DNA of 64,000 bases from an uncultured Gammaproteobacteria bacterium (GTDB lineage Bacteria > Patescibacteriota > Microgenomatia > Levybacterales > GWA1-39-11): contig CAZHDZ010000005.1 in assembly GCA_964531275.1 (NCBI GenBank), positions 12,545 through 76,544 of the forward strand, written 5' to 3'. Under the pieces are notes generated by a model that was given only the letters and a program-made list of their open reading frames with translations, was not told where the DNA came from and did no database searches. Below, one piece after another: positions 1-64,000 of the stretch. Both the position numbers and the translations under genes were made by a program. Within the stretch, counting starts at the first letter, position 1. Each line of letters begins with the position of its first letter.

Positions 1-331
1 GATTTTGTCCAAAGAATGACGTTTCCGGGGTTTTGACTGTTACATTTGAAATGGCTGAAGGATTATAGGTAAGTTCTATTTGGGCACCTGCCGCAGGCTT
101 ACCTTGAGTATCTATCACTACATTTACTGATTGAGTACTGGGCCCCGTTGAAGCGTCAAGAGTAGACGGCTCGAAAGACATTGCCGCAAAGGGTTGAACT
201 TGGGTTGGTGTAGTTTCATTTGGGTCGTTTGATAATAGATTCTGGCCTTGATCAGATCTGACTGCTAAGAAGATAAGAATTCCTGTAATGATTGCAAGAA
301 TTACAATAAGTATGGTGGTTTTTTTTGGCAT
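1..331 (-). CDS. Partial (3' end off-window) membrane-anchored surface protein with cohesin-like beta-sandwich module
   Basis: Minus-strand ATG at 329-331 gives MPKKTTILIVILAIITGILIFLAV... (N-terminal TM anchor), then ...QSVNVVIDTQGKPAAGAQIELTYNP, resembling the '...LKYDP..V' modules in ORFs 356-2479 and 6464-7132. Runs off the window start. Not in the ORF track because it is incomplete. Confidence 0.4.
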   Translation of the reverse strand, partial: MPKKTTILIVILAIITGILIFLAVRSDQGQNLLSNDPNETTPTQVQPFAAMSFEPSTLDASTGPSTQSVNVVIDTQGKPAAGAQIELTYNPSAISNVTVKTPETSFFGQN

Positions 332-355
332 GTTAGGCAGTAGTATTTATATTAC

Positions 356-2479
356 TTAATCTCCATCTCGTAATGCAAACCCTCTTTGCAATATCTGAAC
401 GTCTATCTCATCGACCGATCCATTATCATTAAGATCTGCAAGCTCACGTATTGCAGTCGTGCATGCAGCTTCATTCTTAACGCAAGCAATCATATATGTC
501 CAGTCGATAATTCCAAGTGTATTATCGTTATTTAAGTCTCCGCTTATTAGGTTCCTTGGAGTTCCTGTCCATATGGTTGAAGCATTTGCTACGCCATTAT
601 TAATTTGCATAGATCCAATAAGTGTTCTGAAGAGAGTGTTATTAACTTTAATTTTTGCTGTATATACTCCTGTGGGGAAAGTTGTGCCCAATGGGAATTG
701 TCCAAAGTAGGAAGAGGACTGTGGGGTATAGGTCATTGTTGCATCAACAGTTTTAACATTGGTATTTGTATTGTCGTATAGCTTTAGCGTTGCGGTTCTT
801 TGTGGGTGTATCGGGGTTGCATTAAGTCCCAGATTTTCAGCCCCAGTGCCTATACCAGGAAGGATAATATTTACATTGATTGCTGTATCATTTGGTGCAA
901 GGGTGGCAGTAGGAACACTTGTTAAGGTAGGTTGTGCCGTTATGGTTGGCGCGGTTGTTATCGTAACAGATGGTGATGTTGCTGCGTTGGTTTTTGTGAC
1001 TACAGTTGATGCTACTGGCCCACCATATTTACCATCTGTCGCTCGTCGGCTATGAACCCAAATGAAATAATTTTTGCCTGGTTTGAATGTATATGTATAC
1101 TGTGTTGAGGTAACTGTTTCGCAAATATCTCCAGAAGTCGCATTCAAACTGTTGTTGCAAGTTCCTAGCGCACTCCAGGTTGTAGTATCTATTCCATCCT
1201 CATTAACTCTCAGATAGTAACCTCCCTCAGCTTTTGCTGAAGCTGTCCATGTTATATTTCGGCTTCCAGAATCTATATTGCCTGATGGTTGAAGATTGGC
1301 TGGCGGAATAATGGTCACGTCATAGTTGGGATTTGTTGAGATGGGTCCAACCAGCACCTCATATCCGTAAGTGCAAGTCTCACTGTATTTACCATTTTGA
1401 CCCTTAATTCTGAATTTAGGTCTATATGTACCATTAACAGTATAAATATGTTCTATGTAATCAAGTTGGACAGGAGAATCCCATGTTCCATTTCCATCAA
1501 AATCCCATTCATATCCTGCAATTCCTACTCCCAGTGCATTTGACTTTCCAGAACCATGTAAAGCTACTTTGAGTGGGGCAGCTCCTATCGTAGGTGGAAT
1601 AGTTGAAACTCCACATTCAGGAACTCTTGGTACAGGGGTTGTGCTAGGGGATACCGTTGGCGATGGAGTGACATATGCGCATTTAACGCAATTGTATGTG
1701 CCGTTACTGCCAGACACATCAGTACATGTTTTTCCTACATTGCTACCTAAATTAACATAGCAGGAATAAAGTCCTACAGTGCAGCCCACATGACTATTAT
1801 CTCCACAATATACTTGTGATCCAGTTGGTTGTTGGCTTACAGATGGAGAAGGGGAGGTTGTTACGCTTGGCGTTGTCGTCGTAGAGGTATTTGAGGTGAC
1901 AATAAAATTAGTCGCTTCAACTCCGGGTGTTATATCCGTGTACGATCCAGATTTTGTAACAGATGAGTTAATTGCTGTAATTGGAGTTGATCCAGCTGTT
2001 CCTTTAGATTTAAATATTAGACGACCAAGGTTGATATCTCCATTAAGAATAGTTGCGTCTGCCGTTGGCCGCAAGAAGGTGATGTTCATAGTGCCTGCTG
2101 CATTATTTGGAGAAGGGGTTTGAAGGGGGGTTAGGAGTGTAGATCTGTTGCCGTCTTCGTATCTCAAAAGCTCAACCTTATCCTGATCAAATTTTACAGT
2201 TGTTTGGATCGCTGTAATATTCACATTTGCTGCTGTGGTCCTAGCTTTTAGCTCGATCGCGGTTTCTGTCTGTAGCGCTACCTGTACCCGTAAAGGTGCA
2301 TATGAGAGTATAACTTCTTCCCCTGATGCACGTTGCCTCAAATCCTGGGATTGCCTTACTAAATATAATGTAGTAACTAGAGCTGCAGCAACAAATAAAG
2401 CTCCAATACCAAATACAATTTGCTTTCTAGTCAAATTTTTTATAAATTGCATAATAGGGTTAAGGGATTGTTGTTCCAT
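356..2479 (-). CDS. Large cell-surface protein: N-terminal TM anchor, cohesin-like module, S/T/P-rich linkers, Ig/PKD-like middle, C-terminal type-I dockerin (two DxNxDxxxxxxD Ca-binding loops)
   Basis: N-terminal hydrophobic segment IVFGIGALFVAAALVTTLYLV. C-terminal DLNNDNTLGIIDWTYM... and DLNDNGSVDEIDVQILQ match the dockerin Ca-loop spacing (D1,N3,D/N5,D9/12). Long TTTPSVTTSPSPS and PSPTVSPSTTPVP linkers. Confidence 0.7.
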   Translation of the reverse strand: MEQQSLNPIMQFIKNLTRKQIVFGIGALFVAAALVTTLYLVRQSQDLRQRASGEEVILSYAPLRVQVALQTETAIELKARTTAANVNITAIQTTVKFDQDKVELLRYEDGNRSTLLTPLQTPSPNNAAGTMNITFLRPTADATILNGDINLGRLIFKSKGTAGSTPITAINSSVTKSGSYTDITPGVEATNFIVTSNTSTTTTPSVTTSPSPSVSQQPTGSQVYCGDNSHVGCTVGLYSCYVNLGSNVGKTCTDVSGSNGTYNCVKCAYVTPSPTVSPSTTPVPRVPECGVSTIPPTIGAAPLKVALHGSGKSNALGVGIAGYEWDFDGNGTWDSPVQLDYIEHIYTVNGTYRPKFRIKGQNGKYSETCTYGYEVLVGPISTNPNYDVTIIPPANLQPSGNIDSGSRNITWTASAKAEGGYYLRVNEDGIDTTTWSALGTCNNSLNATSGDICETVTSTQYTYTFKPGKNYFIWVHSRRATDGKYGGPVASTVVTKTNAATSPSVTITTAPTITAQPTLTSVPTATLAPNDTAINVNIILPGIGTGAENLGLNATPIHPQRTATLKLYDNTNTNVKTVDATMTYTPQSSSYFGQFPLGTTFPTGVYTAKIKVNNTLFRTLIGSMQINNGVANASTIWTGTPRNLISGDLNNDNTLGIIDWTYMIACVKNEAACTTAIRELADLNDNGSVDEIDVQILQRGFALRDGD

Positions 2480-3338
2480 TTGTTACTGCTATAAAACTAT
2501 CTCTCCATCTATTGTAGTCTGAAATTGTTACATCTCCACCATTAAAATCAGCATATTTTGTTCTACCCTGAGTATTCCCTTCTTTTGCAATAAATTCATC
2601 GCGCCATAAATTAAAATCCTGAATTGTTATGGTTCCACTGCAATTTGCGTCACCTTTGTCCTTAAGTTGGGTATTTGAATTGGCGGTACCACCAGGGCAA
2701 GACCTTGCGGGTGCGACAGTCACAGATGGACTTGGCGTAGGCGATATTTGACATGTGCCGATAGTTTTTGGGTTTCCTCTGCGGTAGATATCTTCTACCC
2801 GATATGGTCCACCACAATATTGACTTGCACATTGATTGTTGTTAGATTGTTCGCAGCTGCATCCAATTGCCCGGCCACTCTGACTACTGCAACTAGTCGG
2901 CTGTGTGGCACTGGGCGCAACGCATTGACCGTTAATGCCTCCACTGTCTGTGAGTTCACATACACCTTCATTCACGCAACCGCCAAATATTGTACAACTT
3001 CCTCCATATTCAGATTTAGGACTGGTGTTCCCATTTGGACTACTATCGTTAACTGATTGACCAGCCGGGGGTAAATCATAGTTTTGTGTACTTTCGATTC
3101 CATGTTGGTATTTTCCTGTTGTGTCTTGATAACAATAAGCTTCACCTGCTGAGCAAGGTGATGAATTCTGTGTCCATATATAACTATCTGGCAGTTTGTC
3201 TGTACCTGGGATAAAAGCCAAAGTTTTATTCATGTCTATTTTAGAATTATCATTTGATGCATCTATTCGTAAATTAATAGGGATTATAAAAAAAAGGCTT
3301 ACAACGAGAAAGAAAATTCGAGGATTAATTTTTACCAT
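2460..3338 (-). CDS. Secreted cysteine-rich protein with C-terminal dockerin-like repeat pair
   Basis: N-terminal signal peptide (MVKINPRIFFLVVSLFFIIPINL). Many Cys (CSSQSGRAIGCSCEQSNNNQCASQYCGG). C-terminal DANCSGTITIQDFNLW and DFNGGDVTISDYNRW show dockerin-like D-x-N-x-(S/G)-x-x-x-x-x-x-D loops. Confidence 0.55.
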   Translation of the reverse strand: MVKINPRIFFLVVSLFFIIPINLRIDASNDNSKIDMNKTLAFIPGTDKLPDSYIWTQNSSPCSAGEAYCYQDTTGKYQHGIESTQNYDLPPAGQSVNDSSPNGNTSPKSEYGGSCTIFGGCVNEGVCELTDSGGINGQCVAPSATQPTSCSSQSGRAIGCSCEQSNNNQCASQYCGGPYRVEDIYRRGNPKTIGTCQISPTPSPSVTVAPARSCPGGTANSNTQLKDKGDANCSGTITIQDFNLWRDEFIAKEGNTQGRTKYADFNGGDVTISDYNRWRDSFIAVTNGTTIP

Positions 3339-3406
3339 AAACTATATAAAGCCAGTTATTTACATAGTAGAGAAGTTAGACTTGAGTGTCAATAAGAAGC
3401 GCATTT

Positions 3407-4723
3407 TTATGGAAGTGGGAATTCTTTAAGGGTTTTTTTAACTTCAAGCGCGATTGCTTTTATTTTTTTATTTTCTGCAATCTCTTTTTTAAAGTTTTTA
3501 AAAAATGGCCCGCGTTCTTCTTTGATTTCCGGTAACACATTCCCTTCACATTCTTTGATAATGTCTGTGATCCACTGACCCAGTACTTTCATCTCTTTTT
3601 CCTTCATGCCGCGTGTAGAGGCTCCTGGTGTTCCGATTCTAATACCAGAAGGGTAAAAGGGTGGAAGGGTATCATAGGGAATAGTATTCTTATTGGTAAT
3701 TATTCCGCCTAATTCTAGCGCGTAAGCAGCGAGTGCTCCATTGACCCCTTTTGACATGGTGTCTATTACAATTAGATGATTTTCGGTTCCACCAGTTGTT
3801 AATTTGAATCCATTTTTTTGAAGAACATCAGCAAGGGTTCTGGCATTTTTGACTATTTGATGAGCATATTTTTTAAATTCTGGAGTCTGTGCCTCTTTTA
3901 GAGCAACAGCGATTGCTGCTGTTTGGTTGTCATGAGGGCCACCTTGAAGTCCTGGAAATACCGCCTTATTTATCTTTTCTGGAAGATCTGGATCCTTTTG
4001 AATTCCTTTATCAGTTACCATAAGCATTGCACCACGCGGACCGCGGAGGGACTTATGTGTTGTTGTCATTATGATGTGAGCATGATTTGCAGGGGAAGGA
4101 TGGGCACCTCCCGCAATAAGACCTGCTATGTGGGATACATCAGCAAGCAGGTAAGCCCCGCACTTATCAGCAATCTTGCCAAATCTTTCAAAATCTATAA
4201 TTCTGGGATATGCAGTGAATCCACATACAATTATTTGTGGCTTTTCTTTCATTGCGAGCTTCTCAATTTCATCCATATCAAGGATTCCGTCGCGAGTTAC
4301 AGGAAAGCTTACGGTTTTGAAATACTTACCAGAGAAAGATACAGGAGACCCATGTGTAAGATGTCCTCCAGATGACAGAGCAAGTCCCATAATTTTGCTT
4401 TTTAGAGGTTCGAGTAGTGCAAAATATACTGCCGTATTTGCAGGACTTCCTGAATAAGGTTGGACATTTACAAAAGGAACGCCAAATACTTTTTTTGCAC
4501 GCTCAATAGCAAGCATTTCTATGTCATCCGCGTTGGCATTTCCCTGGTAATATCTTTTCTTTGAGTATCCTTCAGAATATTTATTAGTAAATACTGAGGC
4601 AAGAGTAGATCTTACTTCTAGGGAGGCGTAATTCTCTGAGGGAATAAGCGTTAGAGTGTCGCGTTGTCTTTTATCTTCTTTCTGGAGTATGGCATAAACT
4701 TCTGGATCTTCTTGGCTTAGCAT
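3407..4723 (-). CDS. glyA: Serine hydroxymethyltransferase
   Basis: Full-length SHMT pattern: LIPSENY, SEGY, GGHLTHG and the PLP-lysine motif TTTHKSLRGPRG. Confidence 0.92.
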   Translation of the reverse strand: MLSQEDPEVYAILQKEDKRQRDTLTLIPSENYASLEVRSTLASVFTNKYSEGYSKKRYYQGNANADDIEMLAIERAKKVFGVPFVNVQPYSGSPANTAVYFALLEPLKSKIMGLALSSGGHLTHGSPVSFSGKYFKTVSFPVTRDGILDMDEIEKLAMKEKPQIIVCGFTAYPRIIDFERFGKIADKCGAYLLADVSHIAGLIAGGAHPSPANHAHIIMTTTHKSLRGPRGAMLMVTDKGIQKDPDLPEKINKAVFPGLQGGPHDNQTAAIAVALKEAQTPEFKKYAHQIVKNARTLADVLQKNGFKLTTGGTENHLIVIDTMSKGVNGALAAYALELGGIITNKNTIPYDTLPPFYPSGIRIGTPGASTRGMKEKEMKVLGQWITDIIKECEGNVLPEIKEERGPFFKNFKKEIAENKKIKAIALEVKKTLKEFPLP

Positions 4724-4792
4724 CTTGATACAAAGAATAAATTAATGGGTCACTTTTGTCAATCTACTAACTTTTTTTGATACTATACATAT

Positions 4793-5383
4793 ATGGATCA
4801 TTTGATGGAAAAATTGGGGTGGAAGAAGATGGCTGTGATTATTGTTGTCGGGTGCTTAGGGCTTATGACATTTGCCTTGATGTCATTGCGAAATGCTGAT
4901 AGGAATAGCATTGTTAATAAAAACGATATAACTCCAGCCCCAACAAATTTAAAGCCAGGGATTGTGAAGACTGTGGAAGGCAACATTTCATCCCTTCAGT
5001 TCAATTCCTCGATCTTCTCAATTACCTATCCTGAAGGATTTCAGGTTGTGAATGTTGCCCCAAATGCTGGTGTTCAAGAATATATACGTTTTGTGAGTCC
5101 ATCAAAAAAAGAAATAAGTGTTGTTGTATTTCCCCGCCAAGAAAGATCACTTGAAGATCTTGCAGCCCCATATGAAGGTGCAGGTTATGAAGGTAGGGAA
5201 ATAATACAAAATGATATGACCGGTAAATATTTCATGGGCGAAAAACAGGCTCTTCGTCTTCGCGAAAAGGTCGCACTATTTCAGAAGGGGTATTCAATAA
5301 TAAGGCTGCAGTTGTCATATGCAGGGGAAAAAGATCCTATTATAGAGGCTCAGTATGACGCTATGCTAGCGAGTCTTGAATAA
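4793..5383 (+). CDS. Hypothetical membrane-anchored protein
   Basis: N-terminal TM (MAVIIVVGCLGLMTFALMSL). No recognisable domain. Confidence 0.45.
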   Translation: MDHLMEKLGWKKMAVIIVVGCLGLMTFALMSLRNADRNSIVNKNDITPAPTNLKPGIVKTVEGNISSLQFNSSIFSITYPEGFQVVNVAPNAGVQEYIRFVSPSKKEISVVVFPRQERSLEDLAAPYEGAGYEGREIIQNDMTGKYFMGEKQALRLREKVALFQKGYSIIRLQLSYAGEKDPIIEAQYDAMLASLE

Positions 5384-5403
5384 CCCTTCGATGCGCTCAG
5401 GGT

Positions 5404-6414
5404 TTAATTGCCGATTACCCCTCCCCACTCAACGGCGGTAAATCCGATTCTTTGAGGAGTTGGGGGAAGAGTTAACTCTTCATAATTTTCAGGAACATTC
5501 TCCAGAGGTTTGAAATATGCGATGAATTCAATAAATGTATCTGGTTTCGGTGAAATCAGAACTTGATCAAGCCGCTGCTTCTCATCTTTTTCTAAGATAG
5601 AGACAAACCAGTATGGGGAATCGTAAGCTGAAAGGCGGGGGAGCCACCAATCTAAGAATTCATCTTTTTCATCTTCTCGTGTTAGACCAAGTCTTTCTAT
5701 AAAATTCGTTAATTCTTCTTTGAGATTTTCTCTTTTAAAGATAAATCCTGCTTTCGGTTGTTTTACGTCTTTTGTCTCTGATTCGTAGAATAATTCACGA
5801 TACGGTTTGTCATTGTAAAAAAGAATACCATTAGGATGTGCCATAACATCGCTCCAGCCTTGGCTCGACTCAATATTGTTGTGGCGGCCATTTACCTCAA
5901 TTTGTGGATCGCTTATGACAACTTTACCTTCGGTAATTACTTTGACATCTACTAGAGTAGGAGTTGTAGGGTAGAGATAAATCACTGGTTTCCCTATGCA
6001 GTACCAGCCATCGCCTTCTCTAGCAAGAGTTCTGCACCAGCCAGAATTGTTAAAGTCAGCGCAAACAGCATCTTTGGTTCCTGGCATAGATGATTTAGAT
6101 TGGTCAAAATCGGTACATTGACTATCTTTGCAGTACACAAGATATGCAATGCAATTTGTGCATACATTCGGGTCAACCTTTTTGGACATGTCATGATTGC
6201 ATGCGTCTCCTACTGGGGTCGGTTTTGGTTGGAAAGTGAGCTTTTTTAATTGAAGATTTTTTTTCTGCGAGTCACCAGATGTAATCGGGCTTTCGTATTT
6301 TTCATTTGGATTTGTGGTTGAGATGTTGAACATCTTGCCGCTTGTAATGAGGAATGCAAAAGCAGTAACAAGAATAAGGACCGGAATGACAATGTTAATG
6401 TAACCTTTACTCAT
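5404..6414 (-). CDS. Hypothetical membrane-anchored extracellular protein (Cys-rich N-terminal part)
   Basis: N-terminal TM (INIVIPVLILVTAFAFLI). CNHDM..CTNCIAYLVYCKDSQC cysteine cluster. No family recognised. Confidence 0.45.
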   Translation of the reverse strand: MSKGYINIVIPVLILVTAFAFLITSGKMFNISTTNPNEKYESPITSGDSQKKNLQLKKLTFQPKPTPVGDACNHDMSKKVDPNVCTNCIAYLVYCKDSQCTDFDQSKSSMPGTKDAVCADFNNSGWCRTLAREGDGWYCIGKPVIYLYPTTPTLVDVKVITEGKVVISDPQIEVNGRHNNIESSQGWSDVMAHPNGILFYNDKPYRELFYESETKDVKQPKAGFIFKRENLKEELTNFIERLGLTREDEKDEFLDWWLPRLSAYDSPYWFVSILEKDEKQRLDQVLISPKPDTFIEFIAYFKPLENVPENYEELTLPPTPQRIGFTAVEWGGVIGN

Positions 6415-6463
6415 ATCTATAAGTATGCCACAAAATAGATATAGAGTTCATTAAAAATGAGGA

Positions 6464-7132
6464 CTATGGAGTAATTATTACGTCAAGATCACCTCTAGAA
6501 GGTTTTAGCTTTTTTTGCTGACCGCCCTCTATAGTGTAGAGTTCTGAGAGTTTGAGATCATAGGAAAGTGTTGCTTTGCTTGATTGTTTGTTGGCCGTTG
6601 GGGTAAAGGTTATTGTTGCAAATCTGCCAGAGCCTACAACAGGCGTTGATCCTTCAGGGAGTGAAAAGGAAATAACTACATTCCCAGGATTGTATTTTAC
6701 AGTAGAAAAGAATGCATTCGGGACTATGGAGGTGGTGCCTGTTATTGTTTTTACTTGGACATCACTGACTGTATAAGGGTCATACTTTAATACTACTTTT
6801 CCACCCGAAATACCTGTGGATGTTAGTGTTTGGAGATTTAAGTCAACGGTTGTAGGCGTTGCATTGATTGCGGTTAGGTTATATGTTGAAAAGCCTAATG
6901 ATACTTGTATATTTAACGGATTGCCAAGTTTTTCTGCGCTAGGTGCTATTGTCCCTTTCTTTACTGATACTGATTTGAGCATAAAGAAAGTAGCTATGAT
7001 GATAACTAAGAGTATCCCTATCGCCCCAAGAGAGATTAGTAATTTTTTCTTTCCAGACTTTTTGACTTGTTCTGGAGGTATTTGGGTTGTGGGCAGTTGT
7101 TCTTCCATATAATTTAGTAGGGATTCTGGCAT
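6464..7132 (-). CDS. Membrane-anchored protein with cohesin-like module
   Basis: TM anchor (LLISLGAIGILLVIIIATFFML), then LTAINATPTTVDLNLQ...VVLKYDPYTVSDVQV...GRFATITFTPTAN, which resembles the cohesin-like module of ORF 356-2479. Confidence 0.45.
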   Translation of the reverse strand: MPESLLNYMEEQLPTTQIPPEQVKKSGKKKLLISLGAIGILLVIIIATFFMLKSVSVKKGTIAPSAEKLGNPLNIQVSLGFSTYNLTAINATPTTVDLNLQTLTSTGISGGKVVLKYDPYTVSDVQVKTITGTTSIVPNAFFSTVKYNPGNVVISFSLPEGSTPVVGSGRFATITFTPTANKQSSKATLSYDLKLSELYTIEGGQQKKLKPSRGDLDVIITP

Positions 7133-8868
7133 GTGCCTGTTGTGCCGGTCCCTACGCAGAACCCTCCACAGCCGCTACATGCGATATTACTTCCAGCATT
7201 GGGTCCGGACATATTATTTGCGCTTGGGTTGCATGGCCTACCTGGTAGATTACAAGACCCACCAGCGGGGGGGGCACCTTGCGGAAGCTGACAGCAAAGT
7301 GCTTTGTCAGTATTGTAAAACGCTTTACATGCATCATTTCCTCCAGAATTTAGTACCTCACTTCCCATACAGGTATCTACATTGGCTCTGCAAACCTGAT
7401 GGATATTTGATGCAGGGATGTAGTCATTGCAAGTGCTACCCGTTGATACTGGTGTTACTGTGGCGGTTGGTCCGGTTGCGGCGGTTGGAGTAGGAGTTGC
7501 TTCCGGAGTTTTGCATGTATTATCTCTCCACTCAGTGCCTGCAGGGCAGCATCGACCTTGACTTCCAGACACGATGCATACATTTGGTACTGCACACTGC
7601 CATGGGCCCTGTACTGGATTGCATAGGCCGCCTTGAGCTGTAGGCACAAATGGAGTAGGGGTAACAGTTGTTACGGGTGTTACTGTTGGGCTAGGTGATG
7701 TAGATCCTCCGCCTGTTCCTGGGGCACATATGTAGAAATATCTTTGTTGTGGGTATTTCCAATCGCAGTAATCATCGTATCCGGAAGGATCATTGGGTCT
7801 TTTTCTTTCTTGCCAGAGCAAGTTGTTGGTAGCGGTTGTCTGAGACGTAGCACATGAGGCAGTTCCTTGAGGTTGTAATGTGGTGTAGGTTGGGACGGAG
7901 TCACCGCAGTAGCCGTTCCCTGGAGGGGTTGGAGTTGGAGTGCTGCTGCCTGCGCCATTATCGGGACCAAGAGGACTCCCACCTGTCTTTTTGCAACACG
8001 TTCCGCCCTTGCTGCCGCAACTAAAATAAGTGGTTTTTGGTTGGGGAGAATTATAGGTTGAATTACAGGATGGTAGGCACATATACAATTCTTCATTTGG
8101 GCCTGTAAGCTCACAGTGATTATAGGTTGATTCTAGGCATCTGCCGGATGATCTACTGCAGCTTCCTGAATCACACACAGCATCTTGGTATATCGTAGTT
8201 CCTCCCGGTTTGAAGGCACAGATGCTTCCGGGTGTAAGACTTCCATGTGTTGCACAGGATCCCTTGCCGACACCGACTCCCTCTGGTTGCACACAAGATT
8301 GAGATGAGCTGCAGTAAATACCAGCCCCGCAAAACTTGTCGGTTGATCCCAGGCTTACACACTTTCCGGTTGTTCTGCTACAAGTTCCAGTTCCGCAAGC
8401 TGCGTCTCTATAAAAGGTAGTGCCTCCAGGTTTGGAAACGCAGACAGCATCAATACCCAGACTTCCATTTGTAACACATTCGCCTTGACCTACGCCTGCA
8501 CCAGCAGGTTGTACGCAGGATTCTGAGGTACTGCAGTAAATACCAGCCCCGCAAAACTTGTCAGCTGAACCTAGCTCTACGCATCTACCCGTTGATCTAC
8601 TACAAGAGCCGGAAATACAAGCTGCGTCTCCATAAAAAGTAGTGCTTCCAGGCTTGAAAGAGCAAACATCGCCTGTATTGAGGGTTCCATTCGCAGCGCA
8701 TGATCCTTTACCTACACCTGCACCAGCTGGTTGAACGCAAGTTTGAGTTGAGGTACAGGTTATACCAGCTCCACAATTTTGGTCAGCGAAGCTTTGATTT
8801 ACATTTACAATACCGAAGGTAAAAATGAGTATAAGAGAAGCCAATGTAAGAATAAATAATTTCATCAT
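7114..8868 (-). CDS. Secreted cysteine-rich protein with three tandem ~75-aa repeats
   Basis: Signal peptide MMKLFILTLASLILIFTFGIVNV. Repeat FCGAGIYCS(T/S)S(E/Q)SCVQP(A/E)G(A/V)GVG(Q/K)G.C...G...C..KPGGTT.Y.DA.C.SG.CSR..G.C occurs three times, plus a Cys- and Thr/Pro-rich C-terminal half. DNA copies are diverged except for a ~30-nt identical core at about 8313-8343 and 8533-8562. Confidence 0.6.
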   Translation of the reverse strand: MMKLFILTLASLILIFTFGIVNVNQSFADQNCGAGITCTSTQTCVQPAGAGVGKGSCAANGTLNTGDVCSFKPGSTTFYGDAACISGSCSRSTGRCVELGSADKFCGAGIYCSTSESCVQPAGAGVGQGECVTNGSLGIDAVCVSKPGGTTFYRDAACGTGTCSRTTGKCVSLGSTDKFCGAGIYCSSSQSCVQPEGVGVGKGSCATHGSLTPGSICAFKPGGTTIYQDAVCDSGSCSRSSGRCLESTYNHCELTGPNEELYMCLPSCNSTYNSPQPKTTYFSCGSKGGTCCKKTGGSPLGPDNGAGSSTPTPTPPGNGYCGDSVPTYTTLQPQGTASCATSQTTATNNLLWQERKRPNDPSGYDDYCDWKYPQQRYFYICAPGTGGGSTSPSPTVTPVTTVTPTPFVPTAQGGLCNPVQGPWQCAVPNVCIVSGSQGRCCPAGTEWRDNTCKTPEATPTPTAATGPTATVTPVSTGSTCNDYIPASNIHQVCRANVDTCMGSEVLNSGGNDACKAFYNTDKALCCQLPQGAPPAGGSCNLPGRPCNPSANNMSGPNAGSNIACSGCGGFCVGTGTTGTCQNPY

Positions 8869-8903
8869 TAATTTACTTTATAAGTACTAAGTACCATTGT
8901 CAA

Positions 8904-9494
8904 TTAATTGCATCCCGTAGGGTCTCCGTCTTTTGTGGTCTGTATATCTCCGCCTCTCCAGCCTCCCTCTCCTTGTATCCCACCAGAATATAAAGATATT
9001 TTCCAGGTTTTATCGTTAAATCCATATTCATTACTCAAGGCTAGTGGGAATTTACCCTCTGGGGATGTAAATTTTTGAGTGGACAGTGTTTTTAAGCCAT
9101 TATCGTTAATTTCCAACTTGATATATCCATCTTTAGTGCCCTTAACATTTACAAAACCGTCTTTATAAGAAGATTTTCCACTTTTGCAGGTAGGAGTAAT
9201 ATCAAAACTTAGACTCCAGGAGTTGGTTGTTGGAGAAGTTGTTGGAGAGGTCGTAGTAGCGGGACTGGTAGTAGGGGAAGCAGAGCCAGCACTGGCAGGT
9301 GCTGATGGGGTGATGGTTACCGGTGAGGCTTCATTTCCTGAAGATAAAGACTCAACGCCACCTACAAACATGACAGCAAAGATGACAACCATAATGATAA
9401 TCACTATATATATGGAAGACTGACCGGATTGGTTGTCAGTGGCTGGTGGTTGGTGGTTGGAGAAGGAAATGTTTTTGAAAGTATTTTTAAACAT
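8904..9494 (-). CDS. Hypothetical membrane-anchored protein with S/T/P linker
   Basis: TM (IYIVIIIMVVIFAVMFVGGV) followed by PTTSPATTTSPTTSPTT linker and a globular C-terminus. Confidence 0.45.
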   Translation of the reverse strand: MFKNTFKNISFSNHQPPATDNQSGQSSIYIVIIIMVVIFAVMFVGGVESLSSGNEASPVTITPSAPASAGSASPTTSPATTTSPTTSPTTNSWSLSFDITPTCKSGKSSYKDGFVNVKGTKDGYIKLEINDNGLKTLSTQKFTSPEGKFPLALSNEYGFNDKTWKISLYSGGIQGEGGWRGGDIQTTKDGDPTGCN

Positions 9495-9534
9495 ATTTTA
9501 TTTTAGCTCTAATTACTAATCACTATCCACCAGC

Positions 9535-10434
9535 TTATGGTGTTGGTGTTGGAGTTGAAGCTCCAGTGCATAGTCTACTCGTAATCGTTGAAAGGAGTCT
9601 TTTGACGTCATCTGCTGATTCGGCCGCATAATAATTCTCTGGTTTGCTTGCGATGCTTCTCAGCAAAGTCTCCATTTGAAAAACATATTGACGCTCGTCA
9701 GGTGAGAAGATGCCTAGGCTAAAAACATCCACACCAAGTGCTTTGATTTGGTCTGCTGGATTCGGGCTATATATTCTAGGGTCTTGATCAGCTCCTACAT
9801 TGCCAGGACAGGCAAAACCAGGGCATGGGCCACCATCAGAGATAAATATAAAAGTAAATTTTCGGTCAGCTGGAAATTTTGGAATAGATTCTTTTAAGTG
9901 GTTGTAGGAAAAGGTAAGTGCTTCATAAGTGGGAGTTGAGGATCTTCCTCCAATTGCATCAACTTTTGCCATAATGGTAGATTTAGTATCCCTGTAATAA
10001 GCAATAGGCACATCATTTGTAATACTTCCTGTCGTGAAAGATTGGATGCCAATTATTGAATCATCTTGCGTAGTGCCAATAAGTTCTTTAATAGCCTCTT
10101 TAAGGCGGGCAAGTTTGGAAACCTTAGAGCTAGTTAGTAGATTCATAGAGTCGGACTTGTCTACAAGGAAATCAACTGTTAGTGTGCTTGCGCATTCCTT
10201 GAATTTGATTGTTTTGAGTTGTAGGCCTTTTTGTTCGGGGTCAGGAGGTTCTGGAATAACTTCAAGGTCTCCTGTTGGTCCGGGATCTGAGTACATATTT
10301 TTTGGAGCAACACCTCGAGCGAGGAGTAGTCCCATGCCAATTGCAACTGTGATAAAACCAATAGTGAATATCGTACCTGGGCCGGTAAGACTTACGGTAA
10401 ATCCATACCCACCACGACGCTTATTCTTAGCCAT
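9535..10434 (-). CDS. von Willebrand factor type A (vWA) domain protein, membrane-anchored
   Basis: TM anchor, then the MIDAS motif DKSDSM, ...TPTYEAL..., ...FIFISDGGP. Ends in a TPTPTP tail. Confidence 0.7.
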   Translation of the reverse strand: MAKNKRRGGYGFTVSLTGPGTIFTIGFITVAIGMGLLLARGVAPKNMYSDPGPTGDLEVIPEPPDPEQKGLQLKTIKFKECASTLTVDFLVDKSDSMNLLTSSKVSKLARLKEAIKELIGTTQDDSIIGIQSFTTGSITNDVPIAYYRDTKSTIMAKVDAIGGRSSTPTYEALTFSYNHLKESIPKFPADRKFTFIFISDGGPCPGFACPGNVGADQDPRIYSPNPADQIKALGVDVFSLGIFSPDERQYVFQMETLLRSIASKPENYYAAESADDVKRLLSTITSRLCTGASTPTPTP

Positions 10435-10455
10435 AAATCATTGTAGTCACAGAGA

Positions 10456-10488
10456 ATGACTTGCGTCAATTTCTGAGTAGGGTTTAGC
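10456..10488 (-). promoter_or_regulatory. Sigma70-like promoter (TTGACG-N18-TACAAT) 5 nt upstream of the vWA-gene ATG, suggesting a leaderless or near-leaderless transcript; two CTAAACCC motifs lie just upstream
   Basis: The minus-strand sequence reads ctaaaccctagaccc..ctaaaccctactcagaaaTTGACGcaagtcattctctgtgacTACAATgatttATG. Coordinates are approximate. Confidence 0.4.
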
Positions 10489-10523
10489 TGTAAAAGGGTC
10501 TAGGGTTTAGATATACTAGAATT

Positions 10524-10892
10524 GTGAAATTAAATTCCTACAAAGACTTGATAGTTTGGCAAAAATCGATGGATTTGGCACGCCAAGTATATCTACTATC
10601 AAAATCTTTTCCAAAAGAAGAAACCTATGGATTAACTTCACAAATAAGACGTGCTGCTGTTTCGATACCTTCAAATATTGCCGAAGGCTATGCAAGGAAA
10701 TCCGTAAAAGAGTATTTACAGTTTTATTCCATTGCTTATGGTTCAACCTTAGAGCTTCAGACCCAATTGATGCTTTGCCATGACTTTAAGTACATCAGTG
10801 ATGGTAACTATAGGAATCTTGAATCTTTAATTGAAGAAGTTTCAAAAATGCTCCATTCTTTAATTTTAAAACTAAACACTAAACCCTCTTGA
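10524..10892 (+). CDS. Four-helix-bundle protein (23S rRNA intervening-sequence-protein family)
   Basis: Family pattern: ...YKDLIVWQKSMDLARQVY...FPKEE.YGLTSQIRRAAVSIPSNIAEGYAR.S.KEY.QF..IA.GS..ELQTQL. Confidence 0.75.
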   Translation: MKLNSYKDLIVWQKSMDLARQVYLLSKSFPKEETYGLTSQIRRAAVSIPSNIAEGYARKSVKEYLQFYSIAYGSTLELQTQLMLCHDFKYISDGNYRNLESLIEEVSKMLHSLILKLNTKPS

Positions 10893-10917
10893 ACTACACG
10901 CTCATTTGGGCTATAAT
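10889..10917 (+). promoter_or_regulatory. Sigma70-type promoter TTGAAC-N17-TATAAT for the rpsB operon, with a ~100-nt leader
   Basis: ttgaac at 10889-10894 and tataat at 10912-10917, an exact 17-bp spacer. Preceded by ctaaacactaaaccct. A GC-rich leader follows with a small hairpin (gtct atcc agac). Confidence 0.5.
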
Positions 10918-11018
10918 AGCTTTCATATCAACATGCTCTGGATTACTTCCTGGCTGAAAACGCCCCCAGATGCAGAGGTGAGCCGTCTATCCAGACGAGC
11001 CGCAAAAGGAATAAAAAA

Positions 11019-11792
11019 ATGAAACAAATTACACTAGAAGAATTATTAGAAGCTGGATGTCATTTTGGGCATCAAGTTAATAGAAGAAATCCAAAAGCTA
11101 ACCGCTATATTTTTGAAGCTCGTGGCGGAGTAAATATTATCAATCTTGAAGCAACTCAGGAAGGGATTATGGCCGCTGCTGAGTATGTAAGGGAATTGGG
11201 ACAAAAGGGTGGAAGCATGGTTGTTGTAGGTACAAAAAGACAAGCTCAGGCAATCGTTAAAGAAGAAGTAGAAAGAGCTCGAGAAGTAACCCCAGATACA
11301 ATACATTACATTATTTCTCGTTGGATTGGTGGAATTTTTACTAATTTTGAAGAGGTAAAGAAGAATTTTAAAAAACTTGTTGACCTTGAAAAGATTGTCA
11401 CCTCAGAAGACCGTGGTGGATATACAAAAAGAGAGGTTGGAATTTTTGAAAAAGAACTTATCAAGCTTAAAGATATCTATGGAGGACTTTTTACTATCAA
11501 GCAGGCACCTGATGCTGTATTTATAATTGATACTCACGGAGAAAACACTGCAGTAAGAGAAGCATCTCGCGTTGGCCTTAAAACAATCGGAATTACCGAC
11601 ACAAACGCAGATCCGTCTGAAGTTGATTTCTCAATTCCTGCAAATGATGATGCAGTAGGGTCTATAAAATTGATAACATCGTATTTGATAGATGCTTGGA
11701 TTGAAGGATCTAAGGAAAAAACAAAAGCAGATAACAAAGCAGCTGAGAAATTAGCTGAGGAGACAAGAAAAGCGAAGGTAGGAGATAAATAA
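11019..11792 (+). CDS. rpsB: 30S ribosomal protein S2
   Basis: LLEAGCHFGHQVNRRNPKANRYIF... is canonical S2. Confidence 0.95.
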   Translation: MKQITLEELLEAGCHFGHQVNRRNPKANRYIFEARGGVNIINLEATQEGIMAAAEYVRELGQKGGSMVVVGTKRQAQAIVKEEVERAREVTPDTIHYIISRWIGGIFTNFEEVKKNFKKLVDLEKIVTSEDRGGYTKREVGIFEKELIKLKDIYGGLFTIKQAPDAVFIIDTHGENTAVREASRVGLKTIGITDTNADPSEVDFSIPANDDAVGSIKLITSYLIDAWIEGSKEKTKADNKAAEKLAEETRKAKVGDK

Positions 11793-11881
11793 GCGTTTAG
11801 ATGAAGAAGCGTATAGCGTTTAGTTATAATACATTAACTAAGACCCTAAACCCTAAAAACTAAACCCTTGAACTATAAACT

Positions 11882-12334
11882 ATGGCAATTTCAGCACAAC
11901 AAATCAAAGAACTAAGAGAAAAGACTCAAGCAGGTTTTGCAGACTGCAAAATGGCTCTTGATGAGGCGAAGGGAGATATGAAAAAGGCAGAAGATATTCT
12001 TCGAAAGAAGGGTTTTGAAAAAGCTGCGAAAAAGTCAGATCGCGAGACAGGTCAAGGACTCGTAGAGAGTTATGTTCATCAGACTGGTAAAGTCGGTGTT
12101 CTTGTATCCATACTTTGCGAAACAGATTTTGTTGCAAGAACAGACGAATTCAAGCATTTAGCTCATGAAGTAGCCATGCAAATTGCTGCTATGAATCCAA
12201 AAGATATAGACATTCTTCTTAAGCAGGAATACATCAGAGATGGTTCTAGGACCATCAATGATTTAGTAACCGAAGCAATCGCTAAGCTTGGGGAAAATAT
12301 AAAAATAAGCGAATTCAAACGCTCCGAAATTTAA
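11882..12334 (+). CDS. tsf: Elongation factor Ts, short 150-aa form
   Basis: IKELREKTQAGFADCKMAL (UBA-like N-terminus) and VGVLVSILCETDFVARTDEF. It has only one core subdomain, as in small-genome lineages. Confidence 0.9.
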   Translation: MAISAQQIKELREKTQAGFADCKMALDEAKGDMKKAEDILRKKGFEKAAKKSDRETGQGLVESYVHQTGKVGVLVSILCETDFVARTDEFKHLAHEVAMQIAAMNPKDIDILLKQEYIRDGSRTINDLVTEAIAKLGENIKISEFKRSEI

Positions 12335-12795
12335 TGTCACGGGAAACTTCATTGTTTACACCGGCCCAACTGCAAGAAGCAGAGGAAATGGTGAATCACT
12401 TTCTGAATGGTCGCAACGATCAACTTGAAGATTCAAAGAACGCTGTTCTGGGGCTCGCTGAGGCTATGAAAGGCGAGGGAGACCCCACTTCAAAAGTTTT
12501 TAGGGTAGGGAATATCAGAGGGGGAATGGTCGAAGGTATTTCTTATCAGCTCGTATTTGCGCTAGAACAACGGGATGTGGATTTTTACGGTAGAAAAGCA
12601 GTAATTGGACTTGATAAAGATTCCTTTAGGACTTTTGATCGCACGCAAAGTGATCTCCGAGCGAGCTTTTTAGAATCGATGTACTCTGCAGAGCTTTCTC
12701 TTATGGAAAGCTATGTTGGTATAGATATTGGCCAGAGGGCTGCTTATAATAGCGCTGACCAGCAGAATTTTGATGTTATAGAAAGAATTGCATAA
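12334..12795 (+). CDS. Hypothetical protein occupying the usual pyrH position; translationally coupled to tsf (TAATG overlap)
   Basis: Start overlaps the tsf stop. No UMP-kinase motifs and no recognisable domain. Confidence 0.45.
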   Translation: MSRETSLFTPAQLQEAEEMVNHFLNGRNDQLEDSKNAVLGLAEAMKGEGDPTSKVFRVGNIRGGMVEGISYQLVFALEQRDVDFYGRKAVIGLDKDSFRTFDRTQSDLRASFLESMYSAELSLMESYVGIDIGQRAAYNSADQQNFDVIERIA

Positions 12796-12840
12796 ATCTT
12801 TGGATTTCCCTTTTTGTGAAAAGTAAAATATAATAGTTAA

Positions 12841-13953
12841 ATGTTACTGACAGTCATCTCCTTTATAATCATTCTCTCAATTCTTGTATTGATCCATGAA
12901 TTGGGTCATTACTTAGTTGCAAAGAAATTTGGAATCAAGGTGGAAGAGTTTGGTGTGGGATTTCCTCCGCGTGCTTTCGGCAAAAAGATCGGCGAGACAG
13001 TGTATTCAGTTAATTGGTTACCTATAGGTGGATTTGTGAAGCTATATGGTGAAGACAACGCAGGGGGTGGAAAAGTATCCCAATCCTCATCCACCAATCA
13101 CCAATCACCAGACACTGATATTAAGAGAGCGTTTTATGCACGACCTTTATGGCAGCGAATGGCTGTTGTGACAGCGGGGGTAATTATGAATTTCCTCCTT
13201 GCTGTAGTTCTTATTTCCTTCTTATTTTCAACTCAAGGAGTTCCTTTGCCATCAAGTGATGTTATCGTTTCAGGTATTTCTAAAAATTCTCCAGCGTCTG
13301 ATGCAGGGCTTCGGGTTGAGGATAGAATCTTAAAAATCAATGACAAAGCAATTAGTAAGACTGATGTATTTATTTCAGAGACCAAGAAAAATGCCGGTCA
13401 GGAAATACAGCTTTTAGTAAGAAGGGACGGAAAAGAATTTACAACAAGTCTAACTCCACGAATTAATCCTCCAAAAAATGAGGGGGCAATGGGAGTTAGT
13501 ATCACAAATATTATTGTTAAAAAATACACCTGGTATGAAGCACCTGTTTACGGAACTATTGAAGCCGGAAAATTCTCATGGCTAATCCTTTCAGGACTTG
13601 GCGGAATGGTAAGTGATCTAGTGCATGGAGGTGTAAAGCCTGAGAGCGTTGCAGGACCTATTGGAGTGGCCCAATTGACCGGGGAGGCAGTGCGGGCAGG
13701 ATGGTTTGCAGTTCTTTGGTTTGTTGCTTTGCTATCTCTTAATCTTGCAGTTCTTAATATCATGCCTATTCCTGCTCTTGATGGAGGTAGATTTTTCTTT
13801 ATGATAATCGAGCTTGTTACTCGACGAAAAGTTAGTCAGAAATATGAAGGATATGCTCACGCAGTGGGTCTGGTTGCTCTTCTCGGACTTATGCTTCTTA
13901 TAACGCTATTAGATCTTTCAAGACTCGTTCAGGGAAAGAGTATTCTTCCTTGA
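12841..13953 (+). CDS. rseP: RIP metalloprotease RseP (site-2 protease, M50) with PDZ domain
   Basis: HELGHYLVAKKFG (HExxH inside a TM helix), a central PDZ-like segment, and C-terminal LNLAVLNIMPIPALDGG. Confidence 0.85.
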   Translation: MLLTVISFIIILSILVLIHELGHYLVAKKFGIKVEEFGVGFPPRAFGKKIGETVYSVNWLPIGGFVKLYGEDNAGGGKVSQSSSTNHQSPDTDIKRAFYARPLWQRMAVVTAGVIMNFLLAVVLISFLFSTQGVPLPSSDVIVSGISKNSPASDAGLRVEDRILKINDKAISKTDVFISETKKNAGQEIQLLVRRDGKEFTTSLTPRINPPKNEGAMGVSITNIIVKKYTWYEAPVYGTIEAGKFSWLILSGLGGMVSDLVHGGVKPESVAGPIGVAQLTGEAVRAGWFAVLWFVALLSLNLAVLNIMPIPALDGGRFFFMIIELVTRRKVSQKYEGYAHAVGLVALLGLMLLITLLDLSRLVQGKSILP

Positions 13954-13991
13954 TTCTTGCTGCTAGGTTTGGTAACCTAGCAAACATAATA

Positions 13992-14555
13992 ATGGACAGC
14001 CAAATTCAACAACAGACAAGATCCAATATGGAGAAAGCCTTCTCTGTACTGAAAGAAGATTTTGGGACAGTTAAGACTGGGAAGGCAAACCCACAATTAG
14101 TGGAAAATATAGTAATTAATGCGTATGGAGGTACAGCGAAACTAAAGGTACTTGAGCTCGCAACCATTCATGTGCAAGATCACCAGACAATTCTTATTAC
14201 TCCTTTTGATTCATCAGTATTACGTGATATTGAAAAAGGAATTTCAGATAGCCAGATGGGTCTAGGTATTGCTGTAGACGGAACTAATATTCGTGTAAGT
14301 ATTCCACCGTTAACCCAGGAACGACGTGAGGAATTCGTTAAGCTTATTCATAAGAAGGCTGAAAATGGAAAAATAATGATCAGGCAAGCACGACAGGAGT
14401 CAAATGAAGTGATTGGAAAAGCTGAAAAAGATGGAGAAATTTCAGAAGATGATGAGAAAAGGATGGAAAAAGAAGTTCAGAAAATTACTGATGAATACAT
14501 CGCAAAAATAGAAGAGGCTTCAAAGTTGAAAGAGCAGGAACTGATGACAGTCTAA
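13992..14555 (+). CDS. frr: Ribosome recycling factor
   Basis: MDSQ...MEKAFSVLKEDFGTVKTGKANPQLVENIVINAYGG aligns with the E. coli RRF N-terminus, and the C-terminal ISEDDEKRMEKEVQKITDEYIAKIE matches too. The track ORF starts at 13950, but the homologous start is the ATG at 13992. Confidence 0.9.
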   Translation: MDSQIQQQTRSNMEKAFSVLKEDFGTVKTGKANPQLVENIVINAYGGTAKLKVLELATIHVQDHQTILITPFDSSVLRDIEKGISDSQMGLGIAVDGTNIRVSIPPLTQERREEFVKLIHKKAENGKIMIRQARQESNEVIGKAEKDGEISEDDEKRMEKEVQKITDEYIAKIEEASKLKEQELMTV

Positions 14556-14658
14556 ATAAAGCGTTTAGTAAAAAGCGTATAGCGTTCAGGGTTTAGTTTT
14601 TAAATTTTCTTCAACTAAGTACTGCTGCTAACCCCTAATTTTCTAAACCCTAAGTAAT

Positions 14659-15267
14659 ATGAAGATTCCCAGAGCGTTAGAACAAGTTATTGAAGGATTC
14701 GAACGGCTACCCGGTATTGGGCCTAAGTCGGCTCAACGTCTTGGCTTTTATCTTTTGCATGTTCCTCAAAGTGATTTGGATGATTTTGCTTACGCTCTCA
14801 CAAATCTTAAGAAAAATACCAAGATGTGTACTATTTGTTTTAATATAGGTACAACTGATGTTTGTGATGTATGCAGTGATTCCGAGCGCGACACAACTAC
14901 AATTTGTCTTGTAGAAGACGCTTTAGATGTAATAGCATTTGAAAAATCAGATAAATTTAAAGGTGTATATCATGTACTTCATGGAGTAATCGATCCATTA
15001 AATTCAATTGGTCCTGACGACATATATATTCCTCAATTACTCACAAGATTGAAGAATCAAAAGGGTGTTGTTGAAGAAATAATTATTGCTACAAATCCAA
15101 CAATGGAGGGGGAAGCAACTGCAATGTATTTAGTGAAGCAATTGAAGTCGCAATATCCAGAACTTACTATCTCAAGAATTGGAAGAGGGCTGCCAGTAGG
15201 TGCGGATATAGAATATGCTGATGAAGTAACTCTTACGCGAGCCCTCGAAGGAAGAAGCGAGTATTGA
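14659..15267 (+). CDS. recR: Recombination protein RecR
   Basis: HhH (LPGIGPKSAQRL), C4 zinc finger (CTICFNIGTTDVCDVC), Toprim domain. Confidence 0.9.
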   Translation: MKIPRALEQVIEGFERLPGIGPKSAQRLGFYLLHVPQSDLDDFAYALTNLKKNTKMCTICFNIGTTDVCDVCSDSERDTTTICLVEDALDVIAFEKSDKFKGVYHVLHGVIDPLNSIGPDDIYIPQLLTRLKNQKGVVEEIIIATNPTMEGEATAMYLVKQLKSQYPELTISRIGRGLPVGADIEYADEVTLTRALEGRSEY

Positions 15268-15273
15268 GGATGC

Positions 15274-15394
15274 GGGTCCTGCCATGTCTCACTCCCCATT
15301 TACTAAAATATTCACCCACTCTACAAATATAGGAATAGTTGTTCGCTTGTGAAATTTTTTCAATGGGACCCTTTCGACATGTCACCCGTGGGGT
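15274..15394 (+). repeat. Intergenic element copy A (family of at least three homologous elements directly after + strand stop codons)
   Basis: gggtcctgccatgtctcactccccatt...cactctac...tcaatgggaccc..cat..cccgtgggg. Homologous to 22776-22896 and 45514-45575. Confidence 0.55.
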
Positions 15395-15406
15395 ATGTAT
15401 GAAAGC

Positions 15407-17731
15407 TTAAGCGGCGATAGGTGGTGCAGTTGGAGTTCCGGTATTTGGATCTTCAACGGGGGTAGTAGGAATAGTTTCGGATCCAACAGTGCTTAACGGT
15501 GCTCCGCTTATTGCAGCAGCTACTTGCTCAGGAGTTTGAATTTCAGCTGTTGCCCCAGGAAAAGCAGATATGTTATCGGCAGTCGCTGCTGGAGCTTCCG
15601 TGCCAACGAGCGATGGTGCAGCTCCACTAGTTGCTGCGTTTATTTGTGCTGTGCTTTGAACTTCAGGGGTTACTCCTGGAAGTGCAGACATATTGTCTGG
15701 CAATGCAGTAGCAGTAGGTGTTGTTTCTGCAACAGCATCCGTGCCTATGGTTGTAGTGGTGTTAAGATCAGCAGCTATTTCTGGCTGAGTTGTAACTGAC
15801 TGTGTCTCAAGTGTTGCTGCGGGGAAAGGTGTTATATTGCTATTTTCTTCCGCTACATCTGCAGTTGAGGCGTCAGTGGTTACAGATGGGCTTGTCTCTG
15901 AAGTAGTTACCGCTGCAGGTATTGCAGGTTCTGCTGGGGCAGCAATATCTGGAATTGCAGGTAATACATTTCCATCGGGTGCAGTTATTTGAGTGGGGGT
16001 TATCTGGGGTGCTATCTCTTGAGACTGAACTACGTTGGTTGGAGCTGCTTCATTTGGTATTGCTGGATCTGTTACGGTTGCAGAATTTTCAGCTGGAGCT
16101 ATTGCACCGGTTAAATTAGAAGCGCTCCATTGATTTTCATTTGATGGATTTGCATCTGGAAGTGGCGTAGCGATAGCTTCAATTGGGGTATTTCCTGTTG
16201 TATCAGCTGTTGCATTTGCAACTACTTCATTTGCTTGAGCTAAAGTTGGATTCTCAATCGCAGGTGCGGTTGCTCCATCAGCTGGAAGTGCGTCACCTGT
16301 TGCTTCTGCATTTGCCGCAATGTCTGCAGCCTGAGTAAGAACATCAGTAGGAGCTGTGGGTTCTTGTGAACCGGTAATTGTCCCTGCTGTAGAGGTTTCA
16401 GAAAGACTTCCACTTGTTGCCTCAGCATTTGCAACTACTTCATTTGCTTGAGCTAAAGTTGGATTCTCAATCGCAGGTGCGGTTGCTCCATCAGCTGGAA
16501 GTGCGTCACCTGTTGCTTCTGCATTTGCCGCAATGTCTGCAGCCTGAGTAAGAACATCAGGTGCTGCGGCAGCTGGAGCAGCTGGCATTTCTAATGGTTG
16601 TTCTACGGCCAAAGGATCTGGTGTTGGTGCTTGTGCTTCGGGTAGGGCGGAAGCTGTAACGTCAGCGCTTAGAAGACCGTCCACGGGAGGAGTATAGGGA
16701 GGTGCGCTTTCTTCAGAACCCGTTACTGAGAGGGGATCGAGATTTGGTGCTTCATTTTTTGCAGCATTTGCAGCATCTTCTGCTGCGCCCGCGGTTGCGG
16801 CAGCATTTCTATCATAGTCAACTATTTCAGGATGAGCAGCAGCATCTGCTACAGGATCACTTACAGCCTTTGCTGCTTCAATAGGCGTAACGGTACTGTC
16901 AACTGTAGAAGCATCAATGGCAGTTGAAATGGGGGGTGCAACAAGCTCGTTGGATGGGGGTTGCGCGCTGGTACCTGGGAATTCCTGTGCGGGACCTGGA
17001 GCCGGTTCTACATTGAGATTTAATGATTCAGTCGCAGTAGCAGGGTCTGCCGTAGAAGGTGAGGATATTTCGGGAGTAGTCATTGCGGGTTGTTCTATAG
17101 CGGCTGGTGTTGATTCTGTTTTGTTCCAAGCTTCTTCAGCTGTTTTGTGAATCTCATCCATTGCTGCATCTAGTGATCCTGGGGTTCCGGTTGAAGGCGC
17201 ATCTGGAAGTTGTGAATTTCCTCCAAGTACTTTGTTTGCACTTGCTTCAGCAGCTTGAGCTTCTGGTGTTACTCCGGGTACAGGAGGTGTTGAGCCTCCG
17301 GCAAGAGCTGGGGGGACTTCTATTTTTGCTACTTTAGGTTCACCGGGTGCAAATCCCAGTCCTGGGCTCACCTCTGTTTTTGCAGCAACTGCTGTAGCTT
17401 TTGGTGCGTTGGGATCTTCATAAGTCTTTTGGATTGGATTCAGTTTTCCAAGAAATCCAAGGAGGCCACCTTTCTTATTTGGATTTGCTGCAGCTGCAGC
17501 AACTTCATTTGCTTTTTTTTCAGCAATTGCTCCAGGACCTGCGGTTTCGGACATATTGCCACTAGCAAGAACGCTACTAACTCCACCGAGGGAAGGGTTT
17601 TCAAGTGCAGGGGTACCAGTTAAGCTTGCCGCGCCAGCACTGGCTTGATCTAATACGTTTTCGGTTGTGGGTACAACTACTTGAGGGGCTTCTGCAACAG
17701 GAGCACCTCCGTTTGCTAATGGTTCGGACAT
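15407..17731 (-). CDS. 774-aa acidic, Ala/Pro/Thr/Glu-rich low-complexity (probably disordered) protein with an internal exact repeat; no signal peptide
   Basis: A continuous 774-codon ORF in AT-rich DNA. Repeated peptide DVLTQAADIAANAEATGDALPADGATAPAIENPTLAQANEVVANA occurs twice. No TM or signal peptide at the N-terminus. Confidence 0.5.
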   Translation of the reverse strand: MSEPLANGGAPVAEAPQVVVPTTENVLDQASAGAASLTGTPALENPSLGGVSSVLASGNMSETAGPGAIAEKKANEVAAAAANPNKKGGLLGFLGKLNPIQKTYEDPNAPKATAVAAKTEVSPGLGFAPGEPKVAKIEVPPALAGGSTPPVPGVTPEAQAAEASANKVLGGNSQLPDAPSTGTPGSLDAAMDEIHKTAEEAWNKTESTPAAIEQPAMTTPEISSPSTADPATATESLNLNVEPAPGPAQEFPGTSAQPPSNELVAPPISTAIDASTVDSTVTPIEAAKAVSDPVADAAAHPEIVDYDRNAAATAGAAEDAANAAKNEAPNLDPLSVTGSEESAPPYTPPVDGLLSADVTASALPEAQAPTPDPLAVEQPLEMPAAPAAAAPDVLTQAADIAANAEATGDALPADGATAPAIENPTLAQANEVVANAEATSGSLSETSTAGTITGSQEPTAPTDVLTQAADIAANAEATGDALPADGATAPAIENPTLAQANEVVANATADTTGNTPIEAIATPLPDANPSNENQWSASNLTGAIAPAENSATVTDPAIPNEAAPTNVVQSQEIAPQITPTQITAPDGNVLPAIPDIAAPAEPAIPAAVTTSETSPSVTTDASTADVAEENSNITPFPAATLETQSVTTQPEIAADLNTTTTIGTDAVAETTPTATALPDNMSALPGVTPEVQSTAQINAATSGAAPSLVGTEAPAATADNISAFPGATAEIQTPEQVAAAISGAPLSTVGSETIPTTPVEDPNTGTPTAPPIAA
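16212..16560 (-). repeat. Two perfect 136-bp direct repeats (16212-16347 and 16425-16560, period 213 bp = 71 codons) inside the low-complexity CDS
   Basis: The identical string gcatttgcaactacttcatttgcttgagctaaagttggattctcaatcgcaggtgcggttgctccatcagctggaagtgcgtcacctgttgcttctgcatttgccgcaatgtctgcagcctgagtaagaacatcag occurs twice. Confidence 0.85.
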
Positions 17732-17778
17732 ACTTCTAAGTTACAAGAAAATGAGGGTTGTTGTCAATACTTTGGCGC

Positions 17779-18573
17779 TTATTTATTGCCCTTTTTCCAT
17801 GGTGCACTTTGAAGCATTACGCCATAGACGTCGGTTGCAGGATCTATATCCAAGAGGTCTAATTCTTCTTTTGTCGGGGTGTGGTCTTGGAATTGTACAA
17901 AGGGAATATCAGTAACGATAGCAAGAGGGGTTTGTTCTGACGCTTCACCCATAACAACTGCAGCCGCGGCAGCAATTCCATCCATAACGCTTACCGTTGT
18001 CATTTTTAAAATTCTTCCAAATATGTCTGGTTTGCCCTTAAAGTCATTAATTGCAGTAAAACCGCTGTAAGCAATTCCGATACCAGTAATTCCATATCGA
18101 AGTGGTGTGGTTTTGCTATCGGTGATAAGAACGCCGACGTTTTTGAGTCCAAACTTTGTGTGTAGATGGTCACTTATTGTGTTGGCGCTTTCTTGAGCGT
18201 CGGTGGGCCATAAGACAAATTTTCCATCAGAGTTTGACTCATCAATACCGGCATTAACAGCAAGAACATTGTTTTTAATTGTTACAAAGAGATTAAATGT
18301 ATTTCCCTCTTTTGGAAGGTACATGTCAGCTTGCTTGAGGACTAAGTCATCTTTATTAACTTGATCATTTGAGATGACGTTTCCTTCACATATAGCAACA
18401 ATTTTGCTTGTAACGACCAGTATCGAATTCTCAGGAAGATGTGTAACATATTGATCAATTATCTTTAAGATGTCATTATCTTGAGAAGTGATCTTATGAG
18501 TCTTTATTGATGATATATTCATGTGTGAATTGTACATCATTTTGAACTCATTGACAAAATTTCCTGAGCCCAT
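17779..18573 (-). CDS. CofE-like protein (F420-0:gamma-glutamyl ligase family fold)
   Basis: Pattern ...VVTSKIVAICEG...NAGIDESN...GVLITDS..., typical of the CofE/PF01996 family. Function in this lineage is unknown. Confidence 0.6.
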   Translation of the reverse strand: MGSGNFVNEFKMMYNSHMNISSIKTHKITSQDNDILKIIDQYVTHLPENSILVVTSKIVAICEGNVISNDQVNKDDLVLKQADMYLPKEGNTFNLFVTIKNNVLAVNAGIDESNSDGKFVLWPTDAQESANTISDHLHTKFGLKNVGVLITDSKTTPLRYGITGIGIAYSGFTAINDFKGKPDIFGRILKMTTVSVMDGIAAAAAVVMGEASEQTPLAIVTDIPFVQFQDHTPTKEELDLLDIDPATDVYGVMLQSAPWKKGNK

Positions 18574-18584
18574 ATAATCGAACT

Positions 18585-19898
18585 ATGCCGCTTCCTGCCA
18601 GATATCAAAAAGCCGTTCCTGACATTGTAGAAGTTTGGGAGCCAGCTGGATACTTTAAAGCACAAATGGGTATTTGGGCAGCTGTTTGTGAAGCCTCGAG
18701 TGAGCTTAATGGAAAGCCAACAGCAGAAGAACTAACTCAGATTAAGGAAGCGTTGACATTAACACCTCAAGAAATAGTTGAACTATCTGCACCAACAGGT
18801 CATGAGACTAACAAGCTATTGCGAAAAATTCAGGGAAAGCTTTCAGATGAAACTGGCAATTATATTCATCGAGGTAATACTTCAAGTGACGTTTTGGATA
18901 CCAGCATCGCATTACAATCAGTTGAGTCGTTACAGCTGATTGAGCATGAATTTGTAGAGTTAAGAAAAAGTCTATATGTGCTTGCTGTAAAACATAGAGA
19001 TACGCTGCAAATTGCCCGTACTCACGGTCAGCACGCAATCCCTCAAACTTTTGGTAGACAGGTCCTTGGATGGTCCGAGGGTATAACGCGTAGCATAGAA
19101 AGAACTAAGAGGGCACAAGACGTGATAGCTTACGGAAAGTTGTCAGGTGAAGTTGGTACAAATGTTTTTATATCACCAGAGTTGGAAGAATTAGCCCTTA
19201 AGAAGTTGGGACTCAAATCAGAATTAGCTCCGACTCAGGTAATAGGGAGAGATAGACATTTGGAAATGCTTTCTCTTATGACTGTTAATGCTAGATGGCT
19301 CGGAAAAATAGCAAATGATCTTCGTATGCTATGCATGACGGACATTGGAGAAGTTAGAGAGCCATTTGAAGATGACAAGCAAGGATCCAGCGCAATGCCT
19401 CATAAAAGAAATCCGGATGGCCTTGAAAGAGTATTGGGACTTACGAGAGTTGTTGCGGGGGCATCAGAAATAGAGTCTGAGTCGGTGGAGCTGTTATTTG
19501 AAAGAGATATTAGTCATTCATCGGTAGAAAGATTTAGTCTTCCCGATTCTTTTGGGGCTTTGCTATATGCTACTCAGCTGACAAGAAAAATTATTGATGG
19601 TCTTGAAGTCTTCCCCGATAAAATGATAGAAAATCTCGAGAGAACCTACGGGTCAATTTACAGTTCACGACTACTTAATACTTTGCTTGATAAAAATGCA
19701 TTTAGTAGGACTGAAGGTTACGATGTGGTTAAAGAGTTAGCGCAAAAAGCCATAGATACAAGAACGCCTCTTTTAGAAATAGCAACAGTAGATCCTCGGA
19801 TATCATCACATTTTGAAAAAGGAGAGCTTGAGGAGCAGTTTGACCCTACATTTTATCTCAAAAATATAGGTGTGGCTTTTGAAAGAGCAGGTCTATAA
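18585..19898 (+). CDS. purB: Adenylosuccinate lyase
   Basis: GNTSSDVLDT, ARTHGQHAIPQTFG, fumarate-lyase signature GSSAMPHKRNP, ERDISHSSVER and C-terminal YLKNIGVAFERAGL. The whole length aligns with Bacillus PurB. Confidence 0.88.
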   Translation: MPLPARYQKAVPDIVEVWEPAGYFKAQMGIWAAVCEASSELNGKPTAEELTQIKEALTLTPQEIVELSAPTGHETNKLLRKIQGKLSDETGNYIHRGNTSSDVLDTSIALQSVESLQLIEHEFVELRKSLYVLAVKHRDTLQIARTHGQHAIPQTFGRQVLGWSEGITRSIERTKRAQDVIAYGKLSGEVGTNVFISPELEELALKKLGLKSELAPTQVIGRDRHLEMLSLMTVNARWLGKIANDLRMLCMTDIGEVREPFEDDKQGSSAMPHKRNPDGLERVLGLTRVVAGASEIESESVELLFERDISHSSVERFSLPDSFGALLYATQLTRKIIDGLEVFPDKMIENLERTYGSIYSSRLLNTLLDKNAFSRTEGYDVVKELAQKAIDTRTPLLEIATVDPRISSHFEKGELEEQFDPTFYLKNIGVAFERAGL

Positions 19899-19912
19899 GA
19901 CGTAATACATCT

Positions 19913-21103
19913 CTAGAATTTAGGTACTAGAATATTGTCCAAATCAATAAATCCGTGTTTTTGAAGTAATGATGAAAGAATGGGGGACTTTGTGGCATAT
20001 AAGAGTTTTTGGGGATAGTTCTCAAGGATAAGGTTCTCTACCTCATGATAGCCCAAAAGATAAGATGCATCCTTGGGAAATCCACCAGGTTCTGCGGTAT
20101 TTTTCATCCCTCTTTTCACCCTGTATGTCATAACAAAAGCCCGTTTTGAGTCGAGTTCTTCGCTGAGATGGTCATAAATTTCCCGAAAGCTTTTATCTAG
20201 CAATCTGACTGCTTTAATTCTGTTGTAATATATCTCAAAGGCAGACGGAGTAATTTTTCTTGTAGTAATTTCATTGTATACAGCAAGGCCTTCCCCATAG
20301 AGATGCTGATTTCCATATTTCACAAATTCTGACAATGGGGTAGGAGAATTTTTCATGTTTTGGGTTTGGATGGCATGGCTTTCAATTTCATGTACGATAA
20401 GTCTATCCACATTGCATTCAAATCTCTTAACAGCAGCCCCGATGCTTACTGATTTGTAGCCCACGCTTACTATATGTGGGCTGAATTCGTCTACTCTTAC
20501 CTCAAAGTCAGTTAAGTTGTATTTACTGAGTGCCTCAATAAATTTTTCTTTAATTACATATGCATCAACCAGCTTGTGTTCTATGTACATAGTAAATTCC
20601 ACAGCTGGTGTGTTTGCTAAAATTATCTCAAGCCTATCTGTGCCCCAGTCAAATAGCTTGTGTGCATACTCAGAAAATTGACTGGTACCAATAAGCTTTT
20701 TAGTTAAATATAGGTTATTTTGATCTTCAAGAAAGTTAAAAATATGTTCCTTGATGTCATCAGGTACATCAAGCTTATCTACCTTTAATTTAAATCCGTC
20801 GATCATGCTAGAGAAATCTGGAAGATCTGGCTCTCTATAGATATAAATGGGGTTATACGAAGCAGATGAATTAAAAGCATTCATCTCTTCTTGATAATTT
20901 AGGGGTGTAAGAGATGTTGTTCCAAGTCTTAAGGTCTTTTTTATTTCGATTATTTCTTGGGCTAATTCTTGAAGTTGTTGTCTATTACTATCAGTCACAA
21001 GAATATATGGTAGCACTAAGACATTTTTTTGTCTAATGCCTTTTTTACAAAGCTTGCAGGTCAGAAATGTCGCATAAAAGCCAAATCCAATTGATATCTT
21101 CAT
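19913..21103 (-). CDS. DUF1704-family protein (flavohemoglobin expression-modulating 'QEGLA-motif' family; putative Zn-peptidase-like)
   Basis: HEIESHAIQ (HExxH) and YGEGLAVYNE (QEGLA-like motif). The N-terminus lies inside a tandem duplication, so the start is uncertain. Confidence 0.5.
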   Translation of the reverse strand: MKISIGFGFYATFLTCKLCKKGIRQKNVLVLPYILVTDSNRQQLQELAQEIIEIKKTLRLGTTSLTPLNYQEEMNAFNSSASYNPIYIYREPDLPDFSSMIDGFKLKVDKLDVPDDIKEHIFNFLEDQNNLYLTKKLIGTSQFSEYAHKLFDWGTDRLEIILANTPAVEFTMYIEHKLVDAYVIKEKFIEALSKYNLTDFEVRVDEFSPHIVSVGYKSVSIGAAVKRFECNVDRLIVHEIESHAIQTQNMKNSPTPLSEFVKYGNQHLYGEGLAVYNEITTRKITPSAFEIYYNRIKAVRLLDKSFREIYDHLSEELDSKRAFVMTYRVKRGMKNTAEPGGFPKDASYLLGYHEVENLILENYPQKLLYATKSPILSSLLQKHGFIDLDNILVPKF

Positions 21104-21175
21104 TTGAGGTTGGCTTTATAGCATTTATGATAAAAGCCAAATCCAATTGATATCTTCATTTGAGGTTGGCTTTAT
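21074..21175. repeat. Perfect 46-bp tandem duplication (21074-21119 and 21130-21175, 10-bp spacer) spanning the divergent 5' ends of two genes
   Basis: ataaaagccaaatccaattgatatcttcatttgaggttggctttat occurs twice. Copy 1 contains the minus-strand ATG of the DUF1704 gene. Copy 2 contains the TTG at 21147 listed by the ORF track as the start of ORF 21147-22769. Confidence 0.85.
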
Positions 21176-21185
21176 TGCATTCGCC

Positions 21186-22769
21186 ATGTCCACTACATAT
21201 ACTATCTTCATGCAGTTGAATAAGTATTCAGAGAGTCTTATACAAATATTTGAGAAGGCAAAAGAAACTCCGATTGAAAGTGCAAATGCCATAAATCCTT
21301 TGGTTTCAGAGCTTGCATCATGGTATGAAAAATTTAGAAATTCGATTGAATATAGAGATGAGGAGGTAATACTAAGAGCCTCTATAGAGCGAATATTGAA
21401 GAGGCGGTTGGCTCTTGGCGGCAATGGGGCAACAACTGCAAAACCATTACTTAAGGAATTAGTCTGGGCCAGATATTTCCCTGAAAGTCTTTATACGGAA
21501 GACACAATTGCATCTCTTGAAAAGGTAATTAATTTTTACATTCACTTAAAGAGTGAAGTGGTAAAGTCTCAGCAAGTAAAAGAGGGAGACATGCGAGAGT
21601 TAATGTTCCAGCTTATGTCTTCGGATATTGAAGAAATGCTGCATCCAAATAAAGTAGAGGAGGCTGTCGGAAACTACATTTTTCATGTTCTTCAGAAAAG
21701 CATTTCAGCAGTAGAGGCAACTGAAGAGCAGCGTGATATTCAGCTATTTATAGCGATACGCAAGGCATATTCAAAAGATGATCTTGCCTTTTTGAGATAC
21801 AAATTATTTACTCAGTATTTCGGCGAGATGTCTAGGATGGAGGTTTCTGTAGTTGCTGAGCAATTCGGACAGGCACATAAGCAAATAGAAGCGCAACTCA
21901 CCCACCCTGCACGTTTTAAGATTTTAGGTTATGTAAAAAGACAAATTCCGGCCTTCCTAATAATGGAGGATATATTTGCAACACAAACCAATATAAAGGA
22001 GTTAGCAGAGAATGAGGAAGATTTAAATTCAGTAATCAATTCTGCCTGTAAGAAAAAATATAAAACAATTTCTGAAAAAGTACGGCGGGCAATTATCAGA
22101 AGCGTAATATTTATTTTGCTTTCAAAAACAGTAATTGCTTTTGGAATAGAGGGTACCTACGAAAGAGTATTTCTGGGACATATTCAATGGCTGACGCTTG
22201 CATTGAATGTTATTATCCCGACCATTTTTATGATTGTAGTAGGATTTTCTATCAGGACTCCTGGTGAGAAGAATTCAAGGCTAATACTTACTAGAATTCA
22301 CTCACTTCTTTTTAGCGAAGATCCAAAAATTGGAAGAACATTAGCTTTTCCATCTTCTGAGAAAAAACCGAGAAGTGTAATTGAAGGAGTTTTTGGTATT
22401 CTTTGGGTTGCTGCATTTCTTTTGAGCTTTGGTGCTATATCTTTAGGTCTTTCACTCTTAGGATTTTCGGCAGTAAGCCAGGCAATTTTTATATTCTTTT
22501 TGGCAATTGTAAGTTTCCTTGCATATCGCATCAATATTACCGCTCATGAATATAGCGTTGAGAATAGTCAGGGAATTTTGACTCCGATAGTGGATTTCTT
22601 TTTCATGCCTATTGCAAGGGTTGGACAATACTTAACCGCGGGTATCTCTCAAGTGAATATATTCTTATTTATATTGGATTTTCTCATAGAGGCCCCGTAC
22701 AAAGGACTCGTGGGATTCTTTGATCAGTGGTTCTTCTTCTTGCATAACAAGAGGGAAGAGATAGGCTGA
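21186..22769 (+). CDS. Hypothetical protein: ~330-aa soluble N-terminal domain plus C-terminal multi-TM domain
   Basis: Long ORF. C-terminal hydrophobic helices (VIFILLSKTVIAFGI, WLTLALNVIIPTIFMIVVGF, GVFGILWVAAFLLSFGAISLGLSLLGF...). The track start is a TTG at 21147; the first ATG is at 21186. Confidence 0.5.
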   Translation: MSTTYTIFMQLNKYSESLIQIFEKAKETPIESANAINPLVSELASWYEKFRNSIEYRDEEVILRASIERILKRRLALGGNGATTAKPLLKELVWARYFPESLYTEDTIASLEKVINFYIHLKSEVVKSQQVKEGDMRELMFQLMSSDIEEMLHPNKVEEAVGNYIFHVLQKSISAVEATEEQRDIQLFIAIRKAYSKDDLAFLRYKLFTQYFGEMSRMEVSVVAEQFGQAHKQIEAQLTHPARFKILGYVKRQIPAFLIMEDIFATQTNIKELAENEEDLNSVINSACKKKYKTISEKVRRAIIRSVIFILLSKTVIAFGIEGTYERVFLGHIQWLTLALNVIIPTIFMIVVGFSIRTPGEKNSRLILTRIHSLLFSEDPKIGRTLAFPSSEKKPRSVIEGVFGILWVAAFLLSFGAISLGLSLLGFSAVSQAIFIFFLAIVSFLAYRINITAHEYSVENSQGILTPIVDFFFMPIARVGQYLTAGISQVNIFLFILDFLIEAPYKGLVGFFDQWFFFLHNKREEIG

Positions 22770-22775
22770 TATAAC

Positions 22776-22896
22776 GAGTCCTGTCATGTCTTTTCCCCAT
22801 TGTCGAGTCTCACCATTTGTGCTCTACTTGTTTAACTTTTTCATTGATCGTTTGCTCATGTTCTCAATTGGGTCCCTAACTTGCATTACCCACAGG
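22776..22896 (+). repeat. Intergenic element copy B
   Basis: gagtcctgtcatgtcttttccccatt...gctctac...tcaattgggtccc..cat..cccacagg. Begins 7 nt after the stop at 22769. Confidence 0.55.
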
Positions 22897-22915
22897 AAAT
22901 AGGAGTACGATTTGC

Positions 22916-23791
22916 TTAAAAGATAAGGAGAATGACGCCGGCAAGCATAATAATTGTTGCGACAAGGCGACTTAGTATATTTTTTTCTTTCAAAAGCACT
23001 CCTCCGAAAACAACTGTAATTAGCGTTGATAATTTAAAAACGGCATTTGGATATGCAACATTTGTCAAAGAGAATGCAGTAAAAGCTGCAAATTGAGAAG
23101 CTGCTCCTAGTATGCCAAGCAATAGAAATAGTGGACTATATTTTTTTATTGTTGGAATAGATATTTTTTGCTTTTTAAGAAGAATGATTAAAAGTAAAAT
23201 TCCAAATATACCTATTGAGTTTACGACCGAAATGTAGGCTGGGGTTTGTGGAAATGTGGCAAGAACTGCTTGTTTTTGGAAAATTGGGGTGAGTGACCAT
23301 ATAAAATTGGCAAGAAGGAAGAGCTGTGCTCCACGATCAAATATCACGTCCTGAATTGGTCTTAAAAATCCCTTTCTAATGTCTTTTAAATTAAGAACAT
23401 ATACTCCGATAACAATTAAGACAATTCCAAATAATTTTACAGGGGTGGGAATTTCTTTAAACAAAATTGCATTAAAAATTAGAGTAAAAACAGGAAGAAA
23501 AGATGACAACGGTACAATGAGTGAAAGATCTGAAAGTTGAATCCCTTTAATAGAACAGATAAACGCAACTACATCAAGCCCAATAGAAAGTATCATGAAA
23601 AAATGAAAGCTAGATGAGACGATTGGTGCACCGCCTAAAAAGAGGAGGAGCAATATGTCAAAAGGAATAATAAAGCCAAAATATAGTATTAAAAATCTAA
23701 GCGGAGAAACTTCTTTGGAAATTTTTTTCGTGAGAATGTTTGTGGTAGAGCTTGATGCTGCCACAAACAATGAAAGAAAAAACCAGAGCAT
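22916..23791 (-). CDS. EamA/DMT-superfamily transporter (10 TM)
   Basis: Two repeated 5-TM halves with hydrophobic helices throughout, typical of the EamA family. Confidence 0.55.
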   Translation of the reverse strand: MLWFFLSLFVAASSSTTNILTKKISKEVSPLRFLILYFGFIIPFDILLLLFLGGAPIVSSSFHFFMILSIGLDVVAFICSIKGIQLSDLSLIVPLSSFLPVFTLIFNAILFKEIPTPVKLFGIVLIVIGVYVLNLKDIRKGFLRPIQDVIFDRGAQLFLLANFIWSLTPIFQKQAVLATFPQTPAYISVVNSIGIFGILLLIILLKKQKISIPTIKKYSPLFLLLGILGAASQFAAFTAFSLTNVAYPNAVFKLSTLITVVFGGVLLKEKNILSRLVATIIMLAGVILLIF

Positions 23792-23800
23792 GAAGAGTTC

Positions 23801-24136
23801 TTATTTAATGTCCAGTAGTTCTACTTCGAAGTAAAGATCAGCAAGCGGTGGTATTACATTTCCTGCGCCTTCTTCACCATAAGCCATTGTGTAGGGGATA
23901 AATAGTTTTCTTTTCCCTCCAACTTTCATTCCAGGAACGCCTTCGTCCCATCCTCTTATTACATGTCCAACTCCTATTTTTGTTTCAAAGGGAAAGCCCT
24001 TATCAATAGATGAATCAAATTTTTCACCGTCTTCAAATGTTCCAACGTAATGAATAACTATAGTGTCTCCTTCTTTCACTTCGCGGCCTGTTCCAACAAC
24101 GAGGTCTTCAATTTTGAGTTCTGGGGGACGTGCCAT
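23801..24136 (-). CDS. FKBP-type peptidyl-prolyl cis-trans isomerase
   Basis: GDTIVIHYVGTFEDGEKFDSS...GVGHVIRGWDEGVPGMKVGGKRKLFIPYTMAYGEEG...LYFEVELLDI. Confidence 0.85.
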   Translation of the reverse strand: MARPPELKIEDLVVGTGREVKEGDTIVIHYVGTFEDGEKFDSSIDKGFPFETKIGVGHVIRGWDEGVPGMKVGGKRKLFIPYTMAYGEEGAGNVIPPLADLYFEVELLDIK

Positions 24137-24189
24137 ATGAAGTTAAAGTATACCTTTTTATGCGTAGAAAGTACAGACCCAAGATGCAA

Positions 24190-24477
24190 TTATTTAACTC
24201 CTACAAAATCAATATATGGGAGAAATGAGCGGATTTGGTCCCAAAATTTGTCTGAGAGACCGGTTGAGAATTTCGAGTACTGGCCTTTATCTTGCTGTGA
24301 AGTAAGTCGTCTTTCATAATCACGAATTATCTCAACCACAACCTTGCCTTTTTCGTTGAACTCCGGCTTAAGTGAGTCATCTTGCATGAATTTATCATGA
24401 ACATCCTTAAAGTCTAAAAAAAGATCGCGATGTTCTTGCATCATGTCTAAAAATAATTGACGATATTTTGCGGCCAT
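24190..24477 (-). CDS. Hypothetical small protein
   Basis: ORF only; compact fit between neighbours. Confidence 0.35.
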   Translation of the reverse strand: MAAKYRQLFLDMMQEHRDLFLDFKDVHDKFMQDDSLKPEFNEKGKVVVEIIRDYERRLTSQQDKGQYSKFSTGLSDKFWDQIRSFLPYIDFVGVK

Positions 24478-24560
24478 GTTCGGTAAATATTAAATACTAA
24501 GTTGCTAATAGTCAAGATACAGAGCGATTTGACGGAGAATTTTGGTATAATAGAACCTCC

Positions 24561-25481
24561 ATGAATCATCAAATATTACTCTGGTACAAGTATGTGGGTA
24601 TAGAAAATCCAATACACGAAATGCGCGAACAACGCAGGCTTTGTGAGAGCTTGGGGCTTTCCGGAAGAATTATTATTGCAACTGAGGGTATTAATGGTAC
24701 GGTTGAAGGTGCTAAGGAGTCAACAGAGAAGTATATTGAGGAATTGTCAAAAGATCCAAGATTTTCAGATATCCATTGGAAGAAATCTATTGGCACAGGG
24801 AATGCATTCCCAAAGCTTTCAATTAAAGTACGAGAAGAAATCGTAAGCATGCATTTGCATGAAAATGATATAAAGCCATGGAGTGTGACAGGTAAGTATT
24901 TGTCACCTGAGGAGCTGCATGGGTGGTTTGAACGTGGTGAAGAATTTTTTATTGTTGATATGCGCAATGATTATGAGCATAAAGCCGGATATTTTGAAGG
25001 GTCAATCTTGCCGGAGCTGACAAATTACCGCGATCTGCCAAAAATATTGCCACAACTCGCGAGTCTCAAAGACAAAAAAGTTTTAACTGTGTGTACAGGG
25101 GGAGTTAGGTGCGAAAAAGCATCAGGATTTTTAGTTGCAAATGGATTTTCAGATGTCTATCAACTTCAGGGAGGGATTGTAAGCTATATGGAGAAATATC
25201 CAAATGAGCATTTTAAAGGCAAGTTATACGTTTTTGATCAAAGAGTGCTTATGGGATTTAATACTACTGATGTAAAGCACGAAGTGGTTGGTAGATGTGA
25301 GAAGTGCGATAGTAAATCAGAGCACTATATAAATTGTGACACCGTAGGATGCCATAGGCATTTTATTCTTTGTGAACAGTGTGTTGAAAAGTCAGGAAAA
25401 CTTTGTCCAAGTGGGTGCACTTATCTTCGACAAAAGCAACGAGAGAACCCCGTCCATACAGAGAACCACAATATTGGATAA
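24561..25481 (+). CDS. trhO: Rhodanese-domain tRNA U34 hydroxylase TrhO/YceA (UPF0176) with Cys-rich C-terminal extension
   Basis: LLWYKYVGIENP...IIATEGINGTV N-terminus and rhodanese active site CTGGVRCEKAS. Extra C-terminal CxxC pairs (CEKCDSKSEHYINCDTVGCHRHFILCEQC). Extended -10 promoter TGgTATAAT lies upstream at about 24538. Confidence 0.75.
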   Translation: MNHQILLWYKYVGIENPIHEMREQRRLCESLGLSGRIIIATEGINGTVEGAKESTEKYIEELSKDPRFSDIHWKKSIGTGNAFPKLSIKVREEIVSMHLHENDIKPWSVTGKYLSPEELHGWFERGEEFFIVDMRNDYEHKAGYFEGSILPELTNYRDLPKILPQLASLKDKKVLTVCTGGVRCEKASGFLVANGFSDVYQLQGGIVSYMEKYPNEHFKGKLYVFDQRVLMGFNTTDVKHEVVGRCEKCDSKSEHYINCDTVGCHRHFILCEQCVEKSGKLCPSGCTYLRQKQRENPVHTENHNIG

Positions 25482-25487
25482 AAAACT

Positions 25488-25910
25488 ATGGGCGACTTTC
25501 CGAATGTGCCACAATCATGGAATGAATTAGTTGCTTTACGAGATTATCTTACTGACTGCGACCCCCAATTTTTAAGGAAAAAAGAGGATAGAGATAAATA
25601 TGATAAGTATCAATCTTCGCTTCCTCGAGATGAATTTATACAAATGATAACATCAAAATTTCAAGATAAGAAAATTGCTCTAATAGAGAACATTTTCCCC
25701 CATACAAATGTCTTGCAGGATTTACCGGATGTGGAGCACTATTGTCTGTGGAGCATGGAAGGAGAGCTACCCAACGAGAAAATAAAAGAAATAGTTGAGG
25801 AGAAATTTAAGAAAGTTAATTGGATATCTATGACACGAAAAGAAGGAAAAGTCTCAGTTGCCGAAATTTGGCATTCTCATATCTATATCCAGAATAAACA
25901 GTATGTCTAG
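25488..25910 (+). CDS. Hypothetical protein
   Basis: ORF only. Confidence 0.4.
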   Translation: MGDFPNVPQSWNELVALRDYLTDCDPQFLRKKEDRDKYDKYQSSLPRDEFIQMITSKFQDKKIALIENIFPHTNVLQDLPDVEHYCLWSMEGELPNEKIKEIVEEKFKKVNWISMTRKEGKVSVAEIWHSHIYIQNKQYV

Positions 25911-26613
25911 GTTGGATTTATTACGAAAAGAACTACATTCCTTGGGGACTGAGAAGAAGGCAAAAGCAAGCACTTGGTTCTTTAAAACAAAGGAGGGACA
26001 GTATGGATTTGGTGATAAATTTATTGGTGTTACAGTTCCAGAGCAGCGAGTAATCGCAAAAAAATACAAAGATTTAGATCTATATAATCTTGAAATATTA
26101 CTTTCCTCAGATATCCATGAAGAAAGACTGACGGCACTTCTTATCTTGGTAGGACAATTTCAAAAGGCAGACGAATTAAGACGAGAAGAACTATTCAAAT
26201 TTTACATAATGCATCTGAAGGGAGTAAATAATTGGGACCTTGTTGATAGTAGTGCTGATAAAATAATCGGAGAGTATTTACTCGACAAAAAGATTACTTT
26301 ACTATTGTCTTTTGCAAAATCTGAGAGTCTTTGGGAGAGAAGAATTGGAATTGTGGCAACCTTTGCTTTTCTAAAAAATAATAATGCAAAACCAACCTAT
26401 CTGATTAGTGATCTTTTACTTTCAGATCGTGATGATCTTATCCAAAAAGCAGTAGGCTGGATGCTCAGAGAATCTGGTAAAAAAGTTTCGGAAAAGGGAC
26501 TTGAAGAATATCTAAAGAAGAACTATAAGAGGATGGGCAGGACTACTTTGCGATACGCTATTGAAAGATTTGACGAGGATAAAAGAAAAGAGTATCTTTC
26601 TGGTGCTGTCTGA
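25903..26613 (+). CDS. DNA alkylation repair protein (AlkD/AlkC-like HEAT-repeat glycosylase family)
   Basis: LLRKELHSLGTEKKAKASTWFFKTKEGQYGFGDKFIGVTVPEQR... fits the DNA_alkylation family. The ATG at 25903 overlaps the upstream stop (ATGTCTAG). Confidence 0.65.
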   Translation: MSRLDLLRKELHSLGTEKKAKASTWFFKTKEGQYGFGDKFIGVTVPEQRVIAKKYKDLDLYNLEILLSSDIHEERLTALLILVGQFQKADELRREELFKFYIMHLKGVNNWDLVDSSADKIIGEYLLDKKITLLLSFAKSESLWERRIGIVATFAFLKNNNAKPTYLISDLLLSDRDDLIQKAVGWMLRESGKKVSEKGLEEYLKKNYKRMGRTTLRYAIERFDEDKRKEYLSGAV

Positions 26614-26872
26614 ACTTAATTCTAAATTCGGATATTTCTTTAACCTCAGTATTAGAATTTAGAACCTCCAGGAAAGCAGTTATTATTCTTCGCGGGATGG
26701 CAGTTATCTTTTTCATAAATACATTAAAACATCCAAATATGTAGATTGCGGTAAGAAACAACACAAGAAATATGTAAGATAAATTACCTTGTCTCTTGAC
26801 TCTTACAGAATTAAGTAAGAATACTTTCTTGATACCTGCGAAGATAATATAAATCACTTGTTTCTTGAGTTT

Positions 26873-27598
26873 TTAGAGGGTGTCAGCTATGTGTGTTTTT
26901 TGTTTTAATTTTTTTAGATTAAAAATAGTAACTTTTCCTTTATCAAGAGATATTAATTTTTCATCTTCTAATTTATTGAGCGCAATTGTAATTGTTTCTC
27001 GGAAAGCACCAACAAATTCTGCAATTCTTTGATGGGTAAAGGGTATAGGGAGTACGATATTTTTGTCTTGTTTTTCACCAAATCTCAGAGCGCAATCTAC
27101 TAAGAAGCTTGCGACTCTAGCTGTGGTATCTGTCAATATAAATCCTTCCAATTTTCTTTCAGCATTATTTAGGCGCTGAATAAATGAATGCATAAGATCA
27201 ACTACGTGTTCTGGATTTTCTGATAATATCTTTAAGTATTCATCTTTAGAAATTGACGATATTTCACAGTCTGTTAATGCTTCTGCGCTGTGTCTTAGAA
27301 TTCCGTCTTCTGATGTAATAGCTCTAAGTCCCAATATACTTCCGGGGCCATATAAATAAATAGCTGCGTCACGCCCACTTTCAGAAAGCCTATATAGCTT
27401 TACGTACCCCTTCATTACGCAATAGATTTTTCCTGGAAGATCGCCTTCATAAAATATAGTTCCTCCCTTTTTAATTTTGAGCGGATTACGCTTGGCGTAT
27501 AAGGAAAAGAAGGCAGTAAAGTCCGGTTTCTTCCAAAGAGTATTGAGGCGGCGGGACAAAGACGAAGTGCTTTCCGGCATTTCGTTGATTATATGCAC
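26873..27598 (-). CDS. Crp/Fnr-family transcriptional regulator
   Basis: cNMP-binding beta-barrel (GGTIFYEGDLPGKIYCVMKGYVKL) and C-terminal HTH (QRIAEFVGAFRETITIALNKLEDEKLI). Confidence 0.8.
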   Translation of the reverse strand: MHIINEMPESTSSLSRRLNTLWKKPDFTAFFSLYAKRNPLKIKKGGTIFYEGDLPGKIYCVMKGYVKLYRLSESGRDAAIYLYGPGSILGLRAITSEDGILRHSAEALTDCEISSISKDEYLKILSENPEHVVDLMHSFIQRLNNAERKLEGFILTDTTARVASFLVDCALRFGEKQDKNIVLPIPFTHQRIAEFVGAFRETITIALNKLEDEKLISLDKGKVTIFNLKKLKQKTHIADTL

Positions 27599-27636
27599 AT
27601 GTAATTTCTATTACAATACTCTTGTAATATAGATTA

Positions 27637-28815
27637 CTAATTTTTGCCACTTCTCTTAACAAGATAGCCTGTACCAATTGTGGCGGCAACCCCGGCAGCA
27701 AGAACGCTTCCTGCTAATGCAACTTTTCTTGGTGTGATATCAAATCCGTCCATGCTCTTTGCTATAATTCCGCGTTCTCCAAATTCAATGCCCGTGTCAA
27801 TTCCTTTGTCTTCTAAAAATTTATTCATGTCTCGGCCAAAAACTGGATGAGTAACGAGCCTAACTTGTTCTGCGATATATTCATCTATCGTTGTAATAAG
27901 TCGTGGCTCTTGATAGGTATTGGATAGTATTGGTACCTGCGGTGGTTTCATGAATTTTCTTTGTTGTTCAAATAAATCGCGTACCTGTCCTTCAACCGGC
28001 TTCATAACATTCCCATGGAAACCAACGCAAGATGTTGGTACGTCATAAAAATGAATATTGTATCCTTTATATGCATCCTTAAGAAATTGATGAGCCTCTT
28101 TAAGATCTGATGTTTCTCCACCTAAGATAATTCTTCCATCTGAAATGTCTATGGCAAGAGACACAGCATTTTCCCTTTGTAGTGAGTCTCTACGAATGGT
28201 ATCTATTATCTGACGCTCTTCATCTGTAGCTCGGGTTTTTCGATCCCCTACGCTAATTAACATATGCCCGCTGGGGGGATTGTCTTTCATTTGTTGCATA
28301 ATCTCGCCTCTGAGTGCAGCTGTTTCGATTGTGAGCATTACGGCATCTTTAGTGTTGCGTGGCCCGTAAATACCGGCAAACCATGCTGCACTCAGTAGGC
28401 CCGCGCTTTGGCCGGAGACTGCATACGGCGTGTTTTTTAACTCATCTGGGTTTGCGTGTTCGTGCACTAATGCAGAAAAAGTATTTACTGAAGCGATAAT
28501 AGGCTGAGCATATTTTGTCTCTTTAAGGTCATCATTGGTAAGACTTCTCATATCATAGCCAAGAGAAGTTTCAAGACTGTTATAGCCGTTTTCTACCTGT
28601 GCAATTTGACGAAGTGATTTTTCCATTCCTGCCACCTGGGGAGCACCGTGTCCTGCGAAAAAGACAACATAATCTTCAAGGGCTTCTCCTTCTGCATATT
28701 CACCAATAGGGTGTACGAGGGGTCTGTCAGGTGTGCGTGGTATTACGAGCTCAGAGACGATATTAAATGCTCTTGATATTTGACTAGGATCCGATTCCGC
28801 TGCCATTAGGCACAT
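27637..28815 (-). CDS. FabD-like acyltransferase (malonyl-CoA:ACP transacylase family) with C-terminal TM anchor
   Basis: Aligns with the FabD blocks: FFAGHGAPQVGM (FVFPGQGSQ), AQPIIASV, active-site Ser in VSGQSAGLLSAAWFAG (GHSLGE), and His in VPTSCVGFHGNVMKPV (SVPSHCALMKP). C-terminal hydrophobic segment ALAGSVLAAGVAATIGTGYLV. Confidence 0.55.
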   Translation of the reverse strand: MCLMAAESDPSQISRAFNIVSELVIPRTPDRPLVHPIGEYAEGEALEDYVVFFAGHGAPQVAGMEKSLRQIAQVENGYNSLETSLGYDMRSLTNDDLKETKYAQPIIASVNTFSALVHEHANPDELKNTPYAVSGQSAGLLSAAWFAGIYGPRNTKDAVMLTIETAALRGEIMQQMKDNPPSGHMLISVGDRKTRATDEERQIIDTIRRDSLQRENAVSLAIDISDGRIILGGETSDLKEAHQFLKDAYKGYNIHFYDVPTSCVGFHGNVMKPVEGQVRDLFEQQRKFMKPPQVPILSNTYQEPRLITTIDEYIAEQVRLVTHPVFGRDMNKFLEDKGIDTGIEFGERGIIAKSMDGFDITPRKVALAGSVLAAGVAATIGTGYLVKRSGKN

Positions 28816-28880
28816 TGTACATAATGATTACAGGGGTAACAAGATGCATAGAGTATTTTTGATAGAATACAAGTATTCAT

Positions 28881-29363
28881 ATGAAGAAATATAAAGTAGG
28901 ACTCGTAATCGGCAGATTTCAGCCATTTCACAATGGACATGTGTACCTTTTTGAAAAAGCATTCGATCAATGCGAAAGAATAATTATTGGTGTAGGGAGT
29001 GCTAATAGAAAGAATAAAAATAATCCTTGGTCTGCACATGAACGAAGGCTAATGCTTGAAAAATTTATTAATAAAAGTGGTTACGGTGATAGAGTTCTTA
29101 AAATAGTAAATTTAGATGATAATCCTGATGATGACATATGGTTCGAAAACCTTTTTAAAAAAACTGGGCCATTCAATGTCACGCTAGGTAACAACGAGTG
29201 GAATAACGAAATTATAAAAAGACATGGGATTGATGTGATATACACAGGTCTTCACAATAGAGAGGAACTGGAAGGGTATAAGATAAGGGCGCTTATGTTG
29301 TCTAAAAAAAATTGGAAAAATAGGGTGCCTCAATATTTGGTTAGTTTGATCCGCGCTTTGTAG
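28881..29363 (+). CDS. Nicotinamide-nucleotide adenylyltransferase (NadM-type cytidylyltransferase fold)
   Basis: GLVIGRFQPFHNGHVYLFEKA (H/TxGH motif) and SANRKNKNNPWSAHER. Confidence 0.8.
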   Translation: MKKYKVGLVIGRFQPFHNGHVYLFEKAFDQCERIIIGVGSANRKNKNNPWSAHERRLMLEKFINKSGYGDRVLKIVNLDDNPDDDIWFENLFKKTGPFNVTLGNNEWNNEIIKRHGIDVIYTGLHNREELEGYKIRALMLSKKNWKNRVPQYLVSLIRAL

Positions 29364-29385
29364 AGTTATTTGATACCATTAGATA

Positions 29386-30045
29386 GTGGTTATTTTATTT
29401 TTCTTAGAACTTATCGTTCTCTTCTTTATGTCGCGCCAGTTGACCTCAGAGCTGTCATTACTTTTTTACAAAGTATTTAAAAATCAAAAAATCGCTATTT
29501 GGTTGATGGCTATGCTTTTTTTGCCGGGGACAGTTATTCATGAATTCTCTCATGCATTAATGGCAAAAGTGCTCTTTGTATACGTAGGGAAGATGAGCCT
29601 TTTTCCTCAATTAAATGGAAATAGTCTGAAGTTGGGAAGTGTTGAAGTTGGGAAGACAGATATCATTAGGAATTTTTTAATAGGTATTGCACCATTTATT
29701 ATAGGAACGACCTTGCTATTGTCGGTTCTTTTTTACTTTTTTATAAATCAATTATTTGGATTCAATCTCTATACAGTTTTGGTTCTTACTTTTACTTTTA
29801 TGATGGCAAACACAATGTATTCATCAAAAAAAGATATGGAAGGAGCAATTGAATTCATCCTATTAATAGTTGCTCCAATTATTGTTCTATATTTTGTAGG
29901 AGTTAGAATTCCAGGATTAACGTGGGATTTATTAAGCGGCCAAAATTTACAAGATTTTTTTACGACTGCATGTATTCTTCTTGGGATACCATTAATTCTT
30001 GATTTGGCAATCGTGGTTTTTGGGAGAGTAGCTATTAAAAGATAG
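29386..30045 (+). CDS. Peptidase M50B-like integral membrane metalloprotease
   Basis: HEFSHALMAKV sits in a TM helix, the HExxH placement of the M50 family. About 5 TM. Confidence 0.5.
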   Translation: MVILFFLELIVLFFMSRQLTSELSLLFYKVFKNQKIAIWLMAMLFLPGTVIHEFSHALMAKVLFVYVGKMSLFPQLNGNSLKLGSVEVGKTDIIRNFLIGIAPFIIGTTLLLSVLFYFFINQLFGFNLYTVLVLTFTFMMANTMYSSKKDMEGAIEFILLIVAPIIVLYFVGVRIPGLTWDLLSGQNLQDFFTTACILLGIPLILDLAIVVFGRVAIKR

Positions 30046-30079
30046 CCTTGAAATAATAGATTCCTGCTCATACAATTCA

Positions 30080-30475
30080 TTGATGATAATAGAAGTAGAT
30101 TGTCTTAGATGGAATCCTAATAATAGTAAATGGAAATCGCTTGGAAGTGCGTATGTCCCGGAGCGTCAAGATCTAACAGTAGATCATTTGGAAGATTCAC
30201 CGATCAGCGTGATAAATTCTTTTGGGGGAACATATGGCAATATCGATTTATCTAAAAGTAGAAATCAGGTTCACAGTTGGGTCTGGGAGAATGAAGTGTG
30301 GAAAATGAATTATGCAAGCAATGTCTTGCTTCTTGAGGAAGGTAAGCCGATATGGATAGGCAAGGGAAATTTAGCTATTAGCACCTCGCTTTTGAAGATT
30401 CCCGTCGAGTGGGACCCTAAAATAATTGATGAGATTAATGATTTTCTATATCCGTCTAACTCAGGTAGAATTTAA
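30080..30475 (+). CDS. Hypothetical protein
   Basis: ORF only. Confidence 0.35.
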   Translation: MMIIEVDCLRWNPNNSKWKSLGSAYVPERQDLTVDHLEDSPISVINSFGGTYGNIDLSKSRNQVHSWVWENEVWKMNYASNVLLLEEGKPIWIGKGNLAISTSLLKIPVEWDPKIIDEINDFLYPSNSGRI

Positions 30476-31950
30476 ATTTCTCCAACGCCGTCGAGTAGTG
30501 AGTCTTCCCATCTAGCAACTTTTTGGTCAGGTAGAATAATCGCTTTGGTAGGCATGAGCTCTTTTATAAAATCCTCAGTGTGACTAACTATAAGTATTGT
30601 TCCTTTATACTTCTTAATTGCTTCAAGAATAATTCTTTGAGACATTACGTCAAGATAGGTCGTAGGCTCGTCGAGAATGAGCATGTTAAAGTTATCAAGG
30701 AGAAGTAGTGCAATTGAGAGTCTTGTTTTTTCTCCTCCTGAAAGAGAGCCAACGCGCTGGTAGACTTTGTCTCCAGTAAATAAGAAGGCTGCCAGATGCG
30801 CACGAATTTTCTCTTCCGGAAAAGCTTTGTAAAAAGCGACGGTTTCGAGCAGATTCTTGGTAAAATCAAGTGCTTCTAATTCCTGAGAGTAATATCCGAT
30901 TTTTAGATTTTGTCCCTTAATTATTTCGCCATTATCAGGTTCTACTTCTCCCATGATCATTTTTATAAATGTGCTTTTCCCTGCACCATTTCTACCAATA
31001 AGAGCAACCTTGTCGCCTTTTCCTATAGTTGTAGTAAAGTCCTCAAGGATAACAAGATCATCAAAGGCTTTTGTCACATCTGCAATTCTTACCGGGATAT
31101 CGCTGATTGGGTGTGGTTCTGGAAGATTTAGTCTAAATCCTCTTGCTTCCTTAGGAAGTGGAGGGAGGCTATCTTTTATTCTTTCGATTCTTTTTTGTAG
31201 TTGCACACGTTGTCTTACTCCTTTTTCAGACTTTCTTCCCATCAGTCCTACAAGGCTTTTTTCCATTCTTTTAACATGCTTTGTAGTATTTACGATTTGA
31301 CGAGTTAGCAGGGCATCATGTTGTGCCTTTAATTTCAAATATTGGGAGTATGTTCCCTTGTATTCTTCAATTTTTGCTTTTAATGGATCTATAGTCATTA
31401 CTTTATCTATTGCCGAATCGAGAAGATCTAGGTCGTGACTAATAAGTAACAATGTTTTTGGATACGATGAAAGAAATTTTGCAACCCATGCTTTTCCCTT
31501 GGTGTCTAAAAAGTTAGTTGGCTCATCAAGGAGTAATATATCTGGTTCTAGAAGAAGGGCGCGGATAATTGCAAGTTTTGTTTTTTGACCACCAGATAGG
31601 TTGTGAGGTTCTGAGTATAGGTCGATATCGTTCATTTCAAGACCATGGATCATTGATAATATTTCTCGATCTTCTCTAACGTAATACTCGTCAAGATACT
31701 CACGAATTGTATTTGCCTTTTCAAGAACGGGGTCGTATTTAATTTCTTGTGGGACAAGAACAATTGAGCCATCGATTACTATCTCTCCTTCTCTGGGATG
31801 TTCTTCGCGCATTAAAAGCTTGAAGAGTGTGGATTTTCCAGCACCATTCGGTCCTGCAATTCCCACAATTTGTCCTTCTCCAATAGTAAAACTTACTTCT
31901 GTAAAAATTGGTCGAAGATGTGCAAAAGAGATATTTTTAGCCTGAATCAT
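30472..31950 (-). CDS. ABC-F family ATPase (two ABC domains, no TMD)
   Basis: Walker A twice (GPNGAGKST, GRNGAGKST), signature LSGGQKTKL and LSGGEKTRL, and an inter-domain linker. Confidence 0.85.
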   Translation of the reverse strand: MIQAKNISFAHLRPIFTEVSFTIGEGQIVGIAGPNGAGKSTLFKLLMREEHPREGEIVIDGSIVLVPQEIKYDPVLEKANTIREYLDEYYVREDREILSMIHGLEMNDIDLYSEPHNLSGGQKTKLAIIRALLLEPDILLLDEPTNFLDTKGKAWVAKFLSSYPKTLLLISHDLDLLDSAIDKVMTIDPLKAKIEEYKGTYSQYLKLKAQHDALLTRQIVNTTKHVKRMEKSLVGLMGRKSEKGVRQRVQLQKRIERIKDSLPPLPKEARGFRLNLPEPHPISDIPVRIADVTKAFDDLVILEDFTTTIGKGDKVALIGRNGAGKSTFIKMIMGEVEPDNGEIIKGQNLKIGYYSQELEALDFTKNLLETVAFYKAFPEEKIRAHLAAFLFTGDKVYQRVGSLSGGEKTRLSIALLLLDNFNMLILDEPTTYLDVMSQRIILEAIKKYKGTILIVSHTEDFIKELMPTKAIILPDQKVARWEDSLLDGVGEI

Positions 31951-32003
31951 ATCCTATATTATACATGATCCAAGTGAATTACGGGAGGAGATGTATTATT
32001 AAA

Positions 32004-32420
32004 TTAAAAAACGTGGATATTGTCGGTTTTTGTTTCGGAAGTATTATCGATGTATTCGAAGGTTGCTTGTATCTTAACGTTTCTGATATTTTGGTGCTTT
32101 ATGCAAACACTTCCTGAGCATGTTCCAAGAAAGAATTCTTTTGAAATATTATGCTTTCCATTTGGATTGAATGATCCGGATATTCCTTGAGGAATTCCAT
32201 TTGCATCATAAGTGAGAACATAGCTTACATTCTTAACCCATAGAAGAGGAGCGAAATGAACTTTTACAATTGCCTTTTTAGCAATTCCCATTCCAAAAAC
32301 TCCTGCTACATGAGGAATACGAAAATGAGATGGAAAGTTAGGTGTTGCAGCTTGTGTGGATGGTGTGAATGGAATAGCGAGTGCGACAACGAGTAATAGT
32401 GCAAATAGGAGTTTTTTCAT
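32004..32420 (-). CDS. Hypothetical secreted protein
   Basis: Signal peptide MKKLLFALLLVVALAIPFTPSTQA. Confidence 0.45.
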   Translation of the reverse strand: MKKLLFALLLVVALAIPFTPSTQAATPNFPSHFRIPHVAGVFGMGIAKKAIVKVHFAPLLWVKNVSYVLTYDANGIPQGISGSFNPNGKHNISKEFFLGTCSGSVCIKHQNIRNVKIQATFEYIDNTSETKTDNIHVF

Positions 32421-32511
32421 CTGTGTTGAGGATACATAAAATTTACAGAGGTGTCAATTGCGTGGAGGGAGAAAGAGGAACTATGGGTTATCACTCAATC
32501 CCGAAACAATT

Positions 32512-33771
32512 TTATTCAAGTAGATCGAGAATGAGAGTAGACCAGCCGAAGTTTTTACGCCTATATCCTTCTCCTGTTTCCGGATTGTAGTATTCTCTAA
32601 ATCCTTCGCGATCAATCATCTCAGACATTTTATCAACTGCTTCTTTTGCGAGTTTTTTGTAGCCATGCTTTTGTAGTCCCTTAATAACAAACCAATTGGT
32701 TGCAAGCCATGTTGGACCGCGCCATAGAAGTTTTGCTTGATGAAATGGAGTGTCACCAGGTACATAATATTTTTCGTCGCGACTGACGCTTGGGAAGGGA
32801 TAAGAAGTCCAGAACTCATCTGGATTATGTAAGTGGTCTTCTACTAAAGTTTTTAGTTTTGATCCCTTTAGTCCCTGGAGGAATAATGGGGCAAGAGAAG
32901 CAACCGTTTTAACTTTCGCATGTTTTTCTTCTTCTTTATAAAGTGAATAAAATATCTTGTCCTGATCATTCCAACATTTTGAAATAATTGATTCTTCAGT
33001 CTTATTTGCGATCATATTGAAGAATACGGATTCTGGTTCGTTGTCGATCTCTTTAAAAAGCCGAGAAAGAGCTCGTGCGCTTTCAGCAAAAATTGTATTA
33101 AAAAGTAATTCTTCTACATTAAAATAGTCTTTCTCAAGAATTTTTTTACTGTCGAATCTAAATCTTTGGTTAAGGATGTCTGCTCTTCTAAATGCATAAT
33201 GTAAATGAGCAGTTTCAAGCCCTGTATATCCTACAGCATATTGAAAAACTGGTAACTCATCCATACCGCTTTCATTGGGGGAAATTATTGAAATTAAATA
33301 ATCTTGATCTACATCCCGATTTTCTAAAAGCCATCTGTGATTTTTGGCAAGCGCAGGAAGAACTTCTTTTAAAAATTCGCGATCCTTGTCTTTTTGAAAG
33401 ATTTTTTCAACAGATATGGGAAAAATTGGAGGCTGGGTTATTGAGGTCGTTCTTGGGCGCAATGAGATCGCACTCTCAATATATGCCCAGTGCGGCAACA
33501 TTCTTTTTTTACCCCAAAAAATTATATGTGGAATAAATCCACTAGCAGACTGAGCTTTGAGAAAGTTTCGTATCTCATTTTTTGCTCGTATGGTATCAAA
33601 GTGAGAAAGCACAATAGCATGAAATCCTGTGTCCCAATACCACTGAAATACATATTCTTGATTGGCCGGAGCTATGAACTTATAGTCAGTATCCTTCCAT
33701 TCTGAATAACCAGAAAGAGTATTTAAGTCGAAAATTCTTTGGGCCTCTGAAATTACATCAGCTTTTTTCAT
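32512..33771 (-). CDS. (alpha/alpha)6-barrel glycoside hydrolase, GH63/GH37-like (glucosidase/trehalase-like)
   Basis: WYWDTGFHAIVL and LLWRGPTWLATNWFVIKGL motifs resemble GH63/trehalase-type catalytic domains. Family assignment is tentative. Confidence 0.45.
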   Translation of the reverse strand: MKKADVISEAQRIFDLNTLSGYSEWKDTDYKFIAPANQEYVFQWYWDTGFHAIVLSHFDTIRAKNEIRNFLKAQSASGFIPHIIFWGKKRMLPHWAYIESAISLRPRTTSITQPPIFPISVEKIFQKDKDREFLKEVLPALAKNHRWLLENRDVDQDYLISIISPNESGMDELPVFQYAVGYTGLETAHLHYAFRRADILNQRFRFDSKKILEKDYFNVEELLFNTIFAESARALSRLFKEIDNEPESVFFNMIANKTEESIISKCWNDQDKIFYSLYKEEEKHAKVKTVASLAPLFLQGLKGSKLKTLVEDHLHNPDEFWTSYPFPSVSRDEKYYVPGDTPFHQAKLLWRGPTWLATNWFVIKGLQKHGYKKLAKEAVDKMSEMIDREGFREYYNPETGEGYRRKNFGWSTLILDLLE

Positions 33772-33823
33772 ACATTTTTGAGGGAGTATCTAATTTATAT
33801 AAATTCAGTGTGTATGTACGGAA

Positions 33824-34396
33824 TTATCCGTTAGGATCTGGTGGGAGGAACTCTTCGCCACCGTGGTCTTCTGATTTTGTATATTCTCCAGCCTTGAGCC
33901 ATTCTACATAGGTGCATCCGGTTGCTTTGCGTGCCTTAGAGTCCCAACCGCTTGTAGAGCATTTTTTCATTTTCTTGCCAGCAGCTGTTGTGTAAAGAAC
34001 GAGCTTGTTGCCACAAGTAGGACAATCTTCATCGAGTTGTTCTGTGGTACCGTTGATCCATTCTACGAAATCACAACCCGAGGATTGCTTGGTATCCTTA
34101 TCCCATTTATTCGTAGAGCATTTTTTCATTTTCTTTCCAAATCTTGTTACTACAAGCGTCAGGGGGGAGCCACATTTTGGGCATGCTTCATCAAGCTTCT
34201 CAGGTTCTACTTCCAACCATTTTACAAAGTCGCACCCAACATTCTTTCTGGTTTCTTTATCCCATGAGCCATTTGTGCAGCGTTGTAGCTTTCTTCCTGT
34301 AGGGGTTGTTGTTATTTCTCCGAGTGGGCTTCCACACTTAGGACACATTTCATCTGACATGGGATTTATGGTACGTATTTTATCTAAAGAAGTCAA
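33824..34396 (-). CDS. Protein made of three tandem topoisomerase-type C4 zinc-ribbon repeats
   Basis: Triple repeat CPKCGSPL...(K/R)...C(T/S)N..WDK.T.....GC.FV.W(L/I), resembling the zf-C4_Topoisom domain. Repeats are also visible at the DNA level. Confidence 0.55.
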   Translation of the reverse strand: MTSLDKIRTINPMSDEMCPKCGSPLGEITTTPTGRKLQRCTNGSWDKETRKNVGCDFVKWLEVEPEKLDEACPKCGSPLTLVVTRFGKKMKKCSTNKWDKDTKQSSGCDFVEWINGTTEQLDEDCPTCGNKLVLYTTAAGKKMKKCSTSGWDSKARKATGCTYVEWLKAGEYTKSEDHGGEEFLPPDPNG

Positions 34397-34405
34397 TAAG
34401 GGATA

Positions 34406-35026
34406 TTAAAATCCTAAATCTTCTGTAACGAAGATAACGCGTATTCTGTTGGGGTTAAGCTCTGCGTTAAAAATTAATATTTTCCTTGGATTGCTTCCTG
34501 CTTCTGGTCCATAAACTTCTTTCATTCTTGCGTCTTCTAGAGGAAGTATGTGCTTGTAAATTCTTTCCATGCCCTCATCTATATTTTTAACAATTTTTTT
34601 CGTAGAGACAACCCATACGACATGAGGTGCCCCATATGAATACCCAGGAAGTTGACTTCCAGAGCCAGAAGCAACAATAACTTTTCCATCTCTTGTTATG
34701 GCATGGACACTCCCAATCATATATTCGGGAGCCGCTCCGATTTTTTGCATCTGCAGACCATCCTTTTCGCGATTCAGCTTTTTTAGTTGTGATTTAACTG
34801 AATTATAGCCACCAGAATCATTTAGAAGAGTGTCGAGACCAATTTTTTCAAGTGTTTTTGAAGTTGCTGTCATGACCTCCGCACCTTTTGGAATTAGTTC
34901 AAGTGCCATTTCTTTGGCTTCTGAAGCATTTTTGGCTACCTCGGCTGTTATTCCATTTTGAGAAAGGGCAATAATGGTTGCTTGTAAGTCTTCCGAAGAG
35001 GCAAGTGTTGTGAATTTGTTTTTCAT
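34406..35026 (-). CDS. LUD-domain protein (lactate utilisation LutC/YkgG-like)
   Basis: Size and pattern (…GIDTLLNDSGGY…HAITRDGKVIVASGSGSQL…) fit DUF162/LUD. Confidence 0.5.
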   Translation of the reverse strand: MKNKFTTLASSEDLQATIIALSQNGITAEVAKNASEAKEMALELIPKGAEVMTATSKTLEKIGLDTLLNDSGGYNSVKSQLKKLNREKDGLQMQKIGAAPEYMIGSVHAITRDGKVIVASGSGSQLPGYSYGAPHVVWVVSTKKIVKNIDEGMERIYKHILPLEDARMKEVYGPEAGSNPRKILIFNAELNPNRIRVIFVTEDLGF

Positions 35027-35165
35027 GTATTAAAGTACTATACTCACTAGGTTATTAATCAACAAGTACATACAATTACGTGGTATACTACCAAAAAGGA
35101 TACTAAGTATTTATTCAGCTTGATTTAAGCCTTTTTTGCAATAATGACTTGGTATTAAAAAAAAG

Positions 35166-35200
35166 TCTTGGCTACGCTAAGCAGAGCTTGGCTACGCTAA
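35166..35200 (+). promoter_or_regulatory. Direct repeat 2x CTTGGCTACGCTAAG (35166-35180, 35186-35200) immediately upstream of the HxlR-family regulator gene; candidate operator
   Basis: Exact 15-mer twice, 5-bp spacer. The same 16-mer occurs in reverse orientation inside the 88-bp repeats at 45650-45665 and 45775-45790. Confidence 0.5.
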
Positions 35201-35223
35201 GTTACGTTTTTAATAATTCAACT

Positions 35224-35619
35224 ATGACAAAACCTATATCACTGGGGTGCTCTTCAGTAAAAGTGACCTTAGAAGTAATGGGCGGCAAATGGAAACCACT
35301 TATTATGTTTTTACTGGTTGACCAGACCCTTAGGTTCTCAGAACTTCAAAGAAATATTGTTCAGATAACTCAAAAGATGCTCACAGAGCAATTAAGAGAA
35401 CTTGAAAAAGATGGACTAATTTCTAGAAAAGTTTATCCTCAAGTTCCCCCAAAGGTTGAATACTCAATGACTGCATACGGAAGAACTTTATTGCCAGTGT
35501 TAGAAACTATGCATAATTGGGGTCAAACACATAGGAATTCGTTAGAATCCAAAACTGAAAATCTTAAATCAAAATCAGTAAATCCTCAGGTAACTACTCA
35601 CCAAACCACATCTATCTAG
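35224..35619 (+). CDS. HxlR-family winged-helix transcriptional regulator
   Basis: CSSVKVTLEVMGGKWKPLIMFLL...RFSELQRNI..ITQKMLTEQLRELEKDGLISRKVYPQVPPKVEYSMT. The ATG at 35224 is chosen over the track start at 35149, which lies inside the repeat region. Confidence 0.8.
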   Translation: MTKPISLGCSSVKVTLEVMGGKWKPLIMFLLVDQTLRFSELQRNIVQITQKMLTEQLRELEKDGLISRKVYPQVPPKVEYSMTAYGRTLLPVLETMHNWGQTHRNSLESKTENLKSKSVNPQVTTHQTTSI

Positions 35620-35797
35620 TCACTTTTGATTAGCCCCAAACATTTCCTTATTTAACCTTTATTTGTTGGAACGGTATTGTAACAACTGGATCTTGTGGGG
35701 CAACACTTGTAGATTGGGGCTTGTAGCTATTTATAAGAATGAAAGCAATGACTAAAATAAGGCCTACACAAATTATAAGTTGAAGAAGTGAAAATCT

Positions 35798-35850
35798 GAG
35801 TCCTTTCATCTCTACTCATTGTAACTCTTTCATTGATTCCTTACTATTCT
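35798..35850 (+). repeat. Possible degenerate copy D of the intergenic element family
   Basis: gagtcctttcatctctactcatt...tttcattgat resembles copy B (gagtcctgtcatgtcttttccccatt...tttcattgat). Confidence 0.3.
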
Positions 35851-35889
35851 TTTGTTGTGCTTTCATTATTGAAAGATAAAGTAGACTAT

Positions 35890-36141
35890 ATGAATGTGCA
35901 CAAGATGTCTAAATCTAATCGTCACTACAGTGGGAGAGGCATTAGTGTTTTTGAAAACTTAAGCGATGTGCAGAAATATCTTTCAATTGTAAATTATCCG
36001 GCAACAAAGGAAGAAATATTTAAAAAGGTTGCAAGCCAGGGAGCAAATAGTAATGTAATAACTCTTTTTCAGGTTCTTCCCCCAGACAGAACCTATCACA
36101 CGCCTAAGGATGCTTTAAAAGCATTAGGATTAAATAACTAA
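35890..36141 (+). CDS. DUF2795-like small protein
   Basis: VQKYLSIVNYPATKEEIFKKVASQGANSNVITLFQVLPPDRTYHTPKDALKALG matches the DUF2795 consensus from memory. Start trimmed from the track's 35833 to the ATG at 35890. Confidence 0.45.
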   Translation: MNVHKMSKSNRHYSGRGISVFENLSDVQKYLSIVNYPATKEEIFKKVASQGANSNVITLFQVLPPDRTYHTPKDALKALGLNN

Positions 36142-36154
36142 GAAAGGAGGTTAT

Positions 36155-36355
36155 ATGCCAAAGTATAGTAAAAAGGCCCAAGACAAAATTTCAGATGTTA
36201 TGCATGAATTTGGAGAAGGCAAGTTAAAATCTGGCAATAGCAACAAAAAAGTTACAAGTCGAAAGCAGGCCATTGCTATTGGAATTTCTGAAGCTCGTGA
36301 AAAAGGACTAAAAGTGCCACGTGACACAAAGATTGGAAGACATATATCAGGCTAA
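36155..36355 (+). CDS. Small conserved basic protein (GEGKLKSG...SRKQAIAIGISEAR motif)
   Basis: Strong SD (aaggagg) 7 nt upstream. A short conserved-looking motif; family name uncertain. Confidence 0.45.
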   Translation: MPKYSKKAQDKISDVMHEFGEGKLKSGNSNKKVTSRKQAIAIGISEAREKGLKVPRDTKIGRHISG

Positions 36356-36894
36356 ACTTTCAAGAAGTGTCCAACAATAAGACCAATCGATGTTGCAATT
36401 GAACCAATAATAAATAGTTCGATAGCGCTTCTTAGAGGCTTATGCTCAACAAGATAACCTTTCAAATATCCAATCAAGAAAAGTCCAACAAAAGACGACA
36501 TGATGGCTATAATTCTCGCCTCGGGTTGTCTAAATAAAAGCGTTGGGATAATTGAGAACATCCCTCCGATTAAATAGGCGAAAAACATGATAACGGCTCC
36601 GAAAAGCAAACTGTCAGTATGCTTACCTGTTTTGTCCATTTGGTGAACTGCCTTTTCAGAGGTGTATTGACCAGCAGCCATTGAAGTTGCTTCCACCATA
36701 ACTGCAACCAGGGCTGCCAGTACTATAATTGGTTTACTAGATACTCCCGTCGATATACCCACAACAACTCCAGTTGTGGAGACAATTCCATCTTGGAGTC
36801 CAAACATGAGTGAGCGCAGGTAGTCTTCGTGAATTTTCATATAAGTAGTATATCTCTTATCTCTTGTTTTTAAAACTGTGTCTGATACTATCAA
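36352..36894 (-). CDS. VIT1/CCC1-family membrane protein (putative Fe/Mn transporter)
   Basis: LMFGLQDGIVSTTGVVVGIS signature followed by TM helices. Confidence 0.55.
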   Translation of the reverse strand: MIVSDTVLKTRDKRYTTYMKIHEDYLRSLMFGLQDGIVSTTGVVVGISTGVSSKPIIVLAALVAVMVEATSMAAGQYTSEKAVHQMDKTGKHTDSLLFGAVIMFFAYLIGGMFSIIPTLLFRQPEARIIAIMSSFVGLFLIGYLKGYLVEHKPLRSAIELFIIGSIATSIGLIVGHFLKV

Positions 36895-36902
36895 TTTAAT
36901 AA

Positions 36903-37640
36903 ATGCCTAAAGAAAAGAACGCAGGTATATTTATTTCAGGCGATGGAACCACAATGGAGTCCGGACCTCTTGCGGCTCGGAAGGTAAATAGGTTAGGTGT
37001 TAATATTCCAGTAGTCATTTCTAGTAATCCTGACGCTCGTGGTTTAGGCCGAGCAAGAGCTCACAAAATTCAGACAGAGATAGTTGACCCGAGAGACTTC
37101 CGAATCGATGGAAAATTTAGCCTAGATAGTCAAGCGGCTTATGAAGAAAGGATAAACGAAATTTCTGACAATTATGAGCTTGATATGGCAATACTTATGG
37201 GGTGGAAAGCAAAATTATCTGATAGGGTAATTGGACATATACCTTTTGTGATGGGTACTCATCCAGGGCCATTGCCTGAAACTGCGAAGGGATTTGGAAT
37301 AGTGCCATATGAAACAATGCGTCAATTTACACAACTTACCGGTCGAAACAATGGGACCGAGGTAGTTGTGCAGAGACTATATCCAGGTAGAGGATGGGAC
37401 GAAGGTCCGATCTTGGGATCAAGAAGGGTTCCAATTCTGGGGAATGATACTGGACTTAGCCTGCAGGCAAGGGGAAAATTAAGCGAAGGACCATTGGTTA
37501 ATGAAGTAATCGGAGATTTATTAGCAAATCGTCTTACAGAGCAAGGACAGGTTTTTAAATACATGCAGCCCGGAGAAGAAGTCTTATTAGCTCAAGCGGA
37601 CCAAAACGCACGGGTATACGCCAAACAAATTGGCGGTTAA
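36903..37640 (+). CDS. Formyltransferase-domain protein, PurN-like
   Basis: The N-terminus AGIFISGDGTTME...VNIPVVISSNPDARGLGRARAHKIQTEIVDPRDF parallels PurN (IAVLISGRGSNLQA...VISNKPDAYGLERA...DHKDF). HPGPLPE corresponds to PurN HPSLLP. Confidence 0.6.
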   Translation: MPKEKNAGIFISGDGTTMESGPLAARKVNRLGVNIPVVISSNPDARGLGRARAHKIQTEIVDPRDFRIDGKFSLDSQAAYEERINEISDNYELDMAILMGWKAKLSDRVIGHIPFVMGTHPGPLPETAKGFGIVPYETMRQFTQLTGRNNGTEVVVQRLYPGRGWDEGPILGSRRVPILGNDTGLSLQARGKLSEGPLVNEVIGDLLANRLTEQGQVFKYMQPGEEVLLAQADQNARVYAKQIGG

Positions 37641-37642
37641 AT

Positions 37643-38188
37643 ATGGCAGGCGAACATGATAATCCAAGAGAAGATGGGAGTGGGAAATTGGTTGATGGAG
37701 ATCCAGCTGTCCGTGTAGTTTTGGGAGGACCTAAAGACGTGGAGGGCATGTCCGGTGCTATTAAGGTATTGAACGATTTTGGAGTAACGCACGAAGTTAT
37801 ACATTATGAACCGGAATTTTTACAACAAATGGATTCAGGAGTTGGACTAATTATCGCCGCTGCCGGTGAAGATCCTGTCTTGCCAGTAGTGTTAGCGTTA
37901 AGAAACACACAAATGGTTGTTGGGGTTCCTCTTGTAACAGAAAAATCCAATGGTTTTAATAATCTACTTGCTTTGGCCGTCTTTCCGACAACGTTAGAAC
38001 CTGAAGTTCCTATCCCTCTTGCCTTTGTGGGAATAGGACGAGCTGACAATGCAGCACTGCTTGCTGTACAAATGTTAGCTTTAAGTGACACTGAACTATC
38101 AGGAAGATATAGTGCTTATAGAGATGAATCCCCGGCGATGGTGGCAAGACAAAACGAATGGTTACAAGGTCAGTCAAATACTAAATAA
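37643..38188 (+). CDS. PurE-fold protein with degenerate catalytic motifs (PurE-like, probably not a canonical N5-CAIR mutase)
   Basis: Fold-level match: VVLGGPKDVEGMSGAIKVLNDFGVTHEV..., ...IIAAAGEDPVLPVVLA..., ...VVGVPLVTEKSNGFNNLLALA. The PurE signature motifs GSxSD, SAHR and AAHLPG are replaced by GGPKD, HYEPEF and EDPVLP. Confidence 0.45.
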   Translation: MAGEHDNPREDGSGKLVDGDPAVRVVLGGPKDVEGMSGAIKVLNDFGVTHEVIHYEPEFLQQMDSGVGLIIAAAGEDPVLPVVLALRNTQMVVGVPLVTEKSNGFNNLLALAVFPTTLEPEVPIPLAFVGIGRADNAALLAVQMLALSDTELSGRYSAYRDESPAMVARQNEWLQGQSNTK

Positions 38189-38837
38189 CTTTTTTCGTAA
38201 AGAGTGAAGAGAGGATTTCAAAAGCTCGATTTACATCTTTGTCGTCAAAGAATAAAGTATATTCTGACGACGTTGCTGCATTCCCTAGTATATTTATTTC
38301 CTCCCAAGCAACTGACTTTAAGAAAAAATAATAGACCCCTGGGGTTTTGATGGCTTCCTCCGGAAGAGTTATCGTTATTTGTGAAACCCCTTGATGAGTA
38401 GTAAGGAAGTCCTCTTTTTTAAATTTTTCCTCGAGTTGAGGAATTAACAAATGCGTTCCGGCAAGAGTAAGCTCAGCAGCCCCAATCGTGACAGAGGTTA
38501 TAGATCCCTTTATTCGGTTCAAGAATAAGTTGCTCATAGCATCCTCAGTTTCACGGGTGCGTTGAATAGTCGTAAGAATCAGGCCAGATCTTATAACCAT
38601 TTCAGGAGGGTGCTTAAAAATAGAATGGATTTTCGATTTAGGCTTGATATCTTTTTCAAGTCGCTTTAGGGCCATGACAATTGCGCCACTGCTTACTTTC
38701 TTAATAAGCATAGATTCAAGTTCTGGCTTGATATAGCGTGCGAGGGAAGAGTGGTTAATAATACCTTTTGAAAGTGCTTCAGAGAGATAGCGTGAGCGCT
38801 CAACAATTCGTTTGGTTCCTTCGGGTACGGTTATCAT
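38181..38837 (-). CDS. Hypothetical protein (possibly ACT-like regulatory domains)
   Basis: ORF only; weak resemblance to ACT-domain proteins. Confidence 0.35.
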   Translation of the reverse strand: MITVPEGTKRIVERSRYLSEALSKGIINHSSLARYIKPELESMLIKKVSSGAIVMALKRLEKDIKPKSKIHSIFKHPPEMVIRSGLILTTIQRTRETEDAMSNLFLNRIKGSITSVTIGAAELTLAGTHLLIPQLEEKFKKEDFLTTHQGVSQITITLPEEAIKTPGVYYFFLKSVAWEEINILGNAATSSEYTLFFDDKDVNRAFEILSSLFTKKVI

Positions 38838-38916
38838 ATAAATTAGTATTCAACAAATTTGTTAGAATTTTAACATAAATTGTAGAAATGTTGTTAATTA
38901 TTTAAAAATTGACCGC

Positions 38917-39285
38917 ATGAATTTATTAATTTATCATAGCTTTATGACTCAAGAAGAACTATCTTTACACATCGCAGACTACGAAGGGTTTGTCGACAGA
39001 CGAAAGCCATGGCAGCCAAGAGTAGACCCTTTGCAGCTGAGTATTGCAGATGGTGAAGGCATGTATGATAGACGACCTGAGGCAGAACACAATGACAATG
39101 ACGTACTTACTAGGCGCTTGAGGGTGCCAAGTACTTCTGAAAGCGCATCTTTATTTGTAGGGCAACAAAATGTTCATGAGGTTTTGAATTCAGGGACAGA
39201 AGGAAATTTAACCGAAATGCAGCAGGGCACACCTAATTTTACTCAGGGCTTCGAGGGCACGAATACCTGTATTCAAAATTCGTAA
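38917..39285 (+). CDS. Hypothetical protein
   Basis: ORF only. Confidence 0.3.
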   Translation: MNLLIYHSFMTQEELSLHIADYEGFVDRRKPWQPRVDPLQLSIADGEGMYDRRPEAEHNDNDVLTRRLRVPSTSESASLFVGQQNVHEVLNSGTEGNLTEMQQGTPNFTQGFEGTNTCIQNS

Positions 39286-39304
39286 TTCTAGATTTATTCT
39301 AAGC

Positions 39305-40564
39305 TCACAAATTCAGTACTACTTCAGCAAGACCGAGGAATACGAAGAATCCAATAACGTCCGTTGCTGTCGTAATAAATATCGTTGCAGAAGAAGCAGG
39401 ATCTTTGCCAAGGGACTTCATGATCATGGGGACTAAGGCACCAAAGAACCCGGCCGTTACGAGATTAACAATCATGGCAATTCCTATTACAAGTCCAAGC
39501 GCAGGGCTGTGGTTAAAGACGACTGCAATAGCTGCGACAATAAGACCATTGATAATACCGTTAACTCCCCCTGCAATAACCTCATTTATGATTAACTTTC
39601 GCCCAGTCTTGAGTTCTACTTCTTTAAGAACAAGTCCTCTTACAGTAACGGCTAGCGTTTGGGTTGCAGCATTTCCACCCATACCGGCCACTATTGGCAT
39701 ATAAATTGCCAGAAGGGTAAATTTCTGTATTGTGTCCTCAAATAAGCCAACAACAGCTGCTGCCATAAATGCGGTTCCCAAGTTAATAATCAGCCATTTG
39801 TAACGATATTTAACTTTTGTCATCGCAGAATCTAGAGTGTCTTCCTCTTTATCAACACCGGCAAATCCATATAGGTCCCGTGCAGTGTGCTTGCCGATTA
39901 TTTGCAAAATATCATTTGAATGAATGATTCCTAAGATGCTTTCATCTTGATCTTTTACAACCACCTTGTTGTGTGGGTTTTTAACAAACGAATTAACGAC
40001 TTTCGTAACCTCACTGTCATACCTGATTGATGGGATTTTCTTGATATGCCTATCCGTTAAGTCGCTTAATTTATGAAGGGCAAGTGTAGAGCCTGGCAGC
40101 TCTCCGACTAATTGACCATTCTCAACAATAAGAACTGTTGGGAATTTTCCATTATGTTCTTCATAGTTACTTAGATCTTCAATGATTTTCTCCAGCTTAG
40201 TTTCTTTTTCAAAAATAATGTAATTAAGGTTCATAAGACCTGCAGCAGCTTTTGGATTAAATTTAAGGAGGAATTCAACCTTGGCCTTAACTCGTTCATT
40301 CAGGCGATCTGTGATGTGTTTGGAGCGAGAGTTGGATAGTTCTTGTAATATGTCTGTTGCTTTATCTGGATCAAGGGAATTAAGAAGGAGTAGGATTTCA
40401 TCATCAGTTAGATTATTAAGAATTTCTCTTTGTATTCTTGTGGATAATTTGAGGAGGATAAAGCCTTGTCTTGCGGGTTCGATGCCCCTGAAAAGAACTA
40501 ATCTTGTTGAGCGCGATTTAGTCAATTCGGTTACTAACTTCCGATCACTCAAGACATTTGCCAT
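39305..40564 (-). CDS. mgtE: Magnesium transporter MgtE (MgtE_N + CBS pair + TM domain)
   Basis: LLLNSLDPDKATDILQEL (MgtE_N), CBS region, and C-terminal TM domain with ATDVIGFFVFLGLAEVVL. Start set at MANVLSD (40564) so that the divergent genes do not overlap; the track ORF extends to 40762. Confidence 0.8.
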   Translation of the reverse strand: MANVLSDRKLVTELTKSRSTRLVLFRGIEPARQGFILLKLSTRIQREILNNLTDDEILLLLNSLDPDKATDILQELSNSRSKHITDRLNERVKAKVEFLLKFNPKAAAGLMNLNYIIFEKETKLEKIIEDLSNYEEHNGKFPTVLIVENGQLVGELPGSTLALHKLSDLTDRHIKKIPSIRYDSEVTKVVNSFVKNPHNKVVVKDQDESILGIIHSNDILQIIGKHTARDLYGFAGVDKEEDTLDSAMTKVKYRYKWLIINLGTAFMAAAVVGLFEDTIQKFTLLAIYMPIVAGMGGNAATQTLAVTVRGLVLKEVELKTGRKLIINEVIAGGVNGIINGLIVAAIAVVFNHSPALGLVIGIAMIVNLVTAGFFGALVPMIMKSLGKDPASSATIFITTATDVIGFFVFLGLAEVVLNL

Positions 40565-40652
40565 ATATTTAAATAGTACAAGTGTTTCTAAATAAATTGC
40601 AAGGACCTCGTATTGTTTTTGGGCAGAATAATATGCAACAATAATTATTGCT

Positions 40653-41633
40653 ATGCAGGCAAATTTCTCTATTTTGAACGGAAAGATTGTGGAATCCAGC
40701 AATGAGGAGGCTATATTGCATGTTTTTTCAACACCAACTCCTGAAGAGAAAAAGGAGATCATTCAAAGGCTTGGAGTTGATGACTATGACTTTGATGCAA
40801 CTTTAGATCCTGATGAAATTTCACGCGTAGAATTTGAACAAGATTTAACAGCTATTATTTGGAAACAACCGCATGCGGGGGATTTTTCTTTAAAAGCTCA
40901 ATTTGATGTGCTTTCTGTGGGATTTTTTATTCATAATAATTCCCTGATCTTAATAACTGATCAAGAAGATATCCCTTTTGATAAGAAAATTTTTGACGGT
41001 GTAAAGTCCGTCAATGATATTCTGCTTAGATATTTTTTCTATACAATCCGTCAGTACTTAAAGCATTTGAAAACCATCAAGCAAACAAAGTCTCGGCTTG
41101 AAAATAAGCTCAGCCAATCAATGGAGAATAAATACTTTCTACAAATGTTTGATATCAGCGAGAGCCTTGTGTACTACATTAATGCAATTGAAGCAAACGG
41201 AGCGGTGTTGTCCAAGCTTCAGACAAATGCAATACGTACGAGTCCAGACAGACTCAAATTTACAACAGACGAGCTAGATTACTTGGAGGATACAATTTTG
41301 GAAAATGCACAGAGTGCGCGCCAAGCACATATTTACAGTACCGTTCTGTCTGGACTAATGGATGCAAGAGGAAATATTATTAACAATAATATGAATGTGC
41401 TTCTGAAAAACCTCACACTCATTAATGTTATTTTCTTGCCTCTAAATCTTTTAGCAAGTATGGGAGGCATGTCAGAATTTACCGCCATGATGCATGAGTA
41501 CGGTATAAATTGGCAGCTTGGTTATTTCTTCTTTTCTGTTGCAATGGTTCTTATCGGGTGGCTGGTTTGGGTAAGTCTTAAGAAATATATTGGGCGACCG
41601 ACAAATGAAGAAGAGCTAGAAAAAATTGCATAA
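40653..41633 (+). CDS. CorA-family divalent-cation transporter homologue with variant signature (GMS instead of GMN)
   Basis: The C-terminus has two TM helices and LINVIFLPLNLLASMGGMSEF in place of CorA's ..IFLPLTFIAGIYGMNF. Confidence 0.6.
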   Translation: MQANFSILNGKIVESSNEEAILHVFSTPTPEEKKEIIQRLGVDDYDFDATLDPDEISRVEFEQDLTAIIWKQPHAGDFSLKAQFDVLSVGFFIHNNSLILITDQEDIPFDKKIFDGVKSVNDILLRYFFYTIRQYLKHLKTIKQTKSRLENKLSQSMENKYFLQMFDISESLVYYINAIEANGAVLSKLQTNAIRTSPDRLKFTTDELDYLEDTILENAQSARQAHIYSTVLSGLMDARGNIINNNMNVLLKNLTLINVIFLPLNLLASMGGMSEFTAMMHEYGINWQLGYFFFSVAMVLIGWLVWVSLKKYIGRPTNEEELEKIA

Positions 41634-41642
41634 TATTTACAT

Positions 41643-43769
41643 ATGGCACGTCTTTCGTACCAACAATTGATAGACAAACATTTAGAGATCTTAAGATCAC
41701 TTCAGTATGATTCTGGTCTTTTTTCAGCAGCAGATCGTACTGTAAGTACAGGGTACGACAAATCCTGGCTACGTGATAATTTTTACGAAACAATTGCTTT
41801 TGAAGTAATTAACGATTGGACAACTGTTGAAAAGACGTATAACGCAATTCTTGAAATACTCATAAAGCATGAAGATAAAATAGATTGGGCTATTGAGAAT
41901 AAGCCAACAGAATCTTACCAATATATTCATGCACGATTTCATCCAACAACTTTTGATGAATTTTGGGAGTCATGGGGGAATAAGCAAAATGATGCCGTTG
42001 GCTGCATACTCTTCCGAATAGGCGAGCTCGAGAAGCATCATAAAAGGGTAATTCTGAAAGATGATGACCATATAAGAATTGTTAATAAACTTATCCAATA
42101 TCTAGAAGTAATAGAGTACTGGAAGGACCGTGATAGTGGTATGTGGGAGGAAGATGAAGAGCTGCATGCTTCATCGGTTGGAGCATGTGTTGCTGGGCTT
42201 GAGTCGATTGGTAGAATAGAAAAAATTGAAGTTCCCAAGGATTTAATTGATAAAGGTAAACAAGCATTGCGTGATCTTTTGCCACGAGAATCATCCAGAA
42301 AATTTGTTGATCTATCATTGCTGTCACTAATATGGCCTTATAATGTCGTTACAGACGAAGAATCACGCGAAATACTAACAAATGTTGAATACCATTTATT
42401 ACGCGAGCGAGGGGTGATCCGGTATAAGGGGGACGCCTATTACAATAAAAATGTTGATACTGTAAGTGAAGAAGCTGAATGGACTTTTGGACTTGCCTGG
42501 CTTTCTATTATTTATAGTAAACGAGGAGAAAAAGATAAAGCATTTTCCTATATTAAAAATCTAATAGCCTCAGATACGCCGCAAGGAATTCCCGAGCTGT
42601 ATTTTTCAAATTCTCCAGAATACAACGACAATACTCCTCTTGGCTGGTCAGAATCTCTTTTTATTGTTGCTCTTTATGAAATGGAAAGAGAGCAAGGAAA
42701 TATTATTGACATCAATGAATCTTTAACGGCTCCGGATTTACTGCCTACTTCGGAAGCTCAGTTATCTCTAATAACTAGAGAGTCTTTGCACGGAAAAGAA
42801 GTGGGGAAGTTTGATGTGAGGTCAGTTAAAAAGCAACTTATCGATTCTGAGGGACAACAAGTTTTTGCTGTAGATATTGGCGGGGATAAGATTGCGGGGC
42901 AAATATACTCAGTTCATGATGGAAACGTCAAGTCTAGCGGGGAGTTGATGGTGCATAAGAGTGACGGAGGACAAGGATATTTAGTTTTTCTTGAAGAAGT
43001 TGCCAATCAAGCGCTTACTAAAAACCTTCGTGTGGGAATCTCATTTGCCGGTCCATTAGAAGGTACAGTCCTTCAAAAGGGTCCAAATGTGGGAGAATTT
43101 GAAAATGAATTTGAAGCTATGTACCAGAGGGATTTTGGTAAGTTATTTTCACACCCAACGGTCGATAACGATGCAGTTGCAGGCCTTAAAGCAGGTGCGA
43201 TTGAAGCACTAAATGCCTTCCCCGAAGTTGAGAATGTTCTTTATATAATTTCAGGAAGTGGCTTTGGTGCTGCACTATTGAATAATGGGGATATTTTTGC
43301 ACTAGAACCAGGGCATATACCACTTTCTGAAGACCTAAATACTCATCGGCTAGATAAACCGTGTGGAGTCTTTGAGAATGATAAGCCGTGTTTGGAAATG
43401 GTTGCTTCTGGTAAGGCAGGAATTGAGACAATCTATAAAAAAATAAGAGGTGAGCGTGCAACGGGTCAAGAAATTAGTGGTTTAGCCCAAAAGCAAGACG
43501 AGACATCTCTGGGTCTTTATGATGAATCAGCCCGAGCAACTGCACTTATAGTAAGGGGTATAAGTGATGTATTTTCCCTCCATGATAATCCTCAAAAAAC
43601 AGCAGTTGTTTTTCATGGTGGGGTATTTAATGTCCCCGGTTATACTCAGAGATTAGAGCAGTATTTTGCTCGAGAGATCCCCGTACCAATACAACTGATA
43701 TATACAAAAAAGATGAAAAATAATGCTTGTCTTATAGGAGCGGCGATAGCAGCTGTGACCGGATCATAG
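41643..43769 (+). CDS. Fusion protein: N-terminal GH15-like (glucoamylase/glucodextranase-type) hydrolase domain + C-terminal ROK-family sugar kinase domain
   Basis: N-terminus: GYDKSWLRDNFYE (GH15 'W.RD' motif) in a ~360-aa domain. C-terminus: ROK/glucokinase signatures FAVDIGGDKI, DNDAVAGLKAG (DNDAN.AALGE-like), ISGSGFGAALL, and Zn motif EPGH.......CGV....PCLE. Confidence 0.6.
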   Translation: MARLSYQQLIDKHLEILRSLQYDSGLFSAADRTVSTGYDKSWLRDNFYETIAFEVINDWTTVEKTYNAILEILIKHEDKIDWAIENKPTESYQYIHARFHPTTFDEFWESWGNKQNDAVGCILFRIGELEKHHKRVILKDDDHIRIVNKLIQYLEVIEYWKDRDSGMWEEDEELHASSVGACVAGLESIGRIEKIEVPKDLIDKGKQALRDLLPRESSRKFVDLSLLSLIWPYNVVTDEESREILTNVEYHLLRERGVIRYKGDAYYNKNVDTVSEEAEWTFGLAWLSIIYSKRGEKDKAFSYIKNLIASDTPQGIPELYFSNSPEYNDNTPLGWSESLFIVALYEMEREQGNIIDINESLTAPDLLPTSEAQLSLITRESLHGKEVGKFDVRSVKKQLIDSEGQQVFAVDIGGDKIAGQIYSVHDGNVKSSGELMVHKSDGGQGYLVFLEEVANQALTKNLRVGISFAGPLEGTVLQKGPNVGEFENEFEAMYQRDFGKLFSHPTVDNDAVAGLKAGAIEALNAFPEVENVLYIISGSGFGAALLNNGDIFALEPGHIPLSEDLNTHRLDKPCGVFENDKPCLEMVASGKAGIETIYKKIRGERATGQEISGLAQKQDETSLGLYDESARATALIVRGISDVFSLHDNPQKTAVVFHGGVFNVPGYTQRLEQYFAREIPVPIQLIYTKKMKNNACLIGAAIAAVTGS

Positions 43770-43822
43770 CTCTTGACTTATAGCTTCCAATTCCTGCATC
43801 ATAGTTAAGTAAGGTAAATAAT

Positions 43823-45475
43823 ATGGATCCCAAATTGCTTTCTGCTCTTGCTAAGGTTATTGAGGGAGACGTTGTAACAGATTCTACAACTCTAACTGAA
43901 TATAGCCATGATGCATCGCTTTTTGAAGTCCGACCTCAAGTTGTTGTTTTTCCAAAAAATATTTCCGACCTCCAAAATCTTGTTAAATTTGTTGCGGAAA
44001 ACAAAAAAGAACACCCTCATTTGTCTCTCACTGGAAGGTCTGCTGGGACTGACATGGGGGGAGGATCAATTAACGATTCTATAATTGTAAGTTTTACCAA
44101 GTACTTCAATGCAACACCTGTAATTAATGACAGGACCATTACGACCCAACCAGGTGTCTATTATCGGGATCTTGAAAAGATAACAACAAGAGAGGGTCTT
44201 CTCTTTCCCTCATATCCGGCCTCTCGAGGGCTTTGTGCGATGGGAGGGATCGTAAATAACAACTCGGGAGGAGAAAAATCTTTGCAGTATGGAAAGACAG
44301 AGCGATATGTAAAGAAAATAAAGGTTGTTCTGAGAGATGGGAACACTTATGAAATTAAAAAAATTACAGAAGCAGCACTTGAGAAAAAGATGGAGCAAAA
44401 GGACGTAGAAGGGGAAATCTACAGAAAAATGTACAAACTGATAAAAGATAATTATGACCTCATTATGGATGCAAAGCCACAAGTTTCCAAAAATTCAGCA
44501 GGATATTCACTATGGAATGTATGGAATAAAGAAGAAAAAACCTTTGATCTAACTCAGTTGTGGGTTGGTGCTCAAGGTACTCTTGGACTTATGACCGAAG
44601 CTGACATAGAACTTGTTCCTATGCACATGCATAGAGAAATGGTCATTCTTTTTCTTCATGATCTAAAGCATTTGGGTGAAATAATCAATATCGCGCTTCC
44701 ATTTAAGCCAGAGAGCTTCGAGTCATATGACGACAATACTTTAAAGCTTGCACTTAAGTACTTCCCAGAATTTGCAAAGCAATTGGGTGCTAAAGGATTT
44801 ATTGGTAGCGGAATTGCATTTTTCCCAGAATTTATGATGGTGATGAGAAGTGGGCTGCCAAAGCTAGTTGTACAAATTGATTTTACCGGCAATGATCCTG
44901 AAGAACTAAAGCAAAAAGTGAAAGATCTTAAAGCTAAGCTTGCTCCATTGCATCCACAACTTAAAGTTGCAATTGAATCGCAAGAAGAGAAGTATTGGTT
45001 AATTCGACGAGAAAGCTTTAACTTGCTCAGAAAGAAAATAAAGAATAAGCATACCGCTCCATTTATCGATGATTTTGTTATAAAGCCAGAACATATTGCA
45101 GAAGTCATGCCTCAGGTGAATAAAATTATCCAGAAGCATAAAGACTTTATATATACAGTTGCAGGACATGTTGGAGATGGGAATTTCCACATAATTCCAC
45201 TCGTTGATATCACTAAAAAGCACATTAGAGATGCTATACCTCAAATTTCAAAAGAGGTATACGAACTTGTAATTAAATATGGAGGGTCCATAACTGGTGA
45301 GCATAATGATGGGCTTGTAAGGACGCCATATTTAAGGCAAATGTATGGTTCTAAAGTGTATGAATTATTTGTGGAGACAAAGAAAATATTTGATCCAGAG
45401 AATATGTTCAACCCTCGAAAGAAGGTTGGAGTGACAATGGATTATTCCATGGAGCATTTACGCATGACGTGGTAA
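43823..45475 (+). CDS. FAD-linked oxidase (FAD_binding_4 / GlcD-like dehydrogenase)
   Basis: PQVVVFPKNISDLQNLVKFV...LTGRSAGTDMGGGS (FAD-binding PCMH domain) plus a C-terminal FAD-oxidase_C domain. Confidence 0.8.
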   Translation: MDPKLLSALAKVIEGDVVTDSTTLTEYSHDASLFEVRPQVVVFPKNISDLQNLVKFVAENKKEHPHLSLTGRSAGTDMGGGSINDSIIVSFTKYFNATPVINDRTITTQPGVYYRDLEKITTREGLLFPSYPASRGLCAMGGIVNNNSGGEKSLQYGKTERYVKKIKVVLRDGNTYEIKKITEAALEKKMEQKDVEGEIYRKMYKLIKDNYDLIMDAKPQVSKNSAGYSLWNVWNKEEKTFDLTQLWVGAQGTLGLMTEADIELVPMHMHREMVILFLHDLKHLGEIINIALPFKPESFESYDDNTLKLALKYFPEFAKQLGAKGFIGSGIAFFPEFMMVMRSGLPKLVVQIDFTGNDPEELKQKVKDLKAKLAPLHPQLKVAIESQEEKYWLIRRESFNLLRKKIKNKHTAPFIDDFVIKPEHIAEVMPQVNKIIQKHKDFIYTVAGHVGDGNFHIIPLVDITKKHIRDAIPQISKEVYELVIKYGGSITGEHNDGLVRTPYLRQMYGSKVYELFVETKKIFDPENMFNPRKKVGVTMDYSMEHLRMTW

Positions 45476-45513
45476 TAATAACGATACTTTCTTGTCGGAG
45501 CAAGTATCCCAAC

Positions 45514-45575
45514 TCTGCCGGATTGCACTCCCCGTATTCAAAATTTCGTTGCATTTCACTCATCTCTCATACATC
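45514..45575 (+). repeat. Intergenic element copy C
   Basis: ctgccggattgcactccccgtattcaaaat...tcactcatctctcatac parallels copy A ctgccatgtctcactccccatttactaaaat...tcacccactctac. Lies about 40 nt after the stop at 45475. Confidence 0.5.
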
Positions 45576-45644
45576 CGCGCATAACCGCCACTTTTATTGT
45601 TATTAAATTTTCCTTGAAATGACGAAACCCCCAAGAATGAAAAA

Positions 45645-45857
45645 GTCTTTCTTAGCGTAGCCAAGAGATAAATTGAGAATCAATTTTTCTTACACGTAGT
45701 CAAGAAGTAAATTCTGAAAGAATTTCTTCTTATACGAAGCAAAGCGCAGCTTTGTGAAGTAAAGAAATTGTCTTTCTTAGCGTAGCCAAGAGATAAATTG
45801 AGAATCAATTTTTCTTACACGTAGTGAAGAAGTAAATTCTGAAAGAATTTCTTCTTA
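45645..45857 (+). repeat. Two 88-bp direct repeats (45645-45732 and 45770-45857; 1 mismatch) in a 698-bp intergenic region upstream of the OmpR-type response regulator
   Basis: gtctttcttagcgtagccaagagataaattgagaatcaatttttcttacacgtagt(c/g)aagaagtaaattctgaaagaatttcttctta occurs twice. Each copy contains the reverse complement of the CTTGGCTACGCTAAG 15-mer seen upstream of hxlR, and multiple TTCTTAC heptamers. Confidence 0.85.
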
Positions 45858-46118
45858 CAATTTTCTTACCTATTCTTACAATTTCATTAACCTTTCAAAA
45901 CTAACATGTATGTATGTCACAAATACGACATCAAAGACACTATCAAGCAATGTATATTCCTAAGTCACAAAGACAAAAAGAGAAGTCATTTTTAGGAGTA
46001 GCATTTGAAGTCGAGAAGCCAGTACATAACCTTGTAAAGAGTTTTTGGAATGTTCTGAGCTCACCGGTTGATCCTGTGAGCAGAAAAAACTAAATTTAGG
46101 GGCACAGACAGGGTGATT

Positions 46119-46151
46119 TGACAGGCATGTTGTACAATGATATGCCTGTCA
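46119..46151 (+). promoter_or_regulatory. Perfect 10-bp inverted repeat TGACAGGCAT-N13-ATGCCTGTCA overlapping a TTGACA hexamer, 23 bp upstream of the RR start
   Basis: tgacaggcat (46119-46128) and atgcctgtca (46142-46151). ttgaca at 46118-46123. Candidate operator or promoter of the response-regulator gene. Confidence 0.5.
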
Positions 46152-46173
46152 TTTATCCTCTTGAAGCATAATT

Positions 46174-46839
46174 ATGATATATAAAGTTTTAGTAGTTGAA
46201 GACGATCCGAATATTCGGGAATTTCTATTAGATGCTCTTAAGGAGTCTGGTTATAGTGTAACCGGAACACCCGATGGTGCAAAGGCCATTAAGATGGTTA
46301 AAGATGCCAAGCCAGATCTTGTAGTTCTTGATCTTGGACTAGAAAGTATAGCGGGTGAGACGGTATGCGAAGAGGTTAAGAAAATGCACCCGGATTTGCC
46401 AATAATAATTCTTACGGCAAAAAATACCTCCCGTGAAGTCGTGAGGGGATTTGATCTTGGAGCAGATGACTATATTTCAAAGCCATTCGAAATCGATGAG
46501 CTTTTGGCTCGCGTCAGAACAAGGCTTAAGCAACAGGGAACTCCAGTCCTTGAAATAGGAGATTTAACCGTAAATACCTCAACATATGATGTAAAAAGAG
46601 GGAATAAAGATATTCCGCTTACTGCAAAGGAATTTAAGCTACTTGAGTATCTAATTATTAATAAAGGGGCAGTTCTTTCTCGGGAAGCAATACTAGACCA
46701 CATATGGCTATACTCACCCGAAATAGAAAGTAGAGTAGTTGATGTATATATCGGATACCTCAGAAAAAAAATTGACTCAGGGCACGAGCAGAAGCTTATA
46801 AAAAGTGTGAGAGGCTTTGGATATACAATCAGAGAATAA
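46174..46839 (+). CDS. OmpR-family response regulator (REC + winged-helix)
   Basis: VLVVEDDPNIREFL...DLVVLDLGL REC domain with conserved Asp. C-terminal trans_reg_C (LTAKEFKLLEYLIINKGAVLSREAILDHIW). Confidence 0.9.
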   Translation: MIYKVLVVEDDPNIREFLLDALKESGYSVTGTPDGAKAIKMVKDAKPDLVVLDLGLESIAGETVCEEVKKMHPDLPIIILTAKNTSREVVRGFDLGADDYISKPFEIDELLARVRTRLKQQGTPVLEIGDLTVNTSTYDVKRGNKDIPLTAKEFKLLEYLIINKGAVLSREAILDHIWLYSPEIESRVVDVYIGYLRKKIDSGHEQKLIKSVRGFGYTIRE

Positions 46840-46840
46840 A

Positions 46841-48118
46841 CTAGGCAGCTGCGTTAATAGCAGCCCTCATCATTCGTAGTACCTCTCTCGTTTCTTGTAT
46901 CGGTAGAACTGTCATTCTCCCAAATCTATCGCTATTAATTCCTCGATGCGTTAGTGCATATGTTTTGCCAGAGGCTAGTACAATTCCATATTCTGCGCTA
47001 AGTTCTGTGACAAAATTTTCATAACCCCCATCAAATACTAAAGTAGGGGTATCTTCATGTGTTGGAAGGGTTGATATTCTTAATTCCTCAGCTACATTCA
47101 TTGTGAATTCTTTTCTTTTTCTGGTTTCCTTTCGCATGGGTTCCAGAAAAGCCTTAAGGCTTTCAGGTTCTAATACGTAATTAAGGATGTCAAGTTTTGG
47201 ATCTGCATAATCAAGCGGTCTTCTGACGCTATCGTATTTTTTTCCTTCTTCAGGTGACATTATTCCAGTACCGACTTTTGTTTTTGCCATGCCTTTGCCT
47301 TTCGATCCAGAGTCCAGGTAGATTACATTTGGGAATTCTTTTGTGAAATGTGCGGGTGAGAATTTGTCATCAACAAAATCACCATAAGCTCCGTCAATTA
47401 TTACTGGGATTCCTAGCTCCGCGCATGTTCTGACTATTTCTCTTTGACCTTCATATGGAAGTATATCTCCTGTTGGATTATTCGGAGTATTTAAATACAC
47501 AATTTGTCTATCCTCTTCTCCGTTTTTCATTCTTCCAATTCTCTTTTTCGTTTTAAGCCATTTAATGGAAGGGTCTATTCTTTCGGATAACGGTTTGTAG
47601 AGAGATGACTCTTTGGGCCCATCAAGAGGACCATATCTGAGAAATGAATTTTCTGGATTAGCACCTCTTAATCTAACAGCGAAGTTAACAAGGTTTGGGA
47701 AGCATGGGCCTAGAGTGAGTATGCGAGTAGTAGTAGGTGGATTAGGCATTGCCCATACTAAGCGCTCTAGTATTTCATCGCTTCCACCTGCACTAAACAC
47801 AACATAGGGACTCTTTCCTAAATCATAGCGATCCCTAACATATTGTTCTGCCTGAGAAAGATCTACCTCTGCGTAATCCCCGTCTCCCAGGTAAAGTTCT
47901 TCTAAAGCCTTTCCTTTTTTTAGGGATCTCAGATATTTATGGGCAGTTTTTGGTGCCCCCAATCCAGTAACCCCGTGATTAACTTTTTTTTCTGGCACGT
48001 CTGTAGGAAGAGGTGGTGATCCCAGATAGGTTTCGGTTGGAGGTTTTGCCTGCAAGCCTTCTGTTTCGGGGAATGAGTTAGGCAATGCTGGTTGTCCGCC
48101 ATTTTCAACGACTGCCAT
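46841..48118 (-). CDS. PLP-dependent aminotransferase, class I/II fold
   Basis: NTPNNPTGD motif and SGSKGKGM (PLP-Lys). Has an N-terminal P-rich extension. Confidence 0.7.
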   Translation of the reverse strand: MAVVENGGQPALPNSFPETEGLQAKPPTETYLGSPPLPTDVPEKKVNHGVTGLGAPKTAHKYLRSLKKGKALEELYLGDGDYAEVDLSQAEQYVRDRYDLGKSPYVVFSAGGSDEILERLVWAMPNPPTTTRILTLGPCFPNLVNFAVRLRGANPENSFLRYGPLDGPKESSLYKPLSERIDPSIKWLKTKKRIGRMKNGEEDRQIVYLNTPNNPTGDILPYEGQREIVRTCAELGIPVIIDGAYGDFVDDKFSPAHFTKEFPNVIYLDSGSKGKGMAKTKVGTGIMSPEEGKKYDSVRRPLDYADPKLDILNYVLEPESLKAFLEPMRKETRKRKEFTMNVAEELRISTLPTHEDTPTLVFDGGYENFVTELSAEYGIVLASGKTYALTHRGINSDRFGRMTVLPIQETREVLRMMRAAINAAA

Positions 48119-48195
48119 ATTACGCGTATTCTACAACAATTATCCTATAATGAGCAAATTTGCAATATTTTTGTTGAGTGTTACACTAGTGCCAA

Positions 48196-49434
48196 ATGCC
48201 ATACGTTGTTTCTGACAAGATACTCTTTTTATCCGAAGCAAGTAAAGTTCTTTCATCATCTCTTGATTATTATGTAACGCTTGGGACCGTAGCTGAGCTT
48301 ATCGTAACTGGAGTTTCTGATTTCTGTATTATCGATATTTTTGATGGAAGGAAAATGTCTCGGGTTGCAGTAAGAGTTGCGGATCGAAAAAAACAAAAAC
48401 TTGCAGATAAAATGTATGAATTCCTCCCAAACCCGTCTAATAAGGAAGCTATATATGACACTGCCAAAAATAGCAAGACCGTTCTAATAAAAAAAGCTAC
48501 CCCATCATGGCTCAAGAAAGTATCAAAAATAAAGGAAGAACGCGAGACTGTACAAAAATTAGGTCTTAACTCACACCTATTTGTTCCGCTAATTAGTCGT
48601 GGTCAAACAATTGGTGTTTTGACAACTGCGTCAATGGACCCAAAGTTCTCTTATTCAGAAAATGATCTACCATTTATTGAAGAATTAGCAAATAGAGCTG
48701 CAGCAGCGGTTGATAAAGCTAGGCTTTATTTAGAAGCGCAAAAGGCATTAAGAACCAGGGACGAATTTTTATCAGTAGCGTCTCACGAGCTTAAAACGCC
48801 TTTGACATCAATCCTTCTTAATATACAGGCAGTTATAAAAAAAATTCAGAAAACTGAAAGCGATTCTCCCGAGATTAGAGAAATTATAAAAATGCTAGAG
48901 CTAAGTAGTAGGCAAAGTCATAGAATGGCAAGACTTATCAATGATCTCTTGAATGTATCGGTGGCATCAACCGGAAGGCTAAAAATAGAGAAGGAAAAAA
49001 TAGACTTGGTAGCACTTACAAAAGAGGTTATTTCAAGCTTTAAAACGCGCTTGAGAGAATCCAAGATCCAAGTGGTAGTAGATATGGACGATAAGATTAT
49101 TGGGATGTGGGATAAAATCAGGATAGAGCAAGTTATCGCAAATTTGTTATCCAATGCGATCAAATATGGGAAGGGGAAGCCAATTCTAATTACAGTTAAG
49201 AAAAAAGGGGAAACCGCTCATATGCGTATTAAAGATAATGGAATAGGAATTAAAAAGGTAGATCAGGAAATGATATTTGAGCAATTTAAAAGAGCAGTTG
49301 ATTCAAAAGAATACTCTGGGCTTGGAGTAGGTCTTTATATTTGCCTACAAATAGTAGAGGCCCATAAGGGAAAGCTTTCTGTGGAGAGTAAGGCTGGAAA
49401 TGGTGCGTCTTTTATTGTAGATCTCCCTCTTTAG
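48196..49434 (+). CDS. Sensor histidine kinase with N-terminal GAF domain (soluble)
   Basis: GAF-like N-terminus; H-box SHELKTPLTSI; HATPase_c (N-box LLSNAIKYG, G-boxes DNGIGI and GLGVGL). No TM segments. Confidence 0.85.
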   Translation: MPYVVSDKILFLSEASKVLSSSLDYYVTLGTVAELIVTGVSDFCIIDIFDGRKMSRVAVRVADRKKQKLADKMYEFLPNPSNKEAIYDTAKNSKTVLIKKATPSWLKKVSKIKEERETVQKLGLNSHLFVPLISRGQTIGVLTTASMDPKFSYSENDLPFIEELANRAAAAVDKARLYLEAQKALRTRDEFLSVASHELKTPLTSILLNIQAVIKKIQKTESDSPEIREIIKMLELSSRQSHRMARLINDLLNVSVASTGRLKIEKEKIDLVALTKEVISSFKTRLRESKIQVVVDMDDKIIGMWDKIRIEQVIANLLSNAIKYGKGKPILITVKKKGETAHMRIKDNGIGIKKVDQEMIFEQFKRAVDSKEYSGLGVGLYICLQIVEAHKGKLSVESKAGNGASFIVDLPL

Positions 49435-49449
49435 TGCTATTATTCCCAA

Positions 49450-50253
49450 ATGTTTGAAATTCCAAAGCATAACGAAGCTGTAGCTTATGAAGTTGCAGAT
49501 GGCATAACCCAGATGACTGTAGGTAATGACGGGTGGGAAGGGACCGGTACTCCAAATTTCTATATTGTGGAAGGGAGAAAAAGAGCTGCAATTATTGATA
49601 CCGGAATGGGAACAGAGCAAGAAATCCAGTTGTTTGCTGACACTTGGCAACGGATTGGAGCTCCCCCAATTGGATTGGTGGTTGTGACACATTCGCATTT
49701 TGACCATGATGGTGGGGTTGAGGCTATAGAAAAAATAGCTGAAAGTAAGTCTCATGGAGGAAATGGAACAGCGTTAAAGCGTCGAAAGTTTGATTTGGGA
49801 GGAAGATCTTTGGAAATTATTCCAACTCCTGGGCACACCCAAGATAGTCTTGTCGTGAGGGACACGAAAACTGGAGTGGTGTTCACTGGTGATACAGTAA
49901 TAGGGGCAGATTCAGTGCTGGTATCGGCGGGAATACGGAATTATGTCAATAGTCTTGAAAGAATTAAAGAAATGCAGCCTACATTACTTCTATCCGGACA
50001 TGGACAACCGATTTTCAATGTTTCAGAAAAAATAGATACATATACAGAGAGGGTCATAAGGCGTGAACAGGGCATGGTTAGGCTCATCGCAAGGGGTGTT
50101 AGTAGTGTGCATAGCTTGGTTAAAGGATACTATGGGTATTTCGGAAGCGCAGCCGAAATCACTGCGCAAGCACATATAGATAAGCTTATTGGCGAGGGAA
50201 TAGTTGGTTATGACCCAAATGGAAAGTTGATTTTAATGAAAAATATAGGGTAA
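49450..50253 (+). CDS. MBL-fold metallo-hydrolase
   Basis: VVVTHSHFDHDGG (HxHxDH) plus downstream His. Confidence 0.8.
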   Translation: MFEIPKHNEAVAYEVADGITQMTVGNDGWEGTGTPNFYIVEGRKRAAIIDTGMGTEQEIQLFADTWQRIGAPPIGLVVVTHSHFDHDGGVEAIEKIAESKSHGGNGTALKRRKFDLGGRSLEIIPTPGHTQDSLVVRDTKTGVVFTGDTVIGADSVLVSAGIRNYVNSLERIKEMQPTLLLSGHGQPIFNVSEKIDTYTERVIRREQGMVRLIARGVSSVHSLVKGYYGYFGSAAEITAQAHIDKLIGEGIVGYDPNGKLILMKNIG

Positions 50254-50263
50254 GATTAAATTC

Positions 50264-50848
50264 GTGACTTTCTTTGCCTACAATTTTTCATGGATGCTTT
50301 TTAACGTTGTTCTTGCATTCATTCCAATATTACTCGTAGTAGTTCTAAGGAGAAGGCTTAATATTTTTGTACATCTTATTGTCTTTTTCTTTTGGCTTTT
50401 ATTCTTGCCCAACACAATTTATCTCATAACTGATCTTCAGCACTTACCTTATCAGCTTTTCAGAGTAGGAATGGGAGAGCAGCTTATTCTTCTTGTACAA
50501 TTCTCTGTCTTAACAGCGTTTGGTGTTATGACATACGTATATTCGCTAGAGCCCATTGCTCTCATATTTAAAAGGCTCCGATTCCCAGAAATAAAAAAAG
50601 AAATTTTGTATATTGTCCTTAATTACATCATTTCTTTTGGCGTTATTTTGGGTAAAGTCCAACGAACTCACTCTTGGTATATTTTTACTGAGCCGAGTAA
50701 AGTAGTGCGGGATATATATTTAACCTTGACCAATTTGGAATTACTTACGTGGGTTCTGGTATTTGGATCAATAGTAAATGTACTGTTCTTTCTATTTAAA
50801 GACTATTTTCCTCCCCTCAGAAATACCGACAAGAAAAAGAAAAAATAA
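50264..50848 (+). CDS. Hypothetical integral membrane protein
   Basis: Several TM helices; K-rich C-terminal tail. Confidence 0.45.
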   Translation: MTFFAYNFSWMLFNVVLAFIPILLVVVLRRRLNIFVHLIVFFFWLLFLPNTIYLITDLQHLPYQLFRVGMGEQLILLVQFSVLTAFGVMTYVYSLEPIALIFKRLRFPEIKKEILYIVLNYIISFGVILGKVQRTHSWYIFTEPSKVVRDIYLTLTNLELLTWVLVFGSIVNVLFFLFKDYFPPLRNTDKKKKK

Positions 50849-50849
50849 A

Positions 50850-51941
50850 TCAACGTATATAGTGTACTTGTTCCAGGACTCGAATGCCTTGCGAGGAGAG
50901 TACCCATGTATTTGTAGTAATTGCACTTCCCTCATCTTTGATGTGAGGAATATTTAGCCATCTATCAGGTGTAATTGCGGTAAGGCTGACCAGTGTCTCA
51001 TGAGCACCACCTGGTACTAGAAAGTCCACGCCGTGAACTGGATTTTGCTCAAGAGTTTGCGGATCTTCACTATATTCTTTTACTTGAATGAATCCTCCCG
51101 TTATTTTTGCAGCTGCTGCTACCTCAGAGTTCTCTTCTCTTCCTGTTCTGCCGGCACCTAAAAATACACCTTTATCGTGAAGTTCAAGTGGAAGAACAGA
51201 TAGTACTCCGGGTAGTAAATCACCTGCTTCTAATTCAAGTACTCGGGCGCCTGTTCTTTTTGCCCCTTCAATAATAGGAGAGTTAAATGGAGCACGTTTT
51301 CCTGAAGCTTCTAGCATTGCAAGGGTAACGCTGGATTTCGGCATTCGAAATTTGTCTGCAAGCCTTTCTATATTTTCCTCAATTGGAAGATTGTAGTCCA
51401 TCACACCATTTGCCTCTGGAGGACCTGAAAGCCTCATGATGTAATGAGTACCAGGTAAAACAGGTCGAAGACCGTGTCTTGAGCTTATTGTGAGGGTCGA
51501 TGATGCGCCTGGCTTAAGTTTTAGAGCAGCGTTTGTTCCTTCGACCGTATCACTGATTTTGTCTTTTTTTGGTGCATCCAAAGGGCCATACTCTCCTTTA
51601 GCGGAAGGGGCTGATGATCCAGTTTTGTCTAACTCCTTATCGCCTTCGCTGCCTACACTGATAGTTCTGAAAGGAATATTGTTAAGCCGGTATTCGAAAG
51701 GTTTTGTCGCTGCACCATCAATATCCGCTTTAAGGCTGTCTATCTCGCTCTTAGTTCTATCTACAGTAAGAAGTGGTTGGATGCTCTGGGCATGTCTATA
51801 AGCGCCAACTGCACCTTCAGCTGTTACTTGCGAGTAACTTTCGATCATTAGATCCATATCCGTTGCTACGGTATTAGTTGGACCACCGCCCATTCTTGTT
51901 TCTACGGCAAGTCCTGTATGTGCTATGTTTAATTCACTCAT
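50850..51941 (-). CDS. Divergent GlpX-like protein (class II fructose-1,6-bisphosphatase family fold)
   Basis: Local similarity to E. coli GlpX in three blocks: SSVTLAMLEASGKR..GARVLELEAGDL (SELTVTILAKPRH..GVRVFAIPDGDV), GVFLGAGRTGREENSEVAAAA (VLYGIGGAPEGVVSAAV), and TNTWVLSSQGIRVLEQVHYI (TETLLIRGKSRTIRRIQSIHYL). The AVDPIEGT metal motif is only partly conserved (DYNLPIEEN). Confidence 0.4.
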   Translation of the reverse strand: MSELNIAHTGLAVETRMGGGPTNTVATDMDLMIESYSQVTAEGAVGAYRHAQSIQPLLTVDRTKSEIDSLKADIDGAATKPFEYRLNNIPFRTISVGSEGDKELDKTGSSAPSAKGEYGPLDAPKKDKISDTVEGTNAALKLKPGASSTLTISSRHGLRPVLPGTHYIMRLSGPPEANGVMDYNLPIEENIERLADKFRMPKSSVTLAMLEASGKRAPFNSPIIEGAKRTGARVLELEAGDLLPGVLSVLPLELHDKGVFLGAGRTGREENSEVAAAAKITGGFIQVKEYSEDPQTLEQNPVHGVDFLVPGGAHETLVSLTAITPDRWLNIPHIKDEGSAITTNTWVLSSQGIRVLEQVHYIR

Positions 51942-52018
51942 TCAAAGCATGATATAGCCCGTCAAATAGGGCCGCTTGATAAAATCCTGACAAAATTACA
52001 CCATAAATCTGCCAAAAG

Positions 52019-52086
52019 TTGATCTCTTGACAGTAAATCTTGCATACGAAGTATGAAGATTGATCTCTTGACAGTAAATCTTACAT
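52019..52086 (+). promoter_or_regulatory. Tandem 27-bp repeat, each copy carrying a TTGACA hexamer (ttgatctcttgacagtaaatctt[g/a]cat at 52019-52045 and 52060-52086), upstream of the acidic-protein genes
   Basis: Direct repeat with a 41-bp period. The second copy is followed by ...ttatgctaaat (possible -10) about 10 nt before the ATG at 52100. Confidence 0.45.
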
Positions 52087-52099
52087 TTGATTATGCTAA

Positions 52100-52735
52100 A
52101 TGTACCTTATGGCAACCGCAAAAAAAGGATTCCCACCCATTGTTATTGTTCTTATTGTCGTTGGTGTAATTGTTGTGGCAGTTGGGGGATTTTTCATGAT
52201 GAATAAGGACAAGATGGGAAGCATGATGAGTGGTAGTAATGCAGTGACCTCAATTAAAGATGCACTCACAAAATCAGTAAGTCTTGAATGCGAATATGTT
52301 GATGCTCAAAATGTAAAGTCCAAATACTACATTAAGAATGGTGCAATTCGCGCTGACATGGAATCTTCCGATCCAGAACAGACGGGAAGCATGATCATGA
52401 AAGATCGAAAGATATACTCATGGAAGGGCAAAGAAGGATTTATGATGGAGATTCCCGAAAGTAAAGACGAGGGAGACTCCATGAACAGCAAAGAATCAAA
52501 TGAGGCAGACAATCTCATAAAGGACCTTGAGGAATATAAAGACAAGTGTAAGCCTTCCGTCGTATCAGATAGTTTATTTACACCTCCAGCAGAAGTTGAG
52601 TTCCAAGACATGTCAAAAATGATGCAAGGAAGTGGAATGAGCGAAGATGAACTGAATAAAATGATGGAGCAGTATAAGGGCGGGGATTCTATGACAGGTG
52701 AAGAGCCTGTTACAGATTATTCAGAAGACTACTAA
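52100..52735 (+). CDS. Hypothetical membrane-anchored acidic protein
   Basis: N-terminal TM (FPPIVIVLIVVGVIVVAVGGFFMM). Met- and Glu/Asp-rich. Confidence 0.45.
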   Translation: MYLMATAKKGFPPIVIVLIVVGVIVVAVGGFFMMNKDKMGSMMSGSNAVTSIKDALTKSVSLECEYVDAQNVKSKYYIKNGAIRADMESSDPEQTGSMIMKDRKIYSWKGKEGFMMEIPESKDEGDSMNSKESNEADNLIKDLEEYKDKCKPSVVSDSLFTPPAEVEFQDMSKMMQGSGMSEDELNKMMEQYKGGDSMTGEEPVTDYSEDY

Positions 52736-52742
52736 TCTTCAC

Positions 52743-54668
52743 ATGGCCAAAAAGACCAATTTTAAATCCCCACGTAATGCCCATGTTGGCAAACTCATAA
52801 TTGCTCTTGCAATTGTTACTCTTATCCTCGGTGCTATTTCTGCTGCTTACTATGTAAATTTTTGGGAAAAGATCCCTTTCATAAGTCAAAAAATTCAAGT
52901 TACAAGGCCAAAAGCTGACATGAGCCGTGCTCGTCAGATGACCATTGACCCCTCGAAAGATTCAGTTGTGACAATAGTAAATCGAGAAGGCGTTAGAATT
53001 TCACTTCAAATTCCTAAAAACGCATTAAAAGAAAAAACTTTAGTTAAATTAATTCCTTTCTATAAAGACAAAAATACTTCAAACCCTACATCGGGTGTAA
53101 TAGTCAGTCCAGCAAAATTGAATTTCGCAAAACCAGTAACGCTGGCATTTAATTTTTCGGAAAGTCAGGAGAAAAATGGTGTTGATGTTGATGTTGAGAA
53201 GGACCTTCATATAACAAGTGCTTCGCAAGTCTTGCAAATAGATTCTGAAGCAACAACATTAACCCCCAATTTAATAGCACGTGGTCTCGAGAGTAAAAAT
53301 TATCTACCTGCAAGAATACTAACGGGAGGAGCGTATGTATTCGATACTACCGGAAAACACCAGGCAGATTATGCCAGGTTAGCTCTTAAATCCAATAATG
53401 CTCATTCATTAATTGTTATGGAAAGCGCTACCGTGCTTCTTTCTAAAGGTGAAGCTCTGAAAAAATCAGATCTTGCCAAGGCTAAAAATGCTATAGCAAA
53501 GATTCTTTCAAAAAAGTCGCCACCTCCATACGAACTATTTGCGGCTCTTGCGATCGATCAAAAGCTCAACAAGAAAGTATCATTGATTCCACAGGCATAC
53601 GCATACGAAACAGGGCAGGGCTATTTTGAGGCAGTTTGCAAAGAGGAGGGATTGAGCGCATCTGATTATTTGGGCTTTGCCAAAGGCGCTCAGCTTATGG
53701 GTTACGATTCAATAGGAGAAAATTGCATACAGAAAGCAAAAAATTTGGTTGCAGAAGAGGCCAAAAAAATTCTCGCTAACCCAAATTCAGATCTAAAGAC
53801 CGTTATCCTTGCTCTTCAAGACATTCAGATAGTTGGTCTTGATGATGATTCACAACTAGATGAAGCATTGATTGAACAAGCTCAGAAAATAACTGAAAAA
53901 GAGGGTGCTGAGACCTTAGATGATCCAAATGCAACTGCAATTGATGCCGCAAAAGCATTGCAAAAAATGGAGGGAATGGGTATAGAGGATGGAGAAGTTC
54001 ATAATGCTCTTCAAAAGAAAGTTAAGGATGCTGTAAATCTTGATCAGTACGACAATATGGAAGCACCTGAGGATGAAGCGACAAGTGGACCCGACGATGA
54101 TCCAATCGCTTTACCTGATGACTATGGAGATGGTGGGACATTTGATGAGGAGCAGATTTTAAGTAATGCTGTTTGGTCAGTTGTTGGAGTGGAGCTTTTG
54201 AAGGTAATGGGGTTTGAAGAGCTGGATGAGGCATCTCTAAAGAAGAGATTTGATGAAATGGCAGACGCCACAATAGAACTAGGAAATGCGGCCTATACCA
54301 TGTGTGTAGAGTTGGGGGGAGACAACTGTGAAGATATCCAACATGAATTAGACAAGGTAGAGCCCGCTAGGCAAGAGGGATACAGGGTTGCTGAGGATAT
54401 AGGGGAAGTTCAGTCAAGAGATTATGAAGTGCCAGAATACACCGAGGAAAGCGGAGAAGAATATTTAGATGGTCTCTACGTAGGCGAATTAACTCCCACT
54501 CCAGAAGAGGATGGCCAATATGAATACGAATACGGGGGGGATTCCAGTTATGATGCAACGGACGAGACCTATGAGGAATATGACAGCTCATATGATAGCT
54601 CTGCAGAAGAGACAACGGACCAGAGTTACAACGAAGAAAATAATGATAATTCTTATGAAGAAAATTAA
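52743..54668 (+). CDS. Hypothetical large membrane-anchored protein with extremely acidic Tyr/Glu/Asp/Ser-rich C-terminus
   Basis: TM (LIIALAIVTLILGAISAAYYV). C-terminus EYEYGGDSSYDATDETYEEYDSSYDSSAEETTDQSYNEENNDNSYEEN. Start set at the ATG at 52743 rather than the overlapping 52698. Confidence 0.5.
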   Translation: MAKKTNFKSPRNAHVGKLIIALAIVTLILGAISAAYYVNFWEKIPFISQKIQVTRPKADMSRARQMTIDPSKDSVVTIVNREGVRISLQIPKNALKEKTLVKLIPFYKDKNTSNPTSGVIVSPAKLNFAKPVTLAFNFSESQEKNGVDVDVEKDLHITSASQVLQIDSEATTLTPNLIARGLESKNYLPARILTGGAYVFDTTGKHQADYARLALKSNNAHSLIVMESATVLLSKGEALKKSDLAKAKNAIAKILSKKSPPPYELFAALAIDQKLNKKVSLIPQAYAYETGQGYFEAVCKEEGLSASDYLGFAKGAQLMGYDSIGENCIQKAKNLVAEEAKKILANPNSDLKTVILALQDIQIVGLDDDSQLDEALIEQAQKITEKEGAETLDDPNATAIDAAKALQKMEGMGIEDGEVHNALQKKVKDAVNLDQYDNMEAPEDEATSGPDDDPIALPDDYGDGGTFDEEQILSNAVWSVVGVELLKVMGFEELDEASLKKRFDEMADATIELGNAAYTMCVELGGDNCEDIQHELDKVEPARQEGYRVAEDIGEVQSRDYEVPEYTEESGEEYLDGLYVGELTPTPEEDGQYEYEYGGDSSYDATDETYEEYDSSYDSSAEETTDQSYNEENNDNSYEEN

Positions 54669-54690
54669 AGAAAAGGAGGTGAATTAATTT

Positions 54691-54999
54691 ATGGCAACAA
54701 CAGACGCACAACAGAATAAAACAATGGCGATTTTGGCTTACATCCTATTTTTCATTCCACTTTTGGCTGCACCGAAATCAACATTCGCTAAATATCATGC
54801 AAATCAAGGACTTATCCTTTTGATATTCGCAATAGCAGTACAGGTAATTGGAGGCGTAGTTCCTTTCTTGGGATGGTTCTTAGTACTCCCGATAGGAAAT
54901 ATCGCAGTCCTAGTATTCTTTGTAATGGGTATTATTAATGCTTCAAATGGAGCAATGAAACCCCTTCCACTAATTGGAGGATTTACATTGATTAAGTAG
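54691..54999 (+). CDS. DUF4870-like small membrane protein
   Basis: MAILAYILFFIPLLA..KSTFAKYHANQGLILLI..IAVQVIGGVVPFLGWFL... matches the DUF4870 pattern. SD aaggagg upstream. Confidence 0.55.
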   Translation: MATTDAQQNKTMAILAYILFFIPLLAAPKSTFAKYHANQGLILLIFAIAVQVIGGVVPFLGWFLVLPIGNIAVLVFFVMGIINASNGAMKPLPLIGGFTLIK

Positions 55000-55840
55000 A
55001 TTTCTTTTTCTGTTTTGGCTGTGGTTTGTTAATGGCATCCCCTTGGAATGCAAAAGAGGATGCGAAACAGACCACGCCAAATACACCAACCGCAAATGAG
55101 AATAATGTTTGGATTTCTCCTTGCCTTGCAATAAACAACATCGCAACCCGCTCAATAATAGGGAGTATGATAGCAACCATCCCGCTAGCATCTTTTGATA
55201 AAACTGTAAATAATCCAACAGAGGCAAATTGTGCAATGTGGAAAAGAATAAATCCACCTATCGCACTTAGTAGAAATGTAATTCCAACCCAGCGAAAACG
55301 GCTTTTATTATCAGGTGATCTTATAATTATAACAATAATGCTTAGAACCATAAGAATGCTTAGTGCTGGAAGAAGAATGGATACGATAGTATGACCAAGT
55401 CTAAGTCCTGCAAGGGCATCTCCCAAAGGGTACGAAAAATCATTTTCTTGAAGCGTTTTTATGAATTCCTGTGGGTTACCTTCTAGAGTGCTATTGCCAT
55501 CTGATGAATCGACCTCGCTTGGGATTTCTGAAAAGTCGTCAAATGATTCCTGAATGTCTGGGTTTTTGGCTAAGAATTCCTCTTTTATATCTTTAAAGGA
55601 AATTGTCGGTACGTTTTCGGTTTTGCCCGTTATCCAGTAGGCGGAATCATCAATGGCCCTATCAACTTTTCCCTTAATGTAGCCTGATGTAATAGGGGGA
55701 AAGTCTATTTTTTTATAGAGGCCGCTTTGTGACAACTCGTTTTTGATTGTGGTGGTAGATATACCGCCGTAGGAAATGGTTGCAAGGAGTATGACAAAAG
55801 GGGCTGTTGTTATAAAAAAGAGAAGGGCAAGGAGTCTCAT
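54992..55840 (-). CDS. Hypothetical integral membrane protein
   Basis: N-terminal TM, a central soluble region, and C-terminal TM helices. Confidence 0.45.
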   Translation of the reverse strand: MRLLALLFFITTAPFVILLATISYGGISTTTIKNELSQSGLYKKIDFPPITSGYIKGKVDRAIDDSAYWITGKTENVPTISFKDIKEEFLAKNPDIQESFDDFSEIPSEVDSSDGNSTLEGNPQEFIKTLQENDFSYPLGDALAGLRLGHTIVSILLPALSILMVLSIIVIIIRSPDNKSRFRWVGITFLLSAIGGFILFHIAQFASVGLFTVLSKDASGMVAIILPIIERVAMLFIARQGEIQTLFSFAVGVFGVVCFASSFAFQGDAINKPQPKQKKKST

Positions 55841-55843
55841 GGG

Positions 55844-56296
55844 TTAGACATATGTCCTTACATTTTGAATAATATCTTGAGGTGTAACATTTGATTTTAT
55901 GAGAAATGCGTTCGCATTTCCAAAAAGCTTTGTCTCTCGTATCGAGTCTATATCTCCTGCATTTGTTAATATAATTACAGGCAATTTTTCAAATCCAGGA
56001 AGCCCTCTTAGGGTTCTGAGCATAGTTTTGCCATCCATGACAGGCATCATGAGGTCCAACAGAATAATGTCGGGTCTTTGTGCTTGTGCTATTTCAAGTC
56101 CTTTTAGGCCGTTTTCTGCTGAAATAACCTCAAGCTGTTCTGCTTTTAGCACTTCTACATACAAATTGCGTAGGGCTTCATCGTCTTCCACGACAAGAAT
56201 CTTTTTCATTTTGGCAGCAGGTGGGGCGGCAGGAGACGTAGCAGGTGTCTCCTGAGGCTTATTTGATCCAAATCCAAGCTTATTTAATAGTCCCAT
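55844..56296 (-). CDS. Single-domain response regulator (REC only) with N-terminal Pro/Ala-rich extension
   Basis: KKILVVEDDEALRNLY...DIILLDLMMPVMDGKTML...IILT. Paralogue of 59268-59714. Confidence 0.8.
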   Translation of the reverse strand: MGLLNKLGFGSNKPQETPATSPAAPPAAKMKKILVVEDDEALRNLYVEVLKAEQLEVISAENGLKGLEIAQAQRPDIILLDLMMPVMDGKTMLRTLRGLPGFEKLPVIILTNAGDIDSIRETKLFGNANAFLIKSNVTPQDIIQNVRTYV

Positions 56297-56439
56297 ACCC
56301 CATATTACCTTTGTAAGAATTTTATGTCAATTTCATTGTATTTTGACCTTTTTATGATATGATTTGACAGCTTTTCTATCCCATAGCAATTTGCAGACTT
56401 GTTTTGCAATTTTTGCGTGCTATGGATATGGACAAAGCT

Positions 56440-57530
56440 GTTCTTTAAAAATCTGTTATTTTTCGGCGAGAGCAAATTGAGGTAAAAGATTGCCTGCGTT
56501 TGCGCTCGCCGGAAAGGATGAGCGGAAAGAAGGAGGTTGGGTTGACAAAAAAACCCTCACGTCGTCCTTGGCTTGCGCTCCTGGTTGCCGTGTTCATCGC
56601 GGCTACTGCAGGTGCAGGCCCGCTGGCAACCGCCAGCGCAGTACCGGTCAGTGACCCTAGGGTCACCCCTGGCTGTAACGGCCAGGATGACTTCGGGTTC
56701 GCATATACGGCGTTCGCGACAGGAGTAATTACCAACAAGGGCACGGCAACGTGCTCGGTATACTTCCTCGCGTACAACACGTACGATTGCGCGCCTATCA
56801 GCCAGTGTGGTAAGGGTCAAGATCTGGTCGGCACTGCCGGCCCCGTGACCCTGAAGCCGGGATCGTCTGTCACGCTAGTCGTGAACGTTCCTAACAGCGT
56901 GTGCAAGCTCCAATTCGATCCCCTCGTGGGATGGTTGGGAGCTCCACTCGGACACCTCGCAGGTGGTGCAGAGTATGGCACTGAAATGCTTGCACAAGGA
57001 GTCGGCATTACTGCTGACAATCCCAACTGCAGGCAGCCAACACCGACCCCGCCACCGCCAACACCTACGCCGGTTCTGACACCGTCGCCGACGGCAACGC
57101 CTACGTTGCCACCGCCGCCGACTCCGACGTCGCCTCCGCCTACCGCGACCCCATCGGCCACGCCGACGGGAACACAGTCGCCCACCGCGACACCATCGGC
57201 TACGCCGACTGGTACGCAGGTACCGCCCACGGCAACGCCTACGTTGCCACCGACCCAGGGTCCAACGACCCCACCGACGGCAACGCCGGTTGTAACTGCT
57301 CCACCGAGTAATGTTCCGAAGCCGCCGAGTGCGGGTACGGGCATGATCGAGTTGATGTCGACCCCTGTTGGGGCTGGCTTCCTACTCATGATGGTGGGTG
57401 CAATTGCCGCTGCGCTTACTATCGGTTTTGGCTTCGGCCAGGGACGTAGGTCCAAGAGGTAGCGTTCATCCAGGCAGATCTTTTCCGGCGCCCGTGGCTT
57501 CATAGCTGCGGGTGCCGGACCTTTTAACAA
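56440..57530 (+). other. High-GC island 1 (about 1.1 kb, visibly about 60-65% GC against a flanking genome near one-third GC) carrying one gene
   Basis: Abrupt composition change at about 56460-56490 and about 57525. All six frames are open in this stretch, a high-GC artefact. Confidence 0.8.
56500..57462 (+). CDS. Foreign-composition secreted protein: signal peptide, Cys-containing beta-sandwich-like domain, Pro/Thr-rich linker, C-terminal hydrophobic anchor + basic tail (GRRSKR)
   Basis: Signal peptide ...WLALLVAVFIAATAGAGPLATASA. PTPTPPPPTPTPVLTPSPTATPTLPPPP... linker. C-terminus GAGFLLMMVGAIAAALTIGFGFGQGRRSKR. High-GC codon usage. SD aaggagg. Confidence 0.6.
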   Translation: MRSPERMSGKKEVGLTKKPSRRPWLALLVAVFIAATAGAGPLATASAVPVSDPRVTPGCNGQDDFGFAYTAFATGVITNKGTATCSVYFLAYNTYDCAPISQCGKGQDLVGTAGPVTLKPGSSVTLVVNVPNSVCKLQFDPLVGWLGAPLGHLAGGAEYGTEMLAQGVGITADNPNCRQPTPTPPPPTPTPVLTPSPTATPTLPPPPTPTSPPPTATPSATPTGTQSPTATPSATPTGTQVPPTATPTLPPTQGPTTPPTATPVVTAPPSNVPKPPSAGTGMIELMSTPVGAGFLLMMVGAIAAALTIGFGFGQGRRSKR

Positions 57531-57977
57531 TTAGAAGACTTCAACTCGGGTTCCCATGGGAGCCCAGTCATAGACCCACTTAGCATCTTCAACTCGAAGA
57601 TTAACGCATCCATGGGAAGCACGTGATCCAAATTTATTGTGCCAGTAGGTACCATGAATTGCATATGCGCCTTTGAAGAACATTACATACGGAACATCCT
57701 TTAGAAAATAAGGCTCATACGGTGGGTAGTTACCTTTCATATTTTGCTTTTCGTTCTTGATGTAGATTTTAAAGCTCCCCTTTACGGTTGGGGTGTAACG
57801 CATTCCTGTTGAAACAGTAAATTCCTTCTGTATTCTTCCACCTTCCCACGCGTAAAGTCTTTGCTTTCCTATATCTACAGTAATGAGTTTGTCTGTAGTT
57901 AGAATGTCTGCGGCAAATGAAGATTTAGGGAATAGAAAGAATAGAAAAAGGAGAGTGGCTAATAAAATCTTTCTCAT
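57531..57977 (-). CDS. L,D-transpeptidase (YkuD domain)
   Basis: Signal peptide, then catalytic HGTYWHNKFGSRASHGCVNL (His...Cys). Confidence 0.85.
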   Translation of the reverse strand: MRKILLATLLFLFFLFPKSSFAADILTTDKLITVDIGKQRLYAWEGGRIQKEFTVSTGMRYTPTVKGSFKIYIKNEKQNMKGNYPPYEPYFLKDVPYVMFFKGAYAIHGTYWHNKFGSRASHGCVNLRVEDAKWVYDWAPMGTRVEVF

Positions 57978-58021
57978 ACAATCTACTATACAACATCTTT
58001 ATTTGAATCTATAATATCGGG

Positions 58022-58462
58022 ATGTTAAATGAAGAAGGAATTCCTCCACGTCAAGATCGTTTTATGTCAGTACTTGCTAGGGTAAGTGAAATGCCTGCGT
58101 GCAGTAACTCACTTGAAGCATATGGATTACTTTCGAGGGTTCTTAATAGTGCCGAAGACGAAATTTTTGGAGATCATTGGGAGCCTCCTCGTACTTTTCT
58201 TGATGGAAAAAGAACTCCAAGAATTTACCCAATACACCCTGAAAGCTTTCATCCTGTAGAAGGCTTTTCAGGCGTTACCCTAATGATTGCAAAGAAGGAA
58301 TACGTGATAGTGAGTAGATTTGGTGCAATGGAAGTGCAAACAAAAATTCCTGACGACCTTTATGGAGCTAATTTGCATTTCTCAGAAAGGAATGATCAAG
58401 TTCTCTGGCAAAAAACAGACGCTTACGGTGATGGTGTTTGGCATGATAAAAACAGAACGTAA
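58022..58462 (+). CDS. Hypothetical protein
   Basis: ORF only. Confidence 0.35.
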   Translation: MLNEEGIPPRQDRFMSVLARVSEMPACSNSLEAYGLLSRVLNSAEDEIFGDHWEPPRTFLDGKRTPRIYPIHPESFHPVEGFSGVTLMIAKKEYVIVSRFGAMEVQTKIPDDLYGANLHFSERNDQVLWQKTDAYGDGVWHDKNRT

Positions 58463-58501
58463 GTGGCAATTGGGTTAAATTAGTGGTATTATTCCCTTCA
58501 A

Positions 58502-59266
58502 ATGAACATTCAAGCAAATCTCCCAAAACTAATTGGCGTTGCGGTTGTTATTATCTTTATAATCGCGATTATCGCTTCATGTATTGCTGTAGTTGAAGCT
58601 GGAAATGTTGGGGTAATTACAAGATTTGGAGCTGTTAATAGAGTTGTGAATCCAGGATTAAATTTTAAACTTCCATTTATTGAGGGTATAACTCTTATGG
58701 AGACTCGTACGCAGAAAGAGCAAGTGGATGCACGAGCCGCATCAAAAGATCTTCAGGAAGTGCAAAGTACTATTGCACTTAATTTTCACTTGAGAGCAGA
58801 AAAAGCAGTCGTTGTGTATCAAAATATTGGGTCATTGTATAAAGAAAGAATTATCGACCCCGCAATCCAAGAGGCTTTTAAGGCTACAACGGCAAAATTT
58901 ACTGCAACAGAGCTTATTACAAAGAGAGAAGCTGTTAAGCAGGAGGCTTTGAAGCATTTAAAGGAAAGACTTAATGTCTTTAATGTAATAGTCGATGATT
59001 TTAATATTGTTAATTTTGATTTTTCATCTGATTTCAACCAATCAATCGAGCAAAAGCAGGTAGCTCAGCAAAATTATGAGCGTGCAAGAATCGAAGCAAC
59101 AACAGCTACGACACAAGCCCAGGGTCAGGCAGATGCACAGAAGATTCTAAGAGACAGTGGAAGTCTTACACCAGAATACTTACAATTTTTAGCTGTTCAG
59201 AAGTGGGACGGAAAATTACCAAGTGCTACCGCAGGAACTCCTTTTATAAATATTCCTACTCGGTAA
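58502..59266 (+). CDS. SPFH/band-7 (prohibitin/HflC-like) membrane protein
   Basis: N-terminal TM, SPFH core (RFGAVNRVVNPGLNFKLPFIEGI), and coiled-coil C-terminus. Confidence 0.8.
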   Translation: MNIQANLPKLIGVAVVIIFIIAIIASCIAVVEAGNVGVITRFGAVNRVVNPGLNFKLPFIEGITLMETRTQKEQVDARAASKDLQEVQSTIALNFHLRAEKAVVVYQNIGSLYKERIIDPAIQEAFKATTAKFTATELITKREAVKQEALKHLKERLNVFNVIVDDFNIVNFDFSSDFNQSIEQKQVAQQNYERARIEATTATTQAQGQADAQKILRDSGSLTPEYLQFLAVQKWDGKLPSATAGTPFINIPTR

Positions 59267-59267
59267 C

Positions 59268-59714
59268 TTACATCAGATCAAGAAGTGTTGCTATTGTCTG
59301 TTGAGGAGTAACATTTTCCTTTATCAAAAATCCTTTTGCCCCGTCATAGAGTTTTACCTGTCTTATAGTGTCGATATCACCTTTATCTGAAATTACAAGA
59401 ACGGGCGTAATTTTATACTCAGGAATGGCTCTTATATGATGAAGTAGTTCCTTGCCATCCATTACGGGAAGATTTAGATCTATTAAGATCATAGTTGGCT
59501 GAAAAGTTAGAAGCATATTGAGTGCTTCAGCACCATTTACAGCAGATCCAACCGTATACTTGTCTGTCGGCAAAAGTTGGATGTATTGTGCTTTTAATGC
59601 AGGATCAGCCTCAACAATAAGAATCTTTGGAAGATCAGATGCTATTGGTGTAGGAATTTTTCCTTCTCCTTCTTTGCCAGCTGCAAATATCATTAATTTA
59701 TCAAGTATCCCCAT
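59268..59714 (-). CDS. Single-domain response regulator (REC only), paralogue of 55844-56296
   Basis: PKILIVEADPALKAQY...MILIDLNLPVMDGKELL...VLVIS. Same MG(I/L)L(D/N)KL N-terminal extension as the paralogue. Confidence 0.8.
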   Translation of the reverse strand: MGILDKLMIFAAGKEGEGKIPTPIASDLPKILIVEADPALKAQYIQLLPTDKYTVGSAVNGAEALNMLLTFQPTMILIDLNLPVMDGKELLHHIRAIPEYKITPVLVISDKGDIDTIRQVKLYDGAKGFLIKENVTPQQTIATLLDLM

Positions 59715-59778
59715 GCCTTTATCGTAGAGCTAAGGTGGTCTTAATGTCAATTTAAATATGTTACAATTCTTGCAATAG

Positions 59779-60255
59779 ATGGTAGAGTTTTCCCTAGAAC
59801 TCGCAGCTGCCGTAGCTTATGAAGCCCATTTAGGGCAAGTAGATAAAGCCGGTGTAGAATACATCAATCATCCAATGGGAGTTATGGACCTAGTTCAGGG
59901 CCACGACACCAAGCTTCTGGCTATAATTCACGATGTTGTAGAAGATTCTCCTACAACTTTTGAAGATCTTTTAGAAATGGGGTGCCCCACGCATATAATT
60001 GATGCATTAAGACTTGTCACACATGAGCCTGATTTTGATGGGTCACATGCAGCATACTTTAGAAAGATACAAAAAATTGCTGGTTCTGGCAACCAGCTAG
60101 CAATCGATTTAAAATTTGCAGATCTTACCCACAATACAAATGTCACAAGAATAAATGGTAACCCTACAGAAAGAGACTATACCAGGTGGGCAAAGTATGA
60201 AATCTCAAAAGCTATTCTCCGCCCTCTTGTAAGTGGATATCTTCTTGAGATTTAA
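59779..60255 (+). CDS. Small alarmone hydrolase-like HD-domain protein ((p)ppGpp hydrolase, RelA/SpoT HD family)
   Basis: AYEAHLGQVDKAGVEYINHPMGV and AIIHDVVEDS match the RSH hydrolase motifs (HxGQ.R..G.PYI.HP, HDV.EDT). Confidence 0.7.
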   Translation: MVEFSLELAAAVAYEAHLGQVDKAGVEYINHPMGVMDLVQGHDTKLLAIIHDVVEDSPTTFEDLLEMGCPTHIIDALRLVTHEPDFDGSHAAYFRKIQKIAGSGNQLAIDLKFADLTHNTNVTRINGNPTERDYTRWAKYEISKAILRPLVSGYLLEI

Positions 60256-60329
60256 TAATTTAAGTTCAAAAGTTTTATATTAAAGTTTGAAAAACATCTT
60301 ATAGTATGTTATAATTTACAGCTTTTTGA

Positions 60330-61090
60330 ATTCATGCTCAATCCGTGTGATAGAGAAAAGCGTACATTTACAAGGAATCCATACAAGGCTTTCTCATTGG
60401 AGAGATATCGTCTCTGACGAGAAAGCCTTTGTATCCGATACTGACAAAGGTGGAGGAAGTTCATGCCAGAAAAGCGGTGTAGGCTGCTTATTGTGGGATG
60501 CGCTATTATAGCGATCATCCTTGCGACTATTGTCATGCAGGACTCACCTGCGGGGAATGAGAAAGAAGTTGATGTCGAAGACATCTACGCAACCCTCATC
60601 CCAGAACCACCACGCCAACTCACAGGTACGTACTGTGACCAGCTGCGCCAATATGTGCCGCAGGACGAAGCTGAAGCCATGAAATGGGCGGAAGCACTCA
60701 TTCGCGGCAACGCGAAGGGGCGCATCCTCATCATGAGGTTCATCTGCGGCAAAGACGACAAGGCCATTTATGGCTTTGCAATCCATCCCGGAGATGAGAT
60801 TGTAACCCTCATCCCCGCTCGCGGGGAAGTAATGGGTGCAACCGTCGAAATGACACTGCTTGACGGCTACGTCATATCCGGGACTACAACAAGAAGATCT
60901 AAGCCGGGCCAGAAGCCCGTGCCCGAGATTATTCTCGTCGCTGGCGGACCAGGCAAGGTCATCGGTACATCCTACGTTGTCAGCTTTCTGAGCGACGACA
61001 AATATCGGTAAGGATTTCATTGCTGCAAATGGGGTACCCTCAAGGGTGCGGCACTTCGGACTTTCCGAGGAAAACCCCACTTACTAAATT
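60330..61090 (+). other. High-GC island 2 (about 0.75 kb, visibly about 55% GC, clearly above flanking DNA near one-third GC) carrying one gene
   Basis: Composition shift relative to the flanks. A GC-rich hairpin (ttcggactttccgagg) follows the gene. Confidence 0.7.
60463..61011 (+). CDS. Foreign-composition hypothetical membrane-anchored protein
   Basis: N-terminal hydrophobic segment (LLIVGCAIIAIILATIVM; possible lipobox IVGC). Strong SD aaaggtggagg. High-GC codon usage. Confidence 0.5.
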   Translation: MPEKRCRLLIVGCAIIAIILATIVMQDSPAGNEKEVDVEDIYATLIPEPPRQLTGTYCDQLRQYVPQDEAEAMKWAEALIRGNAKGRILIMRFICGKDDKAIYGFAIHPGDEIVTLIPARGEVMGATVEMTLLDGYVISGTTTRRSKPGQKPVPEIILVAGGPGKVIGTSYVVSFLSDDKYR

Positions 61091-61124
61091 TCATTCACCT
61101 TTTGAATTCTGATACACTGTATAT

Positions 61125-61712
61125 ATGAATAAGTTGAAAATAGCTCTAATAATCCTTTTCCCTATCTTAGCAATAGGGGTGCTAGGGTTTTTCCTATCCT
61201 CTGCATTCAAACAAAAATACAACGATAGAGCAGTGATTGAAAAAATTAGGAATCTAAATCGTTGGGAAACAGCTTCTTATTCAATCGAAAAGATAATTGA
61301 TAAAGGGGAGAGTGGAAATGTCTTTCAAAGAGTTCTTTTTGGGAATAGAATTCTTCTAATTGCTCATGGGGAAGTCGTAGGCGGCTTTGATTTTGCAAAT
61401 CTAACTGAAGATAGTGTAAAAGTTGAAGGTAAATCAATTGTGATCAATTTCCCTCCTCCAGCAATACTTTCAACAAGCCTTAACGAATCCGAAACGCGTG
61501 TATATGATAGACAGCAAGGTCTTCTCGTAGGATCAGATAATAATTTAGAAAGCGATGCCAGAATCGAGGCTGTGAATGCAATACGAGCAGCTGCATGCAG
61601 TGGTGGGATACTTACAACTGCAGGTGAAAACGGACGAAAACAAATAACATCAATATTGACTGCATTTGGATTTGAAAAGATTACTGTCAACATCCCAGGT
61701 GGGAGTTGTTAG
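61125..61712 (+). CDS. DUF4230-like membrane-anchored protein
   Basis: N-terminal TM and ~180-aa extracytoplasmic domain. Pattern is reminiscent of DUF4230. Confidence 0.45.
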   Translation: MNKLKIALIILFPILAIGVLGFFLSSAFKQKYNDRAVIEKIRNLNRWETASYSIEKIIDKGESGNVFQRVLFGNRILLIAHGEVVGGFDFANLTEDSVKVEGKSIVINFPPPAILSTSLNESETRVYDRQQGLLVGSDNNLESDARIEAVNAIRAAACSGGILTTAGENGRKQITSILTAFGFEKITVNIPGGSC

Positions 61713-61715
61713 GGG

Positions 61716-62324
61716 TTAGGCTTCTTTTACGACTTTCTTCTTTGCCTTTGGCTTTTTAACTTCAACTTCTTCAGCCTGAACTTCTTCTAGAGGCATTTCT
61801 TCAGCTTCTACTTCTTCTGTAATAGCCTCAACATTTTTTTCTTTCTTAGGAGACTTTGGAGTAGGAGCGAGTAGCTCTAAAATTTTATCTAACTTTGCGT
61901 TTATATCATTAAGTGCTTGTGAGCTTTGGTTTGTTGTGCTTCTCGGATCTCCGCCTTTTGCCTCAAAACAATTGCTGCAAAGGGTTTCTTTACCTTCTCG
62001 TGGGGCGAATGGCACGCGGCATTTATTTCCACAGTTATCACAGGTAGCATCAAACATCGGTCGATCTTGGGAGCTTCTGCCTCTATCTCCTCTATCTCTT
62101 GAGAAATTGCTTCTTCCTCCATCGCGGGAATCCTGTGGTGAATTTTTCTTAAAACAATCTCTGCAGTAGACAGGTCTACCATTAGAAGGTCTAAATGGAA
62201 TTTCACATGATTTTCCGCAATCTGCGCAAGTCGCCTTGAACATTTCTCGGTCACCACCAAAGCCACCTCTATCATTGTAGCTGGTACGTCCTCTTGAATT
62301 GTTATCTCGTCCGAAATTTCCCAT
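61716..62324 (-). CDS. Basic protein with two CxxC-x17-CxxC zinc-ribbon units, RG/RS-rich linker and Lys-rich C-terminus (putative nucleic-acid-binding)
   Basis: FKATCADCGKSCEIPFRPSNGRPVYCRDCF and FDATCDNCGNKCRVPFAPREGKETLCSNCF; GDRGRSSQDR; ...KKPKAKKKVVKEA. Confidence 0.5.
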   Translation of the reverse strand: MGNFGRDNNSRGRTSYNDRGGFGGDREMFKATCADCGKSCEIPFRPSNGRPVYCRDCFKKNSPQDSRDGGRSNFSRDRGDRGRSSQDRPMFDATCDNCGNKCRVPFAPREGKETLCSNCFEAKGGDPRSTTNQSSQALNDINAKLDKILELLAPTPKSPKKEKNVEAITEEVEAEEMPLEEVQAEEVEVKKPKAKKKVVKEA

Positions 62325-62344
62325 GAAGCTTATTATAGCAGACT

Positions 62345-63463
62345 CTAGGATGAAATGGGCAGGCGCTTTGTAATTTCATTCAAAAGAGCCTCAATGCCAT
62401 TGCCATTTTTAGCGCTTATGAAGGTTGGTGAGAATTCTTTATACTGTTCTAGTATCTGCTCTTTGTCTGACTTTAAGTCTTCTGATTTATTAAAAACGTA
62501 CATAACGTGTTCTCTTTTTATTTTTAGATCACCAAATATTTGCTCGACTGTAATTATTTTTGATTCCATTTGAGGATCACTACAATCAATCACATGAAGA
62601 ACAACGTCTGCATGGATTGTCTCAAGCAACGTAGACTTAAAAGCATCAATTAGCTCGGGGGGTAAATTTTTAATAAAACCTATGGTGTCGGATATATATA
62701 CTTCACGTTGAGCACTTTTTAGATAAAATTTATTAACAGTGCTATCAAGAGTTGCAAAAAGAGCATTTTTTACTAGGTCATGTTGTCCTGATAAACGATT
62801 AAATAGAGTAGTCTTTCCTGCATTTGTATAGCCAACAAGGGATATTGTAGGCGCTCCCAATTGTCTTCTATGATTAATTTGTCCTAATTTTTGTTTTGAT
62901 AGGACTGCTAATTCCTCTTGGATTTTATGCTTTTCATTTTTCCAATGTCGAAGCATAAGCTCCGTGTTTGTTTCACCGGCACCTTTTGCCCCAATTCCCG
63001 CTGCCTGATTTGAAAGCTCCATGCCCATACCATAAATTCTTGGACCCATTTGTCTTAATTTCGCAAACTTTATTTGCAGTTTTGCTTCCATGGTTGCTGC
63101 ATTCTTTGAGAATATCTCAAGAATCAGACTAACCCTATCCCAAACAACAATATTAGGATTTGCCTTTTGAAAGGCCAACAGAAGTTCATGAATTTGTCCT
63201 GGCTTTATTGCAACATTTATAACTACAACGTCGATTTCTTTTTCTTTTATTACTTCAAGTGCCTCGGTTACTTTTCCATGTCCAATAAATGTGCCAGATG
63301 CGCCGCGTGTTTGATTTTGGACGAGGGCTGCTTCGACCGTTCCTCCATATGTTGTAACAAGACTCTCCACTTCTTCAAAATCTGAATACATTTCTTCTTT
63401 GTCAGCTCTAGGATCGGAAAGCCCTACAAGCATAAAACGAGGGATTTTGTGTGGTATGAACAT
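62345..63463 (-). CDS. hflX: GTPase HflX
   Basis: G1 GYTNAGKTTLFNRLSG, G3 DTIGFIKNLPPELIDAFKSTLLE (HflX-specific), and the HflX N-terminal domain. Start placed at MFIPHK (63463), abutting the upstream stop. Confidence 0.85.
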   Translation of the reverse strand: MFIPHKIPRFMLVGLSDPRADKEEMYSDFEEVESLVTTYGGTVEAALVQNQTRGASGTFIGHGKVTEALEVIKEKEIDVVVINVAIKPGQIHELLLAFQKANPNIVVWDRVSLILEIFSKNAATMEAKLQIKFAKLRQMGPRIYGMGMELSNQAAGIGAKGAGETNTELMLRHWKNEKHKIQEELAVLSKQKLGQINHRRQLGAPTISLVGYTNAGKTTLFNRLSGQHDLVKNALFATLDSTVNKFYLKSAQREVYISDTIGFIKNLPPELIDAFKSTLLETIHADVVLHVIDCSDPQMESKIITVEQIFGDLKIKREHVMYVFNKSEDLKSDKEQILEQYKEFSPTFISAKNGNGIEALLNEITKRLPISS

Positions 63464-63464
63464 G

Positions 63465-63998
63465 TTATTTATTATACTCGTATAAATAAATCTTATCTTT
63501 GCACTTTGAGTATTTCCAATTAGGAAACGTATAAAAATTGGAAAGCACACGAGCTCCATTTTTAAGTTCTTTGAGTAATTTCTTTTCCAAAGGTGCCATT
63601 ATGTCAGGCATAGGATATATCACGATAACATCATAGTGCGAAAGATCTGCATCCCAGAAATCCTCATTCTTGATGGATATTTTTTTCTCAAGTTTTTCTT
63701 TTACTATTTCTTGTTGTGAGATTCCAAGAAGTTTTTCATCTAACTCGTAGCCTGTGACATGTGCGCCTATTTTGCCAAAGGCAATTGAGATTCGACCATC
63801 TCCAGATCCAAGATCTGCTACTAATTCATTTTCAGAAATTCCAGAAAGCGCGACCATAGCGGCAACTCTATATCGCGATGTCTTAAAGTAGGGGATGCGT
63901 GGGATTTGTATTGTTATGACATTATAGCAGCCTATCTTAAAGCCATGAGCATTACTTATGAATGATATACTTATTGTTCTTGATGACATCAATAACAA
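63465..63998 (-). CDS. Class I SAM-dependent methyltransferase
   Basis: Motif I VADLGSGDGRISIAF, ...GYELDE..., motif IV DVIVIYPMP. Confidence 0.6.
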   Translation of the reverse strand: MLLMSSRTISISFISNAHGFKIGCYNVITIQIPRIPYFKTSRYRVAAMVALSGISENELVADLGSGDGRISIAFGKIGAHVTGYELDEKLLGISQQEIVKEKLEKKISIKNEDFWDADLSHYDVIVIYPMPDIMAPLEKKLLKELKNGARVLSNFYTFPNWKYSKCKDKIYLYEYNK

Positions 63999-64000
63999 CT

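Follow-up and report, generated by a model that had tools for sequence, protein, structure and literature searches.

That Patescibacteria acquire single genes and islands by horizontal transfer has been documented in a survey in which most transfers took place between Patescibacteria with identifiable partners, and in which failure to recover the donor was a common limitation (PMC12455944). Here we describe such a candidate locus in the window, that is, the whole 64-kb stretch of DNA that was analysed. A preliminary description had pointed out two stretches of high GC content, island 1 and island 2, and their reported spacing of 2.8 kb is correct, with island 1 ending near 57530. For island 2, we consider it about 68% probable that a lineage-specific segment of ~850 bp was acquired and placed precisely in the 19-nt spacer between an HD-domain gene and a DUF4230 gene of a 39% GC genome, and that its gene is expressed as a membrane-anchored protein. 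The main parts of the locus are:

59779-60255, plus strand: HD-domain protein of 158 aa, RelA/SpoT hydrolase type, the left flank (NCBIfam SpoT/RelA hydrolase region)
60256-61105, plus strand: the whole lineage-specific insertion, ~850 bp (BLAST alignments jump from 60254/60255 to 61101/61106)
60256-60323, plus strand: AT-rich segment at the 5' end of the insertion, 68 nt, 17.6% GC, of host-like composition (GC by part)
60463-61011, plus strand: orphan ORF of 182 aa with an ATG start, GC 0.534, GC3 0.59 (ORF list, codon-position GC, best coding frame)
61110-61712, plus strand: DUF4230 gene region, 195 aa, the right flank (Pfam DUF4230, E 3.7e-31)

Mean GC across the window is 0.399 (s.d. 0.056, 200-nt windows). 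In 300-nt windows, GC peaks at 0.51-0.55 between 60400 and 61000 and falls to 0.32-0.43 on both sides, and the segment with GC of at least 50% spans 60431-61100. The single ORF reported for island 2 is present, and its foreign composition is borne out: GC3 has a median of 0.305 (s.d. 0.062) over 68 ORFs and exceeds 0.40 in just two of them, the island ORFs (0.61 in island 1 and 0.59 in island 2), while RSCU of the island 2 ORF is uncorrelated with that of native genes (r = -0.01). Both measures give it the deviating composition and codon usage of an acquired islet. Two further stretches of near-50% GC, at 7.1-8.7 kb and 15.4-17.7 kb, owe their high GC to codon positions 1 and 2 and have native GC3 (0.36 and 0.23). 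The dinucleotide delta* between island 2 and native DNA was 0.13, within the native 95% range, the segment being too short for this measure to discriminate.

An abrupt change in GC and an orphan gene are both classic signs of a chimera, in which a misassembly or contamination is joined into the contig. This explanation is hardly credible here, because both junctions are reproduced in Logan assemblies of three runs (SRR12762304, ERR8482638 and ERR8482639), in which the filled site is identical to the window (100% over 1.5-4.5 kb). These three independent read-set assemblies span both junctions; all three contigs with the exact HD allele (3/3) also carry the insert, and no empty-site variant occurs among them. 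The protein index also lists the ORF on an NCBI contig of 100,583 bp, presumably the record of the window itself. A literature search for the BioProject of the samples returned nothing on their environment. The preliminary description had reasoned that unrelated compositional signatures of the two islands, combined with missing read support, would indicate chimeras. The signatures are indeed unrelated, but read support is good, so that conclusion does not follow. Island 2 is genuine DNA of foreign composition and not an assembly chimera.

In related lineages (L004, L009, L012, L015 and L017, as well as L014), ATTCTG(A/C)TACACT...ATG, leading into the DUF4230 gene, comes immediately after the HD stop codon. 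The empty site is thus a 19-nt spacer from the HD-hydrolase stop to the DUF4230 start in two sister lineages (the L004 group and L014), at ~77-80% nucleotide identity. Alignment of the HD gene with L004, L014 and L017 extends as far as 60254/60255, its stop TAA (60253-60255) being the last shared triplet, and the sequence right up to the break is conserved between both empty-site lineages. As TTTAA at the left end is similar to TTTGA at the right end, the boundary of the insertion has an uncertainty of at most 5 nt. Relative to these sister genomes with their compact junction, the earlier view of island 2 as an insertion stands, and the L004 group and L014 provide the absence from the orthologous site of close relatives that characterizes an islet.

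The opposite polarity, with an ancestral gene and a compact junction produced in the sisters by deletion, would draw on the fact that only three lineages are available; they are roughly equidistant (pairwise nucleotide identity 79%, 80% and 77%) and their phylogeny lacks resolution, so the choice between one gain and two losses is argued from parsimony and composition. Gene-sized indels also occur close by, and the 6-kb neighbourhood differs in gene content, with a 202-aa ORF and a HAD hydrolase in the sisters that are absent here. Nevertheless, we regard deletion as very improbable: the identical 19-nt junction in two lineages would call for a particular tree or for two precise deletions that match each other exactly, GC3 and SD usage of the segment are non-native, and no homologue was found in other relatives among 123 DUF4230-linked clusters or in protein databases. 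Island 2 is best read as a lineage-specific single-gene gain, real but fairly ordinary, whose donor was not recovered.

Of the two flanking genes, the HD gene on the left matched its NCBIfam model at E 4.8e-9, comfortably inside the curated cut-off, and matched Pfam HD_4 weakly. On the right, an extended -10-like element, TGATACACT (61110-61118), lies 6 nt before the DUF4230 ATG (61125) in a region conserved in L004, L014 and L017, and the insertion seems to have left this putative leaderless promoter intact. The genome probably belongs to a Patescibacteria/CPR bacterium near Levybacteria: the only name given by cluster members, that of a 64%-identical DUF4230 homologue, is 'Candidatus Levyibacteriota'. 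A metagenome scan with the DUF4230 alignment was unsuccessful. The two REC-only regulators of the region are paralogous, as had been stated (41% identical). Each island had been placed next to one of them, which is correct for island 1, which REC1 abuts, but not for island 2, where the HD gene lies between REC2 and the island.

Neither a donor nor a homologue in another lineage was found among proteins, phages, plasmids, and metagenome and viral contigs, and the case for a foreign origin is therefore made from composition and absence from relatives. Searches for mobility functions gave no tRNA or other Rfam match in the window and no recombinase by Pfam in the syntenic neighbourhood, the stretch that this annotation covered. 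A high-GC donor does not account for the AT-rich promoter segment inside the insert. This segment has no second copy in the window or fetched loci, and its origin as a duplicate of the HD 3' end was rejected (local alignment p 0.12).

A repeated decamer marks the transitions in composition:

60324-60333, plus strand: direct repeat copy 1, TTTTGAATTC, where AT-rich sequence gives way to GC-rich sequence (repeat search, family D5)
61100-61109, plus strand: direct repeat copy 2, TTTTGAATTC, spanning the right junction, its last 4 nt (ATTC) being conserved flank (repeat search and comparison with relatives)

This 10-bp direct repeat brackets the GC-rich part of the insertion. TTTTGAATTC is present in four copies in 64 kb (0.93 expected) and matches the empty-site sequence ATTTAAATTC at 8/10 positions. 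A 10-mer touching the right junction recurred upstream in only 46 of 3,000 block-wise dinucleotide shuffles (p ~0.015), and the copies at 60324 and 61100 have the form of a target-site duplication as left by IS elements and MITEs. A small non-autonomous mobile cassette could have produced this arrangement, with a 766-bp GC-rich unit plus one repeat copy inserting at TTTRRATTC-like targets and duplicating 10 bp; the AT-rich 68 nt would then be a separate, earlier event. The repeat is perfect, coincides exactly with the changes in composition and extends over the right junction as defined by the comparators, and more degenerate copies of the target motif are found at 60250-60267. We consider such a cassette distinctly unlikely, however, given that the unit has no terminal inverted repeats at its ends, no transposase or integrase was found by Pfam in the syntenic neighbourhood, no second copy was found in the window, loci or databases, no single long imperfect palindrome of the attC kind is present, and chance repeats of 10-12 nt also occur in the region (family D2). 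The cassette would bear only on how the DNA was inserted and does not conflict with the lineage-specific acquisition that we favour.

Two more specific forms of a mobile element were rejected. For a MITE, the terminal inverted repeats and the multiple copies are missing. In an integron cassette, a promoterless ORF is followed by attC, a long imperfect palindrome with a GTTRRRY core; here, the 3' tail forms two short, separate hairpins (z -1.4) with no attC-like palindrome, as judged by inspecting core motifs by eye only, and the insert carries its own upstream promoter-like site.

The sequence around the ORF contains candidate signals for its expression:

60287-60315, plus strand: sigma-70-like promoter, TTGAAA and TATAAT 17 nt apart, the -10 box preceded by TG, directed towards the island ORF (consensus match)
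60334-60462, plus strand: 5' leader, 129 nt, 42.6% GC, with a hairpin and an SD (inverted repeat I1, RNA fold)
61012-61099, plus strand: 3' tail, 88 nt, 48.9% GC, with two short hairpins (fold z -1.4)

The promoter-like site has the top score in 55800-61800, matching 11/12 positions and being TG-extended, and transcription is predicted to start at ~60322. In the leader, a hairpin at 60382-60433 has ~23 pairs with one internal mismatch and a bulge; the fold of -40.5 kcal/mol (z -2.4) was equalled by 4 of 200 shuffles. No known cis-regulatory RNA was recognized, with no Rfam match in 60256-61110 at the gathering score or at E up to 5. The SD reported earlier, aaaggtggagg, is present at 60446-60456, with GGAGG ending 6 nt 5' of the ATG. 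At least five of six matches to AGGAGG were found at just 4 of 68 ORF starts, two of them belonging to the island genes; these statistics take longest-ORF starts, some of which may be incorrect. The native genes seem for the most part to be SD-less or leaderless.

Downstream of the ORF, the preliminary description had noted a GC-rich terminator-like hairpin. Hairpins do exist (61021-61053 and 61054-61070), but they are followed by AAAACCCCACTTAC without a T-tract, the fold is no better than that of shuffles, and a scan for Rho-independent terminators found no site between 61011 and 61125. The 3' tail is probably a poor terminator, and transcription would for this reason probably read through into DUF4230.

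Two features stand out within the predicted product:

60484-60537, plus strand: transmembrane signal-anchor helix, residues 8-25 (LLIVGCAIIAIILATIVM), with K4, R5 and R7 before it (hydropathy, AF2)
60655-60690, plus strand: Sel1-like repeat core motif, residues 65-76 (VPQDEAEAMKWA) (phmmer, Sel1-repeat profile)

Over 19 residues, Kyte-Doolittle hydropathy is highest at residues 8-26 (2.74), with no second segment above 1.4, and AF2 places a helix at residues 4-26, which confirms the N-terminal hydrophobic segment of a membrane protein described earlier. Three basic residues followed by 18 hydrophobic residues without a cleavage motif match a type II signal anchor, and the product looks like an N-in/C-out single-pass (type II) membrane protein. 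A possible lipobox, IVGC, had also been proposed. The SPase II lipobox, [LVI][ASTVI][GAS]C, should follow an h-region of 7 or more residues, its Cys lying close to where the hydrophobic stretch ends. IVGC does occur at residues 10-13, but only ~4-5 hydrophobic residues (from L8 to V11 before the GC) precede the Cys and 12 follow it, the hydrophobic run continuing to residue 25, so that the segment looks less like a lipoprotein signal than like a signal-anchor helix. A lipoprotein was thus rejected on signal geometry, by general criteria rather than a dedicated predictor.

Homology searches of the 182-aa ORF, as proposed in the preliminary description, gave no homologue but did give a match to a 12-residue Sel1-like motif. 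The ORF returned only itself from 5.8e9 proteins (word-indexed search), and full HMMER against 1.84e9 representatives yielded one marginal match, P0002, a Sel1+WD40 protein (phmmer, E 8.8e-4 library-wide). A profile built from 8 Sel1 repeats of P0002 matched residues 65-76 with 17.6 bits for the domain (whole sequence, 18.4 bits), compared with a maximum of 5.6 bits in 2,000 shuffles, the matched part being positions 18-29 of the 36-position repeat profile. The Pfam Sel1 family (PF08238) itself had no match even at E up to 10. P0002 was rejected as a specific donor, as tblastx and blastn found nothing but Sel1 motifs in common between the insert and the P0002 contig (GC 0.55). No family was found for the ORF in Pfam (E up to 10), NCBIfam, PHROGs, PADLOC or PDB sequences, the insert DNA had no match in phage and plasmid collections in distant mode, and back-translated scans of JGI metagenome contigs and IMG/VR gave no relatives.

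Because the ORF is a singleton without a family, known from a single sequence only, we also weighed whether the insert is captured junk DNA, that is, a foreign gene fragment (for example, of a Sel1-repeat/beta-propeller gene) in which the 182-codon ORF is a functionless remnant or chance frame. In keeping with this, only the 12-residue Sel1 core matches while the remaining repeat is degenerate, a weak alignment of 28% identity runs on into the first WD40 blade of P0002, AF2 single-sequence models of the full length and the ectodomain are of low confidence (pLDDT 46 in both), and an antisense ORF of about equal length exists (60544-61080, 178 aa). The antisense ORF is a mirror frame with a lower coding score, whereas the plus frame has the best coding score of six, with purine-rich first codon positions and 182 codons without a stop at 53% GC. 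A full expression set (promoter, SD at the ideal 6-nt spacing, ATG and a basic-then-hydrophobic signal anchor) is also unexpected in a random internal fragment, and we consider junk DNA rather unlikely.

Under the lineage-specific acquisition that we favour, the donor would be an unsampled organism of higher GC (at least ~55%), and the DNA would have been fixed by illegitimate or microhomology-guided recombination following its uptake or, alternatively, as a small non-autonomous element duplicating its target. Transcription would start from the host-type promoter at 60287-60315, giving an mRNA leader of ~140 nt, and translation would proceed via the strong SD, an initiation mode apparently unused by most native genes here. 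The product would be a type II (N-in, C-out) membrane-anchored protein whose external part of ~155 residues may contain one Sel1-like helical motif followed by ~eight beta strands in the low-confidence AF2 model; its most plausible role would be that of a surface protein-protein interaction module. Read-through would probably reach DUF4230, which would also retain its own promoter.

Island 1 (gene 56542-57462; family P0124-P0127) lies beside REC1 in every related lineage that covers the site (L004, L017/L018 and L019), and its GC stays at ~0.61-0.62 across them. The earlier proposal of two independent insertions is contradicted by this synteny at the same GC in all examined relatives covering the site; island 1 is evidently an old resident gene and not a parallel recent insertion. 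As a high-GC gene is stably resident in the clade, high GC alone is no proof of recent transfer. Acquisition from the same donor, also suggested earlier, finds no backing in the RSCU correlation between the island ORFs (-0.14), which is weak evidence as both are short; codon preference is for NCG in island 1 and NNC in island 2, and no sequence similarity was found between the islands. As for the suggested local hotspot, gene content does vary between lineages within this 6-kb neighbourhood, the extent of the comparison, and a hotspot is at most a possibility.

The island 1 family resembles island 2 as a high-GC (0.62), SD-led single gene with a structured leader in a low-GC neighbourhood, encoding a secreted or anchored protein. 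It differs in being syntenic in relatives covering the site and in its strong terminator, codon preference and protein architecture: the intrinsic terminator (z -4.5) has the features of Rho-independent termination, and the product combines a signal peptide, a 6-Cys domain, a PT-rich stalk, PPS[AS]GTG, a TM segment and a basic tail. It is improbable that both islands belong to a distinct class of high-GC, SD-led surface-protein units in this CPR clade, with a composition actively maintained or repeatedly re-imported (for example, from the episymbiont's host) and insertion at short TTTRRATTC-like targets without a linked recombinase; island 2 would then have arrived recently, and island 1 would be an old member that evolves fast and recombines. 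The more puzzling biology is that of island 1, where a GC of 0.62 is held across diverged lineages.

Island 2 offers a clean, well-bounded single-gene gain in a streamlined CPR genome, with both junctions, the empty site and independent read-set support. It indicates that foreign DNA can become fixed in the 19 nt between two genes of such a genome while a neighbour's putative promoter stays undisturbed, and that the newcomer has leadered, SD-dependent expression signals among host genes most of which seem to be SD-less or leaderless. Were the product a surface protein, a part in lineage-specific recognition of a host or partner would be conceivable.

Compared with known systems, the locus shares with IS/MITE insertions and integron cassettes a small (0.77 kb) single-ORF unit bracketed by a target-derived 10-bp direct repeat, but differs from them in having no terminal inverted repeats, transposase, attC-like palindrome or nearby integrase and in being single copy. 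Sel1-like repeat proteins (PF08238) have several tandem repeats of 36-44 residues that exceed the Pfam threshold. Residues 65-76 reproduce the core of such a repeat (GV.QD..EA.KW), with a helix-turn-helix predicted, whereas the ORF has at most one degenerate repeat without a Pfam match and the remainder is predicted to be beta. Like prokaryotic ORFans, the ORF is short and lineage-restricted, has no detectable homologue in the largest collections and is unlike the host in composition. Many ORFans are AT-rich or phage-associated; in contrast, this ORF has a higher GC content than its host and gave no phage signal in PHROGs, the phage collection or viral contigs. The locus also resembles the HGT islets of Patescibacteria/CPR, in which, as here, an anomalous single gene is absent from close relatives in a streamlined, low-GC genome and no mobility gene adjoins it (PMC12455944). 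Island 2 is set apart from these by a gene without any homologue, by a composition that points outside the clade, and by the insert's AT-rich, host-like promoter and its direct repeats, which resemble the target.

Island 2 is a genuine insertion of DNA with foreign composition, precisely bounded and specific to one lineage; its single orphan gene encodes a predicted membrane-anchored protein. Mean GC content in the window is 39.9% (s.d. 5.6%, 200-nt windows) and rises to 0.51–0.56 at ~60400–61100, a region with one long plus-strand ORF (60463–61011, 182 aa) and an antisense ORF in the mirror frame. Two other regions reach ~50% GC (7.1–8.7 kb and 15.4–17.7 kb); their surplus GC lies in codon positions 1 and 2 and their GC3 is native (0.36 and 0.23). 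GC3 exceeds 0.40 only in the ORFs of island 1 (56542–57462, 0.61) and island 2 (0.59), against a median of 0.305 across the 68 ORFs of the window. With a mid-GC codon table, the plus frame of island 2 outscored the other five. Like those of real genes, its first codon positions are rich in purines and poor in T, and a Shine–Dalgarno (SD) sequence, aaaggtggagg, ends 6 nt 5′ of the ATG. The GC-rich island, single ORF and SD of the preliminary description were thus correct, apart from its 'lipobox' and 'terminator'.

A genome scan with the neighboring HflX protein recovered L004, a MAG contig collinear with the window at ~74–85% nucleotide identity, and further relatives' contigs were found by gene-context look-up of homologues of the right-flanking DUF4230 gene (ATG at 61125). 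Contigs L009/L010, L012, L015 and L017 fall with L004 in one sister group; L014 represents a third lineage, sharing 79% identity with the window and 77% with L004. In the L004 group and L014, the stop codon of the HD gene (59779–60255, a RelA/SpoT-type hydrolase on the left flank) is followed by ATTCTG(A/C)TACACT(A/G)TA(T/C/G)A(T/G)ATG, so that in all contigs 19 nt separate it from the DUF4230 start. Alignment of the window to these relatives is interrupted just 3′ of the TAA at 60255 and restarts at 61101–61106, so the window holds ~850 extra bases (60256–61105). Because the same compact junction occurs in two lineages and the composition of the extra DNA is alien, the most economical reading is that ~850 bp would have been gained in the window lineage; the more distant relatives L011, L013 and L016 differ in gene order and are uninformative on polarity.

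An assembly chimera, which the preliminary description had set against an insertion, is effectively excluded because contigs from three independent runs reproduce both junctions. The exact ORF product occurs on three Logan contigs (SRR12762304, ERR8482638 and ERR8482639), which match the window at 100% identity over 4538, 3443 and 1510 bp and each cover both junctions; a protein index additionally lists it for a 100,583-bp NCBI contig. The insert is present on every contig bearing the window lineage's exact HD-protein allele.

Parts of the insert in order, all on the plus strand
First part of the insert: AT-rich 5′ piece, 68 nt, 17.6% GC
Within the AT-rich piece: sigma-70-like site (TTGAAA, 17-nt spacer, TG-preceded TATAAT), the best in the 6-kb region
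Between AT-rich piece and leader: direct repeat copy 1, the 10-mer TTTTGAATTC
After repeat copy 1: leader, 129 nt, with a long hairpin (~23 pairs, internal mismatch and bulge; z −2.4), then the SD
60463–61011: orphan ORF, 182 aa (ORF scan)
After the ORF: 3′ tail, 88 nt, with two short hairpins
Right junction: direct repeat copy 2, TTTTGAATTC, its final four bases being conserved flank

The repeated 10-mer is similar to ATTTA(A/G)ATTC at the empty site, and additional degenerate copies lie at 60250–60267. It occurs four times in 64 kb (0.93 expected); of 3000 block-wise dinucleotide shuffles, 46 had an upstream repeat of a 10-mer touching the right junction. As evidence for a target duplication, or for recombination via a short shared core, this is fair without being overwhelming. 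A repeat search of the window found no terminal inverted repeats on the unit, and neither the window nor the relatives' loci held a second copy of any part of the insert, which argues against an insertion sequence or MITE; an integron cassette is likewise rejected for want of an attC-like palindrome in the unit, and a known RNA element since the insert has no Rfam match. Annotation of the neighborhood revealed no recombinase near island 2, and the AT-rich promoter piece does not duplicate any local sequence. The supposed terminator is not a canonical one, as the 3′ hairpins have no T-run (z −1.4). A 27-codon ORF (60334–60417, MLNPCDREKRTFTRNPYKAFSLERYRL), which may encode a leader peptide or be open by chance, has its ATG directly 3′ of the first TTTTGAATTC copy and 18 nt 3′ of the −10 box in the insert; it terminates within the leader hairpin.

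Taking the uncurated longest-ORF starts of the window, a match of at least 5/6 to AGGAGG precedes 4 of 68, two of them island genes, and a TATAAT-like box ends 4–10 nt 5′ of the start codon at 18 of 68. Most window genes appear to lack an SD, and these boxes suggest that leaderless initiation is widespread. The DUF4230 gene retains a TGATACACT box 6 nt 5′ of its ATG, conserved in sister lineages, so its own putative promoter would have been left intact by the insertion. The insert would also have added a second strong putative promoter 0.8 kb 5′ of this gene, with no convincing terminator between. Elsewhere in the window, a 656-aa ORF (52698–54668) with an extremely acidic, Asp/Glu/Tyr/Ser-rich C-terminal tail lies directly 5′ of 54691–54999 (MamF_MmsF-like), which is one of a small number of native genes preceded by a perfect SD; 52868–54669 has no alignment in L004 and is aligned in L017.

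In the island 2 protein, basic residues 4–7 precede the sole strongly hydrophobic segment (residues 8–25, KD19 2.74), which AF2 models as a helix. The proposed lipobox, IVGC at residues 10–13, falls inside this helix with too few hydrophobic residues before it and twelve after, so the lipoprotein reading is rejected and, under general signal-peptide rules, residues 8–25 are predicted to be an uncleaved signal anchor with the N terminus inside. The homology search suggested for the 182-aa ORF returned no homologue among 5.8e9 clustered proteins; an exhaustive HMMER search of 1.84e9 representatives gave a single marginal match, an 848-aa Sel1+WD40 protein (E = 8.8e-4), with the similarity essentially confined to a 12-residue Sel1 core, VPQDEAEAMKWA. 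A profile of that protein's eight Sel1 repeats scored 17.6 bits on the matched domain and 18.4 on the whole ORF product, compared with at most 5.6 bits on 2000 shuffles. We do not assign the protein to the Sel1 family, since the Pfam Sel1 model is silent. NCBIfam, PHROGs, PADLOC and PDB sequences also gave no match to the protein, and none was returned for island 2 from DNA of phages, plasmids, metagenomes and viruses. AF2 models built from the single sequence are of low confidence (pLDDT 46) but agree on two helices and then about eight strands.

The preliminary description had paired island 2 with island 1 as insertions, possibly from the same donor, each beside a REC-only regulator gene. 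The two regulator genes are true paralogues (41% identity), but only REC1 adjoins an island. Island 1 (GC 0.62) has homologues in five protein clusters only, and those examined sit at the same position by REC1 in low-GC contigs, with GC 0.61–0.62 and GC3 0.61–0.63.

Syntenic counterparts of island 1
L004 16242–17216, minus strand
L017 8001–8942
L019 2075–3040

This constancy of site and GC across lineages argues that island 1 is an old resident gene that was not inserted recently. It is also fast-evolving: its proteins are only 47–66% identical between lineages, while the DUF4230 and HflX proteins compared share ~91–92%. Constant GC and GC3 despite such divergence indicate that its high GC is maintained, not decaying, in a 39%-GC genome. 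A common donor finds no support in codon preference, which is uncorrelated between the islands (RSCU r −0.14; NCG codons and CGT/AGG in island 1, NNC codons in island 2). Island 1 also has a strong intrinsic terminator, unlike island 2: a 16-bp GC-rich stem followed by CCUUUU (57484–57519, −34 kcal/mol, z −4.5), back-to-back with the convergent YkuD gene.

The aligned island 1 proteins (A3) have in common a signal peptide, six Cys without exception, a Pro/Thr-rich stalk and an invariant PPS[AS]GTG followed by a TM segment and basic tail; this C-terminal arrangement resembles a sortase-type sorting signal, though its motif is non-canonical and no NCBIfam or Pfam model matches. One relative's protein, P0124, is apparently mosaic, with a window-like N-domain and a stalk identical to that of P0127, which suggests that island 1 alleles recombine. 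The REC1–island 1 intergenic leader (56297–56541) is better conserved across lineages than the ORF and has a long hairpin (~56459–56517) just 5′ of the SD, with one compensatory and several one-sided pair changes in four sequences; it is a candidate cis-regulatory element with no Rfam match.

Gene content in the 6-kb neighborhood differs between lineages. In sister lineages (L017 8943–11525 and L004), a 202-aa ORF separates island 1 from the YkuD gene, and a gene for a HAD-family hydrolase lies between YkuD and the ORF after it; window 57463–58500 has neither of these additions, and the island 1 terminator abuts the YkuD stop codon. Such gene-sized differences make local plasticity possible.

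L004 (CAZEEU010000002.1), the closest public MAG (HflX 92% identical), is titled 'uncultured Gammaproteobacteria bacterium', a title that we suspect to be a taxonomic mislabel, since the labels on more remote homologues of L004 genes are Levyibacteriota or Patescibacteria. Two DUF4230 homologues, 64% and 49% identical, bear the labels Levyibacteriota and Patescibacteria, respectively, a weak pointer to placement there. Earlier work documents that Patescibacteria acquire single genes and small islands by horizontal transfer, often with donors not recovered (PMC12455944), and island 2 fits this category as an ORFan acquisition.
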